Origin: Candidatus Poribacteria bacterium
GTDB taxonomy: Bacteria; Poribacteria; WGA-4E; WGA-3G
NCBI GenBank assembly: GCA_963663765.2
Contig: CAXXUA010000013.1
Span: forward strand, 64,001-128,000
Length of the DNA stretch: 64,000 nucleotides
Direction: 5' to 3'
A program made the translations under genes and the position numbers. The notes beneath the pieces were generated by a model. That model made no database searches. It was not told where the DNA came from and saw only the letters and a program-made list of their open reading frames with translations. Numbering within the stretch: position 1 is the stretch's first letter; each line of letters begins with the position of its first letter. This document shows positions 1 through 64,000 of the stretch, in pieces.

Positions 1-2
1 AT

Positions 3-716
3 ATCGTTAATACTCCCGTTGGTGGAACGGTAACTTTCAGTGGTACTGCTTGGTCTACTGAACCCGCAGATGATGATGGGGAAGCTGCAGCACCAAGTAT
101 CACAACAAATGGTGCATGGGCGTTTATCGTCGCAAGCGACATACAAAAAGCAGTAGACGGTTCTACATACACCATGGTCGCTAAAAACCTCCGTACTGGG
201 GTTGTTACATCACAGCAAGTTGTTAACGAAAATGGGCATGTTAATGCTGTCTGGGCTGACCTAACTCGAAAGAGTGTTGTTCAAGCCGGTGATAAAGTTG
301 AAATCGCACTTGTTGATGAAAACGATACAATTGTCTCTGGACCATTCCAGCGCACCGTACAAACCTCAGATATTCACAACGCATATCTAAGCATAAACAT
401 GCGTGTTGGCGATGTCCGTCCGAAAGAGACTATGCTCGGACAAAACTTCCCAAATCCGTTCAACCCTGAAACTTGGATTCCTTATCAGTTACATCAAGAT
501 GCTAACGTTAAGATTTCCATTTTTGATATATCAGGTAATACAGTCAGAACGCTGAACCTCGGTCAAAAGACTACTGGTTCATACATGACCAATTCAACTG
601 CAGCCTATTGGGATGGCAAAAATGAAACGGGTGAACACGTTGCAAGCGGTGTATATTTCTATGCACTACAAGCATCTAATTTCACTGCAACCCGTCGCAT
701 GGTCATTCTCAAGTAG
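3..716 (+). CDS. 3' part of a secreted protein with a C-terminal FlgD-Ig/T9SS-like domain (5'-truncated by window edge)
   Basis: Frame is open from position 3 to TAG at 716; C-terminal LGQNFPNPFNPETWIPY...WDGKN..GE.VASGVYFY...RRMVILK motif. Confidence 0.9.
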   Translation: MVNTPVGGTVTFSGTAWSTEPADDDGEAAAPSITTNGAWAFIVASDIQKAVDGSTYTMVAKNLRTGVVTSQQVVNENGHVNAVWADLTRKSVVQAGDKVEIALVDENDTIVSGPFQRTVQTSDIHNAYLSINMRVGDVRPKETMLGQNFPNPFNPETWIPYQLHQDANVKISIFDISGNTVRTLNLGQKTTGSYMTNSTAAYWDGKNETGEHVASGVYFYALQASNFTATRRMVILK

Positions 717-740
717 AATACATTACCATTTTACGCAATA

Positions 741-812
741 AAAAGACACCCCGACTGCCGGTTTTTCGACCGCGAATCAACAATGATTAGCGTCGGCGGT
801 GGGGTGTCTTTT
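741..812 (+). terminator. Long hairpin, putative intrinsic terminator
   Basis: AAAAGACACCCC (741-752) pairs with GGGGTGTCTTTT (801-812); stem extends with ACTGCCG/CGGCGGT; starts 25 bp after a stop codon. Confidence 0.65.
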
Positions 813-837
813 CGCGTATACGGTAAGGAGGTAAAAT

Positions 838-3800
838 TTGATTAATCTCAGTAGAATATCCACTCTTTCAATTATACTACTACTCATCTTCGTTGTCAGC
901 AACAATGTTTTCGCCTATTCTTTCAATCCACCCGATGAAAAGACCGGAGCACCAAATCAAAGTGACTGTACCGACTGTCACCTTGGAAATGTCCTAAACA
1001 GCGCTGGCGGTTCATTCGTATTGACAGTACCTACAGTCTATGTTCCCGGTGAAGAGTATAGTATTGTCGTAGATTTAATGCGGACAGGCCAAAGTCGTTG
1101 GGGTTTTCAGATGACCGCACTAAATGGTAATAATGCAAGGGCAGGTACCTTTACTACCGTTGATGCAAATACACAATTGTCAGTAGCGAACAGCAAGCAA
1201 TATATTGAGCAGACAACAGCTGGAACTGCTCAAGGAACACGAAACAGAAACCAATGGTCGTTCAAATGGACTGCACCGTCTACTGATGTCGGACCAATTA
1301 CGTTCTATTCCACAGGAAATGCTGCAAATAACAATAGTGCTTCTTCGGGAGATTATATCTATACGACATCCGCCACTGCAAATGCTGCTGCTTACGGTGT
1401 TGCAATAACCGGTGTAGGGGAAATAACCAAAAGCATATCCGATGCCAGTTCGGGAGTGAATTACACATTACGGGTGACAAACAACGGAAATATAACTGAT
1501 ACTTTCAATTTGGAAACTTCAGGTGATGTCACGGGAACACTAAGCCAAACCTCGGTCCAACTCAACGCAGGAGCTTCCGCTAACATAACTTTATCACTGC
1601 CCGGATCCGCATTAGCAACTGCAGATAATTACGGAGTAAAGGTGAAAGCAACTTCACGGGGGGATAACTCAAAGACCTCTGAAATTACAACGACGACTAC
1701 AATCCTTCCTGTCTATGATGTTGCATTAACAGGTGTCGGTAGTTTACAGAAAACGACCAATGCAGAAACCGGCGCAAGTTATACTCTCCGAATTACCAAT
1801 AATGGAAATACTGAAGACACAATACGATTAACGACTTCAGGGGATGTCAACGCAACAATCAGTTCCAGTTCTGTGACTCTCAAGCAAAATACATCCTCTA
1901 ACGTCACCCTAAGAGTTTCTGGTGATGCACTTGCAAAAGCAGGTGATTACAAAGTAAAGGTAACTGCAACATCTCAAGGTGATGATACAATAACAGATGA
2001 AATCACAACAACTACAACCATTTCTAAAGTTTATGGTTTCACATTTGAGGGTGTAGGTGAGTTAACAACCGAAACATCGGATGCAAGTGAAGGTGTAAGT
2101 TTTACACTTAAAATCACGAATACTGGGAACACAGATGATGTTATTACTTTAGCAAAAACAGGCACAAAAGCCACCTTGAGCCAAAATGAAGTATCAATCG
2201 CCTATGGTGAATCAACACAAGTGACATTGACTATTTCTGCTGATGATTTAGCAAAAGCAGGTGATTACGAAGTCAAGCTAACTGCAACTTCTAAAGGTGA
2301 CAATACAATCACTCATGAAGTCACAACTAGTACTAATATTCTACCTGTTTACAGTGTTAAGTTAGATTCAAAAGGACCGTCCGCAAACTCAACGCAGGAC
2401 AGTGTCGCAGGTGTCACCTACAACCTTACTGTTACAAACACTGGTAACACAGAGGATACGATTATTCTCGGGTCATCAGCTGAGATCAGTATAGGCGGAG
2501 CAGTACTCGGTGCGTTCAAAAGAACAGAAGAACAAGCAATACCTACCACACAGTTGGAGATTACTCTCGCAGCAGGAACATCCACAGATGTGTTGTTCAT
2601 TGCTTCAGGTGACCTGCTAACAAGAACAGGGGAGTATCCAATCACTGTTACTGCAACTTCAAAAGGGGATAACACAAAATCCGCTGAAGTCACTACGACT
2701 ACAACTATCCTACCAGTTTACAGCGTCACGTTGATATCAAAGAGTCCAAATACAGGTTCAACGCAGGACAGTGTCGCAGGTGTCACCTATAACCTTACTG
2801 TTACAAACACAGGAAACACTGAGGATACGATTATTCTCGGGTCATCAGCTGAGATCGGTATAGGTGGAGCAGTACTCGGTGTTTTCAAAAGAACAGAAGA
2901 ACAAGCAATACCTACCACACAGTTGGAGATTACTCTCGCAGCAGGAACATCCACAGATGTGTTGTTCATTGCTTCAGGTGACCTGCTAACAAGAACAGGG
3001 GAGTATCCAATCACTGTTACTGCAACTTCAAAAGGGGATAACACAAAATCCGCTGAAGTCACTACGACTACAACTATCCTACCAGTTTACAGCGTCACGT
3101 TGATATCAAAGAGTCCAAATACAGGTTCAACGCAGGACAGTGTCGCAGGTGTCACCTATAACCTTACTGTTACAAACACAGGAAACACTGAGGATACGAT
3201 TATTCTCGGGTCATCAGCTGAGATCGGTATAGGCGGAGCAGTACTCGGTGCGTTCAAAAGAACAGAAGAACAAGAAATACCTACCGCACAGTTGGAGATT
3301 ACTCTCGCAGCAGGAACATCCACTGATGTGTTGTTCATTGCTTCAGGTGACCTGCTAACAAGATCAGGGGAGTATCCAATCACTGTTACTGCAACTTCAA
3401 AAGGGGATAACACAAAATCCGCTGAAGTCACAACGACTACTACTATCCTACCTGTCTACAACGTCACGTTGAAAACTAATGGTCCAAATATAGGTTCAAC
3501 ACAGGACAGTGTATCAGGTGTCACCTATAACCTTACTGTTACAAATACTGGTAACACAGAGGATACGATTATTCTCGGGTCATCAGCTGAGATCGGTATA
3601 GGCGGAGCAGTACTCGGTGCTTTCAAAAGAACAGAAGAACAAGAAATACCTACCGCACAGTTGGAGATAACACTCGCAGCAGGAGCATCCGTTGATGTGT
3701 TGTTCATAGCTACAGGTGACCTGCTAACAAGATCAGGGGAGTATCCAATCACAGTTACCGCATCTTCAAAAGGGGATAACACAAAATCCACTGAAGTCAC

Positions 3801-6800
3801 AACGACTACAACTATCCTACCAGTTTACAGCGTCACGTTGATATCAAAGAGTCCAACTACAGGTTCAACGCAGGACAGTGTCACAGGTGTCACCTATAAC
3901 CTTACTGTTACAAATACTGGTAACACAGAGGATACGATTATTCTCGGGTCATCAGCTGAGATCGGTATAGGCGGAGCAGTACTCGGTGCTTTCAAAAGAA
4001 CAGAAGAACAAGAAATACCTACCGCACAGTTGGAGATAACACTCGCAGCAGGAGCATCCACAGATGTGTTGTTCATAGCTTCAGGTGACCTGCTAACAAG
4101 ATCAGGTAAGTATCCAATCACAGTTACTGCAACTTCAAAAGGGGATAACACAAAATCCGCTGAAGTCACAACGACTACTACTATCCTACCAGTTTACAGC
4201 GTCACGTTGATATCAAAGAGTCCAACTACAGGTTCAACGAAAGACAGTGTGACAGGTGTCACCTATAACCTTACTGTTACAAACACAGGAAACACTGAGG
4301 ATACGATTATTCTCGGGTCATCAGCTGAGATCGGTATAGGGGGAGCAGTACTCGGTGCTTTCAAAAGAACAGAAGAACAAGAAATACCTACCGCACAGTT
4401 GGAGATAACTCTCGCAGCAGGCGCATCCACTGATGTGTTGTTCATTGCTTCAGGTGACCTGCTAACAAGATCAGGGGAGTATCCAATCACAGTTACCGCG
4501 ACTTCAAAAGGGGATACAACAAAATCCGATGAAGTCACAACGACTACTATTATCCTACCTGTCTATGGTTTTACGTTGGAAGGGGTAGGTGAGTTATCAA
4601 CCGAAACAGCGGATGCAACTGAAGATGTCAGTTATACGTTCAAAATCACTAACAATGGAAACACAGAAGATGTATTTACTTTAGCAACATCAGGTACAAA
4701 AGCGATCTTGAGCCAAAATGAAATATCAATCGCCTATGGTGAATCCGCAGAAGTGACATTGACTATTTCTGCTGATGATTTAGCAAGAGCAGGTAATTTC
4801 GAAGTCAAGATAACTGCAACATCTAAAAGTGACAATACTATCACTCATGAAGTCACAACAACTACAACCGTCCTACCTGTTTACGGTGTCACGTTGAAAT
4901 CTGAAACTACAACTACAGCTTCAACGCAAGACAGTGTGGCAGGTGTCACCTATAACCTTACTGTTACAAACACAGGAAACACAGAAGATACGATTATTCT
5001 CGGGTCATCAGCTGAGGTCGGTATAGGGGGAGCAGTACTCGGTGCTTTCAAAAGAACAGAAGAACAAGAAATACCTACCGCACAGTTGGAGATAACTCTC
5101 GCAGCAGGCGCATCCACTGATGTGTTGTTTATTGCTTCAGGTGACCTGCTAACAAGAATAGGAGAGTATCCAATCACAGTTACCGCGACTTCAAAAGGGG
5201 ATAACACAAAATCCAATGAAGTCACAACGACTACTACTATCCTACCAGTCTACAGCGTCACGTTGATATCAAAGAGTCCAACTACAGGTTCAACGCAAGA
5301 CAGTGTGACAGGTGTCACCTATAACCTTACTGTTACAAACACAGGAAACACTGAGGATACGATTATTCTCGGGTCATCAGCTGAGGTCGGTATAGGGGGG
5401 GCAGTACTCGGTGCTTTCAAAAGAACAGAAGAACAAGAAATACCTACTGCGCAGTTGGAGATAACACTCGCAGCAGGCGCATCTACTGATGTGTTGTTTA
5501 TTGCTTCAGGTGACCTGCTAACAAGTCTTGGTGAGTATCCAATCACTGTTACTGCAACCTCAAAAGGAGATAGCACAAAGACTGCTGAAGTCCAGACAAC
5601 GACTATAATTGTTGCCGTCCCTCCTGTCTACGGTGTGGAATTAACAGGAAAAGGTAAACTCACAAGTTCTACAGAAGATGCAGTGGAAGGTATTTCATAT
5701 ACACTCACAGTCACAAACACTGGTAACACGCATGATACGATTGTTCTCGGGTCATCAGCTGAAACAGGAAGTAAAGGGAGTATCCTTGGTACTTTCAAAC
5801 AAACTGACGATCAAGATACTACTTCAAGCCAGTTGGAGATTGAACTCGCTGAAGATGAATCCAAGGACGTGTTATTTACTATTGCTGGCGATTCATATAC
5901 AGAATCAGGTGAGTATGAAGTCAACGTTTCCGCAATATCAAAAACCGATAGCACAAAAACCGCAGAAGTCAGTACGACAACGACTATTCTCCCTGTCTTC
6001 AATGTCACATTAGTTGGTAAAGGAGATATTACAACTGAAACCACTGAAGTAAGCAATTGGATAAGATATGTATTTACAGTAAAAAATACTGGTAACACTT
6101 CTGGTACGGTGGATCTGGTTGCTCAAGCTGAAATCCCAGTTGAAATAAGAGTACATACTGTGACAAATTTAGAAGATGGTAAGGAATTAATTCTTGTGAT
6201 TGATTATATCGCACCAAGTGTTGATACAGCAAGTAATCAAACTACTACATTTCTTAGACCCGGTGGTACAGCAGAAATTTCAATTTATGTTTTTGCTGAA
6301 AGTCTTCAAAAAGCAGGTGAGTATGATGTTAAAGTCATTGCAACACATCAAGGAGATAAGACAAAATCTGCTGAAGTCACAACCAAAACGACTATTACTC
6401 CCACCTACGGTGTAAAGTTACAGGGTAAAGACGAACTGATAGGTGAAACAATGGATCCCTTAAAAGGTGTAAGTTATGTGTTGACCGTTACAAACGAAGG
6501 TAATGCTGAAGATACTTTCTTACTCGGTTCGTCAGCAGAAGTTGGTATTGAGGGAACCGTTATCGGATTATTCACTGCATCAGATGATCAAGAAATACCC
6601 ACAAGCCAGATCGAGGTAATGCTTGCACCCGGTGCCTCTAAGGAAGTTACATTCACTGCTAAAGGTGACTTTTTCACAAAACCAGGTGAAAATGAAATCG
6701 TTGTAACAGGCACTTCAAAATCTGACGATACGAAAACTGCTGAAATAACGACTACAACAACGATTACTCCTGTCCCTTGGGATCTCAACGCTGATGGTAC

Positions 6801-6966
6801 AGTAAACATCTTGGATCTGGTACTCGTTTCCAATCAGTTTGGTGAATCCGGTGATGGTCTTTCTGGTGATGTGAACATGGATGGCACTGTGAATATCCTT
6901 GACCTTGTTCAGGTAGCGTCATATTTCGGCAAATCACATGTTGAAATTGTTCAAGAGAATCAGTAA
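838..6966 (+). CDS. 2042-aa secreted repeat protein: signal peptide, Reeler/choice-of-anchor-V-like domain with CxxCH, many NEW3/COG1470-like Ig repeats, C-terminal dockerin-like domain
   Basis: AAGGAGG RBS before TTG; CTDCH motif; repeated YxLTVTNTGNTEDT modules; terminal DLNADGTVNILDLV...DVNMDGTVNILDLV. Confidence 0.85.
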   Translation: MINLSRISTLSIILLLIFVVSNNVFAYSFNPPDEKTGAPNQSDCTDCHLGNVLNSAGGSFVLTVPTVYVPGEEYSIVVDLMRTGQSRWGFQMTALNGNNARAGTFTTVDANTQLSVANSKQYIEQTTAGTAQGTRNRNQWSFKWTAPSTDVGPITFYSTGNAANNNSASSGDYIYTTSATANAAAYGVAITGVGEITKSISDASSGVNYTLRVTNNGNITDTFNLETSGDVTGTLSQTSVQLNAGASANITLSLPGSALATADNYGVKVKATSRGDNSKTSEITTTTTILPVYDVALTGVGSLQKTTNAETGASYTLRITNNGNTEDTIRLTTSGDVNATISSSSVTLKQNTSSNVTLRVSGDALAKAGDYKVKVTATSQGDDTITDEITTTTTISKVYGFTFEGVGELTTETSDASEGVSFTLKITNTGNTDDVITLAKTGTKATLSQNEVSIAYGESTQVTLTISADDLAKAGDYEVKLTATSKGDNTITHEVTTSTNILPVYSVKLDSKGPSANSTQDSVAGVTYNLTVTNTGNTEDTIILGSSAEISIGGAVLGAFKRTEEQAIPTTQLEITLAAGTSTDVLFIASGDLLTRTGEYPITVTATSKGDNTKSAEVTTTTTILPVYSVTLISKSPNTGSTQDSVAGVTYNLTVTNTGNTEDTIILGSSAEIGIGGAVLGVFKRTEEQAIPTTQLEITLAAGTSTDVLFIASGDLLTRTGEYPITVTATSKGDNTKSAEVTTTTTILPVYSVTLISKSPNTGSTQDSVAGVTYNLTVTNTGNTEDTIILGSSAEIGIGGAVLGAFKRTEEQEIPTAQLEITLAAGTSTDVLFIASGDLLTRSGEYPITVTATSKGDNTKSAEVTTTTTILPVYNVTLKTNGPNIGSTQDSVSGVTYNLTVTNTGNTEDTIILGSSAEIGIGGAVLGAFKRTEEQEIPTAQLEITLAAGASVDVLFIATGDLLTRSGEYPITVTASSKGDNTKSTEVTTTTTILPVYSVTLISKSPTTGSTQDSVTGVTYNLTVTNTGNTEDTIILGSSAEIGIGGAVLGAFKRTEEQEIPTAQLEITLAAGASTDVLFIASGDLLTRSGKYPITVTATSKGDNTKSAEVTTTTTILPVYSVTLISKSPTTGSTKDSVTGVTYNLTVTNTGNTEDTIILGSSAEIGIGGAVLGAFKRTEEQEIPTAQLEITLAAGASTDVLFIASGDLLTRSGEYPITVTATSKGDTTKSDEVTTTTIILPVYGFTLEGVGELSTETADATEDVSYTFKITNNGNTEDVFTLATSGTKAILSQNEISIAYGESAEVTLTISADDLARAGNFEVKITATSKSDNTITHEVTTTTTVLPVYGVTLKSETTTTASTQDSVAGVTYNLTVTNTGNTEDTIILGSSAEVGIGGAVLGAFKRTEEQEIPTAQLEITLAAGASTDVLFIASGDLLTRIGEYPITVTATSKGDNTKSNEVTTTTTILPVYSVTLISKSPTTGSTQDSVTGVTYNLTVTNTGNTEDTIILGSSAEVGIGGAVLGAFKRTEEQEIPTAQLEITLAAGASTDVLFIASGDLLTSLGEYPITVTATSKGDSTKTAEVQTTTIIVAVPPVYGVELTGKGKLTSSTEDAVEGISYTLTVTNTGNTHDTIVLGSSAETGSKGSILGTFKQTDDQDTTSSQLEIELAEDESKDVLFTIAGDSYTESGEYEVNVSAISKTDSTKTAEVSTTTTILPVFNVTLVGKGDITTETTEVSNWIRYVFTVKNTGNTSGTVDLVAQAEIPVEIRVHTVTNLEDGKELILVIDYIAPSVDTASNQTTTFLRPGGTAEISIYVFAESLQKAGEYDVKVIATHQGDKTKSAEVTTKTTITPTYGVKLQGKDELIGETMDPLKGVSYVLTVTNEGNAEDTFLLGSSAEVGIEGTVIGLFTASDDQEIPTSQIEVMLAPGASKEVTFTAKGDFFTKPGENEIVVTGTSKSDDTKTAEITTTTTITPVPWDLNADGTVNILDLVLVSNQFGESGDGLSGDVNMDGTVNILDLVQVASYFGKSHVEIVQENQ
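2341..5610 (+). repeat. Intragenic tandem repeats: 6 x 369 bp (2341-4554), a 318-bp unit (4555-4872, copy of ~2023-2340), then 2 x 369 bp (4873-5610)
   Basis: Near-identical 123-aa units; antisense shadow ORFs recur every 369 bp. Confidence 0.95.
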
Positions 6967-6988
6967 GTTCAAGATAACGAACAACCGT

Positions 6989-7012
6989 TAGGCACGCTAA
7001 TTGGCGTGCCTA
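6989..7012. repeat. Short palindrome TAGGCACGCTAATTGGCGTGCCTA (REP-like or terminator)
   Basis: 9-bp perfect stem in an intergenic position. Confidence 0.55.
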
Positions 7013-7035
7013 TCCTTATGGAGAACAATATATAT

Positions 7036-8103
7036 ATGGCATCAAAATATCGTGTTGGGATTATTGGCTGTGGTGGCATCGCTAATGCACATGCACGCGG
7101 GTATCAAGGTGTTGAAGAAACTGATATTGTCGCACTCGCTGACCCCGTTCAAGCAGCACTATATAAATTCGCTGACAACTACGATGTATCAAAGGATAAC
7201 TGTTATTTAGATGCGCGCGAGATGTTAGATAACGAAAACTTGGACATCGTCAGTGTTACCACATGGCATAAACTGCATGCACCGATGACTATTGCAGCCT
7301 GCGCAAGAGCACCAAAGGCTGTTCTCTGCGAAAAACCTATGGGGGTTAGCCTCGGAGAATGTAATGAGATGTCAATCGCTGCCAACCGAAATAATGTCAA
7401 ACTTGTTATAGGACATCAACGCCGCTTTAATCCCGCATGGACTGATGCACGCAACCTCATCGCTGACGGCGCTATCGGGGAACCTCGGCAAATTGTTTGC
7501 AACGGTGGACAGGGATTATTAAATGACTGCTCACATCTATTCGATATGATGCGCTATCTACTAAATGACCCCGATCCGCAATGGGTTATCGGAAACGTTG
7601 AACGCAAAACTGAAAGGTTTGAACGAGATATACAAATTGAAGACCGTAGCGCAGGAATTGTCGGTTTTTCAAACGGATGCATCGGCATGCTGTTACAGGA
7701 AATCGGTAGACCGAATTATCAAGGGGGTATCGTCTACGGTACTGATGGAATTGCGGATGTAACAGAACGCCGCGTACGAATATTAAACAACAAAACCGCA
7801 GATTGGGAAGAACGTCCATCTGAAGGAATCGACCAACATGTCGCTCAAGCAAGGGAACTGGTTGATTGGCTTGAAGGTGGTCCAGAACACCGAGGTGAAG
7901 CAAAACACGGACGCGCAGCTGTTGAAATTATCATGGCTATCTATGAATCAGCACGAATGCACGAAGTCGTACAATTACCACTTCGTACACATGCGAACCC
8001 ACTGGACTTGATGATTGAAAGCGGTGAATTACCTGTTGTACGACCCGGTAGATACGACATCCGAGCATTCTTGTTACGCGGGGAATCCATGCAACCGGAA
8101 TAA
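7036..8103 (+). CDS. Gfo/Idh/MocA family oxidoreductase
   Basis: VGIIGCGGIA Rossmann motif, CEKP, GHQRRF; GGAG upstream of ATG 7036. Confidence 0.92.
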   Translation: MASKYRVGIIGCGGIANAHARGYQGVEETDIVALADPVQAALYKFADNYDVSKDNCYLDAREMLDNENLDIVSVTTWHKLHAPMTIAACARAPKAVLCEKPMGVSLGECNEMSIAANRNNVKLVIGHQRRFNPAWTDARNLIADGAIGEPRQIVCNGGQGLLNDCSHLFDMMRYLLNDPDPQWVIGNVERKTERFERDIQIEDRSAGIVGFSNGCIGMLLQEIGRPNYQGGIVYGTDGIADVTERRVRILNNKTADWEERPSEGIDQHVAQARELVDWLEGGPEHRGEAKHGRAAVEIIMAIYESARMHEVVQLPLRTHANPLDLMIESGELPVVRPGRYDIRAFLLRGESMQPE

Positions 8104-8131
8104 CATACATTCAAATTGAGACTATTATAGC

Positions 8132-9373
8132 ATGCAGATAACGCAAGGACTTAGTGTTGGCATCTCAGCACTCAGACGCAATAAGTTACGTTCCGTCCTT
8201 ACAACACTCGGTATCATCATAGGTATAGCAGCCGTAGTGGCTGTCGTCTCGGTCGGCGGCGGTGCAGAACACCTCGTCCTAATTGAACTGGAACGCACTG
8301 GTGGTGCAGGTATGATCGTTTGCTTCCGACGGTCACATCTCCAAAGAACTGATGGTTCGTATATTGAAAACAAGCATCCTGAATTCATTGAATACGAAGA
8401 CCTACCATTTATCCTTGCAAAATGTCCTTCACTTAAAACAGCAAGTGCTCAGTCTGGAATGGAAAGACGCGTCTCACACAGACATGTCAATCAGTCCCTT
8501 CAGGTACACGGGGTTACCCCTTCATTTCAGGTAGTCAATAACTGGCACATAGATACTGGAAGGTTTTTCACCGAAAGTGACATGGAACTCAGAGACCCTA
8601 TCTGTATTATCGGTTCAAAAGTAAAGGAAGACTTCTTTGACTGGACAAATCCCATCGGACAAGAAATAAAAATTGCTAATGAACGGTTCACCGTCGTTGG
8701 TGTCATGGAAGAAAAAGGCAATCAGATGGCAACAGAAGGATGGGATAATCGGGTCATAATACCCATTACCACTATGCAAATTCGCTTTATGGGAAAACGG
8801 AAAGGATGGATTGCCATTTTTGCTCAAGCAGTCAGTTATGAAAAAGTAGAGCAAGCAGTCGCTGAAATAAAGGTAGCATTCAGACAACAGCACGGTGATG
8901 AAAAATACTTCGATTTTTTCACCGCCAAACAGGTCATACAACAGGTAGGCAATGTTAGTCAGATCATACAGGTACTCCTCGGAGCAGTTGCAAGTATAGC
9001 ACTATTCGTCGGTGGTATCGGTATAATGAATATCATGTTAGTCTCTGTAACTGAACGTACTCGCGAAATCGGTTTACGCAAAGCGATCGGTGCAAGACGC
9101 ATTGACATTTTATTGCAGTTCCTGATTGAAGCGATTGTCCTAAGTATTTGTGGCGGATTAATAGGTATTCTTATTGGTAGTTCTCTGGCTACAGGATCGG
9201 GTTGGGTTATATCAAAATTCTTGATTAAAGATGCAAATTGGCCCGCGGTTGTTTCTGTTCAAGCTGCAGTCATAGCATTTTGTGTCTCTGCTTTCATCGG
9301 TGTATTCTTTGGAATCTATCCCGCAAACAAAGCCGCCGGACTTACACCAACTGAAGCATTACGACATGAATAA
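8132..9373 (+). CDS. MacB/FtsX-family ABC transporter permease
   Basis: LRSVLTTLGIIIG; GGIGIMNIMLVSVTERTREIGLRKAIGA; PAxKAAxLxPxEALRxE. Confidence 0.95.
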   Translation: MQITQGLSVGISALRRNKLRSVLTTLGIIIGIAAVVAVVSVGGGAEHLVLIELERTGGAGMIVCFRRSHLQRTDGSYIENKHPEFIEYEDLPFILAKCPSLKTASAQSGMERRVSHRHVNQSLQVHGVTPSFQVVNNWHIDTGRFFTESDMELRDPICIIGSKVKEDFFDWTNPIGQEIKIANERFTVVGVMEEKGNQMATEGWDNRVIIPITTMQIRFMGKRKGWIAIFAQAVSYEKVEQAVAEIKVAFRQQHGDEKYFDFFTAKQVIQQVGNVSQIIQVLLGAVASIALFVGGIGIMNIMLVSVTERTREIGLRKAIGARRIDILLQFLIEAIVLSICGGLIGILIGSSLATGSGWVISKFLIKDANWPAVVSVQAAVIAFCVSAFIGVFFGIYPANKAAGLTPTEALRHE

Positions 9374-9490
9374 GTAAACCATTCGTATAGATGATGTCTC
9401 ATTCACTGAAAAGAAAATAACCATCACGAACATTTCACTATCCAGTAAGTCTAAATATCAATAGACATAATTAAGCCATCACCCTGCATA

Positions 9491-9647
9491 TATAGTAAAC
9501 TTTGAAATTATTAGGGCACTCAATAAATCTATTTTGCAACATAACGGACAACAGAAGTTGTAGCATAAACTATTAGTTTGTGTCATAAGAGCGCAAATTA
9601 AAAGTTTACGCTACAACAGTGCACCATTAATTATATGTTTTACTATA
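9491..9647. mobile_element. MITE family B (TATAGTRRA...TTTACTATA ends) with palindromic GTAG-type core; other copies 9853-10057 and 54578-54847
   Basis: Related terminal inverted repeats at three loci, each with different internal palindromes. Confidence 0.65.
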
Positions 9648-9660
9648 AATACTATAGTTT

Positions 9661-9832
9661 ACGAGTTGTGCTAAATGACTTTATGTAAACCATTGTTTTA
9701 CATAAGCATAACGTTTTGCAGGTGTCCCTCATAGGTTGAAACGATATTCAGTCCTGTAGGGACGAAATGTTTATATATCATACCCAACATATGTGAATTT
9801 AGTATAAATATTTAGTTAACTGGCACAAATCA
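9661..9832. mobile_element. MITE family A (ACGAGTTGTGCTAA...AACTGGCACAAGTCG-like ends); other copies 10154-10486, 15978-16151, 23994-24549
   Basis: Homologous ends and a shared GTCCCGTAGGGACGA core in four copies. Confidence 0.7.
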
Positions 9833-10268
9833 GGATTTTGCTCAATTTACGTTATAGTGGATTTTAGAATTATTTTTACACTTTCAAGTGTAGGAGGGAA
9901 CTCCGATTCCCGACTATCAAGACGTTCAGTCGCGATTCGGAGATCGAAATCAAGTAATCAACGGTATGAATACCTTATGGTATTCCCCGGGTATGAATGC
10001 CTATTGGCATTCCCCGCCTACAGAAAAAGTGTAAACTTAATTGTATATTTCACTATAAGTTACTAATTGGTAAAATTGGTAATTTTTTCTTCGGAAAAAC
10101 CCCGTCATAGACAAGATTCGTGTACAGAAAAAATTACCAATTGCCTGAAAGTAGCGACTTGTGCTAAATAACTATTTATTAAAAATTACTTCACATAGAC
10201 AAGAGGATTTAACCGTCCTTCTTTTGCTTGGATGATCTTTAGTCCCGTAGGGACGAAATGTTTATATA

Positions 10269-10414
10269 CCCATAAGCGTCAATTTAAGGATTTTGGCCTC
10301 TTGTGGGAGGGGTTTTCAACCCCGAATTTATGCGCTTTTCCACTCAAATCGGGGTTGAAAACCCCTCCTATAAGAGAAATGCTAACACTTTTTTCTTAAA
10401 TTGACGCCTATGGG
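10269..10414. mobile_element. MITE family D (CCCATAAGCGTCAATTTAAG TIR) with internal REP doublet; second copy 57877-58024
   Basis: 20-bp TIR with 1 mismatch; flanking direct repeat ACGAAATGTTTATATA; close copy at 57.9 kb. Confidence 0.85.
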
Positions 10415-10485
10415 ACGAAATGTTTATATACCATACCCAATATATGTGAATTTAGTATAAACATTTAGTTAACTGGTACAAGTCG

Positions 10486-10856
10486 TATAGTTTGCACAGT
10501 TTCTATATGTTTCTTGCTGAGCTATCAACGAGGAGTCTATTTTCTACGAGTTCCTTATGAGGGTTATCTCCAAATAAAACCATGCACTCCAGCGGAGTGC
10601 TATGTTTATAGAAGCTGTATTCAAGTTTTCTTGCACTCCAGCGGAGTACTGTGTTTATAGAAGCTGTATACAAGTTTTCTTGCACTCCAGCGGAGTGCCA
10701 TGTTTGAAATCACATACCGCTCCGCTGGAACGGAGATGTCGGTTTATTTTGCCGCTATAAACATATTGCTCCGCTGGAGCAAAGAGGACTTCCGTTTTAT
10801 CCATTGTATCTTCATAAGACTTATCAACTTTTGTAAAAAAATTGTCCAAACTATAG
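10486..10856. mobile_element. MITE family C (CTATAGTTTGGACA-like TIR) containing 49-bp tandem repeats; inverted copy 24578-24899
   Basis: TIRs; TGCACTCCAGCGGAGT at 10583, 10632 and 10681; reverse-complement homology to 24578-24899. Confidence 0.75.
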
Positions 10857-10985
10857 TATAATTAGAACAGCAGCTTTTTATAATCAGAATCCTTGTTTCA
10901 ATAGACACACAGTCCTTAAATACAAATCAAGTTGCATTCTACGCTGTTTTTAGGGTATCCTATATAATCTGAATGAACTTAAAAA

Positions 10986-11624
10986 TTGAAACAGTTACTG
11001 CAACACAAAACTATGAAGTTAGATACATCCTCCACACGTCACGCATCCGTTAATAATAGTGTAAAAGAACTATTTATCGCACAGTCTGATAGACCTGCAA
11101 CTTTCAAGGATATTAGTCTAAACCGATTAACAGCATTTCAACGCTCATTATTGGTAGCGGACGGCACCGTCACACGATTCATTGAAGCATATAAACTTTC
11201 ACCAGTACAGGTTGTGCTTCTATCACAGGCAAGACGCACTCTCCACAACGAACATATTTGGCTGGGTCTACCAACAGGGGGAAGTATTATCGCAAGAGAA
11301 GTAGTCCTACAATCCCCTTCCACGGAATTCAAAACACCAAACATACACGCCTATGCTGTGTCTCAAATCGTCTATGGACGTTTACCAAATATTGTCGTAG
11401 AAGGAGTAGATGCTGGAATAAACGGGTTGGGTGTTCTCCTACAACACAGCAGATTAGAAACCCTCCGCGACCTGCTCTGGTGGGGTATTGAAAGGGTAAA
11501 AGGACTACCCAGTAGTATTGCACATTTAGAAGGTCAACCTTTCCTCTGTAGAACCTATAGAATCATTGCAAATGGCAAACCTCTTATGCTTATCACAGAA
11601 AAATTCCCACTTGACGCTTCTTAA
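10986..11624 (+). CDS. Chorismate pyruvate-lyase-like (UbiC/DUF98) family protein
   Basis: RSLLVADGTVTRFIEAY, REVVL, RTYRI...LMLITEKFP motifs; start uncertain. Confidence 0.75.
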   Translation: MKQLLQHKTMKLDTSSTRHASVNNSVKELFIAQSDRPATFKDISLNRLTAFQRSLLVADGTVTRFIEAYKLSPVQVVLLSQARRTLHNEHIWLGLPTGGSIIAREVVLQSPSTEFKTPNIHAYAVSQIVYGRLPNIVVEGVDAGINGLGVLLQHSRLETLRDLLWWGIERVKGLPSSIAHLEGQPFLCRTYRIIANGKPLMLITEKFPLDAS

Positions 11625-11831
11625 ACGAATACTTGGTAGGATGGGAACTCGGGTAAGAAACCCCGTCCTACAATAGGTGAAGGACATGTTGCATAAATAG
11701 ACACCTATGAAGTATAAGTAGAGCGTATCTCATAAATATTAAATGGTTTGATTTTTTCTTTTAATTTCTCATCATCTCTGCTAAATTATATCTATTTTCA
11801 TGTGATAATGTCTCATTAGCAGCGGAAATCT

Positions 11832-11875
11832 GGTAGGAGCGACCTCCCGGTCGCGACCGGGAGGTCGCTCCTACC
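11832..11875. repeat. 44-bp perfect palindrome, GTAG-type REP doublet
   Basis: GGTAGGAGCGACCTCCCGGTCG directly followed by its exact reverse complement. Confidence 0.9.
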
Positions 11876-12052
11876 GAAGAGAGTAACCCCCTGCCAGTAA
11901 ACAGTAGAATTCCTTAATCAATACCTTCGCCATTTTTGAGTGCTTCAGTTGAATGAGTATATAGTGTTGATCTACCATTGCTCTGTGATATTGTTAGGAT
12001 TATATAAATAAAAATAACTTCAGGTTTTCGTTGAAGTATTTTTTTATCATAG

Positions 12053-12480
12053 CAGGGTTATTTAGTTTTAAGAGTTTTCTGTTATTGAGATTTACTGAAA
12101 GTTAATACCCAGGTTTGGTTTCCTAACCGAACTTTCTGCATCAGTTTTAGATTATTGAAAAATGAATATCGCTCTTTAGTCCCGACAAATGCCATACGCG
12201 CATTTGGCGTTGATTTGGTAGGGACGATATGTTTATAGAAAACGAATACCCTCCCCAGTTCTTTAGTCCCGACAAATGCCATACGCGCATTTGGCGTTGA
12301 TTTGGTAGGGACGATATGTTTATTTTTCTATGTCGTTCCTACGGAACTCAAGAGGGATAGATAACATGTTTATATAAACATATCGTCCCTACGGGACTAA
12401 AGACATGGACAAGATGGCAACACATAAAATTAACGACATAGCAAAATATTATCAATAATATTGAAAACTGAATAACCCTG
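12053..12480. mobile_element. MITE family F (CAGGGTTATTYAGTTTT TIR, ISAs1-like ends by inference); related composite 51400-52231
   Basis: TIR with AAAACTGAATAACCCTG; imperfect flanking duplication TTATCA. Confidence 0.65.
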
Positions 12481-12644
12481 TTATCACATCCTCTAATTTG
12501 ACAATAGAAATGACTATATCAGCAATCTGACAGAATAATTTATAGGCACAATCTGGCAGAATGTGCTACCACTGCCCGCACAATCTGGAAGAATGTCTAT
12601 TATTGGCGAAGGTATTGTAGACTTAAGATAATTATCTAAATTAC

Positions 12645-12871
12645 TTGGTGTCTCTTATGCCAGCAAAACAATATAAAGACATTCTTGATCATGATCAACG
12701 AGATTATCTCATTGATTTAATTTCTTCTGGTATTGATTCTGCACGAAAACTTACGCGTGTTAGGTTCTTATGGAAAGCCGACGAAGGCGAGTGTGGATCC
12801 GCCTATGACGAAAATCAGATAAAAGAAGCTCTTGACGTATCAAAACATACTATTGAGAGAACACGTAAAAC
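12645..12871 (+). pseudogene. IS630-family transposase N-terminal fragment, truncated by IS3
   Basis: RKLTRVRFLWKADEG...IKEALDVS..TIERTRK HTH region ends at the IS3 left IR. Confidence 0.7.
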
Positions 12872-13807
12872 TGTACTGCCATCGGAAATTCTGGCCACTC
12901 TCTAAAACAAGATTGTGGTATAATAGCAAAACTACTGAAAGGAGTATCCGATGGCGAAACGAAAACGATGAAACTTCACTCCCGAGTTTAAAGCCGAAGT
13001 CGTTCTTGAGGCACTTATGGGTGAAAGTTCACAGGCAGAACTGTGTCGGAGACACAGCCTCAGCGATGAACAACTCTCAAAGTGGAAGCGACAACTTCAT
13101 AAAATGCTACGACCCTCTTTGAACCCTCTGATAAGCGGTCTAATGCTGATGCGGAGCGGATTGCACACCTTGAGCAACTCGTTGGACGGTTGACCGTAGC
13201 ACTTGACATCCAAAAAAAAGACTCGACTTGGTTGAGTTTACCCCAATGGAGCAGCGGGAAATGGTTCAGGCACTACAGACAGACTATTCGGTTCGGTAGA
13301 TATGTGATACACTCGGTTTTATCCGAAGCAATCTCTATTATCACCTGAAAAGGGATCCTTCTGAAACGGGTCTGCGAGAGGAAATAGAGGCGTTGTATCT
13401 TCAGTATCCGACATACGGTTATAGGCGTATCACAACATTTAAAGGCAGCATTACGTCAAAGTGTTCCAGAAATCCATCATTCTGATCAAGGCGTTCAGTA
13501 TCTGTCATAAGCCTACGTTTCAATGTTAGAGCAACATAAGGTTGAGGTATCGGTTGCCCGTAGAGGCTGTCCTTGGGAGAATGGATATGCTGAAAGACTT
13601 ATCCGCACTCTCAAATAAGAAGAAATTCACCTCAACAACTATAAGGAAATCCACGAAGCAATAACCCACATTGGGCATTTTATTACACAAGTGTCCAATC
13701 ACAAACGTCCTCACTCTGCTTTAGGGTATTTGACACCTGTGGAATTTCAACTAAAAAACTTGTCTTAACTATGCTGATTTTTGATCTGAATTACCGTTGG
13801 CACTTCA
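12872..13807 (+). mobile_element. Decayed, internally deleted IS3-family element
   Basis: 26-bp imperfect TIRs TGTACTGCCATCGG.../...CCGTTGGCACTTCA; OrfA remnant (RNFTPEFKAEVVL) and OrfB remnants (YGYRR, HHSDQG, WENGYAE, RPHSALGYLTP) with stops and frameshifts. Confidence 0.85.
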
Positions 13808-14133
13808 TTGTTTACACCTACCTGTTAGTTTAACATAGAGTTTTTTCGTATGTTTTTGATGTGAATATATTGTAAGTGATTTTTGATTGTGTATATAGTT
13901 TGTTGTGTGATTGTATATTGGGATTTCCAATTGATATCCATAGATACTGAGTTTGATAATTCGGGGTGAGAAGCTGCTAAAATAAATATGCTTTTTGACA
14001 ATTGAATGCCTCTGACATCTACTACAAATTCTATTGACAGATACCGAAGATTGCTATAAGATAAACTCATAATTGAATATAGATATTTTTTCAAATACGC
14101 ATTTCATATTACAAATTTAGAAGGAGCATCACA

Positions 14134-15012
14134 ATGCCCGAACGGGTTAATAAAGCGATTGAATTATTAGAAGCTGAACAGCCAGTTTTCTATACTGGCA
14201 GCCACACAGGTGCTGACTTAAACTATGACGCTGGACGCGCTATGGCAAAAACATGGGCAGACTATATCAACATCGGTATGGAACACGGGTGCTTTGACCT
14301 ATCCGGATTAGACCAATTTATGCGCGGACTAGCAGATGGCGGTCCCACAAATAGTGGACATAAAACTCCCGCTGTCATTGTTGAACTTCCCGTAGACGGC
14401 ATCAGTTCAGAGACAATTCGTGCAAACGGATGGCAGATGCGGCAGCTGCTTGCGCGTGGCGTGCATGGATTATTGCTCTGCCATGCAGAATCTCCTGAAG
14501 CCGTAAAAGCATTCGTTGAAGCATGTCGCTACCCATTCCAGACAATCGGAGTTGGGACGCAATTGGACGTAGGACGACGCGGCTCAGCAGGACAAGGTTC
14601 CGCTGCACCCATCTGGGGTATCTCTACTGATAAATATCTGGATGTCGCTGACCCGTGGCCCCTTAATCCGGACGGGGAACTGCTACTCGGACTCAAGTTT
14701 GAAAACAAACGCGCTTTAGCAAACGTTGAAATGACTGCAAGGGTGCCAGGAATCGCTTTTGCAGAATGGGGTCCGGGAGATATGAGCATGTCTTTCGGTC
14801 ATAAACACCAACCAAACCCACGACCACAGGAACTCCAAGATGCACGAGATCGTATCTTCGCAGCATGCAAATCTGCTGGTCTTCGCTTTTTAGAGAGTGC
14901 ATCACCAGACACAATAGAAGCAAGCATTGATGCTGGTGTCAGAATCTGCGGGTCAGGTGAACAATCAGCTCGTATCGGACGCGCATATACTAAAAGAACA
15001 ATGCCTGTTTAA
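14134..15012 (+). CDS. HpcH/HpaI aldolase family protein
   Basis: MEHG, LARGVHGLL, ACRYP, GPGDMSMS motifs. Confidence 0.85.
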   Translation: MPERVNKAIELLEAEQPVFYTGSHTGADLNYDAGRAMAKTWADYINIGMEHGCFDLSGLDQFMRGLADGGPTNSGHKTPAVIVELPVDGISSETIRANGWQMRQLLARGVHGLLLCHAESPEAVKAFVEACRYPFQTIGVGTQLDVGRRGSAGQGSAAPIWGISTDKYLDVADPWPLNPDGELLLGLKFENKRALANVEMTARVPGIAFAEWGPGDMSMSFGHKHQPNPRPQELQDARDRIFAACKSAGLRFLESASPDTIEASIDAGVRICGSGEQSARIGRAYTKRTMPV

Positions 15013-15049
15013 CCGAACTCAATTGGCACTTCAAGAAAAGAGGTAAACG

Positions 15050-15787
15050 ATGCCATTTACAGAACAAGAAATACTATCCGAATTACGAAAATATGATACC
15101 CCATCAATAACAAATGTAGTCGCGACATATCCAAATAACCCACTCTGTCTTGGACTTTACAACCCTTGGACAGAAAACTGGTACACAGATACCACAATCC
15201 GATGCATGTATCCAGAGTTGGGTGCAGTTGCGGGGTATGCAGTCACATGCGTCTACGGTATGCCAGATCCTGATTATTCCCGTCTATCCTTTATGGACGT
15301 AGTTGATGTGTTGGACGGATCCAAGAAACCAACAATTCTGGCACTTCAACAAAAGTTCCCACCAGAATTGGCAAACAAAGTCGGTTTAGCAGGTGGCAAT
15401 ATGACTGCTGCTATGAAGTCTGTTGGGTGTTTAGGGGCAATATCAAACGGACCCTCGCGCGACATTGATGAAATCCGTCCAATGGATTTCCAATATCTAT
15501 TGAGCGGAATCTCACCCGGACACGGTGGCATGGCGGTGCATGCTGTCAATGTCCCTGTCTCAATAGCAGGAATGGATGTATCACCCGGAGAAATTATCCA
15601 CATGGACGAAAACGGAGCATGTAAGTTCCCAGGAGAGAAATTAGAAACTGTATTGACAAACGTGCAAGCATTGTTGAAAGCGGAAGGGAACAGGATTGAG
15701 CAACTGTTGTCAGGACCAAAAACAGCTAAACAGGTCCGTGCGATCTTCAGCGGACATTCTTACGCAGAAGATGAGAAGGAATCGTAA
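15050..15787 (+). CDS. RraA/HMG-aldolase family protein
   Basis: GYAVT, GGNM, NGPSRDIDE, VSPGEIIHMDENG. Confidence 0.88.
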   Translation: MPFTEQEILSELRKYDTPSITNVVATYPNNPLCLGLYNPWTENWYTDTTIRCMYPELGAVAGYAVTCVYGMPDPDYSRLSFMDVVDVLDGSKKPTILALQQKFPPELANKVGLAGGNMTAAMKSVGCLGAISNGPSRDIDEIRPMDFQYLLSGISPGHGGMAVHAVNVPVSIAGMDVSPGEIIHMDENGACKFPGEKLETVLTNVQALLKAEGNRIEQLLSGPKTAKQVRAIFSGHSYAEDEKES

Positions 15788-16295
15788 ACAGCAATCAATA
15801 CTGATAAATAATAGACATTATAACGGTTTAATTGTACAGGTTTTTGGTACCGAATAAATCTAAATTTTGTAGGTTAGATAGAGAGAAGTATAACCAAAAA
15901 TCAACAGTATAAATTCCGTTTTGACATTCGCCGGGTCGTTCCTACCAGATCTCCGCTGCTAATGAGACATACTATATGCGACTTGTGTCAGTTAACAGAA
16001 TGCTGTGTTGGTTTTCAGAAATATGCACATTAGTGCTATTAACATATCGTCTCTACGGGACTAAAGAGTATATCAACATAAGTGAAGTCACCATAATGCG
16101 TTCTGCTTATATGAAGAAATATATTTTAATTAGTTAATTAGCACGACTCGTAATATATTGGAAATAGTATTATTTCAAAAACTGTATAGGCCTATCTTGC
16201 ATGTTTTTCCTTTGACTCCACAGTCATATATGTAATATAATACATTACATATTTAAGCTGTTCACAATTAAGTTTTCTAAATAGGAGTAGTAAAT

Positions 16296-16526
16296 GTGAA
16301 AAAAGAACGCTTGACTATAGGACAAATGAAAGATAAATATCCAAATCAGTGGTTGTTTATTATTGATTGTGAAATTAATGAAAATACTACAGAACTTGTG
16401 TCAGGTGTAGTTACTGTCAATAGCCCTTCAAGGCACGATGTGGACAAAGCATCAAGTGAATATATAGGCAGTGCAGCTATACATTTTACTGGTGAGATCC
16501 CTGAAGGAAGATTGTATTTACTGTAA
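16296..16526 (+). CDS. Small hypothetical protein coupled to an aspartyl protease gene
   Basis: AGGAG RBS, GTG start, KYPNQWL motif, TAATG overlap with the next gene. Confidence 0.7.
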   Translation: MKKERLTIGQMKDKYPNQWLFIIDCEINENTTELVSGVVTVNSPSRHDVDKASSEYIGSAAIHFTGEIPEGRLYLL

Positions 16527-16957
16527 TGACTACAATTAGTCTTAGACGTTTAGCAGACGGTTTAATTATAGTTGAATCCCAAATATATGATGCTAATTGT
16601 GACAGTATATTTAGAAAGTTAAATTTAGCATTGGATACTGCTGCATCACTTACCACAATCAGATCAGATGTCTTATGCAGTTTAAACTATGATATATTTA
16701 ATCCCATAAATACATTAAATATTATTACTGGGAATGGATATATGGATATGGGATGTATAAAACTAAGTATGTTAACGGTATTTGGTTGCAGTTTCAAAAA
16801 TGTTCGTGTAGGAATTATTGAATTGACCAAAGAAGAATACATAGATGGGGTGTTAGGACAGAATATACTTTCTATGTTTGATTATACCGTCAGAAATTCT
16901 AATAATACTATGGAAATTGAACGTATAAAAAACCAAGAAACAACAATTACTCCTTGA
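16526..16957 (+). CDS. Retropepsin-like (clan AA) aspartyl protease
   Basis: LALDTAAS (DTG-like), TGNG flap, DGVLGQNIL. Confidence 0.8.
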   Translation: MTTISLRRLADGLIIVESQIYDANCDSIFRKLNLALDTAASLTTIRSDVLCSLNYDIFNPINTLNIITGNGYMDMGCIKLSMLTVFGCSFKNVRVGIIELTKEEYIDGVLGQNILSMFDYTVRNSNNTMEIERIKNQETTITP

Positions 16958-17109
16958 ATTTAATATCTTTTAATTTGAGTTGCTCTATAATCTTATGGAA
17001 TGTAAAAATCTATGTAACATTAACTAAGACCTATAGAATTATATTTAAGGTGCTGTAACACCACGTGTTGCAACACCAAAATCTAACACTTATGGAGAAC
17101 TTTCAATAG

Positions 17110-17571
17110 ATGAAAATAGAAAAACGACTGGAAGAATTGGGTATTGAATTGCCCCCGCCTGCAACACCTGTTGCGAATTACGTTACGACCGTTCAAACAG
17201 GAAACCTTGTTTTTACATCTGGGCACGGTCCTGGTACAGGTGAAGGAAAAATCTATAAAAGTCAACTGGGAACGGATGCATCAGTTGAAGAAGGTTACGC
17301 ATCTGCACGACAGGTTGCACTTGGATTGATCAGCACACTTAAACATGCGTTAGGGGATTTGGATCGGATTAAACGCGTTGTGAAGGTCGTAGGATTTATC
17401 AACTCCTCTGCAGATTTCACTGACCAACCGGCTGTACTAAACGGTGCATCGGATCTGTTTGTAGAAGTTTTCGGTGATAAAGGCAAACATGCACGTTCTG
17501 CAGTCGGTATGGTGCAATTGCCCGGTGGTATTCCTGTTGAAATTGAAATGATCGTAGAAATTGAAGACTAA
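17110..17571 (+). CDS. RidA/YjgF family protein (Atu1372-like)
   Basis: PVANY, SGHGP, NGASDL, HARSAVG, VEIE. Confidence 0.92.
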   Translation: MKIEKRLEELGIELPPPATPVANYVTTVQTGNLVFTSGHGPGTGEGKIYKSQLGTDASVEEGYASARQVALGLISTLKHALGDLDRIKRVVKVVGFINSSADFTDQPAVLNGASDLFVEVFGDKGKHARSAVGMVQLPGGIPVEIEMIVEIED

Positions 17572-17594
17572 CCTCTTTAGGAAAGAAGATTATA

Positions 17595-18788
17595 ATGGCA
17601 GTTCAAATAGTTCGACCTCGTATTCGCGGGTTTATCTGCACAAACGCCCATCCTGCCGGTTGTCAAGCAAACATTCAAAATCAGATAGCATATATAAGAG
17701 AGAATACATCACACAATGCCTCAGGTCTCAACGCGCTTGTTGTCGGTGCGTCAACGGGATATGGACTTGCTTCTCGTATCGCCTTGACGTGGGGATACGG
17801 TGCAAATACTTTGGGGCTACTTTACGAACGTCCTGCGGATGCCAGAAGGACAGCATCAGCAGGTTATTACAACACTGTTGCTTTTCATCAATATGCACAG
17901 CAAGATGGTTTTCTTGCTGAAAGTATCAACGGTGATGCCTTTTCGGACGAGGTGAAGCAAGGGACAATAACACAACTCAAAGAGAATTTTGGGAAAATAG
18001 ATTTTCTGGTTTATAGTATCGCTGCACCGCGCCGAACCCATCCACGTAACGGTGAAACGCATAATTCTGTGCTGAAACCGATAGGTGATTCCTACACGGG
18101 AAAAACGATTGATCTAAACAACGAATCCGTTGTGCCCGTGACAATTGAACCCGCTGATGACAAAGAAATTGCTGACACAATCGCTGTGATGGGGGGTGAG
18201 GACTTAGAAATGTGGGTTGATACTTTAGATGACGCTGAGTTGCTTGCACCAGAGGTTACGGTCGTTGCATATACTTACATCGGTAGTGCGTTAACTTGGG
18301 CAATTTACCGTGATGGTACTATCGGGAAGGCGAAAGATGACCTGAAGCAACGAGTTGATGCACTTGATGAAAAACTTGCAAATCTGTTTGGTGGTAATGC
18401 ATATATATCAGTGAATAAGGCTGTCGTCACACAAGCCTCTGCGGCAATCCCTGTTGTACCTCTCTACATCAGTATTCTCTACGATATTATGAATGAAAAG
18501 GGGATTAATGAGGCACCAATCGGACAGATGCAGCGATTATTTTCGGAACATCTTGGTCCTGGGTTACAACCCCTGCTTGATAGTGACCGTTACATTCGAC
18601 TTGATGATAGAGAATTAGGACAAGATGTGACAGATGCGGTTACTGAACGATGGGAAAAAATTGATACCGACAATTTTCATGACCTTTCTGATTATGTTGG
18701 TTACAGAAGACGTTTCCGAAATCTCTTCGGATTTGAAGTTGAAGACGTTGCCTATGATGAAGCAGTGGAAACAGAATTAACATTTTAA
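17595..18788 (+). CDS. fabV: Enoyl-ACP/trans-2-enoyl-CoA reductase FabV
   Basis: [48 protein letters not shown]. Confidence 0.95.
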
Positions 18789-18798
18789 GGAGAAACTT

Positions 18799-19521
18799 AT
18801 GTCACAACCTTTTGTAACAGTTTGGAACGAATTTAGACACGAAAAATCCAACGAAAGGATTCGCGCTCTTTACCCCGAAGGTATTCACGCCACGATTGCC
18901 GATGGATTAAGCGAACATGGTATTGAAACGTTAACAGCAACGTTAGATGAGCCAGAACACGGTTTAACTGACAAAGTACTGGATAAGACAGACGTGTTGA
19001 TCTGGTGGGGACATGCTGCACACGGTGCTGTTGAAGATGCAATTGCTAATAAAGTCAAAAACCGCGTGCTGCAAGGCATGGGACTGATTGTGTTGCATTC
19101 TGGACACTATTCAAAACCTTTCACGCGTCTGATGGGAACATCATGTAGTCTTAAATGGCGAGAAGCAGCAGAAAAGGAACGTATCTGGGTGATTGAACAC
19201 GGACACCCCATCGTTGAAGGTCTTGATGAATACTTTGAGATTGAAAAGACCGAAATGTATGGCGAACCCTTTGACATTCCAGAACCGGACACACTTATTT
19301 TCATTAGTTGGTTCCCTGGTGGTGAAGTATTCCGTAGTGGCTGTTGTTACTATCGGGGTAGAGGTAAGATTTTCTATTTTCGTCCCGGACATGAAACATA
19401 TCCAATCTATTACGATAAGAATGTGCGTCAGGTGATTGCGAATGCGGCGCGATGGGCTGCACCTGGAGATACTCCCAAACCTGTATTTGGACATTCACAA
19501 CCATTAGAACCACTTAGTTAA
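18799..19521 (+). CDS. thuA: ThuA trehalose-utilisation family protein
   Basis: [36 protein letters not shown]. Confidence 0.92.
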
Positions 19522-19630
19522 CAGCAGATAGTAACTTATGACTTATGCAAGCACTTTGAGACAGTTTAAAGTCTTGTGTTGTACTGAGATGGTCGCAGTT
19601 TACCTTTTTTGCTAAGGAGGTATTACCAAA

Positions 19631-21652
19631 ATGTATATCAAACGTTTGTTCTTTACTGTCATATTTTTATTTTGTTTCTTAGCATTGAGTTTTGCAGAAG
19701 ATGACCGTCAGATAGTACGTCTCAATAAAGGTAGTGTTAGCGAAGTAGTATATTCACCAGATGGACAAAGTTTAGCGGTTGCTGGTGGTTTAGGCGTTTG
19801 GCTTTACCCGACGCAAACTAGTGAAGACCCAGAATTAATTGAACACCCAAATTCTGTAATAAACATATCGTTTAGTTCGGATGGTAAAACCGTTGCCGGT
19901 TCAGATGTGCGAGGTTCCGTTCTCGTGTGGGATCTTGAAACAAGAGAACTTCAACAGACATTCAGAACAATAAATCTTATATTAGACGTATCAATCAGTC
20001 CAGATGGCCAGTTCGTCGCTATTGCAAGTTCAAATGGACTGATTCGCATGTGGGATATTATGACAGATGAACTTCTCTATACAGTTGAAGCTCATGTAAA
20101 TAGATATGTCAGTACCTTATCCTTCAGTCCAGATGGACAAATACTCGCAAGTGGTGGAACAGACGCTGTAGTCAACTTGTGGGATGTCAAATCAGGTAAC
20201 CTCCTTCATACACTTAGAGGAAATCTGAATAGAGTCACTCGTGTGACGTTCAGTCCTAATGGGCAATTACTTGCAACTTGCAGTCTTGACAATGCTATCC
20301 TTTTATGGGACGTTCAGACAGGTAAACTCCACAACGCAATCACTGGAAGTGCAGATTGGGGCTTTAGTTTATCGTTCAGTCCAGATGGGGAGATGCTTGC
20401 GTCTGGAGGGGTAGATCGTAATGTCCATATATGGGATGTTAGAACCGTTAAACACCTTCAGACACTCACAGGCCACCAATATAGTGTCGATGGTTTATCG
20501 TTCAGTCCGGATGGGGAGACATTAGCAAGCGTGAGTACTCAGGACAGTGACGTCCAAATATGGAATCTTAGTACAAGTAGCCTCAGATACACACTCTTGG
20601 GACATAGCGGTGGTATCTGGAGTTTATCGTTTAGTCCGGATGGTCGTACACTTGCCAATATAAGTCAGGGAACCGTTAGTTTGTTGGAAGTTGGTACTGG
20701 TGACATTCAACACACGTTTCTGGGAAATACGGTTTCTTTCAGTCCAGAGGGGCAAACGGTTGCTATCGCAGGATTAAATCCCAATGTTAGTTTGATGAAT
20801 ATTAGTACAGGTAAAATCCAACAAACCCTTGAGTTAGATACTGATCCTTTATATATATCGTTCAACCGTGATGGACAGAAACTTGGTATTCTGGATAGGG
20901 ATGGTACAATCTATTCATGGGATGTAAAAACGAATGGTCTTCATCATACATTCTCGGAACTTGCTCGTTATATTAGCATCCGTTTTCATGGTCATATCTT
21001 GTTCAGTCCAGATTTGCGATTTCTTGCAATAACGCATTATGATAAGCACACCGATTCGTATAGTACCATACATTTGTTGGATGTTGGTACAGGTAAACTT
21101 CTTCACACACTCTATGGGCATGGGGATTCGGTCAGGAGTCTATCTTTCAGTGTGGATGGAAAGACGCTTGTAAGTGGAAGTTGGGACTCGACCATCCGAT
21201 TGTGGGATGTTGAAACCGGTCGTCTTCTGCAGGTACCCATAAGACAAGGTGGACTGATTTACAGTGTATCGCTCAGCCCAGATGGACAAACACTCGCAAG
21301 CGGAGGTTTTGACGGTACCATCTATTTGTGGGATGTTGAGTCAGGTAATCTGAAAGACACGCTCACGGGGAATAGTAACAGGGTTACAAATGTGTTGTTC
21401 AGTCCAGATGGACAGGTCCTTGCAATCAGCAGAGTGGGTGGCACCATTTTCTTGTGGGATAATATCCCCGCGCCACCTGAACCAGAAAAACACTTAGCAG
21501 ATGTCAACGCGGACGGTGTTGTCAACATACAAGATTTGAGATTGGTTGCGGCAGACTTCGGTAAGACAGGTGTATACGTTACGGATGTCAATGGTGATGG
21601 CACAGTCAACATTCAGGACCTTGTTTTTGTGGTAGCGGCTTTTGATGATTAA
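19631..21652 (+). CDS. Secreted WD40-repeat protein with C-terminal dockerin-like domain
   Basis: Signal peptide; many FSPDG..LAS...LWD repeats; DVNADGVVNIQDL twice. Confidence 0.92.
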   Translation: MYIKRLFFTVIFLFCFLALSFAEDDRQIVRLNKGSVSEVVYSPDGQSLAVAGGLGVWLYPTQTSEDPELIEHPNSVINISFSSDGKTVAGSDVRGSVLVWDLETRELQQTFRTINLILDVSISPDGQFVAIASSNGLIRMWDIMTDELLYTVEAHVNRYVSTLSFSPDGQILASGGTDAVVNLWDVKSGNLLHTLRGNLNRVTRVTFSPNGQLLATCSLDNAILLWDVQTGKLHNAITGSADWGFSLSFSPDGEMLASGGVDRNVHIWDVRTVKHLQTLTGHQYSVDGLSFSPDGETLASVSTQDSDVQIWNLSTSSLRYTLLGHSGGIWSLSFSPDGRTLANISQGTVSLLEVGTGDIQHTFLGNTVSFSPEGQTVAIAGLNPNVSLMNISTGKIQQTLELDTDPLYISFNRDGQKLGILDRDGTIYSWDVKTNGLHHTFSELARYISIRFHGHILFSPDLRFLAITHYDKHTDSYSTIHLLDVGTGKLLHTLYGHGDSVRSLSFSVDGKTLVSGSWDSTIRLWDVETGRLLQVPIRQGGLIYSVSLSPDGQTLASGGFDGTIYLWDVESGNLKDTLTGNSNRVTNVLFSPDGQVLAISRVGGTIFLWDNIPAPPEPEKHLADVNADGVVNIQDLRLVAADFGKTGVYVTDVNGDGTVNIQDLVFVVAAFDD

Positions 21653-21705
21653 CGCGTGCGAAGACAATAATCAAATTCCTTGACATCTTCATAAGAAGGA
21701 AAAAC

Positions 21706-22428
21706 ATGGAAAATAAGAAAACCAAGATTGACCAACTGTTACGGGATGGATTCATCTTAATAGATGGTGCGTTAACCCCAGACGAAACAGAAAATATACG
21801 GCAACGGGTGAACTACGCTCGCGAACAGGGTTGGGAAGAAGGTTTGAACGCGGTTGGCAATATGTGGTTTGATTCCTTACTGGATAAGGAACCTGACACC
21901 TACGCGCCGCTTGTTGGGCATCCGAGTGTTCGACCCTATCTTGAAGGTTTAATGGGGAAGCAGTGTCAACTTCGTAGCCTGCGCGCGCATATCAATCCAG
22001 GTCCCTATTTACAAGAATGGCACATGGATTTTTACGGTTATTGGCACGAAAAACGATACGTTGAAGAACACCCGTTCGCAATGGCTCCAGCTGGTATCAA
22101 CACTACCTACTATTTTCAAGATAATGCACCAGGTGAAGGACACCTAAAGTTTGTGAAAGATGGACACTTAAACGAACCGCCATATCTGTATCCAATGGAT
22201 CGTCCCAAATTTGAGACGTGGTGTGAATCCCAAGAACATGTAATTCTGTATCCGAAAGCGGGTGATTGCGTTGTGTTTATCAACCATATCCCACATCAAG
22301 GTGCAAAGGAACGGGACGACATGGAACGCAGCAATGTTGTTTGCCATTATCAGGTCACCCCGATGTATGATGGTGTTTGGCATGTTTCGCGTCCACGCGG
22401 GTATCAAGGCACATTTCCATTTGCTTAG
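21706..22428 (+). CDS. Phytanoyl-CoA dioxygenase family (Fe/2-OG) protein
   Basis: DGFILI, WHMD, KAGDCVVF..IPH motifs. Confidence 0.85.
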   Translation: MENKKTKIDQLLRDGFILIDGALTPDETENIRQRVNYAREQGWEEGLNAVGNMWFDSLLDKEPDTYAPLVGHPSVRPYLEGLMGKQCQLRSLRAHINPGPYLQEWHMDFYGYWHEKRYVEEHPFAMAPAGINTTYYFQDNAPGEGHLKFVKDGHLNEPPYLYPMDRPKFETWCESQEHVILYPKAGDCVVFINHIPHQGAKERDDMERSNVVCHYQVTPMYDGVWHVSRPRGYQGTFPFA

Positions 22429-22496
22429 ATGAGAATCATTCTTATTCGACGACTATTGTAACCCTATCCAGAATCAATTTTAATATGTAAAAACTT

Positions 22497-23303
22497 ATGC
22501 AAAGCATAAAGATTTTTCTATTGACTGTAATCTCTCTGGCATTGAGTTTTCCAATTAGCAGTACAGCGGACAAATTGGAAGGATTAGTCGTTTATTTTGG
22601 ATTTGAAGATGGGGAAGGTGATACTGTCACTGATTTGTCTGGTAACAGACAGCACGGGACATTAGAAGGTGACACAGACTGGACAGATGGCAAATTTGGT
22701 AAAGGTCTCAAATTCGGCGGTGAGAATGGTATTGTAAGCGTTGTTCATTCACATTACTTTGAGTTTACCGAAGGTATTACCGTTTGTGCTTGGATTCGTC
22801 CGACGTTGATTGAAGGTCCCGGTGAATGGCAACTGATAGCAGCGAAAGGTTCTGATATAGACGAGTTTTTTGAAGTGCTCTTACATCCGCAAGGTTTTAT
22901 ATGGATGGGTTGGCGATTTACTACGGGACGGGTTGCACCGAATAAGAGCTCTAACGTTGTGGTTAAAGCAAAATGGCAGCATGTAGCCGTATCGTTTCAG
23001 TCAGGAGATTGGTGGAGAGTCTACCTTGATGGCGAAAAACTGATGGATTATCCAGAAGTGGATGCGGAACTATATCCTGTTGAAGCACCACTACTACTGG
23101 GAACTGAACAACCTTTCACTTTACAACGTTACTATAATGGTGATATGGATGAGTTCGCTATTTATAATCGTGGACTGTCTCAGAGTGAAATTAGGCAAAT
23201 TCAAAGAGGTATCAAGAAAACTTTGGCAGTTGAACCGACTGGGAAGCTCTCAACAACATGGGGAATCCTTAAGCAAAAAGGTATTCGCAGTGTGCCAAAT
23301 TGA
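22497..23303 (+). CDS. Secreted LamG/concanavalin-like protein with AVEPTGKLSTTWG tail
   Basis: GKFGKGLKF, WQHVAV, YLDG, GDMDEFAIYNRGLS. Confidence 0.9.
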   Translation: MQSIKIFLLTVISLALSFPISSTADKLEGLVVYFGFEDGEGDTVTDLSGNRQHGTLEGDTDWTDGKFGKGLKFGGENGIVSVVHSHYFEFTEGITVCAWIRPTLIEGPGEWQLIAAKGSDIDEFFEVLLHPQGFIWMGWRFTTGRVAPNKSSNVVVKAKWQHVAVSFQSGDWWRVYLDGEKLMDYPEVDAELYPVEAPLLLGTEQPFTLQRYYNGDMDEFAIYNRGLSQSEIRQIQRGIKKTLAVEPTGKLSTTWGILKQKGIRSVPN

Positions 23304-23386
23304 CAGATATTGTTAGTACATTCATTGATGCAAGACTGCCAATTTGACCTATTATCCAACCAAACTTGTTATTATTAGGTATAAAA

Positions 23387-23403
23387 GTTGGCATAGATAT
23401 TGC
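23387..23403 (+). promoter_or_regulatory. Putative sigma-54 promoter (orphan copy)
   Basis: TGGCA-N6-TTGC; 17-mer identical to the site upstream of dnaK. Confidence 0.55.
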
Positions 23404-23417
23404 GTTATATATTTAAC

Positions 23418-23875
23418 ATGATTTTCGCACCACTTGAAGGATTTCGGCACGTTGAAGTAACCGACACATGCACAAGTATTGATTTTGATCATATCTGCCG
23501 AGATTTAGTTGATGTTTATTTCCTTAATGCTGATAAGATCATTCTTGTTTGCGATAATCTCAATACTCACAAGTCGACTTCGTTGTATAAAGCTTTCCAA
23601 CCAGATCAAGCCAGGCGAATTGCCGAAAAACTTGAGTTCCACTATACACCTAAACATGGAAGTTGGTTGAATATGGCTGAGATTGAGTTATCAGTGTTAT
23701 CCAGGGGTTGTCTTTCAAGGCGTATCCCCGGCCAAGAAACTTTAAAGCAGGAGATCCGTTCATGGCAACCCCGTAGAAATGAATAACGAACAAGTATGAA
23801 TTGGCGATTTAGAACAGATGATGCGCGAATAAAACTCAAACGACTATACCCATCTATTAGCGATTGATTGAACAC
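23418..23875 (+). pseudogene. IS630-family transposase C-terminal remnant
   Basis: DNLNTH, YTPKHGSWLNMAEIE, then a stop and WRFRTDDARIKLKRLYP. Confidence 0.85.
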
Positions 23876-23987
23876 TAGTGCATATCTCATAAATATATTT
23901 TTTTGATTTAACGGGCGGGGAAACCCCGCCCCTACGATGTTATCCAAATAGGACAATCCAATAATTGGATTTATGAGATACGCTCTA
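23876..23987. mobile_element. MITE with TAGAGCGTATCTCATAAAT-type TIR enclosing a GGGCGGGGAAACCCCGCCCCTAC palindrome
   Basis: Imperfect TIRs; the same end also occurs at ~11719. Confidence 0.65.
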
Positions 23988-24080
23988 CATACAATGACTT
24001 GTGCCAGTTAACAGATTGTTTTGTTGGTTTTCACATATATTCGCATTAGTGCTATAATCATATCGTCCCTACGGGACTAA

Positions 24081-24459
24081 GTGGTTTTCTTGCTAAGTAT
24101 TTGTTATATGTTCCCATTGACGATCTTCTACTTAAACAGATGACGACTGGGTTCTTCAGCATTGAAATTTTATTTTATGCTAAAATTAATTGCCGAAAGA
24201 ACCACTAAGTGGTTTTCTTGCTAAGTATTTATTATATGCAGGACTTACGCAGTTTTCATGATCCAATCAAGAATTAAGACGAAAACGATGTAATTTTCAG
24301 CATTTTTTGGTTTCCGGCGCGCTTACAAAGCACGCCTACCGTTGGGTGCATAAGTTCTGATATGTTTCCATTGACGATCTACTACTTAAACATAAGACTA
24401 CGGGGTTCTTCAGCATTGGACTTTTATTTCATGCAAAAATTAATTGCCGAAAGAACCAC
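24081..24459. mobile_element. Two tandem MITEs (GTGGTT...AACCAC; 24081-24205 and 24209-24459) separated and flanked by TAA
   Basis: Direct duplication; an empty host allele exists at ~16050-16075. Confidence 0.8.
24239..24359. mobile_element. MITE family E (CAGGACTTACGC TIR, 121 bp, 5-bp TSD); copies at 24906-25088, ~28362-28484, 45660-45851, 46030-46292 and composite ~54528-54882
   Basis: TSD ATATG here and AAATG at 45655/45852; shared internal sequence. Confidence 0.88.
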
Positions 24460-25217
24460 TAAAGAGTATGTCAATATAAGTGAAATCACAATAATACACT
24501 TTTCTTATGTGTAGAAATATGTTGCAATCAGTTCTTTAGTACAACTCGTTACATACAAGAACAATGTATTATTGATACTATTGTTTGGACAATTTTATTC
24601 ATAAGTTGATAAACCTTATCAGGATACAATTGGCATAACGGAAGTCCTCTTTGCTCCAGCGGAACAATATGTTTATAGTAGCATAATGAACCGACATGTC
24701 CGTTCCAGCGGAGCGGTATGTGATTTCTAACATAGCACTTCGCTCAAGGGCAAGAAGACTTATATACAATTTTCTATAACATAACACTCTGCTGGAGTGC
24801 GTCGTTTTACTTGAGGTTGCCCTTATAAGTAAATTTGTAGAAAATAGACTTCTGGTTGATAACTCTACAAGAAACTGATAGAAAATGTCCAAACTATAGT
24901 AAATACAGGACTTACGCACTCAACGGTAGGCGGGGAATGCCTAAAGAAGCATGCGCGTGTGGCATGCTCCATGATTCATACCGTTGATTTGGTGCTTTGT
25001 AAGTGCGCTGGAAACCGGAAAAATGCTGAAAATTACACCCATTTTCGTCATAATTCTTCATTAAAACATGAAAACTGCGTAAGTCCTGATATATTAAAGT
25101 GAGATCGCGATATAAGTAATTTGGGAGAATAGTTGCAGTTAGGAAACCGCATCCGCCGAATACCACACGGGGAATGCCTAAATGGCATTGGTCCCGTCTA
25201 AAAATATGAGGACAATT

Positions 25218-28200
25218 ATGAAATTCAAATGTTTGTTTGTTATGATAATTGCGCTCTGGACTTTTTTGCTTCCTTGTTTTGCCCAGAAAGATACACCGGA
25301 AAAATATATAGTAAAACTGGTCTATTTTGTTGCAAAAGACCGAAAACCTCAAAAGGAAATAGATACTAAGATCAAAAAAATACTGAAGCGTGCGCAGAAG
25401 TTTTACGGCGACGAGATGGAAAAGTATAGGTATAATAGAAAAACCTTTAGACTGGAAACTGATACAAACGGAGATATAGTGGTGCACCATGTAACTGGAA
25501 AAAAAGATAGCACACAATATCAGAAAAAACCTTATGAAGTGTTTAATGAATGTGCAAGTAGGATTCAAACGCCAAACACGATCTTATTTGTTGTGCTAGA
25601 CCATGGTAGTCGTAGAGTAGCTGGTTATTATGGCGTGGCTTATGCAGGAGAGCGTATACTGATCCCAGTGTCGGGAGGCTGGGAGGTCGCTGCGCATGAG
25701 CTCGGACACGCTTTCGGATTACCACACGCTCTCCGTGATGGTAGACCTAGAATGTCCTACGGAAAATGTGCAGCAGCATGGTTGGATCTCAATCCCTATT
25801 TCAATGGCGGTAGAATTCGTGAGGTTGAAAGAAGGGTAAAGGTTGAGATGCTTCCATCTTCTATAGCATATCCACCAGATAATATGCATCTCTTTTTTAA
25901 GATAACGGATCCTGATGGACTCTATCTTGTCCGATTTCGACACGCTAATCGACTTATGCATAGTTGCCAGTCTATATCCGGAGATCAGGCAATCGTCCAA
26001 TTCAATACCTCAAAAGTAATGGGTAAAGGAGTCAATGTTGCAACCGTTGATCTCAATGGAAATGCAAAGAAGTTAGGTTTGTTTTCATTTGACAATATTA
26101 AGCCGAATTTGATAGTAGACATTTCTGGTGAGGTCATAGATGCGCCAGATCAACACTATAACAACATTCGGGGACCATGGCTCTGGATGATCGCGCCAAC
26201 GAAACAAAATCAAGGTGGAAAGGATTCAACTCATATTGATTCTTTAGTCGTTGTCAGTGCAGATACGGTTAACGAAGGAACTATATCTAAATACGGGGCA
26301 AATGAAGGAGACACCGTAGGAGAGTATAAGTGGACACTCGGTGAAATTCCTGCAAATGGAAATATCAACACGATGCTCACAAATATAGGCATGACAGAAA
26401 ACACCGATCTCGACGATTTTACGTCTTATGCACTCACCACACTTGTATCCAAAACAGATCAACCTAATGTGAAAATGAAAGTTGGGAGTGACGATTCTAT
26501 CAAAGTTTGGCTTAACGGTGAAGTCGTTTTTAGTAACGCAACAAACCGAGTCTATAGGAAAAACGATGATGTTTTCCCAGTTAACCTGAAAAAAGGTGAT
26601 AATCTCCTGCTTGTGAAGGTTAGTGAGCGACAAGGCCCCTGGGGCATGCATGTTGGCGTGGCTGCTGAGATATTCCCTGTCTATAGAGTTCCAACGACTA
26701 CCTCTGTTTATGGTCCTGCCTTAGCAGCGGTATGCAATTTGACACCTGAAATGAGCAATCCAAGCGCAGATATTGAGTATATCCTTACAGTGATAAACAC
26801 TGGTAATACAAAGGACACAATAAAATTGGCAATATCAGGCAATACCACCTATCTACGTGGTAAGAAGGAACTTGGTGACAATGATGTATCGGTTGATACG
26901 ACATTGAGTCCAGTATCTGTATCACTTGCTCCCGGTGCTTCTTCAAAAGTGACATTGGTGGTTCCGGGGTTTGTGCGTGCTACTGCTGGCGATTATGAGA
27001 TCAAAGTCACAGCCACTTCAGAAAGCGACATCACAAAAACCGCTCAAGTCACAACCACCGCCACCATTATACCTGTTCACGGTGTCGCTTTAGCAGGTGT
27101 GGATGACTTGACTGCTAAGACCATTGATGTGAATGCAGATGTTAAGTACGCCCTTACAGTGACAAACACTGGCAATACAAAAGACACAATAAAATTGGCA
27201 ACATCAGGTGAGGTAGCCTCAACACTAAATCAGAAATCTGTATCACTTGTTCCCGGTGCTTCTTCAAAAGTGATATTGATGATTCCAGGCACAGCTCTCG
27301 TTACTGCTGGCAATTATGCGGTTAATGTCATAGCCACTTCAGAAAGTGATGATACGAAGACAGATCAAATCAGAACCATCACCAATGTTCACTCAGATAC
27401 TGTCCCTGATGCAGAAGATATTGTGGACCCTCCAGTGATGCCGATTTATAAAGTCTATAATAGCATTCGTGGTCCGTGGCTTTGGATGATCGCTCCAACT
27501 GTACAAAATCAAGGGGGAAAGAATTCTACGCATATTGATTCCTTAGCCGTTGTCAGTGGTAATACAGTTAATGAAAAAACAGTATCTAAGTATGGGGCTA
27601 CTAAGGGGGACACCGTCGGCGATTATACGTGGACGCTCGGTGAAATTCCTGCAAATGGAAATATCAACACGATGCTCGTGAATATAGGTATGACAGAAAA
27701 CACCGATCTCGACGATTTTACGTCTTATGCGCTTACTACACTTGTGTCCAAAACGGATCAACCTAATGTGAAAATGAGAGTTGGAAGTGACGATTCTATA
27801 AAAGTTTGGCTTAACGGTGAAGTCGTTTGGAGTCACTCAACAAACCGAGTCTATCGGAAAAACAATGATGTTTTCACAGTTAACTTGAATAAAGGTGATA
27901 ATCTCCTGATTGTGAAGGTTAGTGAGCGGCAAGGTCCCTGGGGCATGCATGTTAGAGTAAATGCTGAGGTATTCACTGTCTATAGAGTTCCAACAACTAC
28001 TCCTGTTTTTGGTGCTACTTTAGAAGGTGTGAGCAATTTAAAAACTGAGGCGACGGATGTAAGGACAGGTATCAAGTATATTTTTAAAGTCACAAATACC
28101 GGCAATACAAAAGATACGATAAAATTAGCAACATCGGGCAATATAAATGCGACGTTAAGTCAACCCTCAGTATGGCTTGCGCCTGGTGTTTCTGCAAAAG

Positions 28201-28328
28201 TGACGTTGACGATTCCGGCTACTGCACTTGCATCTGTCGGCGATTATAAGGTTAAAGTTATAGCCACTTCGGAAAGTGATAGCGCGAAAACAGACCAAAT
28301 TACAACCCAAACCACTATTAGACCTTGA
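25218..28328 (+). CDS. Secreted zinc metallopeptidase-domain protein with a duplicated GPWLW/GSDD beta-sandwich domain and NEW3-like Ig domains
   Basis: Signal peptide; HELGHAFGLPH metzincin motif; two copies of GPWLWMIAPT...VGSDDSIKVWLNG; TNTGNTKDT modules. Confidence 0.85.
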   Translation: MKFKCLFVMIIALWTFLLPCFAQKDTPEKYIVKLVYFVAKDRKPQKEIDTKIKKILKRAQKFYGDEMEKYRYNRKTFRLETDTNGDIVVHHVTGKKDSTQYQKKPYEVFNECASRIQTPNTILFVVLDHGSRRVAGYYGVAYAGERILIPVSGGWEVAAHELGHAFGLPHALRDGRPRMSYGKCAAAWLDLNPYFNGGRIREVERRVKVEMLPSSIAYPPDNMHLFFKITDPDGLYLVRFRHANRLMHSCQSISGDQAIVQFNTSKVMGKGVNVATVDLNGNAKKLGLFSFDNIKPNLIVDISGEVIDAPDQHYNNIRGPWLWMIAPTKQNQGGKDSTHIDSLVVVSADTVNEGTISKYGANEGDTVGEYKWTLGEIPANGNINTMLTNIGMTENTDLDDFTSYALTTLVSKTDQPNVKMKVGSDDSIKVWLNGEVVFSNATNRVYRKNDDVFPVNLKKGDNLLLVKVSERQGPWGMHVGVAAEIFPVYRVPTTTSVYGPALAAVCNLTPEMSNPSADIEYILTVINTGNTKDTIKLAISGNTTYLRGKKELGDNDVSVDTTLSPVSVSLAPGASSKVTLVVPGFVRATAGDYEIKVTATSESDITKTAQVTTTATIIPVHGVALAGVDDLTAKTIDVNADVKYALTVTNTGNTKDTIKLATSGEVASTLNQKSVSLVPGASSKVILMIPGTALVTAGNYAVNVIATSESDDTKTDQIRTITNVHSDTVPDAEDIVDPPVMPIYKVYNSIRGPWLWMIAPTVQNQGGKNSTHIDSLAVVSGNTVNEKTVSKYGATKGDTVGDYTWTLGEIPANGNINTMLVNIGMTENTDLDDFTSYALTTLVSKTDQPNVKMRVGSDDSIKVWLNGEVVWSHSTNRVYRKNNDVFTVNLNKGDNLLIVKVSERQGPWGMHVRVNAEVFTVYRVPTTTPVFGATLEGVSNLKTEATDVRTGIKYIFKVTNTGNTKDTIKLATSGNINATLSQPSVWLAPGVSAKVTLTIPATALASVGDYKVKVIATSESDSAKTDQITTQTTIRP

Positions 28329-28502
28329 CTTCCACAGAGGATAGTAACACGAAAACCTTATCAGGACTGATGCACACAATTGTAGACGTGCTTTGTAAAC
28401 GCGCTGGAAACCAATAAAAATGCTGATAATTATATCATTTTCATCATAATTCTTGATTAAATCAAGAAAACTGCGTAAGTCCTGATATATAAGTTAATAT
28501 AG

Positions 28503-28519
28503 GTTGGCATAGATATTGC
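28503..28519 (+). promoter_or_regulatory. Putative sigma-54 (-24/-12) promoter of dnaK
   Basis: TTGGCATAGATATTGCA has the canonical GG-N10-GC spacing, about 60 bp upstream of the ATG. Confidence 0.65.
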
Positions 28520-28578
28520 ACTTTTATTATTAACAAGATTTTACATATTAACAATTTTATTACGATTTGGAGAATAAA

Positions 28579-30501
28579 ATGAGTAAAGTAATTGGAATTG
28601 ATTTAGGAACAACTAACTCGTGTGTCGCAGTATTAGAGAGTGGCGATGCGAAGGTGATTGAAAACGCGGAGGGTAATCGAACCACACCCTCAATCGTCGG
28701 TTTCACTAAAGAAGGAGAACGTCCTGTCGGACAAGTCGCAAAAAGACAAGCTATCACAAATCCTGAAAACACAATTTTTTCAATAAAAAGGTTCATGGGG
28801 AGAAAATTCAGTGAAATCGGTGATGAATCTTCCCGTGTACCTTATGAATTAAAAGGCGACAAAGATGGAGACGTTTGCGTAAATATAGACGGCAAAGAAT
28901 ACTCTCCGCCAGAAATCTCAGCAATGGTTTTGCGGAAGATGAAAGAAACCGCGGAGGCGTATCTCGGTGAAGAGGTTACACAAGCAGTAATCACTGTGCC
29001 TGCTTATTTCAACGATTCGCAACGGCAAGCGACTGCAGATTCGGGGAAGATTGCAGGCTTAGAAGTATTGCGGATCATCAACGAACCGACTGCTGCTTCA
29101 CTCGCTTACGGGTTGCAAAATGAAGGTGATAAGAAGATCGCTGTTTACGATCTTGGTGGTGGAACATTTGACATCTCTATTCTTGAAATCGGTGATGGTG
29201 TTTTTGAAGTTAAAAGCACAAATGGAGATACACACCTCGGTGGTGATGATTTTGACCAAGAGATTATTGATTGGATGGCACAGGAATTTCTGAGTAGTCA
29301 AGGGATTGATCTGCGAAATGACCAGATGGCACTGCAACGGTTGAAAGAGGCAGCAGAAACAGCAAAATGCGAACTTTCCAGCACTCTACAAACGGATATT
29401 AACTTGCCATTTATCACGGTGGATGCGAGTGGTCCCAAGCACCTTAACTTGACTCTTACGCGAGCAAAACTGGAACAGATAACAGACGATTTGGTAGAAC
29501 GTTCGCTTGCACCTTGTAGACAGGCATTATCGGATGCAGAGATGCAGCCCAACGAGATCGACGAAGTGATACTTGTCGGTGGACAAACACGGATGCCAAA
29601 AGTGCAGGAGGCGGTGCAACAGCTCTTTGGAAAAGAACCTCACAAGGGTGTCAATCCCGATGAGGTTGTTGCGGTCGGTGCAGCAATCCAAGGTGGTGTG
29701 CTTGCTGGTGATGAGGAAGTCAAGGACATTTTATTGCTTGATGTAACTCCGCTTTCACTTGGTATTGAGACACTCGGTGGAATGTTTACTCGATTGATAG
29801 AAAAGAATACCACTATCCCAACAAAGAAGTCAGAGAAGTTCACTACTGCAGAAGATAGTCAGACTGCTGTTGATGTGCATGTGCTTCAAGGGGAACGGGA
29901 ACAAGCAGTATACAACAAAACGATTGGTCGGTTCCGATTGGGTGACATTCCACCTGCTCCCAGAGGTGTCCCACAAATTGAGGTAACGTTTGATATTGAT
30001 GCAAATGGTATTCTCAATGTATCTGCTAAGGACACAGCAACGGGGAAGGAACAGAAGATCACGATTACTGCGTCTTCCGGTCTCAGCGATGCCGAAATCG
30101 AACAGATGGTGAAAGATGCGGAGGCACATGCTGAAGAAGATAAGCAAAAGCGGGAAGAAGTTGAAACACGCAATCGCGCCGATTCTTTAGTCTATGAAAC
30201 CGAGAAAAATCTGAAGGAATTCGGGGACAAGGTGGAAGATGCGACTAAGGAGAAGGTCAATGCGGGTGTGGAACGCGTGAAACAAGCACTTGAAGCGAAT
30301 AACAATGCTGAGATTAAGGCTGCGACAGATGACTTGATGCAGATTTGGCATGAGGCATCAGCGCAAATGTATCAGCAGACTGCGGAAGCTGAACAGGATG
30401 CTACCCAACAAGATGCTCCATCTGAAAATGCTGCTGAAGGCGAAGTCGTTGACGCTGAATACGAAGTCGTTGACGAGGATGAGAATAAGGACGAGAAGTA
30501 G
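28579..30501 (+). CDS. dnaK: Chaperone DnaK (Hsp70)
   Basis: [41 protein letters not shown]. Confidence 0.99.
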
Positions 30502-30543
30502 GTAGCCCATTATTAACTGCATACTTATATCTAAGAGGCGTTA

Positions 30544-31154
30544 TTGAAGTCTTATAGTGAGTTTACCTTAGAATTGGTAGTTACGACATTTTAACTTGAA
30601 ACGATTGACACCGTCGGTCTGTTTTCTGACGTAGAGACGGTGTCTCCAAGTGCATATCTCACAACAGGGTTGGAGAGAAAGGCATCATTAGCTACCGTTA
30701 TCGGCACAGAGAAAGCACGATCGGAACTGATTGTCGCTGATATACTGGTTGAACTCCGCGAGTATTGTGAAAAGCGTATCAGTTTCTTCTCTGGAATTGA
30801 CTTTAACGTTGATGTAGAATCTGGTTTAACTGGTGTATGTAATTTTTTAGTAAGCCTATCACCAAACCAATTTTACTTGGAAGCACCTGTCCTTATACTT
30901 GTTGAAGCAAAAAACCTTGACTTGAAACTTGGGCTTGGGCAGTGTATCGCGGAGATGATCGCTGCCCAACGTTTTAACGCAGAAATAGGAAATGATATCC
31001 TTTGCGTAAATGGTGCCAGTACCACAGGAGTTGAGTGGGGTTGTTCCTGAAGTTGCACGGAAAGTGCTTGCAACTTGATATGTCAACCTATACGATTGAG
31101 CGATGTGACAGGATCCTCGGAATCCTCTCCAGCATGGTAGCACAAAAGGTGTGA
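30544..31154 (+). pseudogene. Disrupted conserved hypothetical protein (PD-(D/E)XK/HsdR_N-like, EKARSE..VEAK..GLGQC family)
   Basis: Internal TAA near 30592 and a frameshift near 31040. Confidence 0.7.
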
Positions 31155-31232
31155 AATAACGTTCAACATCATAGAAATAATGTTTTTGTTCACAAACCTA
31201 CAACGCACAAATAATTACAAAGGAGAATAAAA

Positions 31233-31523
31233 ATGGTTACTAAACATGATAAAACCGCCCAAAGTATTGCTGACAAGAAAGGTGCCGATTATAATAAGGG
31301 ACCAGGTCCAGATATTAAGACATCCCGTCAAACCATTGAAGTGGAAACGCCTAACACCATTGGAGATGCTGGTCGTCAACTTCGGGGACATAAAGGTCCC
31401 GTCTATGTCGCAGTAACAGATGATAAGGCTATTCCAAAGGCTTTGGATCGTTACGAAGACACAACGATTGGCGTTATGGATTCTTCAGGCAAGATCCGAA
31501 AACGTTCTACACGTAAAAGTTAG
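31233..31523 (+). CDS. 96-aa hypothetical protein, possible minimal PD-(D/E)XK fold
   Basis: AAGGAG RBS; GPDI...IEVET motif. Confidence 0.7.
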   Translation: MVTKHDKTAQSIADKKGADYNKGPGPDIKTSRQTIEVETPNTIGDAGRQLRGHKGPVYVAVTDDKAIPKALDRYEDTTIGVMDSSGKIRKRSTRKS

Positions 31524-31568
31524 TCGTAATTTGATTATATGGGGTTGCATGCAAATGTAGTTTTGATT

Positions 31569-33884
31569 ATGAATGAAGCCGATACGCGTATCAAAAATAT
31601 AGATCCTTTGCTAAGAGAAGCTGATTGGAGTGATTCAAACAACCCGGATGTACCATCTTTTAAACGGGAACACTATTTCACCGATGGAAAAATAAAAGGT
31701 GAAGGAATACGCGGAAAAGCAAGACGTGCCGATTATCTCCTCTACTACCGGCAACCCCATTTTCCTATTGCTGTTGTTGAGGCAAAAGCAGACTATAAAC
31801 GTCCATCTGATGGTCTCCAACAGGCAAAAACCTATGCACAAATGTTAGGGCTTAAATTTGCGTACTCTACAAATGGTGAACTTTTCGTAGAGCATGATTT
31901 TATTTTAGGTGTAGAAACTAAATTCTACAAAATACCCTCACCGTTGGAACTTTGGGAACGTCTGAAAAAGCATGAAGGTTTTTCTTCACAAGAAGAAAAT
32001 CTTATCCTTTCACCTTTTGACCTTACTGTCGGTAAAACTCCCCGATATTACCAACAAATTGCGATTAATAATGTTATCTCAGCCATAGTAAAAGATCAGA
32101 AACGAATTCTTTTGACAATGGCAACTGGAACAGGAAAAACCACTACCGCTTTCCAAATTTGTTGGAAACTTTGGCAGCAGCGTTGGAATCTCAAGGGGAA
32201 CCCGCGTCATCCGAAAATTCTCTACCTATCTGATAGAAAAATCCTCGTTGACGATCCAATGAATAAAGATTTTGCCGCTTTTGGAGAGGCACGACATCGG
32301 TTGGAACATGGTAAAGTTGTCAAAAGCCGAGGTATCTATTTCGCGCTTTATCAGTCTATCGGTCCCAGAGAGAATAATCCTGGCATCTATCGCGAATACG
32401 AAAAAGATTTCTTTGACCTCATTATTGTAGACGAATGCCACCGCGGCTCTGCTCAAGAGGATAGTTTGTGGCGGTCAGTGCTGGAATACTTTGAACCTGC
32501 GGTGCAACTTGGCATGACTGCAACACCTCTTCATGAGGAAACCCGAAACACCTATCAATATTTTGGCAATCCTGTCTATACCTACACACTTAAACAGGGT
32601 ATTGAAGATGGGTTTCTTGCACCTTATCGTGTTCGGCACGTTAAAACTACGGCAGACGCAGAAGGTTGGCAACCTACCCCTGGACAGACTGATCGACATG
32701 GTGAAAGAATACCTGAGAGGGAGTACAACACTGAAGACTTTGAAAATACACTTGCTTTAAGACCGCGTACGGAAGCGATTGCAAAACATTTGACAGGTCT
32801 ATTGGAATCTGATCCTTATGCCAAAACTATTGTCTTCTGCGTTGACCAAAAGCATGCAGACACTATGCGGGAAATCCTCTCTAATCTAAACGCTGAGCAT
32901 GTCCAAAGATACCCCGACTATGTAAGTCGTATCACTGCAGATGAAGGTGATTTTGGACGTGAACGTCTTAGTCGATTTCAAGATATTGAGAATGATTCTG
33001 TTATCATTGTAACTACTTCTAAACTCCTCACTACTGGTGTTGATGCACCAACAGTGAAAAATATCGCTATTGCACGAGGTGTTGGTTCAATGGTTGAATT
33101 TAAGCAGATGATTGGGAGAGGTTCTCGTGTCTGTGAGGAATACAAAAAATTTACTTTTAATATAATTGATTATACAGGAGCTTCGTTTAAACATTTTGCA
33201 GACCCTGATTTTGATGGCGAACCAATAGACGAAGATGATGATTTTATAGAAAGCGACGATAAAAAGAGTAATCGTAAAGGAAATGGCACTTCTGTTCAAC
33301 CGTCAGAAGGGCAAAAGTTCTATGTTGATGAAGGCACTGTGACAATTGCTGAGGAAGGGGTTTTAATCCTGAATCCTGACGGAAGTCAACAACATAAAAC
33401 TTACGTGGAATATGTTAGTGGAAAAATCTATACGCTGTACGAATCAGAATCAAAACTGCGTGAAAAATGGATTGACCAACATTCTCAGCGTGAAATTATT
33501 GAGGAATTGGAACAATTCGGTATTGAAAGAGAACAGTTAGTGAAAGAATTACAACTTCCAGATGGTGACACCTTTGATTCAATCGATTTGTTTTGCTATG
33601 TCGCTTTCGGAGCCGATCTCCAAACAAGAGAGCAACGCGCGCAACGAGTACGAAGAGATACTGAATTTTTTAAACAGTATAATGTTTTTGGACAGTATAT
33701 ACTGTATACGCTACTTGATAAATATAGTCAACACGGACCCGACGAACTGAAAATCCCTGGTGCATTAAATATGCCTCCTATTTCTGATCATGGTAATGTT
33801 GCTGAAATTGCCAAGTCTTTCGGAAATGAAAGCCAACTCCGAAAAGCGGTCGAAAAACTTCAGAAGTTGATTTATGAGGCATAA
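31569..33884 (+). CDS. hsdR: Type I restriction subunit R (EcoAI/EcoEI-like)
   Basis: NEADTR, ADYLL..VVEAK, MATGTGKT, DECHRG, TATP, QMIGRG. Confidence 0.95.
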   Translation: MNEADTRIKNIDPLLREADWSDSNNPDVPSFKREHYFTDGKIKGEGIRGKARRADYLLYYRQPHFPIAVVEAKADYKRPSDGLQQAKTYAQMLGLKFAYSTNGELFVEHDFILGVETKFYKIPSPLELWERLKKHEGFSSQEENLILSPFDLTVGKTPRYYQQIAINNVISAIVKDQKRILLTMATGTGKTTTAFQICWKLWQQRWNLKGNPRHPKILYLSDRKILVDDPMNKDFAAFGEARHRLEHGKVVKSRGIYFALYQSIGPRENNPGIYREYEKDFFDLIIVDECHRGSAQEDSLWRSVLEYFEPAVQLGMTATPLHEETRNTYQYFGNPVYTYTLKQGIEDGFLAPYRVRHVKTTADAEGWQPTPGQTDRHGERIPEREYNTEDFENTLALRPRTEAIAKHLTGLLESDPYAKTIVFCVDQKHADTMREILSNLNAEHVQRYPDYVSRITADEGDFGRERLSRFQDIENDSVIIVTTSKLLTTGVDAPTVKNIAIARGVGSMVEFKQMIGRGSRVCEEYKKFTFNIIDYTGASFKHFADPDFDGEPIDEDDDFIESDDKKSNRKGNGTSVQPSEGQKFYVDEGTVTIAEEGVLILNPDGSQQHKTYVEYVSGKIYTLYESESKLREKWIDQHSQREIIEELEQFGIEREQLVKELQLPDGDTFDSIDLFCYVAFGADLQTREQRAQRVRRDTEFFKQYNVFGQYILYTLLDKYSQHGPDELKIPGALNMPPISDHGNVAEIAKSFGNESQLRKAVEKLQKLIYEA

Positions 33885-33907
33885 TATGTACAAAAAAAGG
33901 AAATAAT

Positions 33908-36109
33908 ATGACACAAAACCCAAAACAGTTGCAGCTTTTAGAGAAATTAGAAAACTCACAAACAACGGCTCAGGAGTTAAAAACCCTTATCAAGTCTGCC
34001 CGTGATATTATGCGAAAGGACAAAGGATTAAGTGGTGAGTTAGACCGCATTCCGATGCTAACTTGGATTATGTTCCTTAAATTCCTTGATGACATGGAAC
34101 ATATCAGAGAATCAGAAGCTGAACTTGCAGGCAAAGATTTTCACCCACTTGTTGAAGAACCTTACCGTTGGCGAGATTGGGCAGCAGATGAAGGCGGCAT
34201 CACGGGGGACGATCTGATAAACTTTATCAACCTTGAAGAGGCTAATCTACCAGATAACACTAAAGGACAAGGACTTTTCCACTATTTGCGTAACCTTCGA
34301 TCTGCAGATGGTAAGGGCAGAGAAGATGTCATTGCAACTGTTTTTAGAGGTATCATTAATAGGATACAATCCGGTTACCTACTCAGAGATGTTGTTAACA
34401 AAGTCAACAGTATACATTTTGATGCATCTGAGGAAATGCACACGCTGAGCCGATTTTATGAGACAATGCTTAAAGAAATGCGTGATGCCGCGGGTGACTC
34501 TGGCGAATTTTATACGCCTCGTCCCGTTGTCAAATTTATCGTTGCTGTAACCAATCTTCAACTCGGTGAAACTGTGCTTGATCCTGCTTGCGGTACTGGA
34601 GGCTTTCTCGTTGAGGCATTTACCCACCTTGAAAAACAGTGTCCAACCATTGCTACTCGGCAAACGCTCCAAGAATCGACTATTTATGGGATAGAAGCTA
34701 AACCGATGTCTTATCTTCTCGGTCAGATGAATCTACTTTTGCATGGATTGGAAAATCCACAGATTAACTTTGGCAACTCTCTGACTGTCAAGAGGTACAA
34801 CGAAATTGGTGACAGTGACCGATACGATGTTATTCTCACCAATCCGCCCTTTGGCGGTGAAGAAGAGGTCAGCGTTAAAAACTATTTCCCAACCAACATG
34901 CAAACCGCAGAAACCGCGTTGCTATTTCTTCAGATCATCATGCGAAGACTCAAACGTCCCGAACGCAATAAGGGGAAACCGGGACGTGCCGCTGTTGTCG
35001 TGCCAAACGGAACGCTTTTTGAGGATGGAGTCTGTGCCCGTATCAAGGAAGAGCTCCTTACGAATTTCAATCTTCACACGATTGTTAGATTGCCAAAAGG
35101 GGTTTTCGCGCCATATACTGGCATACCAACTAATTTGCTCTTTTTTAACCGTTCCCATCCGACTAAGGAAATATGGTTTTATGAGATTCCGCTTCCGGAT
35201 GGTTGGAAGAGTTATTCCAAAACAAAACCGATGAAATTTGAAGGGTTTTCGGATTGTATTGAGTGGTTCCATCCAATCGCAGAAAGACAGGAAAATGAAT
35301 ATGCATGGAAGGTTAACGTTAAGGATGTTTTAAAATATGATGAAGAAGGCAAGATCGCCTCCGTGGATTTGGATCTAAAGAATCCTAACAGCGCGGAAAC
35401 TTTAGATCTTTTGCCTCCCATTGAAATTGTCAAAAGTATTACTCGGAAAGAGCAGAGCATCCTAGAATTGATGGAGGAAATCAGACTGAAATGTGTATCA
35501 GTTTACAACGATGCACTAAAACCCAACGAAAGTTGGAATATTAAATATGTTAGTGAATTGTGTGAGAAACCACAGTATGGATACACAGCTTCTGCTACGA
35601 CTGAACAAATTGGACCGCGTTTTCTACGCATTACAGATATCCAAAATGGTTCGGTTAACTGGGAAACAGTTCCATACTGTGATTGTCCGAAACCTGAAAA
35701 ATATCTTCTCCAAAAGGACGACATCTTATTTGCTCGAACTGGACCAACAGGTAGAAGTTTCCTTGTAGAAGAGTGTCCGATAGCCGTATTTGCATCATAT
35801 CTTATTCGCCTTCGTGTTTGTGAGTGGGTCACGCCACAATATCTCTATGCGTTTTTCCAGTCACCATATTATTGGGCACAAGTTTTAGAAAACACCATTG
35901 GAAGTGCCCAACCAAACTGTAACGCGACGAAACTTGCAAACCTCAAGGTACCAATTCCTCCACCTGCAGAGCAGCAGAGCATTGTAAACTATTTAGGTGA
36001 CTTCCAGAAGAAGGTAAACCGTATCAAAATCTTCCAAGCTCAGACAACCCACGAACTTGATGGGATTCTGCCTTCCGTTTTTGATAAAATCTTTCGGCAG
36101 GATGAGTAA
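33908..36109 (+). CDS. hsdM: Type I m6A methyltransferase fused to a single-TRD specificity half-subunit (HsdM-HsdS fusion)
   Basis: GEFYTPR, DPACGTGGF, NPPF; C-terminal FLRITDI...DILFAR...FASYLIRLR...IPPPAEQ. Confidence 0.9.
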   Translation: MTQNPKQLQLLEKLENSQTTAQELKTLIKSARDIMRKDKGLSGELDRIPMLTWIMFLKFLDDMEHIRESEAELAGKDFHPLVEEPYRWRDWAADEGGITGDDLINFINLEEANLPDNTKGQGLFHYLRNLRSADGKGREDVIATVFRGIINRIQSGYLLRDVVNKVNSIHFDASEEMHTLSRFYETMLKEMRDAAGDSGEFYTPRPVVKFIVAVTNLQLGETVLDPACGTGGFLVEAFTHLEKQCPTIATRQTLQESTIYGIEAKPMSYLLGQMNLLLHGLENPQINFGNSLTVKRYNEIGDSDRYDVILTNPPFGGEEEVSVKNYFPTNMQTAETALLFLQIIMRRLKRPERNKGKPGRAAVVVPNGTLFEDGVCARIKEELLTNFNLHTIVRLPKGVFAPYTGIPTNLLFFNRSHPTKEIWFYEIPLPDGWKSYSKTKPMKFEGFSDCIEWFHPIAERQENEYAWKVNVKDVLKYDEEGKIASVDLDLKNPNSAETLDLLPPIEIVKSITRKEQSILELMEEIRLKCVSVYNDALKPNESWNIKYVSELCEKPQYGYTASATTEQIGPRFLRITDIQNGSVNWETVPYCDCPKPEKYLLQKDDILFARTGPTGRSFLVEECPIAVFASYLIRLRVCEWVTPQYLYAFFQSPYYWAQVLENTIGSAQPNCNATKLANLKVPIPPPAEQQSIVNYLGDFQKKVNRIKIFQAQTTHELDGILPSVFDKIFRQDE

Positions 36110-36142
36110 CTTTCCAGTCCCTACCAGTTTTATGGGAAGATA

Positions 36143-37024
36143 TTATTGATTTTTCTCCGTTTGCTTCCTTTCCTGAATTTCTTTTTCTATCTGGGTGTTT
36201 TCTTCAAAATTATTACGGATTTGTTCTTTACTCCGATAATCCCCAGGGTACCACGTGTGTACAGGAAAAACCGGCAGTTTCAAATGGTGTGATGTCCAAT
36301 CATCATAAGGATATTTCGCGAAAAATGAAATGTCAGTAAGTTCGCTATCAAGTGGTTCTAAGCCAAAACTCAATACATAACCTAACGGAGGAAATGCAAT
36401 CTCACTGGAAGAAAGACTTTTCGGAGAATCTCTCTGATACTGATTTAACATGTCATCAAGCATATCGCGACTTATTTCGTCCGGATTGATCTCAATTGCT
36501 GATATTGATGTTCCACCTACATAACGCGCATGGGGACCAAGAGAAAAATACACGAAAATTCGAATGTCCGGACTTAGGTAACGTTCATTTTTGTTAAGAA
36601 CAAACTTTACCAAATCAGGATGGCTGAATCTAAATTGATCCTTGTTAATGCTAAAAAACATAGTGATAATTTGTTTAATCACTCGCAAAGGATAGATGCG
36701 AAATGGATAGTAGAGCGATGGTTGCCCTTTCACATGCTTAAGGATATCAAGACTTTGATGTGCAAAATTAGCGAATGCATCTCCGTACCATGCCCCTGTA
36801 TCGTTATTACATTTCTCACAGAGCGTATAAGCACCAGCACCCCGTTGAGATATACGCCCTTTTCCATCAAAATAGTAGTCAGGGTCCTTGTTGATAAGTT
36901 CAAAGATGTGTTTTCCTGCTACGCGATGGTTGTTAAATGCAGCACGGGGCGGAACATGTTCAAATGATAATTTCGCATGTCTGCCACAGATACGGCAGTT
37001 ACCGAATACTTTTTTGCGCGCCAT
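36143..37024 (-). CDS. HNH-type (zinc finger) endonuclease-like protein
   Basis: CRICG..LSFEHVPP...CEKCNN. Confidence 0.75.
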   Translation of the reverse strand: MARKKVFGNCRICGRHAKLSFEHVPPRAAFNNHRVAGKHIFELINKDPDYYFDGKGRISQRGAGAYTLCEKCNNDTGAWYGDAFANFAHQSLDILKHVKGQPSLYYPFRIYPLRVIKQIITMFFSINKDQFRFSHPDLVKFVLNKNERYLSPDIRIFVYFSLGPHARYVGGTSISAIEINPDEISRDMLDDMLNQYQRDSPKSLSSSEIAFPPLGYVLSFGLEPLDSELTDISFFAKYPYDDWTSHHLKLPVFPVHTWYPGDYRSKEQIRNNFEENTQIEKEIQERKQTEKNQ

Positions 37025-37106
37025 GCAAAACCTCTTGACTGATCGGTGAATTAGGTATTCCACACGAGCTCTAATCCACATAGATGACCTTCTACCGTAT
37101 GCTAAT

Positions 37107-38561
37107 TTAGAGAGCGAGCAATACTCTATGGATTTCGACTGTAGCGAGGGTATCCAGTTCGCAATACTCCTTTAAATGTTTAATCATTTCGCTTTTCTTT
37201 CTTTCATTTTTCGTATTGAGCATCAGATTCCAGACAGCCTGGGCTTCTAAACCATCTTGTACATCCATATTTTCATAGCACAACGAAGGCACTAAAACAG
37301 GAAGCACATCCTTGAGAGAATTAGAACCGCAAAAATCAGGATGCATATAATGTTTTTGGAATATCACTAACTGATCCCAAAGGCGGTCTATGATTGACTG
37401 AAGTATTGAAGCATGATCGGGAAAAGATTGCACTAGATCTTCAAGCAATCTTTTTTCAAAACTTGCGTTGTAAACCACTATAGAACCATTAGTGGAAATG
37501 TGATTAAGTAAAGATGCTAACAATTGTTCTCTCGGATCGGACATATCAGTATGTAGGTATTCGTGATGCGTAACCGATCCATCTTGTTGCAGGACGTGAC
37601 AACTGTACTGAAATAGAAACTGTTGGTACGGTCGTAATCCGTCAAATATCGGAATCGGAGGATTGTCTGTTTCAAAATCAAGAAAGTGAATTGGATATTC
37701 TAATTCAGTCAAAAGGCTTTGGATTGCTGGAATATCAATCTCTGGTTGTTCATCTTGAACACTATTTACGTACGTCCGTTGCCTATCGCTCAGTGGATAA
37801 TCGGCAGGGACATCTTTAAGACCAAATATACCTTTTTTTATGAAGTCGTTCTTTTTATTTCGGTTAAGGCGTGAAATAGTAAAAATGGATTTTTTAGGAA
37901 CGGACTTCCAACAATACGTTTTCTTAAACGGACAAGTGTAGGGTTTATCACAGTGGTCCCCAATCAAAACCTGTGGTTCATCGTTTCCATTGAGTATGGT
38001 TTTGAACTTTTCTACATTGCTGTGAACATCGTCCATCAACTGATTGACCTGATCTGTTACATCCTCAATAGTAAATAGGTTTGACAGATCAGGGTAAACA
38101 CAATCTTTACTATTTATGAACATTAATTGGGTTTCAGAAATAGATAACCCATGCTCAGTTAAAACGTACTTTTGGATTGCTAGGTCCTGCAAGTGTTCTT
38201 CTTTGACACTTGTTGATGCCTTTACTTCAGTGAGCCGCCACGATTTTGAGTCTTTCTGAAGAATGTCGCATTTAACCAAAACATCATTGAAAGTGAATGA
38301 AGCTTCAAAAATACATGAATCACCACGTTTTATGGCTTCTTTGGTTTGTTCTACGGAAACCAGAGGGTCTATGGCATTAATAAGCACTCCCTCTGGAAAA
38401 TAGTCACGAGCTAAAATTCCAACATCTTTACTCTGATCAAATCTTCGCTGTTGTGATATGGAAATTTTTGCAGCTCTGTCTGGATGTTTATCTTCATTCC
38501 AGATACGTTTATGACACTGTACACCATACAAATATTTTGATTTTGTAAGATAATTTGGCAT
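37107..38561 (-). CDS. DUF2779 protein: Cas4-like PD-(D/E)XK nuclease plus DEDDy/RNase H-like exonuclease
   Basis: LTKSKY..C, CDIL..EVKAS, HC..PY.CPF...C, LDFET, YNASFE, SLKDVLP, YCELD. Confidence 0.85.
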   Translation of the reverse strand: MPNYLTKSKYLYGVQCHKRIWNEDKHPDRAAKISISQQRRFDQSKDVGILARDYFPEGVLINAIDPLVSVEQTKEAIKRGDSCIFEASFTFNDVLVKCDILQKDSKSWRLTEVKASTSVKEEHLQDLAIQKYVLTEHGLSISETQLMFINSKDCVYPDLSNLFTIEDVTDQVNQLMDDVHSNVEKFKTILNGNDEPQVLIGDHCDKPYTCPFKKTYCWKSVPKKSIFTISRLNRNKKNDFIKKGIFGLKDVPADYPLSDRQRTYVNSVQDEQPEIDIPAIQSLLTELEYPIHFLDFETDNPPIPIFDGLRPYQQFLFQYSCHVLQQDGSVTHHEYLHTDMSDPREQLLASLLNHISTNGSIVVYNASFEKRLLEDLVQSFPDHASILQSIIDRLWDQLVIFQKHYMHPDFCGSNSLKDVLPVLVPSLCYENMDVQDGLEAQAVWNLMLNTKNERKKSEMIKHLKEYCELDTLATVEIHRVLLAL

Positions 38562-38667
38562 TGTTACACCTCTTAATATTTTATTATATTGACTTAGATC
38601 ACCGACATAATACCCCAACAACGCAGTCCCCTCACGATAGGTCTGAAAAGCACCTAACACACCGCAT

Positions 38668-38853
38668 CAATCAGCAACTTCAGAGTCCACAGATTCTGGG
38701 AGTTTTGGATTTTTACTTGGTAAATCTGCGAATTTATATTTGCCAGACCGCCGCATCTTTTCCTGCATCTCTTGGTAGTGCGCGACCAACCGTCCTACAT
38801 CATGGTCAAACCGTGCAGAGATTTTATGCCGTATTTCACGTACCTCGTTGACG
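38668..38853 (-). pseudogene. 5'-truncated, frameshifted copy of the small gene at 43934-44170
   Basis: VNEVREIRHKISARFDHDV... with one extra A; high nucleotide identity to 43934-44120. Confidence 0.85.
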
Positions 38854-40154
38854 TCACACTACACGCTAAAGCGTGTGGATTCTGTATAGCAGAAATATAG
38901 TCGAGTTGTAGAATGATGAAGTTTGTAGAATCACAATCGTCACAAGATGTGTGTATAGTACCACACCACGCGTGAAACGTCAAGTAGGTAAAACACGTGG
39001 GGTGTGTAAAGTTTTTGGCATGAAAATGCCTTGAATGGAGTTCTTGCTCAGAATGTATACACATGGTATCCTAACCTAATAAATAAATTTCAATTTTAGG
39101 AGAGGATACCAATGTCAAGTATATCATTAAGTGTTCATGAAAGCAATGATTGGGAAGATGATTTTAGAAAGATTGTCAAAGAAGTAACCGATCTCTATGG
39201 AGACATTGATGCTGACGAGAGTTTATCTTTAGATGATGTTGAAGTTCGTGTTTCCGAAGCATTTCGTTCTCTTGAACAAAAGTTTTTAGAAGTGTGTGTG
39301 TGTCTAAAAAGGCAGGTAAGAAAGAGAGTGAACCTGTTGAATGTCCAGAGTGTCAAGCACCTTGTCGTCCATTACGCAAGCGTGCGAAACATCTAACAAC
39401 TCTTTGTGGCAAAATAAGTCCAAGGCGTTGGGTGTATTGTTGTGAACACGGACATAGGCATGCCCCGTGGGAAGTCAAACAGAAGTTATCGGATCAATAC
39501 ACGCATCGTGTCGTTGAAGCGATGTGTCGTTTGTCTGCGCGTATTGACTATAGGGAAGCATCAGAGGAGTTGTCTCATCAAGGGATAGAAGTGAGTCACA
39601 CGACACTTCATCAAAGTGTGTGTAAGTTGGCAGAAGATTTGGATGTATGTGAACAAGTAGAGGCTCAAGAACTTGCGGAAAATCAGCGTTGGTATGTGAG
39701 TTGCGATGGGTGCCACACGAACTCTCCGGATGGGTGGAAAGAGGTGAAAGTGGGGTGTATTTACAGAGATTATCCACAACCTGTTTCGGGTGGGACCCCG
39801 AGTGTGAGAACAGAAAGTATTCGGTATGTTGCGGGTCGTCAAAATGCCGCCGCATTTGGTAAAAAGTTGTATGCGTTAGCACTACAAAGTGGCATCTATC
39901 AAAAAGATATAAATACACAAGAGATTGTATTTATCGGAGATGGTGCTGCGTGGATTTGGAACCTTTGTAAAGAATACTTTCCGAATGCTGTTCAGATTGT
40001 GGATTATCCACACGCCGTGTCTCATCTGTATGATGTTGCGAAACTTGTGTTTGAAGAGACAGAAACGGAGCTGTTTGAAGCGTGGATAAAAGAAACAGAA
40101 TGTTTTCTGCATGATGGGAACATCGCAGAAGTTGCCTCAAGCATTCGTGCCTTA

Positions 40155-40243
40155 TACCAAATTAATGGAATTTATCTTGTTTACGACGGTAGGTGCGGTT
40201 TCCTAACCGCACACTTAGCAAGACGACTCACGTTAATTGGGTA
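40155..40243. mobile_element. 89-bp MITE with IS630-type ends inside the ISKra4 transposase gene
   Basis: TACCAAATTAA...TTAATTGGGTA ends; TTA duplication; removal restores RALATQHPE. Confidence 0.88.
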
Positions 40244-40410
40244 TTAGCTACACAGCACCCAGAGGTGTCAGAGAGTTTAGAAAGAGAAGCAAGATATTTT
40301 GAAAAACATGCAAACCGCATGCAGTATAAAGCGTTTAGAGAAAAAGGGTATATGATTGGAAGTGGTGTGATTGAAAGTGCATGTAAACATGTTGTCGGAG
40401 AAAGGTGTAA

Positions 40411-41566
40411 TACCAAATTAACGCGTGTCGTATTGTTTTTCCATTTTGCAAATCCACTGAAAACCGACGTGTGCCAGCACTTTCTTTTTGTTTTCGGAAA
40501 ACCATTGACACCTTTTTACCAATACTTCTTCAAGTGCTGATAGTGTTGTCCAAACTTTATTCACAACCACCTCCCGCAACAGAGGCCATAAGCGTTCAGC
40601 AGGTTGAAGTTCCGGTGTATACGGCGGCAAATAAAATAACTCAATCCCTTGTGGGACTTCTAAACCTTTACCCGTATGAAAACCCGCACGATCTAACAAG
40701 AGGATTATCTGTTTCTTGCCTTCCGGGTTTACATCACGAGCAAACTCTGCCAACGCAAGGTTCATGATTTCAACACTCACACTCGGCATCAGAAGCCAAT
40801 AGGTCTCACCTGTCTGCGGACGGACAAAACCGAAACCATAGAGCCATTTATAGGCTGGACACACCGGGGCTACCGGTCTTTCACCTTGCTTCGCCCAGAC
40901 ACGCCGATGAACAGGTAATAAGCCTAAGCGCGTCTCGTCTTCTGCCCAAATCTCTACAGGTTTCTCCGGGTGCTGACTTTCAAGCGTAGCTACCCGATCC
41001 TTAAGTTTTTTTTTAAATGTTTGCTGTGCTTCGGGGGTTGCAGCAGCCTGATGTTGTGGACGAGGCGTTTGTAAAGTCCAACCGAGACGCTTGAGATATT
41101 TCCAACCTGACACATTACTGACAGGACGCTGAAGGGTCTCAGATATCCACGCTGCTACCTTCGGACCTGTCCAAAGACCACCATCAGCAGGGGGCTCAGA
41201 AAGCACAGCTTCAAGTGCTGCTTGCTGTTTCTCATCCAAAAAACGCTTGCCTTTATTGTTTTTCCGTTTATCTTGTAGAGCTGTTTCCCCTTCAGCATTA
41301 TAGCGTTTGAGCAACTTGCGAACCCAGTCCGGAGTGCATCCTACAATCTCAGCGACTTCGCGGGGTGTGCGTGGATGTGTCGTATCAGCAAGAAGCCAAA
41401 TAATATGCCAATGCGTCCGTTCCCGAGTACATTTACATTCAAGATACCTTTGTCTAAGAACTTCTACTGGAAAGTGAGGGAGAACCTCATGTTTTTTCTT
41501 TTTCATCTGTTCACAATAGCATATTTTCAAAAAAATATAAACAAGAACTATTCCGTTAATACGGTA
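40411..41566 (-). mobile_element. IS630-family insertion sequence, apparently intact
   Basis: TACCAAATTAACG/CGTTAATACGGTA ends; TAA duplication; removal restores ERCKQAAMRW. Confidence 0.92.
40418..41506 (-). CDS. IS630-family transposase (HTH + DDE) in a single frame
   Basis: WAEDETRLG, LDRAGFH, LPPYTPELQPAERLW. Confidence 0.93.
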   Translation of the reverse strand: MKKKKHEVLPHFPVEVLRQRYLECKCTRERTHWHIIWLLADTTHPRTPREVAEIVGCTPDWVRKLLKRYNAEGETALQDKRKNNKGKRFLDEKQQAALEAVLSEPPADGGLWTGPKVAAWISETLQRPVSNVSGWKYLKRLGWTLQTPRPQHQAAATPEAQQTFKKKLKDRVATLESQHPEKPVEIWAEDETRLGLLPVHRRVWAKQGERPVAPVCPAYKWLYGFGFVRPQTGETYWLLMPSVSVEIMNLALAEFARDVNPEGKKQIILLLDRAGFHTGKGLEVPQGIELFYLPPYTPELQPAERLWPLLREVVVNKVWTTLSALEEVLVKRCQWFSENKKKVLAHVGFQWICKMEKQYDTR

Positions 41567-41941
41567 TAAACAAGCAGCTATGAGATGGGAGCAACCGGGC
41601 ATCAATGCTGTGCTAAAGTGGAGATGTTTGTCAAAGAATAAGGCTTGGGACAGATATTGGTATCCAAACACAAAAGCAGCATGATGTCCATGCCAAAAAC
41701 TTTACACACCCAAACACGTGTATCTGAGGTTCTGTTATATTTAAGAATAATACGCCTCCGATGTGCAGGTGGAGGTGGGTTTCGTGCTTGCTTTTTTACA
41801 CAACCTACGGTATAGTGTTATATGAAAGTTCGGAATGGATTAATGCATCCCGAACTTTCACATTATAAGGGTAAGTTCGGTCTGGGCTTGAAAAGTAATG
41901 ATACGTATTGAACCGATTTGTCACATCGGACTGGACTGCCT

Positions 41942-41979
41942 AAGAATTGTCAGTGAGTTACATCTCACTGACAATTCTT
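41942..41979 (-). terminator. 16-bp perfect hairpin downstream of the kwaB-like gene
   Basis: AAGAATTGTCAGTGAG-N6-CTCACTGACAATTCTT. Confidence 0.6.
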
Positions 41980-42027
41980 CTGTGCAGTATTATATCATAA
42001 AATTGATAGAAATGTAACATGAATCAA

Positions 42028-42939
42028 CTATTTTGGTCTACTTGTCATAGCTTCATTGACTGCACCGTCTCCATGTTTTCTGTAATAGTCTCCGTTAACC
42101 GCTATTAGTGTTTCTTTCGTATAATCTTCATCTTGTTCAGGAAAATATATCTTTTCATCTCTAGTGTGTATTATAGCTCCCATACTTCTTCCATACGAAA
42201 CTATTCTTGGAACATCACTGATTGTTAGTTTTTTTAAAATTCCATAACGTTTAGTTTTAGAAAAATACCTTCTAAGACTTCTGCTGCAGTTGTGTGCAAT
42301 ATGATGTTTTTTAGGACAGTAGAAAATTTCTCTACTCAACATTCCAATAATTTCTTTGGTAGTAGCTTCTTCATATTCTTCATCTAACGGAAGAAATTGA
42401 CTTGCTACATGATAACTCTTTATCAATAATTTTCTATCTTTTCTAAAATATACAGCAGCCAAATCTCTATCTATTATGTATCCAGTGCTATCTATATATC
42501 CGTATTGACCTTCTCTATTTTTACTTATAAGATCCTCTTGCCCAATTATTTTAGAAGGCTTAAAACTTTGAAATAAAAGAATCTCCTTGTCCTCATTATC
42601 CTGATCCTGCATATAGGCAATAAGGCATTTTATGTGCTTTTCATGAATTTCAGGGTCCTCTTCCATTTCCATTATTGTATCCTCTTCTATACTCCATTTC
42701 TCTATCCAGTTTGGAAGATCATAATCATGTATGGCAATTCGATAATGACCTTCTGCTTTCAATGTAGTTTCTAAATCCAACTCCTCTATATCATCTGTAA
42801 ATCTCCTATACTGCCTATCCCATTTTTCAATCATAGAATTAAACGTAGGATCCTCTAATTCCATTATACTCACCACACCACTTGTAGTTTTCAAATTATC
42901 TGTTTTAGTCAAAACTGATAGATAAAATTTATCAATCAT
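42028..42939 (-). CDS. kwaB: KwaB-like (DUF4868) anti-phage protein
   Basis: ~300 aa, ILLFQSF..SKII motif, ATGA-coupled to an upstream membrane protein; AT-rich. Confidence 0.65.
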   Translation of the reverse strand: MIDKFYLSVLTKTDNLKTTSGVVSIMELEDPTFNSMIEKWDRQYRRFTDDIEELDLETTLKAEGHYRIAIHDYDLPNWIEKWSIEEDTIMEMEEDPEIHEKHIKCLIAYMQDQDNEDKEILLFQSFKPSKIIGQEDLISKNREGQYGYIDSTGYIIDRDLAAVYFRKDRKLLIKSYHVASQFLPLDEEYEEATTKEIIGMLSREIFYCPKKHHIAHNCSRSLRRYFSKTKRYGILKKLTISDVPRIVSYGRSMGAIIHTRDEKIYFPEQDEDYTKETLIAVNGDYYRKHGDGAVNEAMTSRPK

Positions 42940-43502
42940 AAGCCCTCTTCTATAAAAACATCATGACACACGCGTCTTGTATTAATTGGATCACAAGATC
43001 TTAACGTTCTTTTTGTAATCAGCAATAAATTAAGGTTGTTCTTATTCTTCAATGTATAAATCTTATATCCACACAATCTCATTATAGGGTTAATATTGTA
43101 AGATCCTATATCTGTCATTATAAATACAGTGAATATAAATACAATACCGTATATTATATAGTCTGTCCACAACAATTCTGACTGCAGTCTTATTATAGGA
43201 AGTATATACAAGAACATAAAGTTAAGTAACCCTTGATCTCTTCTTCCAAACTCTTTTATATTCAACTCAAACTTTGTACCTTCCTTAGACAAACCCTTTG
43301 TAAGTCTGTAACATATTATAGACAATGTAATAGGTATAGCCAGGCAAATAATTATAAACAATATTATCTTATATAGTGGTATACAACATATCCAATCAAA
43401 TATTGGAAATTTAATAAATCTTAATTGAGTTATTCCAAATACTACCATTACTGGAGAAAGTGATGTTGCCATCAATAAGAATTTAAAATGTTTTTTCAAC
43501 AT
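42936..43502 (-). CDS. kwaA: KwaA-like 4-TM membrane protein
   Basis: SLSP, NFMFLYILP, INPIMRLCGYKIY; hydrophobic segments. Confidence 0.65.
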   Translation of the reverse strand: MLKKHFKFLLMATSLSPVMVVFGITQLRFIKFPIFDWICCIPLYKIILFIIICLAIPITLSIICYRLTKGLSKEGTKFELNIKEFGRRDQGLLNFMFLYILPIIRLQSELLWTDYIIYGIVFIFTVFIMTDIGSYNINPIMRLCGYKIYTLKNKNNLNLLLITKRTLRSCDPINTRRVCHDVFIEEGL

Positions 43503-43621
43503 TATAGCATCTCGTCAAAATTTTGTTGTCAATGTTATCACAAAATAACAAAACGTGCAAATTTTACATTGAATCAAATTCTTTATTTCTCCATATCTCA
43601 AAATTTTCGGCACGGAAACAT

Positions 43622-43850
43622 AATTGCATTTCTCACAAAGCGTATGAGCACCAGCATCCCGCTGAGATATGTGTCGTTTTCCTTCAAAATAGTGGTCAGG
43701 ATCCTTGTTGATAAGTTCAAATATTTGTTTACCTGCTGCAGTACAGTCGTTAAACGCAGCGCGGGGTGGAACATGTTCAAAAGATAATAAAGATAATTTC
43801 GTATATATTCCACAGATACGGCAGTTACCGAATACTTTTTTGCGAGCCAT
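43622..43850 (-). pseudogene. 3'-truncated copy of the HNH gene at 36143-37024
   Basis: MARKKVFGNCRICG...CEKCN; homology ends near 43622. Confidence 0.85.
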
Positions 43851-43933
43851 TCAAAATATTCTAACCTCCCATCTTCAATATTACAACAGCGCAATTCCCT
43901 CACGATAAGTCTGAAAGCACCTAACACACCGCA

Positions 43934-44170
43934 TCAATCAGCAACTTCAGAATCCACAGATTCTGGGAGTATTGGTTTTTTACTTGGTAAGACTGCGAAT
44001 TTATATTTGCCAGACCGTCGCATCTTTTCCTGGACCTCTTGATAGTGCGCGACCATCCGACTCACATCATGGTTAAACCTTGCCGAAATCTTGTGACGAA
44101 TTTCGCGAACTTCGTTGACTATCTCACATTCGGTATTTTCTATGATTTCTCTGTCTCTCATTTTAAGCAT
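43934..44170 (-). CDS. Small protein downstream of PIN toxin, putative antitoxin
   Basis: IVNEVREIRHKIS..F.HD motif; adjacent to the PIN gene. Confidence 0.7.
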   Translation of the reverse strand: MLKMRDREIIENTECEIVNEVREIRHKISARFNHDVSRMVAHYQEVQEKMRRSGKYKFAVLPSKKPILPESVDSEVAD

Positions 44171-44651
44171 TATCTCCGAAGTAATTCAATGGGGTTATTA
44201 ATTTAGGTGTTGCTAAACCTATATCTTGATTAATTCGCTGGATAAGAGAAATTTTGTTGGCATTGGCAATATGTGATTGATTCCATGTGAGGAGTTCGTC
44301 CATATTGTGAAAAGAAGCAATTGCCAAGTGCAGCGCGTCTCCAGAAGGATCTTGAGGCATTATCAATCTATCAATATAAATTTGCGTGATTTGAAGTATC
44401 TCAGCAGTAATCGGCAATATCTCAAGATTTGCAATTAATGAAATCCGGTCACGCGTTTTTTCGCTTATCCCGTCACTAAGTTCCTCAATTACGGTAGGAC
44501 TTGTAGTGAGGGTAAATAAATTCGCATATTTGTTCCACCATTGCCGAGTTACCCTCCGCCTCGCGAGAGATCCCTCGTCGGTCCGCAATGTATAGTAGGT
44601 ACTGGGAATTGACGTATCAATGTAGATGCGTTTTTGTGTTTCCCTATGCAA
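44163..44651 (-). CDS. PIN/VapC-domain toxin
   Basis: IYIDTS, EEL, DALHLAIA, LLTWN..HIAN. Confidence 0.88.
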   Translation of the reverse strand: MHRETQKRIYIDTSIPSTYYTLRTDEGSLARRRVTRQWWNKYANLFTLTTSPTVIEELSDGISEKTRDRISLIANLEILPITAEILQITQIYIDRLIMPQDPSGDALHLAIASFHNMDELLTWNQSHIANANKISLIQRINQDIGLATPKLITPLNYFGDNA

Positions 44652-44704
44652 TAATTATACTCTCCGTCAAGGTTGAATGCAACACAATATGATGTAAGAC
44701 TGTT

Positions 44705-45631
44705 TTAATACCCCAGCAGTGCAATCCCTTCACGATATGTTTGTGCAGATGTTTGCAAAGCACCCAACTCATCATCTGTCAGTTCAATCTCAATAATCTC
44801 CTCGATGCCGTTTGCACCGAGTTTTATGGGAACACCTATATAGAGATCGTTGATACCGTATTGTCCTGTAAGATGTGCTGAACACGGCAGTAGCCGTTTC
44901 TTATCCAAAACGATCGCTTCTGCCATCTGTGCTAACGAAGCACCAGCGGCGTAATATCCGCTTGTCTTGAGAAGATTGACGACCTCAGCACCGCCATCAC
45001 GAGTGCGCTGTGCCATCGCTTCAATACGTTCTGTTGAAATCAGTTGTGGAATTGGAATACCGTTGACGGTCGTATAGCGCGGTAGGGGAACCATTGTATC
45101 ACCGTGTCCACCCAGAACGAGTGCATGGATGTCTTCAACCGATACACCGAGTTCAAGTGAGATAAAATAGCGGAACCGTGCTGAATCCAACACACCAGCC
45201 TGTCCAACGACTCGGTGTGATGGGAATCCTGATACCTTCCATGCGTGATAGGTCATGATGTCAAGCGGGTTGGTGAGCATCATGATTATAGTATCTGGTG
45301 AATGCTTCACGACATTTTCTGTGACGCTTCTGACGATGTTGGCGTTTGTTTGCAATAGGTCTTCGCGTGTCATACCCGGTTTACGTGGGGACCCTGATGT
45401 GATGATAACTAAATCGGAATTTGCGGTTGCGGAATAATCAAGGTCGCCGCTTATTGAAGCGTCAAACAGTTCTACCGGTCCCATCTCCGCCATATCTAAT
45501 GCTTTACCTTGTGGGACTCCATCAACAATGTCAATCATGACGACATCGCCAAGTTGTTTTTGTGCTATTAGAAATGCTGCTGTTGCGCCGACGTTACCTG
45601 CACCGATAACACTAATTTTTTTTCTTGCCAC
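44705..45631 (-). CDS. mdh: Malate dehydrogenase (LDH-like)
   Basis: IGAGNVG, PRKPGMTREDL, NPLD, LDSAR, GGHGD. Confidence 0.97.
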   Translation of the reverse strand: MARKKISVIGAGNVGATAAFLIAQKQLGDVVMIDIVDGVPQGKALDMAEMGPVELFDASISGDLDYSATANSDLVIITSGSPRKPGMTREDLLQTNANIVRSVTENVVKHSPDTIIMMLTNPLDIMTYHAWKVSGFPSHRVVGQAGVLDSARFRYFISLELGVSVEDIHALVLGGHGDTMVPLPRYTTVNGIPIPQLISTERIEAMAQRTRDGGAEVVNLLKTSGYYAAGASLAQMAEAIVLDKKRLLPCSAHLTGQYGINDLYIGVPIKLGANGIEEIIEIELTDDELGALQTSAQTYREGIALLGY

Positions 45632-45740
45632 TTCTTCCTCCGTTTTGGACTATAAAATGCAGGACTTACGCAATTTTCATGATTTAATCAAGAATTGTGT
45701 TGAAAAGGATGTAATTTTCAGCATTATTGATGTTCCAGCG

Positions 45741-45824
45741 CCAAATCAACGGTATGAATGCCTTTTTGCATTCCCCGCCTACAAAGCACCAAATCAACGG
45801 TATGAATGCCATTTAGGCATTCAC
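45741..45824 (+). mobile_element. Two 35/36-bp CCAAATCAACGGTATGAATGCC..GGCATTC micro-inserts (45741-45775 and 45789-45824)
   Basis: Absent from the 121-bp copy at 24239-24359; 121+35+36=192 bp matches this copy. Confidence 0.85.
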
Positions 45825-45875
45825 CGCCTACCGTTTGGAGCGTAAATCCTGAAATGATTTGTGATTAGACTACTA

Positions 45876-46010
45876 TTATTCCCCTTGTTTTCGTATTGTA
45901 ATCAACTCATCTAAGATGCGTTTATGAAGCCGATATAACTCAAAACCGATTGCGAAACCGACCGCCGCTACTACTCCGATTCCGAAATAGATTTTTGCTT
46001 TTAAAGACAA
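45876..46010 (-). CDS. 44-aa single-TM small protein (not in the ORF track)
   Basis: AAGGAG-6nt-TTG; MSLKAKIYFGIGVVAAVGFAIGFELYRLHKRILDELITIRKQGE. Confidence 0.6.
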   Translation of the reverse strand: MSLKAKIYFGIGVVAAVGFAIGFELYRLHKRILDELITIRKQGE

Positions 46011-46305
46011 ATGTTGCTCCTTTTAATGATAAGACTTACGTAGTTTTCTTGATTTAATCAGGAATTATGATGAAAATGATGCAATTTTCAGCATTTTTAT
46101 GGTTTCCAGCGCCAAATCAAGAAATCAACGGTATGAATGCCATTTAGGCATTCCCCGGGTATGAATGCCTTTTGGCATTCCCCGCCTACAAAGCACCAAA
46201 TCAAGAAATCAACGGTATGAATACCTTTTGGCATTCCCCGGGTATGAATGCCATTTAGGCATTCACCGCCTACCGTTTTTGCGTAAATCCTATTATGATA
46301 TATAT

Positions 46306-47553
46306 TTATGAAAAGTTCTCAATGATTGCTTCGCCGTATTCAGAAGTGCGAACTTTTGTTGCCCCTTCCATTAGTCGTTCCAGATCGTAGGTCACCTTTT
46401 TCTGTAGAATAGTCTTCTCAAGTCCAGTGATAATGAGGTCGGCTGCGTCTTGCCAACCGATGTGTTCTAACATCATCACAGCAGAGAGGATAAGCGAACT
46501 GGGATTAACAACATCCTGATCTGCATATTTCGGTGCTGTACCGTGTGTTGCTTCAAAGAGTGCGACTTCATCGTTGAGATTGCCCCCCGGTGCCATACCG
46601 ATACCACCGACTTGAGCTGCGGCAGCATCGGAGAGATAATCACCGTTCAGATTTGGTGTAACGATAACATCGTATTCATCAGTACGTGTTAGGATCTGCT
46701 GTAACATGCTATCTGCAATTCGGTCGTTTACGATAATTTTGCCTTCTGGGTCGCTACCATCATATTTGTCATAAAGTTCGGTTTCGGTAATGGTGGTATC
46801 AGCAAATTCCTCTTTTGCGAGTTCATAACCCCATGCGCAGAAAGCACCTTCAGTGAACTTCATGATATTTCCTTTGTGAACAAAGGTGACGCTGCGTCTG
46901 TTGTGGTCAATAGCATATTGGATCGCCATTCGTGTCAGTCTTTTTGTGCCGAAAATACTTATTGGTTTTATACCGACACCTGAGTCTTCACGGATTTCCA
47001 CTCCCATTTCTGTGCGAAGTAGGTCAATCACCTTTTTTACTTCTGGTGTTCCCTGTTCCCATTCTATACCAGCGTAAACATCTTCAGTATTCTCACGGAA
47101 GATGACGACATCCATTTTTTCCGGATGCGTGACAGGTGCAGGTACACCTTGGAAGTAACGAACAGGACGCACACACGCATAGAGTTCAAGCACTTGGCGT
47201 AATGTTACATTTAGACTGCGGAAACCGCCGCCGACTGGTGTTGTCAAGGGACCTTTTAGTGCAACGCGGAAATGTTCAATTGCTTTGAAGGTATCTTGCG
47301 GTAGCCATTCATTGTATTTTTCCATGGCGTTTTCGCCTGCGTATATATCAAACCAGACGATCTGCTTTTCACCATCATAGGCACTTTGGACAGCGGCATC
47401 AACGACACGACGCGTTGTTTTCATGATGTCTCGTCCGATACCGTCACCTTCAATGACAGGAATAATCGGGTTATCTGGAACAGCTTTCTGTCCATTGGCA
47501 GTCTGTATTATTTCACCATCTGTTGGGATTGTTAATTGATCAAATTCAATCAC
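46306..47553 (-). CDS. icd: Isocitrate dehydrogenase (E. coli type)
   Basis: [46 protein letters not shown]. Confidence 0.97.
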
Positions 47554-47639
47554 TGGGATTCCTCTTTGATTCACGCAAGTATCTATAGGATATACTCACG
47601 GATTTAGATTTGTGCTTTTAGGGATTAGGGTAGGTGTCT

Positions 47640-49201
47640 CTATTGGTCAAATATTTCATCCCCTGCCATTCGGTTGTGCAATGCGACGACTTCATTAGCG
47701 ATTGTCATATCATCGGTAGGCTTCGGAATAATTTCGGGGTCTGGTGGAATTACGGGTCGTATAATTTTGAGTTGGAGCTGTTCACGTGCATCCATCATCC
47801 AACCGAATCCACGGAAAATATAAGTTAGAAAAGTCCTGTCATTTTCATAAATATCCAAACCTTCTTGGACAGACCATCCGCCAAAATCGGTGTTTGGAGT
47901 TAGCCGTAGCGGTGGTTCATTTTCTCGACCCGGACGCACAATCCCTTCAATAAAGGCAATTTGATAGATACGTTGCATAATTGATAAGCGTTTTTTCTGT
48001 CTATCGTTAAGTTGAATTTCACCTTTATTCACGGCATCTAAGAAAGGATTAAAATAGATTGCGGGTCTTGGGTCTTGTTGTATTTCATCTGTTCTACCCG
48101 CGGCTGCAATTTCTGGGTGTCCGAAGGTTGGAAGAGCCGTGAGCATGCGTTCACGGATTGCAGCTTCTCTCTCATCGGAATTGAGCGGTTCAATCTGATT
48201 GATAAAGTCAGTCATGTCGTGGATAGCACCGAAATGTCGGTCACCGTCTAAAGCCATTTGTGCGGCAACGAATAAGTCTGAGACTGCACCTGCGTGTAGA
48301 GTTGCGAGGGTAACGTGCAACGACGTTTGACCCAGCGGAACCGTGGTGCGTTTGTATGATACCCATACGTTCTAATATGAAGGCTTCAACGGAAGTTGCT
48401 TCTCTGCCTAAAAGGAGACTATAGCACGTTTGAAAAGCGGTTTTTTCCATTTTTCTGGTGTTCAATAATAAGGTCATTTGCGCGCATTGCGAGTACTTGT
48501 GGGTGCAATGCGTTGCTTTCTCTCAGTTGGTGTCGCATAAAAACAGATATTGTTCCCAATGCGACGTTTTCCATGTGGGTATTAATGAGTTCTAATAATA
48601 GATCCCCTTGTTCCCTTGTTGTATTTATACCTTTTTGATCTGGGATGCTAAGTTTGCGGAGTGTGGAAAAATGCTGTATAACTGCTTCGGGGCCGGTTTC
48701 TGGGAAGGCTTTTACAAAATCTGCGACTTGATTGATGAGACGTTGGTTGCCTGTGAGACCGTCTCTGCGTATCTCAATGAATTCATAGAACGTTCTGTCT
48801 ATTATCTCTGAAAAAAGGTTTTCTTCGTCTAAATCATCTTGGTTAGTGTTAGGTATTCTTCCGAATAGACCTACGAAAATAACGTGCGCTGGGCTAAGTT
48901 GTTTTGCAATAATTTCGCTTTCAGAAACGATACCGCGTATACCAAAACTTCGGACATTGAGGGTAATCTGTGTATCGCCACACTCCACGGCGGTCTGGTG
49001 TAAAACGGGGTTTGCAAAAACATTTGTGGATTGTGGCATTGAGCTGAAACTCTTGAGTGCTGCAGCAATTTCTCCCTCGCCTAACGTAGTTGCCCGTGCC
49101 ATTGACTTATTTACAGGTGCATACGTTGAGGCTTGGGGAACTTCAGACACGATTTTTTTGACCGCCTCTTCTCGCTTTGCCTCCGTACTGTTATTCAACA
49201 T
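47640..49201 (-). pseudogene. Divergent citrate-synthase-family gene split by two +1 frameshifts
   Basis: HHGSAGSN..AR, GDRHFGA, TFGH, DPR, PNTDF, RGFGW, IIRP spread over three frames; extra bases in runs at 48441-48446 and 48308-48310. Confidence 0.75.
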
Positions 49202-49388
49202 GAAATCTCCTTAGTCATGAATCTGATACGTCCACGTATATCTCGCTCGTTGTTGCAATCCGATTCAAAAATATTGTGTGTAGAAGGTGAAGACGTTCAG
49301 ATTCCATCATAATATGAAAAGTTTGCTGACTGATCTATTAATCCTTTAAGATATTTTATATGATTTCTGAATAAAAGTCAAGATAAAA

Positions 49389-49419
49389 GTTGTAAGGTTG
49401 TAAGTTGTAAGGTTGTAAG
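49389..49419. repeat. Short tandem repeat (GTTGTAAG) x4
   Basis: Read directly; followed by a hairpin at ~49433-49465. Confidence 0.8.
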
Positions 49420-49523
49420 GAGAGTGCAAAAACAATGCCGAGTGCGTGAGTTGCACACGGCATTGCCTTGTTAGAGGTATCTATCTTCTATATAATGTAA
49501 ATTGAATTAGTTACTAAATGAAC

Positions 49524-50342
49524 TTACTTTATGTCTTTGATGTGACCCCAAGTTGTAGTTGCTTTTCCAGCAGGTTCAACGGGTGTTGCGACATCAGCTT
49601 GTAGTGAGATAAAGTTAATCATCTCAATGAGTACTTGACCACGAGGCAGGTCTCCGCCATTTGGTTCCTGCATGCAAATTCCAACTCGGCCACTGCTGTC
49701 GTTTAACTTAATGATACCGGGATCAAAGTAATCAGCACCGTTGTCTCCAAAAGCTGCTTCGACGCTCCATGGGTCAACAATTTGTGGTGTTTTGAACGGA
49801 CGTTCGGACGTGTAATTCACCAATGAAGGTGTATGTTCTGCTCCCAAATCAGTCGGTGTGATCTGAGTTCCACCACCCCACAAATCAGCATTAAGGTTGA
49901 TGATATTTTGCAATCCACCTACAGCATTTGCGCCGCCACCTTCAGTTACATAGAAGATGTAATCAGAGCAGTTAAGGACAACATTACCACCGTATATGAA
50001 CCGTTCCATTATTGAATCGTCAACTTGTACATTTCCGGGAGTGTATAACGTTGTTGGTGTCCAACCAAAGAGAATAATGATGTCCGTGTGTTCATCATCA
50101 ATGCGTTCTTCAGCCCAAGGCCCGATTTCAGCATCAGTTTTGTATACGACTTCATCCACAGCAGTAACAGTATTTTTCAGGTTATCAAACACGATTGCGC
50201 GTTGTATGTCAGCATTTTCCTGTGTAATCCACCCAACACCTTCACTAAAGATTGCAACATCACCGAGGCCAGCCCAAGTTGTTGTTGCCATAGCGAAAAC
50301 AGCGAGGATTGTAAATAGTAATATCATAGGTCTAATGTTCAT
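49524..50342 (-). CDS. Secreted hypothetical protein with PVEPAGKATTTWGHIK tail
   Basis: Signal peptide; paralog of the next gene. Confidence 0.85.
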   Translation of the reverse strand: MNIRPMILLFTILAVFAMATTTWAGLGDVAIFSEGVGWITQENADIQRAIVFDNLKNTVTAVDEVVYKTDAEIGPWAEERIDDEHTDIIILFGWTPTTLYTPGNVQVDDSIMERFIYGGNVVLNCSDYIFYVTEGGGANAVGGLQNIINLNADLWGGGTQITPTDLGAEHTPSLVNYTSERPFKTPQIVDPWSVEAAFGDNGADYFDPGIIKLNDSSGRVGICMQEPNGGDLPRGQVLIEMINFISLQADVATPVEPAGKATTTWGHIKDIK

Positions 50343-50428
50343 TAGATTCTCCTTTTAATTTGTTTGATAAAAAACTTGGATTTTTGTATGTAAGGACGTA
50401 ACGCAATGTACGTCCTTACAGATAATGG

Positions 50429-51247
50429 TTAATAATCTGATTTGATGTGTCCCCATGTAGTAGTTACTTTTTGTTTAGGATCGACATCTGCTGCCCCGAG
50501 GACATTAGCGAGATAGTTATCAATCATTTCAGCAAAAACTTCACCGCGCGGAAGTCCAGCATTATTGGGTTCTTGGAAAGCGATACCTATACGTCCACCA
50601 GAATCAGTGTCGTGGACAATTGCAGGATCAAATAATCCTGCCCCGTTATCACCGAATACCACCTCAACTTCCCATGGATCAACAACTTGGCTTTCTTTAA
50701 AGGCTCTTTCTGAGGTGAAAGCCACCATACTTGGTGTATATTGCTCAGCGTCGGTACTTGGTTTGATAGCTGTTCCACCGGTCCACAAGTCTATGCTGAT
50801 GTTCATCATATTTTGTAAACCACCGACAGCGTTTGTACCTGCACCATTTACCACGTAAAAGATATAATCAGCAGTATTGAAGAATATATTTCCTCCCTCA
50901 AGGAAATTTTCTGCAACTGAACCATCAGGTTGTGTGTTTCCTGCAGGATAAAGAGTCGCTGGAAAATCACCGAACAAGACAATAATATCAGAAAAACCGT
51001 TATCAGTATGTTCTTCTGCCCATGTTTTTAGTTCGTTTTCACCAAGCGTGACAACATCAGCAGGTTCTTTCAAGAGTTCTGCTAATTCTTCTCCTTCGGC
51101 TTTTGCAGTTGTTTGTGCAATCCATCCAGATCGTTCGGTATAGATTGCGACTTCTCCCAGGGGTCCTGCTTCACTGAAAACCGAATTAACGGATACTGCA
51201 AGAATACACCCTAAGGTGATAGTCGTAAGTGTTATCAATTGTTTCAT
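50429..51247 (-). CDS. Secreted hypothetical protein with VDPKQKVTTTWGHIK tail
   Basis: Signal peptide; shared DYIFYV, NAVGGLQN and PRG motifs. Confidence 0.85.
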   Translation of the reverse strand: MKQLITLTTITLGCILAVSVNSVFSEAGPLGEVAIYTERSGWIAQTTAKAEGEELAELLKEPADVVTLGENELKTWAEEHTDNGFSDIIVLFGDFPATLYPAGNTQPDGSVAENFLEGGNIFFNTADYIFYVVNGAGTNAVGGLQNMMNISIDLWTGGTAIKPSTDAEQYTPSMVAFTSERAFKESQVVDPWEVEVVFGDNGAGLFDPAIVHDTDSGGRIGIAFQEPNNAGLPRGEVFAEMIDNYLANVLGAADVDPKQKVTTTWGHIKSDY

Positions 51248-51399
51248 TCAAATTCATCCTTTTATTAATTGCCTTATAATAGTAATGTTGTAGTATAGTT
51301 TCTACAATGTGACAAGGAACAATTACATTTCTTATTTAATTTTCCTTTATAAAATTATACGAAAACTAAAAAACAATGTCAAGTAAAATATATAAAATA

Positions 51400-52231
51400 T
51401 AGGGTTATTTAGTTTTAGGCATTTTAGCTGTTTCCTGAGAAAATCGCGACCAGTAAATCAAAAAATCAACGGTATGAATGCCACTTGGCATTCCCCTGAT
51501 CGCTCCTACCGAAAAATCGGGGTTACAAACCCCTCCCACAAGATATGATAAGTGACAATTGACTGCAAAATATTGTGTATTTTTTGAGATTTCATAAGAA
51601 ATTTCTATTTTAATAAACCGTACCATATGGTACGGTTTATTCGGTTTCTGGTACGGTTTTGAAAAGGGGTTATTCGTCCAGTATTCATAAGGGTTGTTCG
51701 TTGTTTTTGTAGTGGTATTTTGGAATTTATTTTTGTTTTTTTGGTACGGTTTTTTTGATTGTGTTTTTTTGTTTTTTGTTGTTGGTTTATGTTTGATAAT
51801 ATTATATATGATGTGGTGGTGATATGGAAGGTTTATTGAGGTTTGTTTATTGGGATTTCCAATAGATATACAATAGACTTGGGGATTGGCTATTGGTGAT
51901 CTGATGGTTGATTGCTGCATTGACTGAATCGCAGATTTCGCGGATTACACGGAGATCGCGGATAAGACTCGTATAGTTGAACGTGTTGCTTAGAAAACGC
52001 CTATTCTCCGCGATAAATCCTCATGTAGGCATCTTATATCCGCGTTATCCGCGAAATCTGTGTAATCCGCGATTCTGTACGCTAAAAACTTTACACACCC
52101 GTTTTGTCGCAGAGGCATTCAATTGTCAAGATTTACTCAATAGTTTTGGGATTTTCTCGACCAGGAGGTTGCTCCTACCGAGGGGTTTCTTTTTTGAAAA
52201 ATCCAAAAATTAGGAAAACTGAATAAGCCTG
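51400..52231. mobile_element. Composite non-coding element with family F ends, containing REP-like palindromes, a micro-insert, a C-free tract and a solo ISKra4-type end (52085-52100)
   Basis: TAGGGTTATTTAGTTTT...AAAACTGAATAAGCCTG ends; AAAACTTTACACACCC. Confidence 0.6.
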
Positions 52232-52254
52232 AAAGAGTATTGATATGTGTTGAC

Positions 52255-53559
52255 TTAGGGAAGGTCAGGTTTTCTCAATAGGTGTTCAGGTGGCGTTTCA
52301 CCTGTTAAGGTAATGAGAAAATCCACCAATTCTTGTACTTCTTGTTCATTCAGATTAAGGGGTTCAAGAGTTCCTTCACGGATACCGACAAATCCGTTTG
52401 GAACACCACCTGCGTTGTTAAATTCGATGATTGATTTTAATGTAGGGAACTCTCCTGTGTGGAAATAGGGGGCAGTGAGTGCGACATTTCGAAGAGTTGG
52501 TGTCTTGAACTGTCCTTGATGTTGTTGGGTAGGTTCCAGAAAGTTCAGTATTCTTTGTGGTACGTCTGGTTCATCACTATAGATTCCACCACCGTTAAAG
52601 GGGTTGTCCAAGAGTTGCTTAATGCCGTCATATCGTCCCGTGTCTTCTGGTAGCTTACCTTGTGGAACACCGAGGTTGTGGAATTCGTTGTCAGTAAAAC
52701 TTGGTGTATCGTGGCAGAGGATACAAAACCCTTTTCCGATAAATAGTTTTAGTCCGCGTTTTGCTTCCGTGCTGATTGCATTCACATCACCTGCGACATA
52801 TTGATCAAACGGAGCATTTCGGCTGATTAGTAGGCGTTCATAAGCCTCTATAGCTTTGCCAATATTTGCGAAAACAGTATTTACAGCAATTTTATCAGTT
52901 TCTGACATATTGTCAAATTGCGTATCTCCTGGTTTCCCATTTAGAGGGAATTGGGTTATGTTATCTAAATGAGGTAGTGGACCGAAGACTTTTTCATAAT
53001 CATGTTGATACATCTGTTTGATGAGATGTGCATATTGAAGGCGTGTGCCTGCTTGTTCTGGTTCTCCTTCAAGTGCGATTAACGCTTGTGACCAGAGAGT
53101 GTCAGCTCTACCATCCCAAAAGTGCCATTGGTTATATGCGACATTAAGTAGTGTTGGTGCATTTCTTGTGCCTCTGCTTGCTCCCAATGAAGTTGCTTCA
53201 ACGTCTGCAAATCCGTAAAATGGTGAATGACATGTTGCACATGAGACGGTAGCATTTATAGAAAATCGCTCATCAAAGAAGATTTTTTGTCCTAATAGTG
53301 CTGCGTCAGAATTGTCTGCGAAGCGATTGGTTAGACTTGGGGGAGGTACTGCGGGAAGTGGGGATAAACTTTGGATTACTGCCCATTCACGTTCTGTAAA
53401 AATGTCAATCTCTGGCTCAATGTCTTCGTTCATTGGTAAAGTGCCTTCGTCTCCGCAACCGATAAGCGCTAATGTGATAACGGAAATTAGGTAAATAGAC
53501 AAAAAATAATTGCGTTGTAATCTCGGTGCAGAAACATGCGATGACATTTTTTCTTCCAT
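52255..53559 (-). CDS. Di-heme cytochrome c peroxidase/MauG-family lipoprotein
   Basis: LIGC lipobox, CATCH, RNAPT, FWDGRA, CILCH, FKTPTLRN..TAPYFH; start uncertain. Confidence 0.9.
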   Translation of the reverse strand: MEEKMSSHVSAPRLQRNYFLSIYLISVITLALIGCGDEGTLPMNEDIEPEIDIFTEREWAVIQSLSPLPAVPPPSLTNRFADNSDAALLGQKIFFDERFSINATVSCATCHSPFYGFADVEATSLGASRGTRNAPTLLNVAYNQWHFWDGRADTLWSQALIALEGEPEQAGTRLQYAHLIKQMYQHDYEKVFGPLPHLDNITQFPLNGKPGDTQFDNMSETDKIAVNTVFANIGKAIEAYERLLISRNAPFDQYVAGDVNAISTEAKRGLKLFIGKGFCILCHDTPSFTDNEFHNLGVPQGKLPEDTGRYDGIKQLLDNPFNGGGIYSDEPDVPQRILNFLEPTQQHQGQFKTPTLRNVALTAPYFHTGEFPTLKSIIEFNNAGGVPNGFVGIREGTLEPLNLNEQEVQELVDFLITLTGETPPEHLLRKPDLP

Positions 53560-53574
53560 TTCTTGTAGTAGGAT

Positions 53575-54495
53575 TTACTGCTGTATTGGTGCGTCCATTG
53601 CGCATCTGAATCCGATGATTTGTGAGCTGCCGACGATGTCGTCATAGTCTCTGTATGCACAACGCACGTAGTCGAAACCAGCGAACCAACTGGAGCCTCT
53701 CCAAGATTTCTTCCCCATACCGCTTGTTTTTGGTCCTTTTGGGTTTTCTCTTGGACTGACTAAATAGTAATCCATATCAAACCAATCTGAAACCCATTCT
53801 GAAACATTTCCTGCCATGTGAAGTGCGCCGTAAGGGCTTGCACCTTGATGGAAACTATCCACAGGGGCAGCCGTTGCATACCCGTCGAGATGTCCATCAA
53901 ACTTTTTGTCGTCATCAAAGTTACATTTTGTGGGTTCAAATTCGTTGCCCCATGGCCAGATACGTCCATCAGTTCCGCGGGATGCTTTTTCCCATTCGGC
54001 TTCAGTTGGTAGTCGTTTGTCGATCCACTCTGCATAAGCGGCAGCGTCTCCCCAAGTTACACCTACTACTGGTTGATCTGGATGATTGAATTTCGGATTG
54101 TCCCAAAAGATAGAGTTTCTATGTCCAGTAGCTTCAACGAATTTGGTGTAATCAGCATTAGAGACTTCAAACTTGTCAATGAAATAGGCATCTAAGAATA
54201 CTGTGTGTTGTGGGAACTCATCAAGTGGGTCTGCTAATGGGTCGTGATCTGGGTCACTTCCCATGATGAAATCACCTGCAGGCACATAAACCATACCTTC
54301 GGGTATGTCTATTGAGTCTTTTTCTTCTTCTTTTTCTTCCATTGGAAGATTTACCATAGGTTGTTGTTCATCGGTTGGTTCTACGGTTTCTACTTCTTCA
54401 TTAGGAATCATTTCATCGCTTCCACACCCGTATATAGTGGTAATCAATAGAATGAAGAGAGTGATCAATGATTTATATAGAGTTTTTAAGTTCAT
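53575..54495 (-). CDS. FGE-sulfatase/SUMF1-domain lipoprotein
   Basis: IYGC lipobox, RLPTEAEWEKA, MAGNVSEW, GFRC. Confidence 0.9.
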   Translation of the reverse strand: MNLKTLYKSLITLFILLITTIYGCGSDEMIPNEEVETVEPTDEQQPMVNLPMEEKEEEKDSIDIPEGMVYVPAGDFIMGSDPDHDPLADPLDEFPQHTVFLDAYFIDKFEVSNADYTKFVEATGHRNSIFWDNPKFNHPDQPVVGVTWGDAAAYAEWIDKRLPTEAEWEKASRGTDGRIWPWGNEFEPTKCNFDDDKKFDGHLDGYATAAPVDSFHQGASPYGALHMAGNVSEWVSDWFDMDYYLVSPRENPKGPKTSGMGKKSWRGSSWFAGFDYVRCAYRDYDDIVGSSQIIGFRCAMDAPIQQ

Positions 54496-54907
54496 ATTGC
54501 TTCATATCGTACAATTAACGTTGATTATCGGACTTACAAAGCCCTCCCACAAAAAGTTTGATTTGTCATATGATACATATAGTAGACTTTAGAACTAATT
54601 GGACATTATGTTCGGTTAGGAAACCGAACATATCAGCTGTGTTGTATCACAAACTGTATGAAGATTAAAAAATAACTTTGGTAATTTTGCAGTGAAATCC
54701 CGGCGCGCTTACAAAGCACGATTACAGGGTTTGGTGAAAATTAGAATTACCGAATTAATAGATTAATCTTCATTTAGTTTGTGTTCGTAACTGCACAAAC
54801 TTACAGTTTGTGATACAATATGTCCAATTAATAATATGCTTTACTATATACAGCGCGCCCACCGTGGGATGCGTAAGTCCTAAATTTATTCTCACATTCA
54901 CTCTATA

Positions 54908-55747
54908 TTAAGGTGTTTTTGCACAACGAAACCCGACAGAACTGCTGTGGTCGCTGCATTGTGCGGGATAAATATAAAAGACAGTGGTGCGCGTATCGTC
55001 AGGTCCATTTGTCCACGAACCACCCCGTATTGTGTATGTTATGCCGTTTGTTAGTTCGGATTTTTCGTCTGCAATATCTCTCTTGATGTCTTGCAGTTCA
55101 GGAAGGTCGCTTGTTACCCATTCCCACACATTGCCAGACATATCATGTAGTCCGTACGGACTAATGCCTTTTGTGAAACTTCCGACAGGAGCGGGTTGCA
55201 TTTTATAACCATCGTATTTTCCATCCATTTTACTGCCGTCATCAAAATTACCGAGTGAAGGGTTATATTCATTTCCCCATGGGTACAAACGTCCCTCAGT
55301 ACCTCGTGCAGCTTTTTCCCATTCTATATCAGTTGGTAATCTTTTCCCTGTCCAATTTGCGTAAGTTTCAGCATCCTCCCAATTGACACCGACAACCGGC
55401 TGATCGGTGTCATTAAGGTTTGGATCTTTCCAAAATTTCGGTTCACGATGTCCAGTTTCAGACAGAAATTTCGCATATTGTCTATTTGTTACCTCATACA
55501 TGTCAATATAGAATGCTTCCACAAAAACGTTGCGTGCATCTACTTCATTCGCAGACGTTAGATCGTTTTTGTTATCAGTGCCGATGATGACTTCACCTGA
55601 GGGAATCAAGACCATATCGTCAACATTAACAACCTGCTCTACATTGTCATTAGGTTGGACAGGAAGATCTGCATTGTTGTCGTCATTGCATGCAATCAAT
55701 CCAATTATTAACACAACCATGAACAACAAAATGACGTTAACTTTCAT
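54908..55747 (-). CDS. FGE-sulfatase/SUMF1-domain lipoprotein
   Basis: LIAC lipobox, RLPTDIEWEKAARG, GNVWEW, RGGSW, GFRC. Confidence 0.9.
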   Translation of the reverse strand: MKVNVILLFMVVLIIGLIACNDDNNADLPVQPNDNVEQVVNVDDMVLIPSGEVIIGTDNKNDLTSANEVDARNVFVEAFYIDMYEVTNRQYAKFLSETGHREPKFWKDPNLNDTDQPVVGVNWEDAETYANWTGKRLPTDIEWEKAARGTEGRLYPWGNEYNPSLGNFDDGSKMDGKYDGYKMQPAPVGSFTKGISPYGLHDMSGNVWEWVTSDLPELQDIKRDIADEKSELTNGITYTIRGGSWTNGPDDTRTTVFYIYPAQCSDHSSSVGFRCAKTP

Positions 55748-55788
55748 ATCAATAACCAGTATTATGTCCGTGCTGTTAGGTGTTTTCT

Positions 55789-56763
55789 CTACTCAGTTGT
55801 TTCAGCTGTTAGGGTTAGGAACAATTCTTCTAAACTCTTTTCATTTGAGCGCATTTCAAGTAAGTTCCATCCGTTTTCAATCACTGTTTTTGCAATTTCT
55901 GCGCGGACATCGCTGGTTGGAGTATATTTTATGTGAAAAGTCAAAGTATCATGAAGGTCTTCGTTTGCCTTTTCAACTGAAAAAACATCAAGAATACTTG
56001 TAAGGGTTATGATAATTTCCTCAGGGTTCTCGCCATCGACTACAAGGGTGAGTGTATTGATTGGGATATTGCGTTCATCATCATTTGTGTTTATATTTGA
56101 GGTGGCTCGACCGTTGGACAATTGGACATCACCCGTGATTTTGCCATTGCTGATGAATAGGAGTCGTTCACATGTCATGCTTGCCTCGGGAAGAATGTGT
56201 GTGCTAAATAAGATCGTGCGTTCCTTACCGAGTTCTTTGATTAATTCTCGGATTTCAACGATTTGTCGTGGGTCTAAGCCGGAAGTGGGTTCATCAAGAA
56301 TTAGCACATTGGGTTCATGCACCAGTGCTTGTGCTAAACCGACGCGTTGTCGAAAACCCCGTGATAGTTGTCCGATAATCTGTTTGCGTCTTTCGGTTAA
56401 ACCGCATGATTCAATCACAACGTCTACTCGTGCATTAATTTGTTTTCGCGGAATACCACGAATTATTGCCATATAAGAGAGGTACCGTGTGACTGTCATT
56501 TCTGTATAAAGTGGTATGTTTTCAGGTAGGTATCCGATTCTTTTGCGCACCTCACGTGATTCTTTGAAGACGTCGTATCCTGCGACGGTGACTTTTCCAC
56601 GGCTTGCAGGCATAAAGCAGGTGAGTATGCGCATGGTTGTTGTTTTTCCTGCGCCATTGGGACCGAGAAATCCAACAATTTGCCCTTTTTCTACACTGAA
56701 AGAGATGTCTTTGAGAGCTTGAAATGAACCGTAGTTTTTTGATAGATCTTGAACTTCAATCAT
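55789..56763 (-). CDS. ABC-2 type transporter ATP-binding protein (GldA-like)
   Basis: GPNGAGKT, LSRGFRQR, LILDEPT, STH. Confidence 0.95.
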   Translation of the reverse strand: MIEVQDLSKNYGSFQALKDISFSVEKGQIVGFLGPNGAGKTTTMRILTCFMPASRGKVTVAGYDVFKESREVRKRIGYLPENIPLYTEMTVTRYLSYMAIIRGIPRKQINARVDVVIESCGLTERRKQIIGQLSRGFRQRVGLAQALVHEPNVLILDEPTSGLDPRQIVEIRELIKELGKERTILFSTHILPEASMTCERLLFISNGKITGDVQLSNGRATSNINTNDDERNIPINTLTLVVDGENPEEIIITLTSILDVFSVEKANEDLHDTLTFHIKYTPTSDVRAEIAKTVIENGWNLLEMRSNEKSLEELFLTLTAETTE

Positions 56764-56829
56764 TGTGGTTATCAGTAGTTGGGTATTTGTAGTCAGTTAA
56801 AAAGGTAATTGAGTTGAGTATTCATAATA

Positions 56830-57723
56830 TTAATCTGAAACACTATCCATATTCCGTTGGATAGTAAATTGCTGATCTCTGGGACGTCCGGAAAGGTATG
56901 GATTATTATCTGGATTGGCGGCTTCGGATGCTGCAAGTACTTCCGGTAGGTCAACAGGTACGGAATTCACCTCAATTCTATCAGGATATACATGCACCTG
57001 TCGCCACATCATTGGGTAGCAGATAATTCCGGATGTTACAATACACAACATGCCTTGTTCTCTGAATACACGGTTAAGGTGTTGGTGTCCACAGAAGAAA
57101 CCTATAATATGTTTCTCAAAGGGTGCTACGATTTCAAGTACTTCAGCAGAATTTGCGATTCTGGATCCAACCCCTTGGAATTCTACATTTGGAAAAGGGA
57201 GTTGGTGTGTAAAAAAGATAATGTCTTCCCCGTAGTCTACAGCCTTTTTCATCTCCCGTTCAACCCATGCGAGTTGATTTGTGCTGACATATCCGTGCGT
57301 TAGGTCTTCGGGTACTTCTTGTGCATCCATTAGTATGAATCGGATGTTTTCTTTTGCGAAACTGGTGGAACCCATACCATTTATCCCAAATCTCTTTAGG
57401 TATGAGTCTTTTGAACCGGTTTCTGGGTCAAGATCGTGATTACCTGGGATGTAATAGCATTTCGCTTTTAGTCGTTGTCCCAATAGTTGAACAGTATTCA
57501 GTGCTTCTTCATACTCTTCAGCTGACATATCAAAACTTTTTCCACCACAGACGATGTCGCCGCCATGTATGACAAATGCCGGATCAAAGTCATTGAGTTG
57601 TTCAATTAGTTTTTCGTATAACGCGAAACTATGACTTTGCTGTTGCAAGCCACCAGCAAAGTTTTGCTTTGCGTAGGGATAGAGATGTGTATCAGTGATA
57701 AAGGCAAATTTGAAGGGTGTCAT
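56830..57723 (-). CDS. Calcineurin-like metallophosphoesterase
   Basis: DTH, GD, GNHD, GHQH. Confidence 0.9.
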   Translation of the reverse strand: MTPFKFAFITDTHLYPYAKQNFAGGLQQQSHSFALYEKLIEQLNDFDPAFVIHGGDIVCGGKSFDMSAEEYEEALNTVQLLGQRLKAKCYYIPGNHDLDPETGSKDSYLKRFGINGMGSTSFAKENIRFILMDAQEVPEDLTHGYVSTNQLAWVEREMKKAVDYGEDIIFFTHQLPFPNVEFQGVGSRIANSAEVLEIVAPFEKHIIGFFCGHQHLNRVFREQGMLCIVTSGIICYPMMWRQVHVYPDRIEVNSVPVDLPEVLAASEAANPDNNPYLSGRPRDQQFTIQRNMDSVSD

Positions 57724-58184
57724 AGCATCAATCTTTTTTTGTAAAATTGTAGCATATTGGGTTTACTTATGTCAATATTGCATTCAATTGGTGCCGGGCT
57801 ATTTAGTTTTATGAATTACCCTTTGATGAGTATTTCAAAAAGTTTATATTGTAGTTCGGGTAGAACGTTAGTGAAACCCATAAGCGTCAATTTAAGGATT
57901 TTGACCTCTTGTGGGAGGGGTTTTCAACCCCGATTTTTTAGTGCATTTCCGCTCAAATCGGGGTTGAAAACCCCTCCTACAAGAGAAAATGCAAACAGTA
58001 TTTTCTTAAGTTGACACCTATAGGTTTCGCTAACGCTCTACCCGACCTACAACACTTCAAAATATTAATAATTGTAACAAATAAACGTCCAAAATACCTA
58101 AAACTAAATAATCCTGTAATTCGTGTGTCCATCCTCTTACTGTGAACCTGTATTTCAGTTGCGATCATTTCTATGAAAACATAA

Positions 58185-59543
58185 CTACTTCCGGACATAA
58201 CCTGTTGTTCCGTTCCGTTCCTCTTTATGTGCTTCCCAATAATCTTCAATACCTTGTCGCCATGTTTGTGCTGCTTCTGTCAACTCAGCGGTGATTTGTG
58301 GGTATTCGTCTTTCAGATTTGTGGTTTCTCCCATATCTGTTTCAAGGTCTGCAAGGTGTACATCGTCCTCTGAGGGTGCTCCTTCAACCAATTGACCATT
58401 TAGGACTAATTTCCACTTTCCGCGTCGCATTGCAGTCTGTTTTCCCATTTCCCAAAAAATATCTGTGTGTGGTGTGAATTGGCCGTCACAGACAACAGGT
58501 AATTGATTGAGACCATCAAGTTCATAATTGGAAAGATCACCATCAGCTGCGGATAAGAAAGTCGGAAAGACATCCATTGCCGCACCATAAAGATTTGATA
58601 AAGTTAATACGTTACCGGGCGGAATTTCTTTTGGCCACTTCATAATCCCTGGAGAACGGATTCCCCCTTCATAAAGACTGAATTTGTGTCCTTTGAGTTT
58701 TCCTGCGCTGCCCCCATAATATGGGTCTTGTGTGCCATCTAACCAATTGCGTGTCTCGCGCGAGGGACCGTTGTCACTTTGGAAATAGGAGAATGTGTTT
58801 TCTGCGACACCGAGTCGTTCAAGTTCTGCAAATATTTCCCCCACACTATCATCCACTGCACTTAGCATTGCAGCCATAATTTGTCTATCCCACGGCAAGT
58901 TTGGAAACCTGTCAACGTATTCCTGTGGTGCGTGCATCGGATAATGTGGTGCGTTGTATGGCACATATAGGAAAAACGGTTTGTCTTGTTCAACTGCTTT
59001 TCGGATATATCTGACGGCATATTCAGTGATCAGTTCAGTAAAATACTCCCCGTTTCGGTATATTTCTTCACCGTTTTCCCAGAGGTCATGGGTTTGGTCA
59101 AAATCTGGTCGTCCTAATGCCCAATAAAAGATGTGTGAATAGAAATCAATGCAGCCAGCCATGAATCCGAACCAATCATCAAACCCGTGGTCTTCAGGTC
59201 TTGAACCCTCTGCGAGTCCAAGATGCCATTTGCCGGACATTGCAGTGTAATATCCAAGTTCCTTGAGTGCGGTTGCGATCGTTGGAACAGATAGTGGTAA
59301 TCCAGTAGCAGTACGATGTCCTGCTAAGATAGATCGTACACCTGCATGGCAAGGGTATCGTCCTGTCAATAATGCAGCACGGGAAGGTGAACAGACAGGT
59401 GAGTTGGAGTACCAATCAGAGAATTGGATACCTTCTTTTGCCATTCTATCCAGATGGGGTGTCTTGAAGTCTGTAGCACCCATACAGGAGAGGTCACCAT
59501 AGCCTTGGTCATCTGTTAGAAATATAATGAAATTGGGTTGCAT
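58185..59543 (-). CDS. Sulfatase (arylsulfatase-like)
   Basis: DDQGYGD, CSPSRAALLTG, GKWHLG, SDNG. Confidence 0.95.
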   Translation of the reverse strand: MQPNFIIFLTDDQGYGDLSCMGATDFKTPHLDRMAKEGIQFSDWYSNSPVCSPSRAALLTGRYPCHAGVRSILAGHRTATGLPLSVPTIATALKELGYYTAMSGKWHLGLAEGSRPEDHGFDDWFGFMAGCIDFYSHIFYWALGRPDFDQTHDLWENGEEIYRNGEYFTELITEYAVRYIRKAVEQDKPFFLYVPYNAPHYPMHAPQEYVDRFPNLPWDRQIMAAMLSAVDDSVGEIFAELERLGVAENTFSYFQSDNGPSRETRNWLDGTQDPYYGGSAGKLKGHKFSLYEGGIRSPGIMKWPKEIPPGNVLTLSNLYGAAMDVFPTFLSAADGDLSNYELDGLNQLPVVCDGQFTPHTDIFWEMGKQTAMRRGKWKLVLNGQLVEGAPSEDDVHLADLETDMGETTNLKDEYPQITAELTEAAQTWRQGIEDYWEAHKEERNGTTGYVRK

Positions 59544-59607
59544 TTTACCTCCGTTGTGTTCATGCTGTTGTAAATTTGACGTACTGCTTATGAGTAAAAT
59601 TACAAGA

Positions 59608-61632
59608 TTATTTTAGAATCACCATTCGTCGGGTTGCTTTAAATTTGCCTGCTTGAAGTGTATAGACATAAACGCCACTTGCAACAGGTTCGCCTGTAGA
59701 GTTACGTCCATCCCAATGCGCTGCACGGGACTGTGTGCGATATGTACCCGCTACCTGATGTCCTATTGCTAACTGTCGGACGCGTTGTCCTTTCATGTTA
59801 TAAATGTCTATTTTCACATTTGCATCTGTTCCTAAGTCGTACGGTATCCATGTCTCTGGATTGAAAGGATTTGGATAGTTTGGCAGAAGGATTGTTTTAT
59901 CTGGAATTATGTTATCAAGTAATCCTTTTAAAGTGGCAATACCCTTTTTTAGGACTTCAGACCCATCGTCTACTAAGCGTGCCTCTATGATCCATTTTTC
60001 TATTTGACCCAGATGTTTTGAGTTAGTTTTTCTCTGTGTTGTGGGTGCTGCTGGATTTGTAGTCTCGCTAAAATGTGCTGCAACTATTAGCAAGTCAAGT
60101 ATATTAACTCTACCATCTTGGTTTACGTCAACCTTTGAATTTTCTGGTGAATCTGCACCAAAACTTCCCGCTATAACTAAGAGATCTTGAATATCAACGA
60201 TCCCGTCATTGTTTATATCCCAAGCTAGAGATGGTGCTTTAAGAGGTTCTTTCTGGATGTGGGGTAGTGCTTGTTGCCACCCATCGTTAAGCCATTTACC
60301 AAGTGTATCAACAAGTTCGCTGTTTTCTGAAAGATTAGCAATATTAATAGTTTCATTTGGGTCGTTGTAGTAATCATAGAGTTCCTTTCCGCGTTCACCA
60401 TTGTTCCCCCATTCGGTGTATCGAAATCTGTCTGTCCGTATTGAACGTCCTGAAGTACTTCCTCTGTTGAGTTGACTAAAAGCTGCAGATTTCCACTCAC
60501 GAGTTGGCTCATTGAGAACGGGTTTAAAACTAATGCCTTCTAATTCTGGTGCTATTGGTATTTGACACACATCACATAGTGTTGGATAGATGTCAATCAG
60601 TTCAACCAAGGCATCTGTTTTCGTACCGGGGTGAGTTTGTCCTGGGATACTAGCGATTAACGGTGAGCGGAGAGATACCTCAAACAGAGTGTTTTTTCGC
60701 CAAGTTCCATGCTCTCCAAGATGAAATCCATGGTCACCACAAAAAATAATAACTGTTTTCTCAGTTAGGTTTAATGCGTCAAATTGGTCAAGGAGACGTC
60801 CCACTTGTGCATCCATATAACTTGTTGAAGCGGCATAAGCTCGAATTAGTTCTAATGTTTTTTCTTCTGATATCGGGGTATCTCTATCAGGAATATCTGA
60901 ATACAGTCGAAAGTAACCTAATTGGTTGTGTGCGAATATTGGAGAATTCATAGGAAAACTTGAAGTAACTGGTAAGCTGAAAGCTTCGGTATCGTATAAA
61001 TCATAATATTTGCTGGGTGCGTAGAAGGGTAAGTGGGGTTTATCAAATCCAACAGATAAAAAAAATCGTTTATCTTTGATATCAACTAAGAGCTCTTCTA
61101 TACGTTTTGCCGTTTTTCCATCACTTAACTCATCGTCTGTTACGTCAAGGGAACGCCATGATGGACCTGAAATAAAAGTTCCCCAAATCTGACCGATTTT
61201 ACCTTCAGAGTGGGTATAATAACCTTGGTTTCCGAAGTATTGTTGTAGGGTTGTTATACCAGGTAATGTCGTTCCAAAATCGATCAAATTATTTTGAAAT
61301 CCGGTTGTATCTGGTCGCATTCCACTAATTATAGATGCGCGAGAGGGCCCACATAGTGGAAATTGGCAATATGCGCGGTTGAAGAGTGTGCCTCTCTGGG
61401 CGAGTCTATCAATATTTGGTGTGTGCATCTCTTGATGTCCATAGCATCTAAGTAGAGGGCGCAAGTCATCTACAATGATGAACATCACGTTGTATTGCCC
61501 TTGGGTATCTGCTTGTAGTTTGGGTATAAGTCCCGTTGTGAATGCAGCCGCGCCTGCCTTCAATCCTGTTGAGATGAAGCCCCGCCGAGTAAAAGACCGT
61601 GAGAATGGCTTGTGTCGTACCGTCTCTTTCAT
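59608..61632 (-). CDS. Tat-exported iduronate-2-sulfatase-like sulfatase with dockerin-like and FlgD-like C-terminal domains
   Basis: TRRGFI, DDLRP, CGPSR, KPHLPF, DHG; DINNDG/DVNQDG; NYPNPFNPETWIPY. Confidence 0.92.
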   Translation of the reverse strand: MKETVRHKPFSRSFTRRGFISTGLKAGAAAFTTGLIPKLQADTQGQYNVMFIIVDDLRPLLRCYGHQEMHTPNIDRLAQRGTLFNRAYCQFPLCGPSRASIISGMRPDTTGFQNNLIDFGTTLPGITTLQQYFGNQGYYTHSEGKIGQIWGTFISGPSWRSLDVTDDELSDGKTAKRIEELLVDIKDKRFFLSVGFDKPHLPFYAPSKYYDLYDTEAFSLPVTSSFPMNSPIFAHNQLGYFRLYSDIPDRDTPISEEKTLELIRAYAASTSYMDAQVGRLLDQFDALNLTEKTVIIFCGDHGFHLGEHGTWRKNTLFEVSLRSPLIASIPGQTHPGTKTDALVELIDIYPTLCDVCQIPIAPELEGISFKPVLNEPTREWKSAAFSQLNRGSTSGRSIRTDRFRYTEWGNNGERGKELYDYYNDPNETINIANLSENSELVDTLGKWLNDGWQQALPHIQKEPLKAPSLAWDINNDGIVDIQDLLVIAGSFGADSPENSKVDVNQDGRVNILDLLIVAAHFSETTNPAAPTTQRKTNSKHLGQIEKWIIEARLVDDGSEVLKKGIATLKGLLDNIIPDKTILLPNYPNPFNPETWIPYDLGTDANVKIDIYNMKGQRVRQLAIGHQVAGTYRTQSRAAHWDGRNSTGEPVASGVYVYTLQAGKFKATRRMVILK

Positions 61633-61750
61633 AAGTGATTTCCTTATTTATAGTTTGTATCAAATGACCCCATGAGTTATACTATTAGTATGCGTTATAC
61701 TAACGAGTAGATGTATTCGGATCCCCGTTAATCTATTCATGGAGGTCAAC

Positions 61751-62551
61751 ATGAATCGCAAAAAGGATACCGCCTACGGTATTAACCGGCTCGAATCCAA
61801 GAATGCCAGAGTCGCTATTATTCAGAAGATTTCAGCAGACTTAAATCTAATGCCTATCGTTGCTGAAGCCTACTATAAACAGATTTCTACTTACTTTGAA
61901 CAACATACCGATGTGAAACTGACATCAGGACAAATCTGCTACGAGGCTGTCGCCGCTGAGGAACCCGCAGGAAAACACATCGCTTTAGCGAAAAAAATCT
62001 CCTGTCGGCTCACTCTCAATGACACAAACGCCGATCTTGAAGTCTTAGCGAATTATGGTCTCGCAGGACTCAGACGCCATCGGATCCTCCGATTGACTAA
62101 AGAAACTTACGACCAAGATGCCTTGCTGAGCTATGAAGATTTAGCTGTCTTATTAACCACCAGTCCTTCTACAGTCAAACGTGACATACGTCAGTTGAAA
62201 CAGGAAGGATATTTCGTTATGACGCGCGGGACGAAACACGACATGGGTACCGGCACTTCTCATAAGACGCAGATCTTGGAGCTGTATTTCAAAGTCTATA
62301 CCTTTACCGAAATGGAGCAAAAAACGAACCACAGCGAACGGGCTGTCTACCGCTACTTGAGAGACTTCACACAAGTTGCTACGCTCCACCATCAGGGGTT
62401 CCCTAACGCTCAGATACGCCTGATTACCCATCTCTCTGACCGGTTGATCCGTGAGTATCTCTCGCTGTTCAAGGAATATCAACACACCGATCGCATGACC
62501 CAACTCCTTCACCCAGAACCAGAGGACACAAAAAAGGGGGAACTCTCATGA
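61751..62551 (+). CDS. DUF1670-like HTH protein A
   Basis: GGAGG RBS; YDQDALLSYEDLAVLL..S..TV.RD, TRG..HD.G...SHK, HSERAVYRY. Confidence 0.8.
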   Translation: MNRKKDTAYGINRLESKNARVAIIQKISADLNLMPIVAEAYYKQISTYFEQHTDVKLTSGQICYEAVAAEEPAGKHIALAKKISCRLTLNDTNADLEVLANYGLAGLRRHRILRLTKETYDQDALLSYEDLAVLLTTSPSTVKRDIRQLKQEGYFVMTRGTKHDMGTGTSHKTQILELYFKVYTFTEMEQKTNHSERAVYRYLRDFTQVATLHHQGFPNAQIRLITHLSDRLIREYLSLFKEYQHTDRMTQLLHPEPEDTKKGELS

Positions 62552-63432
62552 GCAAACCTCTAACACGCACGCAAATCAACCAGAAAACATTCAGACGCAT
62601 CAACGATAAGTCTCTACGACAGTTGCTTATCCATCGCTTTCTCAATGACTACGGGTATGACAAAGGCGAAGTCACTGCCACCGCCATTGTTGATGATATT
62701 CTCAAGACTGTTGAGGACTATTTCGTAATTACCCTCCCCTTGGAGAAACTCGCCACCGGTGATCAACTCACAGATGAGCGTTTCCTGAGTTATGGACAAC
62801 TCGTTTGGATGGCTGTCCCTATTGATGAACATCCAGAAAGAGGGAAGTCCATCGTCAAAACCCGGATGAAACCCATCATCTTGACCTATCTCGCTACCGA
62901 GGATATTGAATCTTTTCAAAACGGATTTACCTCCCGACAACTGTGAATCAATCGCTTTGTCCACTGGTGTCATCAAGTTTATGACCAAGGTGCTTTATTG
63001 ACACAACTCGATTTAGCTGTCTTGCTGAACGTCTGCGATGCAGTTGTCTGTGATTATGTCAATGAATGGCAAAAAACCACTGGCGACATCTTGCCCACTC
63101 GGGGCAACATCCATGATTTATCAGGTGCCATTACCCACAAAAAAGAGATCATCACGCTCTATATTCAAGGACATCTTACTCCCAGAATCGCCGCAAAAAC
63201 CAAACATTCTAAGGAGGCAGTTGACCGATACATTCGCGATTATGAGAGCGTCAAAGTCGTTCGGAAAGCAACCGCAGATATTGACCAAATCTCACAGATC
63301 ACACAACTTTCTAAACGCGTTATCACTCAATATCTCGACCTTATTCCACAGCACCAACTTCAAGCGATGGATGCAAACCTTACCAATTCATCTGCAAACG
63401 ATGCAACAACACGCCAAGGAGAAGAACAATGA
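62548..63432 (+). pseudogene. DUF1670-like protein B with an in-frame TGA at 62944-62946
   Basis: ORFs 62548-62946 and 62998-63432 share one frame; YDQGALLTQLDLAVLL, PTRGNIHD...THK, HSKEAVDRY. Confidence 0.8.
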
Positions 63433-63501
63433 TACTAAACCTCCTGATCCACCAGACGAACATTATTCAGCAAAACCGAGGCAGTTTCCTTGAAAATAGG
63501 A

Positions 63502-63529
63502 TTGACAACTGCTACTTGTTTTCTATACT
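63502..63529 (+). promoter_or_regulatory. Near-consensus sigma-70 promoter pointing out of the DUF1670 element
   Basis: TTGACA-16 bp-TATACT. Confidence 0.7.
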
Positions 63530-63535
63530 CTAAGA

Positions 63536-63629
63536 ATGTTTACCGTTAATCGCATCATTATCTCAAAGAGAATGATAGCGATTCCAACTTAACCCACTCA
63601 TCAACGATGGTTGCGAAGCTAATAAACAT
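63536..63629 (+). ncRNA. Putative structured ncRNA (closing stem plus two hairpins)
   Basis: Starts 7 nt after the -10 box; ATGTTTA/TAAACAT closing stem; hairpins at 63548-63583 and 63591-63612. Confidence 0.5.
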
Positions 63630-63661
63630 CAGCATTCCAGTTATCCTATGGTCATATGATA

Positions 63662-64000
63662 CTATTTTTTTATTACCATTTTGCGTGTAATTTTCGATTG
63701 CCCCGCGCTAAGTGTATAGAGATAGATACCACTTGCGACAGGTTCACCAGCAGAATTATATCCATCCCAATGAGCGGAGCGCGACTGTGTACGATATGTG
63801 CCTGCTGTTTGAAAACCAACTTTAAGTTGTCGGATAGTTTCACCTTTTAAATTGTAGATATGGATATTGACATCTGCATCTTGGCCTAAGTCGTAAGGAA
63901 TCCATGTCTCCGGATTAAAAGGATTAGGATAGTTTGGCAATAGTGCCGTTTCCTTTGGAATCACGCGGTTAAGCAATCCTTCTAAGTTAGCAATACCACG
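63662..64000 (-). CDS. C-terminal FlgD-Ig/T9SS-like domain of a secreted protein (truncated by window edge)
   Basis: LLPNYPNPFNPETWIPY...WDG.N..GEPVASGIYLY. Confidence 0.9.
   Translation of the reverse strand, partial: RGIANLEGLLNRVIPKETALLPNYPNPFNPETWIPYDLGQDADVNIHIYNLKGETIRQLKVGFQTAGTYRTQSRSAHWDGYNSAGEPVASGIYLYTLSAGQSKITRKMVIKK

Follow-up and report, generated by a model that had tools for sequence, protein, structure and literature searches.

An outward promoter and a candidate RNA at the right end of a DUF1670 insertion sequence in Candidatus Poribacteria

Insertion sequences that encode an RNA in a non-coding end, such as IS110/IS1111 and the TnpB elements, have recently proved to be RNA-guided. 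The DNA analysed here (the window, 64,000 nucleotides of contig CAXXUA010000013.1 from a Candidatus Poribacteria bacterium) holds an element with two DUF1670 genes and, at its right end, a promoter of consensus type that points outward. A preliminary description of this locus proposed that the promoter transcribes a structured RNA of about 95 nt, a candidate guide or scaffold. Is the promoter genuine, is the fold of its transcript conserved, and what could such an RNA do for the element?

The element, its genes and its insertion site

The element and its surroundings comprise the following features.

61645–61649: left direct repeat TATTT, 5 bp (target duplication or crossover core), from the aligned left junctions of 6 copies
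61650–63662, + strand: DUF1670 insertion sequence, a decaying copy of 2,013 bp, its ends set by aligning copies with their flanks
61657–61669, + strand: left terminal inverted repeat core GTATCAAATGACC, kept in 68 distinct left ends of relatives
61739–62551, + strand: ORF1, full DUF1670 protein (Pfam PF07900, E 4.6e-60)
62548–63432, + strand: ORF2, second DUF1670 paralogue, with one in-frame TGA at 62944–62946; both halves match PF07900 in one frame
63650–63662, + strand: right terminal inverted repeat core GGTCATATGATAC; its final C supplies the third base of the host gene's TAG stop (− strand)
63662–64000, − strand: host gene 3′ end with a type IX secretion C-terminal sorting domain (Pfam FlgD_ig and Por_Secre_tail), convergent with the element
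63663–63667: right direct repeat TATTT, 5 bp; on the − strand, a Lys codon plus the TA of the type IX secretion system (T9SS) cargo gene stop

The two DUF1670 genes overlap, are the sole genes in the element and lie between inverted repeats in a multicopy unit that stands at type IX cargo stop codons. The terminal repeat cores are reverse complements save for one base (in the window copy, ATATG on the right and AAATG on the left). In both ORFs the Pfam matches are confined to DUF1670 and helix-turn-helix families, with no DEDD or RuvC-type domain, and a profile of ORF1 relatives gave one marginal match only (E 0.5) among solved structures. The true start of ORF1 is likely the second ATG, at 61751, which lies behind GGAGG and would yield 266 aa, as in relatives (265–266 aa). 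The TGA codon of ORF2 corresponds to Arg in five intact copies, where the protein has 294 aa. Judged by this broken ORF2, the window copy is decaying. Copy L005 has a stop at the same codon and copy L004 carries a frameshift; of the 5 copies with ORFs in the window's genome, just 2 seem intact. This genome holds 4 full-length copies of 92–100% identity. Besides these there are one copy truncated at its 5′ end, a fragment of the left end, a miniature derivative, a solo right end of 168 bp and a relic of 46 bp. A literature search, supplements aside, found no paper naming DUF1670 or PF07900.

Comparison of the occupied sites of the window copy and its relatives showed that insertion is site- and orientation-specific. 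The right tip stands tail-to-tail with a type IX cargo gene, whose TAG stop is completed by the last C of the element, and the host gene is convergent with the right end at every occupied site examined. A vacant look-alike site, T-TATTT-TAG, is found at 59605–59625, at the end of a neighbouring sulfatase gene, and some target flanks hold GTATCAA, which is also the core of the element end. Two type IX cargo genes flank the element and would be about 15 nt apart without the insertion; at the left junction (61632–61650) the ribosome-binding site of the sulfatase gene directly adjoins the left TATTT. Co-transcription of these two genes is probably broken by the insertion. Elsewhere in the window, TGTCATATGATAC at 54564–54576 has one mismatch to the right terminal repeat core, with no element alongside. 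The right flanks of L063 and L107, which belong to different subgroups, share a second kind of target, TATTTACTGTT.GG.A.TATT.CCGG; it follows a Lys codon plus stop, but the stop is not that of a type IX sorting domain.

Of 176 Poribacteria genomes, 43 contain DUF1670, frequently in multiple copies. Among 112 genomes of the family, 74 have right-end matches and only 31 have DUF1670 genes. Solo right-end relics of about 70–170 nt lie beside type IX cargo gene ends in 18 regions (L142–L159) of 12 Poribacteria genomes. They are cut at differing points and most have lost the promoter; the promoterless relics keep the sequence of hairpin domain 2 described below. Four copies in genome G137 share a different repeated sequence upstream. 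Promoter and RNA region are both kept in the 168-nt solo right end (L008) and in the miniature form (L007:1461–1829, on contig 4 of G000), which consists of the left 39 bp and the right ~330 bp. This last arrangement was found once in the 112 genomes, only in the window's genome.

The right-end promoter and predicted outward transcription

Two promoter positions, one at each end, are considered here.

63502–63529, + strand: outward promoter P_R, −35 TTGACA (63502–63507) and −10 TATACT (63524–63529), 11/12 with a 16-nt spacer
61655–61683, + strand: left-end promoter candidate P_L (TTGTAT, 17 nt, TATACT), its −35 inside the terminal repeat

P_R is the only site of at least 10/12 among 4 promoter-like sites in 61400–64000. 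Shuffles of the same segment gave 5.6 sites at the scan threshold, so a single site is not beyond chance and the evidence for P_R rests on conservation in relatives. We aligned 35 distinct Poribacteria-type right ends from Poribacteria genomes and public contigs, having dropped 5 exact duplicates. A promoter of at least 9/12 was present at the homologous place in 33 of them, which confirms the TTGACA-N16-TATACT promoter reported earlier; the two exceptions are L017, split by a nested insertion sequence, and L029 (8/12). Mean column identity reached 0.91 in the −35, 0.98 in the −10 and 0.94–1.0 in the TTG just upstream of the −10, against 0.70 in the first 13 spacer positions and 0.69 in the 20 nt upstream. 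By this pattern of identity, P_R is a genuine promoter maintained by selection. Both hexamers, a spacing of 16–18 nt, a place in the element end, an outward direction and conservation make it an insertion-sequence outward promoter. The window copy lacks the G of the family's TGC extended −10; owing to this loss its spacer is 16 nt, and its own promoter is weakened. Nothing terminator-like was found on the + strand from P_R to the right tip, in agreement with what had been noted before.

Several observations concern promoters in and around these elements. The insertion that splits the right-end promoter of L017 between −35 and −10 measures ~1.5 kb (7081–8608) and, from its sequence, its 425-aa ORF appears to encode a DDE-type transposase. 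In the short right ends of L056, L062, L063 and L098, an inverted repeat (e.g. GATGTCTG ... CAGACATC) brackets the −10 of the outward promoter and looks like an operator. A weak leftward promoter-like site lies within ORF1 (61900–61872, 9/12).

The metagenomic relatives provided 59 distinct right ends, with ORF1 60–92% identical. An outward promoter of at least 9/12 was found in 32 of the 59, compared with inward sites in 13 and sites in the upstream coding stretch in 3; sites of at least 11/12 numbered 9 outward, 0 inward and 0 in the coding stretch. The predicted distance from start to tip falls into classes of about 30, 43, 92, 126 and 163–192 nt, and some members have 3–27 nt after ORF2. 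The terminal ~45 nt are kept across the whole family, even where all upstream sequence differs. Because the start-to-tip distance varies from ~30 to 190 nt, the "structured" part of ~95 nt is a lineage-specific module. In close relatives the predicted transcribed part of the element is about 30 or 43 nt, so a long structured RNA cannot be essential to the family. What these alignments indicate as the conserved trait is outward transcription across the right tip, not the sequence between start and tip.

At the left end, 53 of 68 distinct sequences have a promoter-like site of at least 8/12, in most cases at one fixed place, and TATACT occurs twice. In an RNA entering via the left repeat, GACCCCAUGAG is expected from folding to base-pair with the region of the ORF1 ribosome-binding site (z −2.71), and an RNA starting at P_L would lack the GACCCCAUGAG strand and avoid this fold-back. 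The fold-back is predicted to occlude transcripts entering from outside, which resembles the fold-back protection known from IS10. Within 61650–61760, as in the left ends of the 68 relatives, repeat-proximal sequence forms an inverted repeat with the ORF1 ribosome-binding and start region, and in many relatives the ORF1 start region (CTCCTATGGTCAAA) resembles a third copy of the terminal repeat. An abutted right-left junction (circle or tandem) was found in none of the 129 loci examined, and no right-to-left joint is listed for the RNA-library contigs described below.

The predicted transcript and its fold

The predicted transcript and its hairpins are located as follows.

63536–63662, + strand: element-internal part of the predicted P_R transcript, 127 nt, with the start placed by promoter geometry
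63548–63583, + strand: hairpin 1, in the minimum-energy fold of the window copy, with the outer stem shifted in the family
63606–63645, + strand: hairpin domain 2, loop CTAATAAACATCAG, its 3′ strand being the conserved sub-terminal sequence

In the fold proposed in the preliminary description, a 7-base closing stem (63536–63542/63623–63629) encloses a long hairpin and a CATC/GATG hairpin. The two strands of the closing stem are complementary in the window copy, yet the stem is absent from the predicted fold, and in the family two of its pairs are unpaired in 12 and 9 of 24 sequences with no compensating change. The long hairpin (hairpin 1) does appear in the window copy's fold, but its three outer pairs are unpaired in 12–20 of the 24 sequences; most family members form the outer stem from ATCGCT and AGCGAT, shifted upstream by one register. 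The CATC/GATG hairpin persists, with 88.5% of cells pairing and a double change in one pair. The structure was said to stop ~25 nt before the junction; it does stop short of the right tip, at a distance that has to be corrected, since the tip (63662) is 33 nt beyond the last pair. The largest helix, domain 2, had escaped notice. In it GATGGTTGCGAAG pairs with CATTCCAGTTATC around the near-invariant loop CTAATAAACATCAG. It is predicted in 6 of 8 Poribacteria-type sequences folded, 84.9% of cells pair with one double change among 24 family members, and L034 and L041 have apparent compensating changes by eye.

Across the 24 members, 77.9% of cells pair in the earlier fold, and its double changes are no commoner than in shuffles. 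An alternative fold, composed of hairpin 1 (outer stem ATCGCT/AGCGAT), the CATC/GATG hairpin and the 63606–63645 hairpin, pairs 87.3% of cells and scores 0.163 against 0.136 in shuffles, which 0 of 500 shuffles reach. Its 11 double-change cells, against 4.2 in shuffles, are also reached by 0 of 500; only 3 pairs carry double changes, a number that 179 of 500 shuffles match. Covariation in the window's own family, as read from this alignment, is weak. The folding energy of the window copy itself is unremarkable (z −1.23, −1.70 and −1.36). In single-sequence folding, mean z was −2.08 on the + strand and −0.94 on the − strand, with the + strand lower in 22 of 30 sequences; the RNAalifold consensus energy is lower on the − strand (−43.0 vs −34.8). 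On the + strand, the alternative fold has 76 G-U against 23 A-C cells, a count biased toward the + strand because the fold was derived on it, and the earlier fold has 42 against 78. As to strand, then, the signs are mixed. Two hairpins are modestly conserved, with stronger folding on the + strand, and hairpins right after the start site are probably favoured at the RNA level.

The fold differs between subtypes. A subtype with a 34-nt deletion has lost hairpin 1 and bears in the same place a new perfect hairpin, ATGTGC-N6-GCACAT, folding with z −4.85 and −3.27; in a diverged subtype CTAGCC/GGCTAG replaces the ATCGCT/AGCGAT of the main type. The six diverged members fold no better than shuffles, the consensus fold of all 30 main and diverged sequences is essentially none (−0.3 kcal/mol), and an unbiased scan for covarying column pairs gave output dominated by relatedness. 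The notion of a fixed ~95-nt scaffold did not hold, as relatives start ~30 or 43 nt from the tip and the sister subtype is without hairpin 1.

In 4 RNA-library runs (8 runs found, from 2 studies), assembled contigs of relatives cover all 30 bins of 61600–63760; such contigs carry neither strand, start nor level, and their shares in the runs are small. Lower contig depth at 63498–63570 coincides with the variable spacer. The region was also compared with known RNA families. Rfam gave no match at E up to 10 in 61500–64000, and two hits listed outside this segment are at chance level; in the loci of 11 relatives there was no match at E up to 1.

A distant subgroup, with 15 distinct elements among 80 metagenome loci (18 loci when duplicates are counted), has an RNA of a different kind.

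L099:1991–2142: RNA of ~150 nt in the distant subgroup, located after ORF2 and before the right repeat
L071, L077, L084, L088, L090, L091, L094, L095, L104, L106, L113, L115, L117 and L128: the 14 further loci with this RNA

Its layout, arranged by eye, begins with P1 (TCCGG/CCGGA), followed by unpaired GUGAAACGGA, P2 with the conserved loop CUCUGCUGAGGAGCAA, unpaired AAGGGAUAGC, a long variable P3 and AUGCCUUGAAAACC. In this RNA 96.9% of cells pair, compensating changes occur in 19 of 28 pairs, and the score is 0.597 against 0.240 in shuffles and about 0.1 in slid controls. Unpaired nucleotides are conserved as well. No Rfam match was obtained in the relatives' loci at E up to 1. A promoter, TTGAC(A/T)-N16-18-TAnAnT, lies upstream and by eye would start the RNA at P1; the promoter scan found a site of at least 9/12, with its start 163–192 nt from the tip, in 9 of 13 elements examined. 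Judged from these alignments, one branch of the family has a clearly structured right-end RNA that is uncatalogued. Searched at E up to 1, the window's genome contained no match to a model of this RNA (R1), and the model's 18 matches in 86 sources are all training sequences and their duplicates. As R1 finds nothing in the window, its genome or other loci, the window RNA is not a recognisable relative or homologue of the ~150-nt RNA. A strongly covarying RNA at the same position and behind the same kind of promoter nevertheless makes an RNA role in the family plausible, and it shows that selection on a right-end RNA of DUF1670 elements can be strong. The earlier suggestion that the element may use an RNA is thus reasonable given the distant subgroup, while the guide role attached to it is not borne out.

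Possible roles of the right-end transcript

We looked for complementarity of the RNA to the target and to the element ends. Duplexes were computed with both strands of the left end and of the right flank and with the ORF1–ORF2 junction; no complementarity to target or ends emerged, all energies lying within shuffles (z −1.1 to +1.1). Only 6-base matches were found, with about one to the target being expected by chance, and the caution that the short matches between RNA and ends are too short for evidence was justified. With neither an Rfam match nor complementarity, a guide role is unsupported. Since relatives with a stretch of 30–43 nt use the same target and GTATCAA occurs in flanks, recognition by a DNA-binding protein would suffice.

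Known systems share single traits with this locus. TnpB elements encode an RNA at their right end, on the sense strand of their genes, that extends into the flank. The predicted transcript resembles the omega RNA of TnpB/IscB (IS200/IS605) in its right-end place, its sense and its outward course into flanking DNA; it differs in that there is no RuvC nuclease and no Rfam match for an omega or right-end RNA, that the ends here are inverted repeats with a 5-bp repeat and not hairpins, and that the scaffold is not kept in close relatives. IS10 pOUT is located at the 5′ end of the transposase gene and produces an RNA antisense to it, and the junction promoters of IS911, IS30 and IS21 are divided between the two ends. 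P_R is likewise a sigma-70 promoter in an element end that points outward, but it is complete, lies at the 3′ end on the strand of the genes and faces a convergent host gene. In IS1111 an RNA (seekRNA) derives from the non-coding region downstream of the gene and insertion is site- and orientation-specific; IS110/IS1111 elements have a DEDD transposase and no target duplication, and their promoter forms only at the circle junction, from where both tnp and the non-coding region are presumed to be transcribed (PMC11187229). Compared with these, the DUF1670 element is alike in its non-coding region beside the genes and its site- and orientation-specific insertion. It differs by its two helix-turn-helix DUF1670 proteins in place of a DEDD transposase, by the 5-bp TATTT at both junctions, by a complete promoter inside the right end and by an RNA without stretches matching target and element ends. 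The IS1202 family, for which site- and orientation-specific insertion next to dif-like sites is described (PMC10132070), is similar in being small, with inverted repeats, and in that its insertions share one orientation and a constant distance to a recurrent host sequence; target and host differ, and the portion of that paper used here mentions neither an RNA nor an outward promoter.

We put at about even chances the view that the right-end transcript is a non-coding RNA that acts on the element's behalf, be it as a cofactor in its transposition or expression or as a regulator of either. P_R, of the sigma-70 type, points from the two genes toward the right tip, and transcription would start near 63536; firing, start and end are predictions. 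The first 127 nt would comprise a 5′ hairpin (63548–63583), a second hairpin (63606–63645) and the terminal inverted repeat. As no terminator follows P_R, the RNA should leave the element and run antisense to the last codons of the secreted-protein gene. Its folded 5′ part may be an exchangeable, lineage-specific module that stabilises the RNA or binds a protein, and would not be a programmable guide. We infer that the RNA has a function for the element. For this view speak the kept promoter, the recurrence of outward promoters in relatives, the two modestly conserved hairpins, the ~150-nt RNA of the distant subgroup and the retention of promoter and RNA region in L008 and L007. Against it stand the weak covariation, the lower consensus energy on the − strand, the failure of all 30 sequences to share a fold, the short transcribed part in close relatives and the damaged promoter and ORF2 of the window copy; the arms may also just as well be inverted sites on the DNA to which the helix-turn-helix proteins bind. 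A structured RNA, particular to this lineage, is plausible on weak support.

Junction promoters of IS3, IS30, IS21, IS256 and IS110/IS1111 drive expression of this sort, and P_R could likewise transcribe ORF1–ORF2 after the right and left ends are joined in a circle or tandem, the RNA then being a mere leader. That the promoter is kept while the transcribed sequence varies between about 30 and 190 nt fits a need for transcription across the tip, and the lack of a terminator between P_R and the tip agrees with it. The 5-bp repeat and inverted repeats are compatible with copy-out, paste-in elements, and the presumed role of the circle-junction promoter of IS1111/IS110 (PMC11187229) is a precedent. 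We nevertheless hold this rather unlikely: the whole promoter sits in one end, so joining would be no switch, and the left end has its own conserved promoter-like site (53/68), while pairing with GACCCCAUGAG is predicted for the ORF1 ribosome-binding region of an RNA that includes the left repeat. None of the 129 loci has an abutted junction, and the conserved 150-nt RNA of the distant subgroup would be left unexplained. That same RNA, through its conserved unpaired nucleotides, also counts against a shield from read-in, in which the outward promoter and a stable RNA would block or process antisense host transcription or act on the 3′ end of the host mRNA. For such a shield, which we regard as unlikely, speak the convergent host gene at every examined site, with its stop completed by the element's last base, and the predicted antisense overlap of the transcript with the host gene 3′ end; 5′ hairpins do stabilise bacterial RNAs. 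A simple − strand terminator would suffice for the purpose, however, and none is present.

The right end might also act purely as DNA, its arms and terminal ~45 bp binding the DUF1670 helix-turn-helix proteins and its promoter being incidental or an autoregulated operator. The last ~45 nt are indeed kept family-wide despite differing upstream sequence, the − strand folds equally well by consensus energy, TATACT occurs twice in the left end, and the promoterless solo relics keep the domain-2 sequence. We consider this quite improbable, however, since hexamers, spacing and TG extension stay promoter-like while the spacer drifts, G-U exceeds A-C by 76 to 23 (in a fold derived on the + strand) and z is lower on the + strand in 22 of 30 sequences. 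A guide or bridge RNA of the IS110/IS1111 or TnpB kind, directing insertion by pairing with both target and donor DNA, seems very improbable indeed. Its attraction lies in the site- and orientation-specific insertion and in a transcript that would carry flank like the TnpB right-end RNA. The non-coding location at the right end, downstream of the genes, is similar to that of the IS1111 seekRNA (PMC11187229). Against it, the proteins have only helix-turn-helix domains and none of DEDD or RuvC type, duplexes with target, flank and left end are no more stable than those of shuffles and matches reach 6 bases only, and no Rfam guide-RNA family matches; moreover, the RNA part is absent or tiny in close relatives with the same target, and the target partly resembles the element end (GTATCAA in some flanks), so protein recognition could explain the specificity.

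The view that the transcript is an RNA serving the element can be extended to a bolder proposal, which we rate as highly unlikely. By crossing the right tip, the transcript would reproduce the junction between element and target. DUF1670 elements, being without a recognisable DNA-cutting enzyme, might depend on a right-end RNA of this kind to help their proteins find look-alike gene ends, a junction-templated choice of target distinct from bridge RNAs and TnpB guides.

These elements combine two DNA-binding proteins only, base-precise insertion at the stop codons of secreted-protein genes and a strong outward promoter that has been kept. If the RNA proves necessary, it would represent a new way to move or control DNA. 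If it proves unnecessary, the elements would still be a well-documented instance of an outward promoter under selection, and the price for the sponge symbionts that host them would probably be antisense transcription of surface-protein genes.
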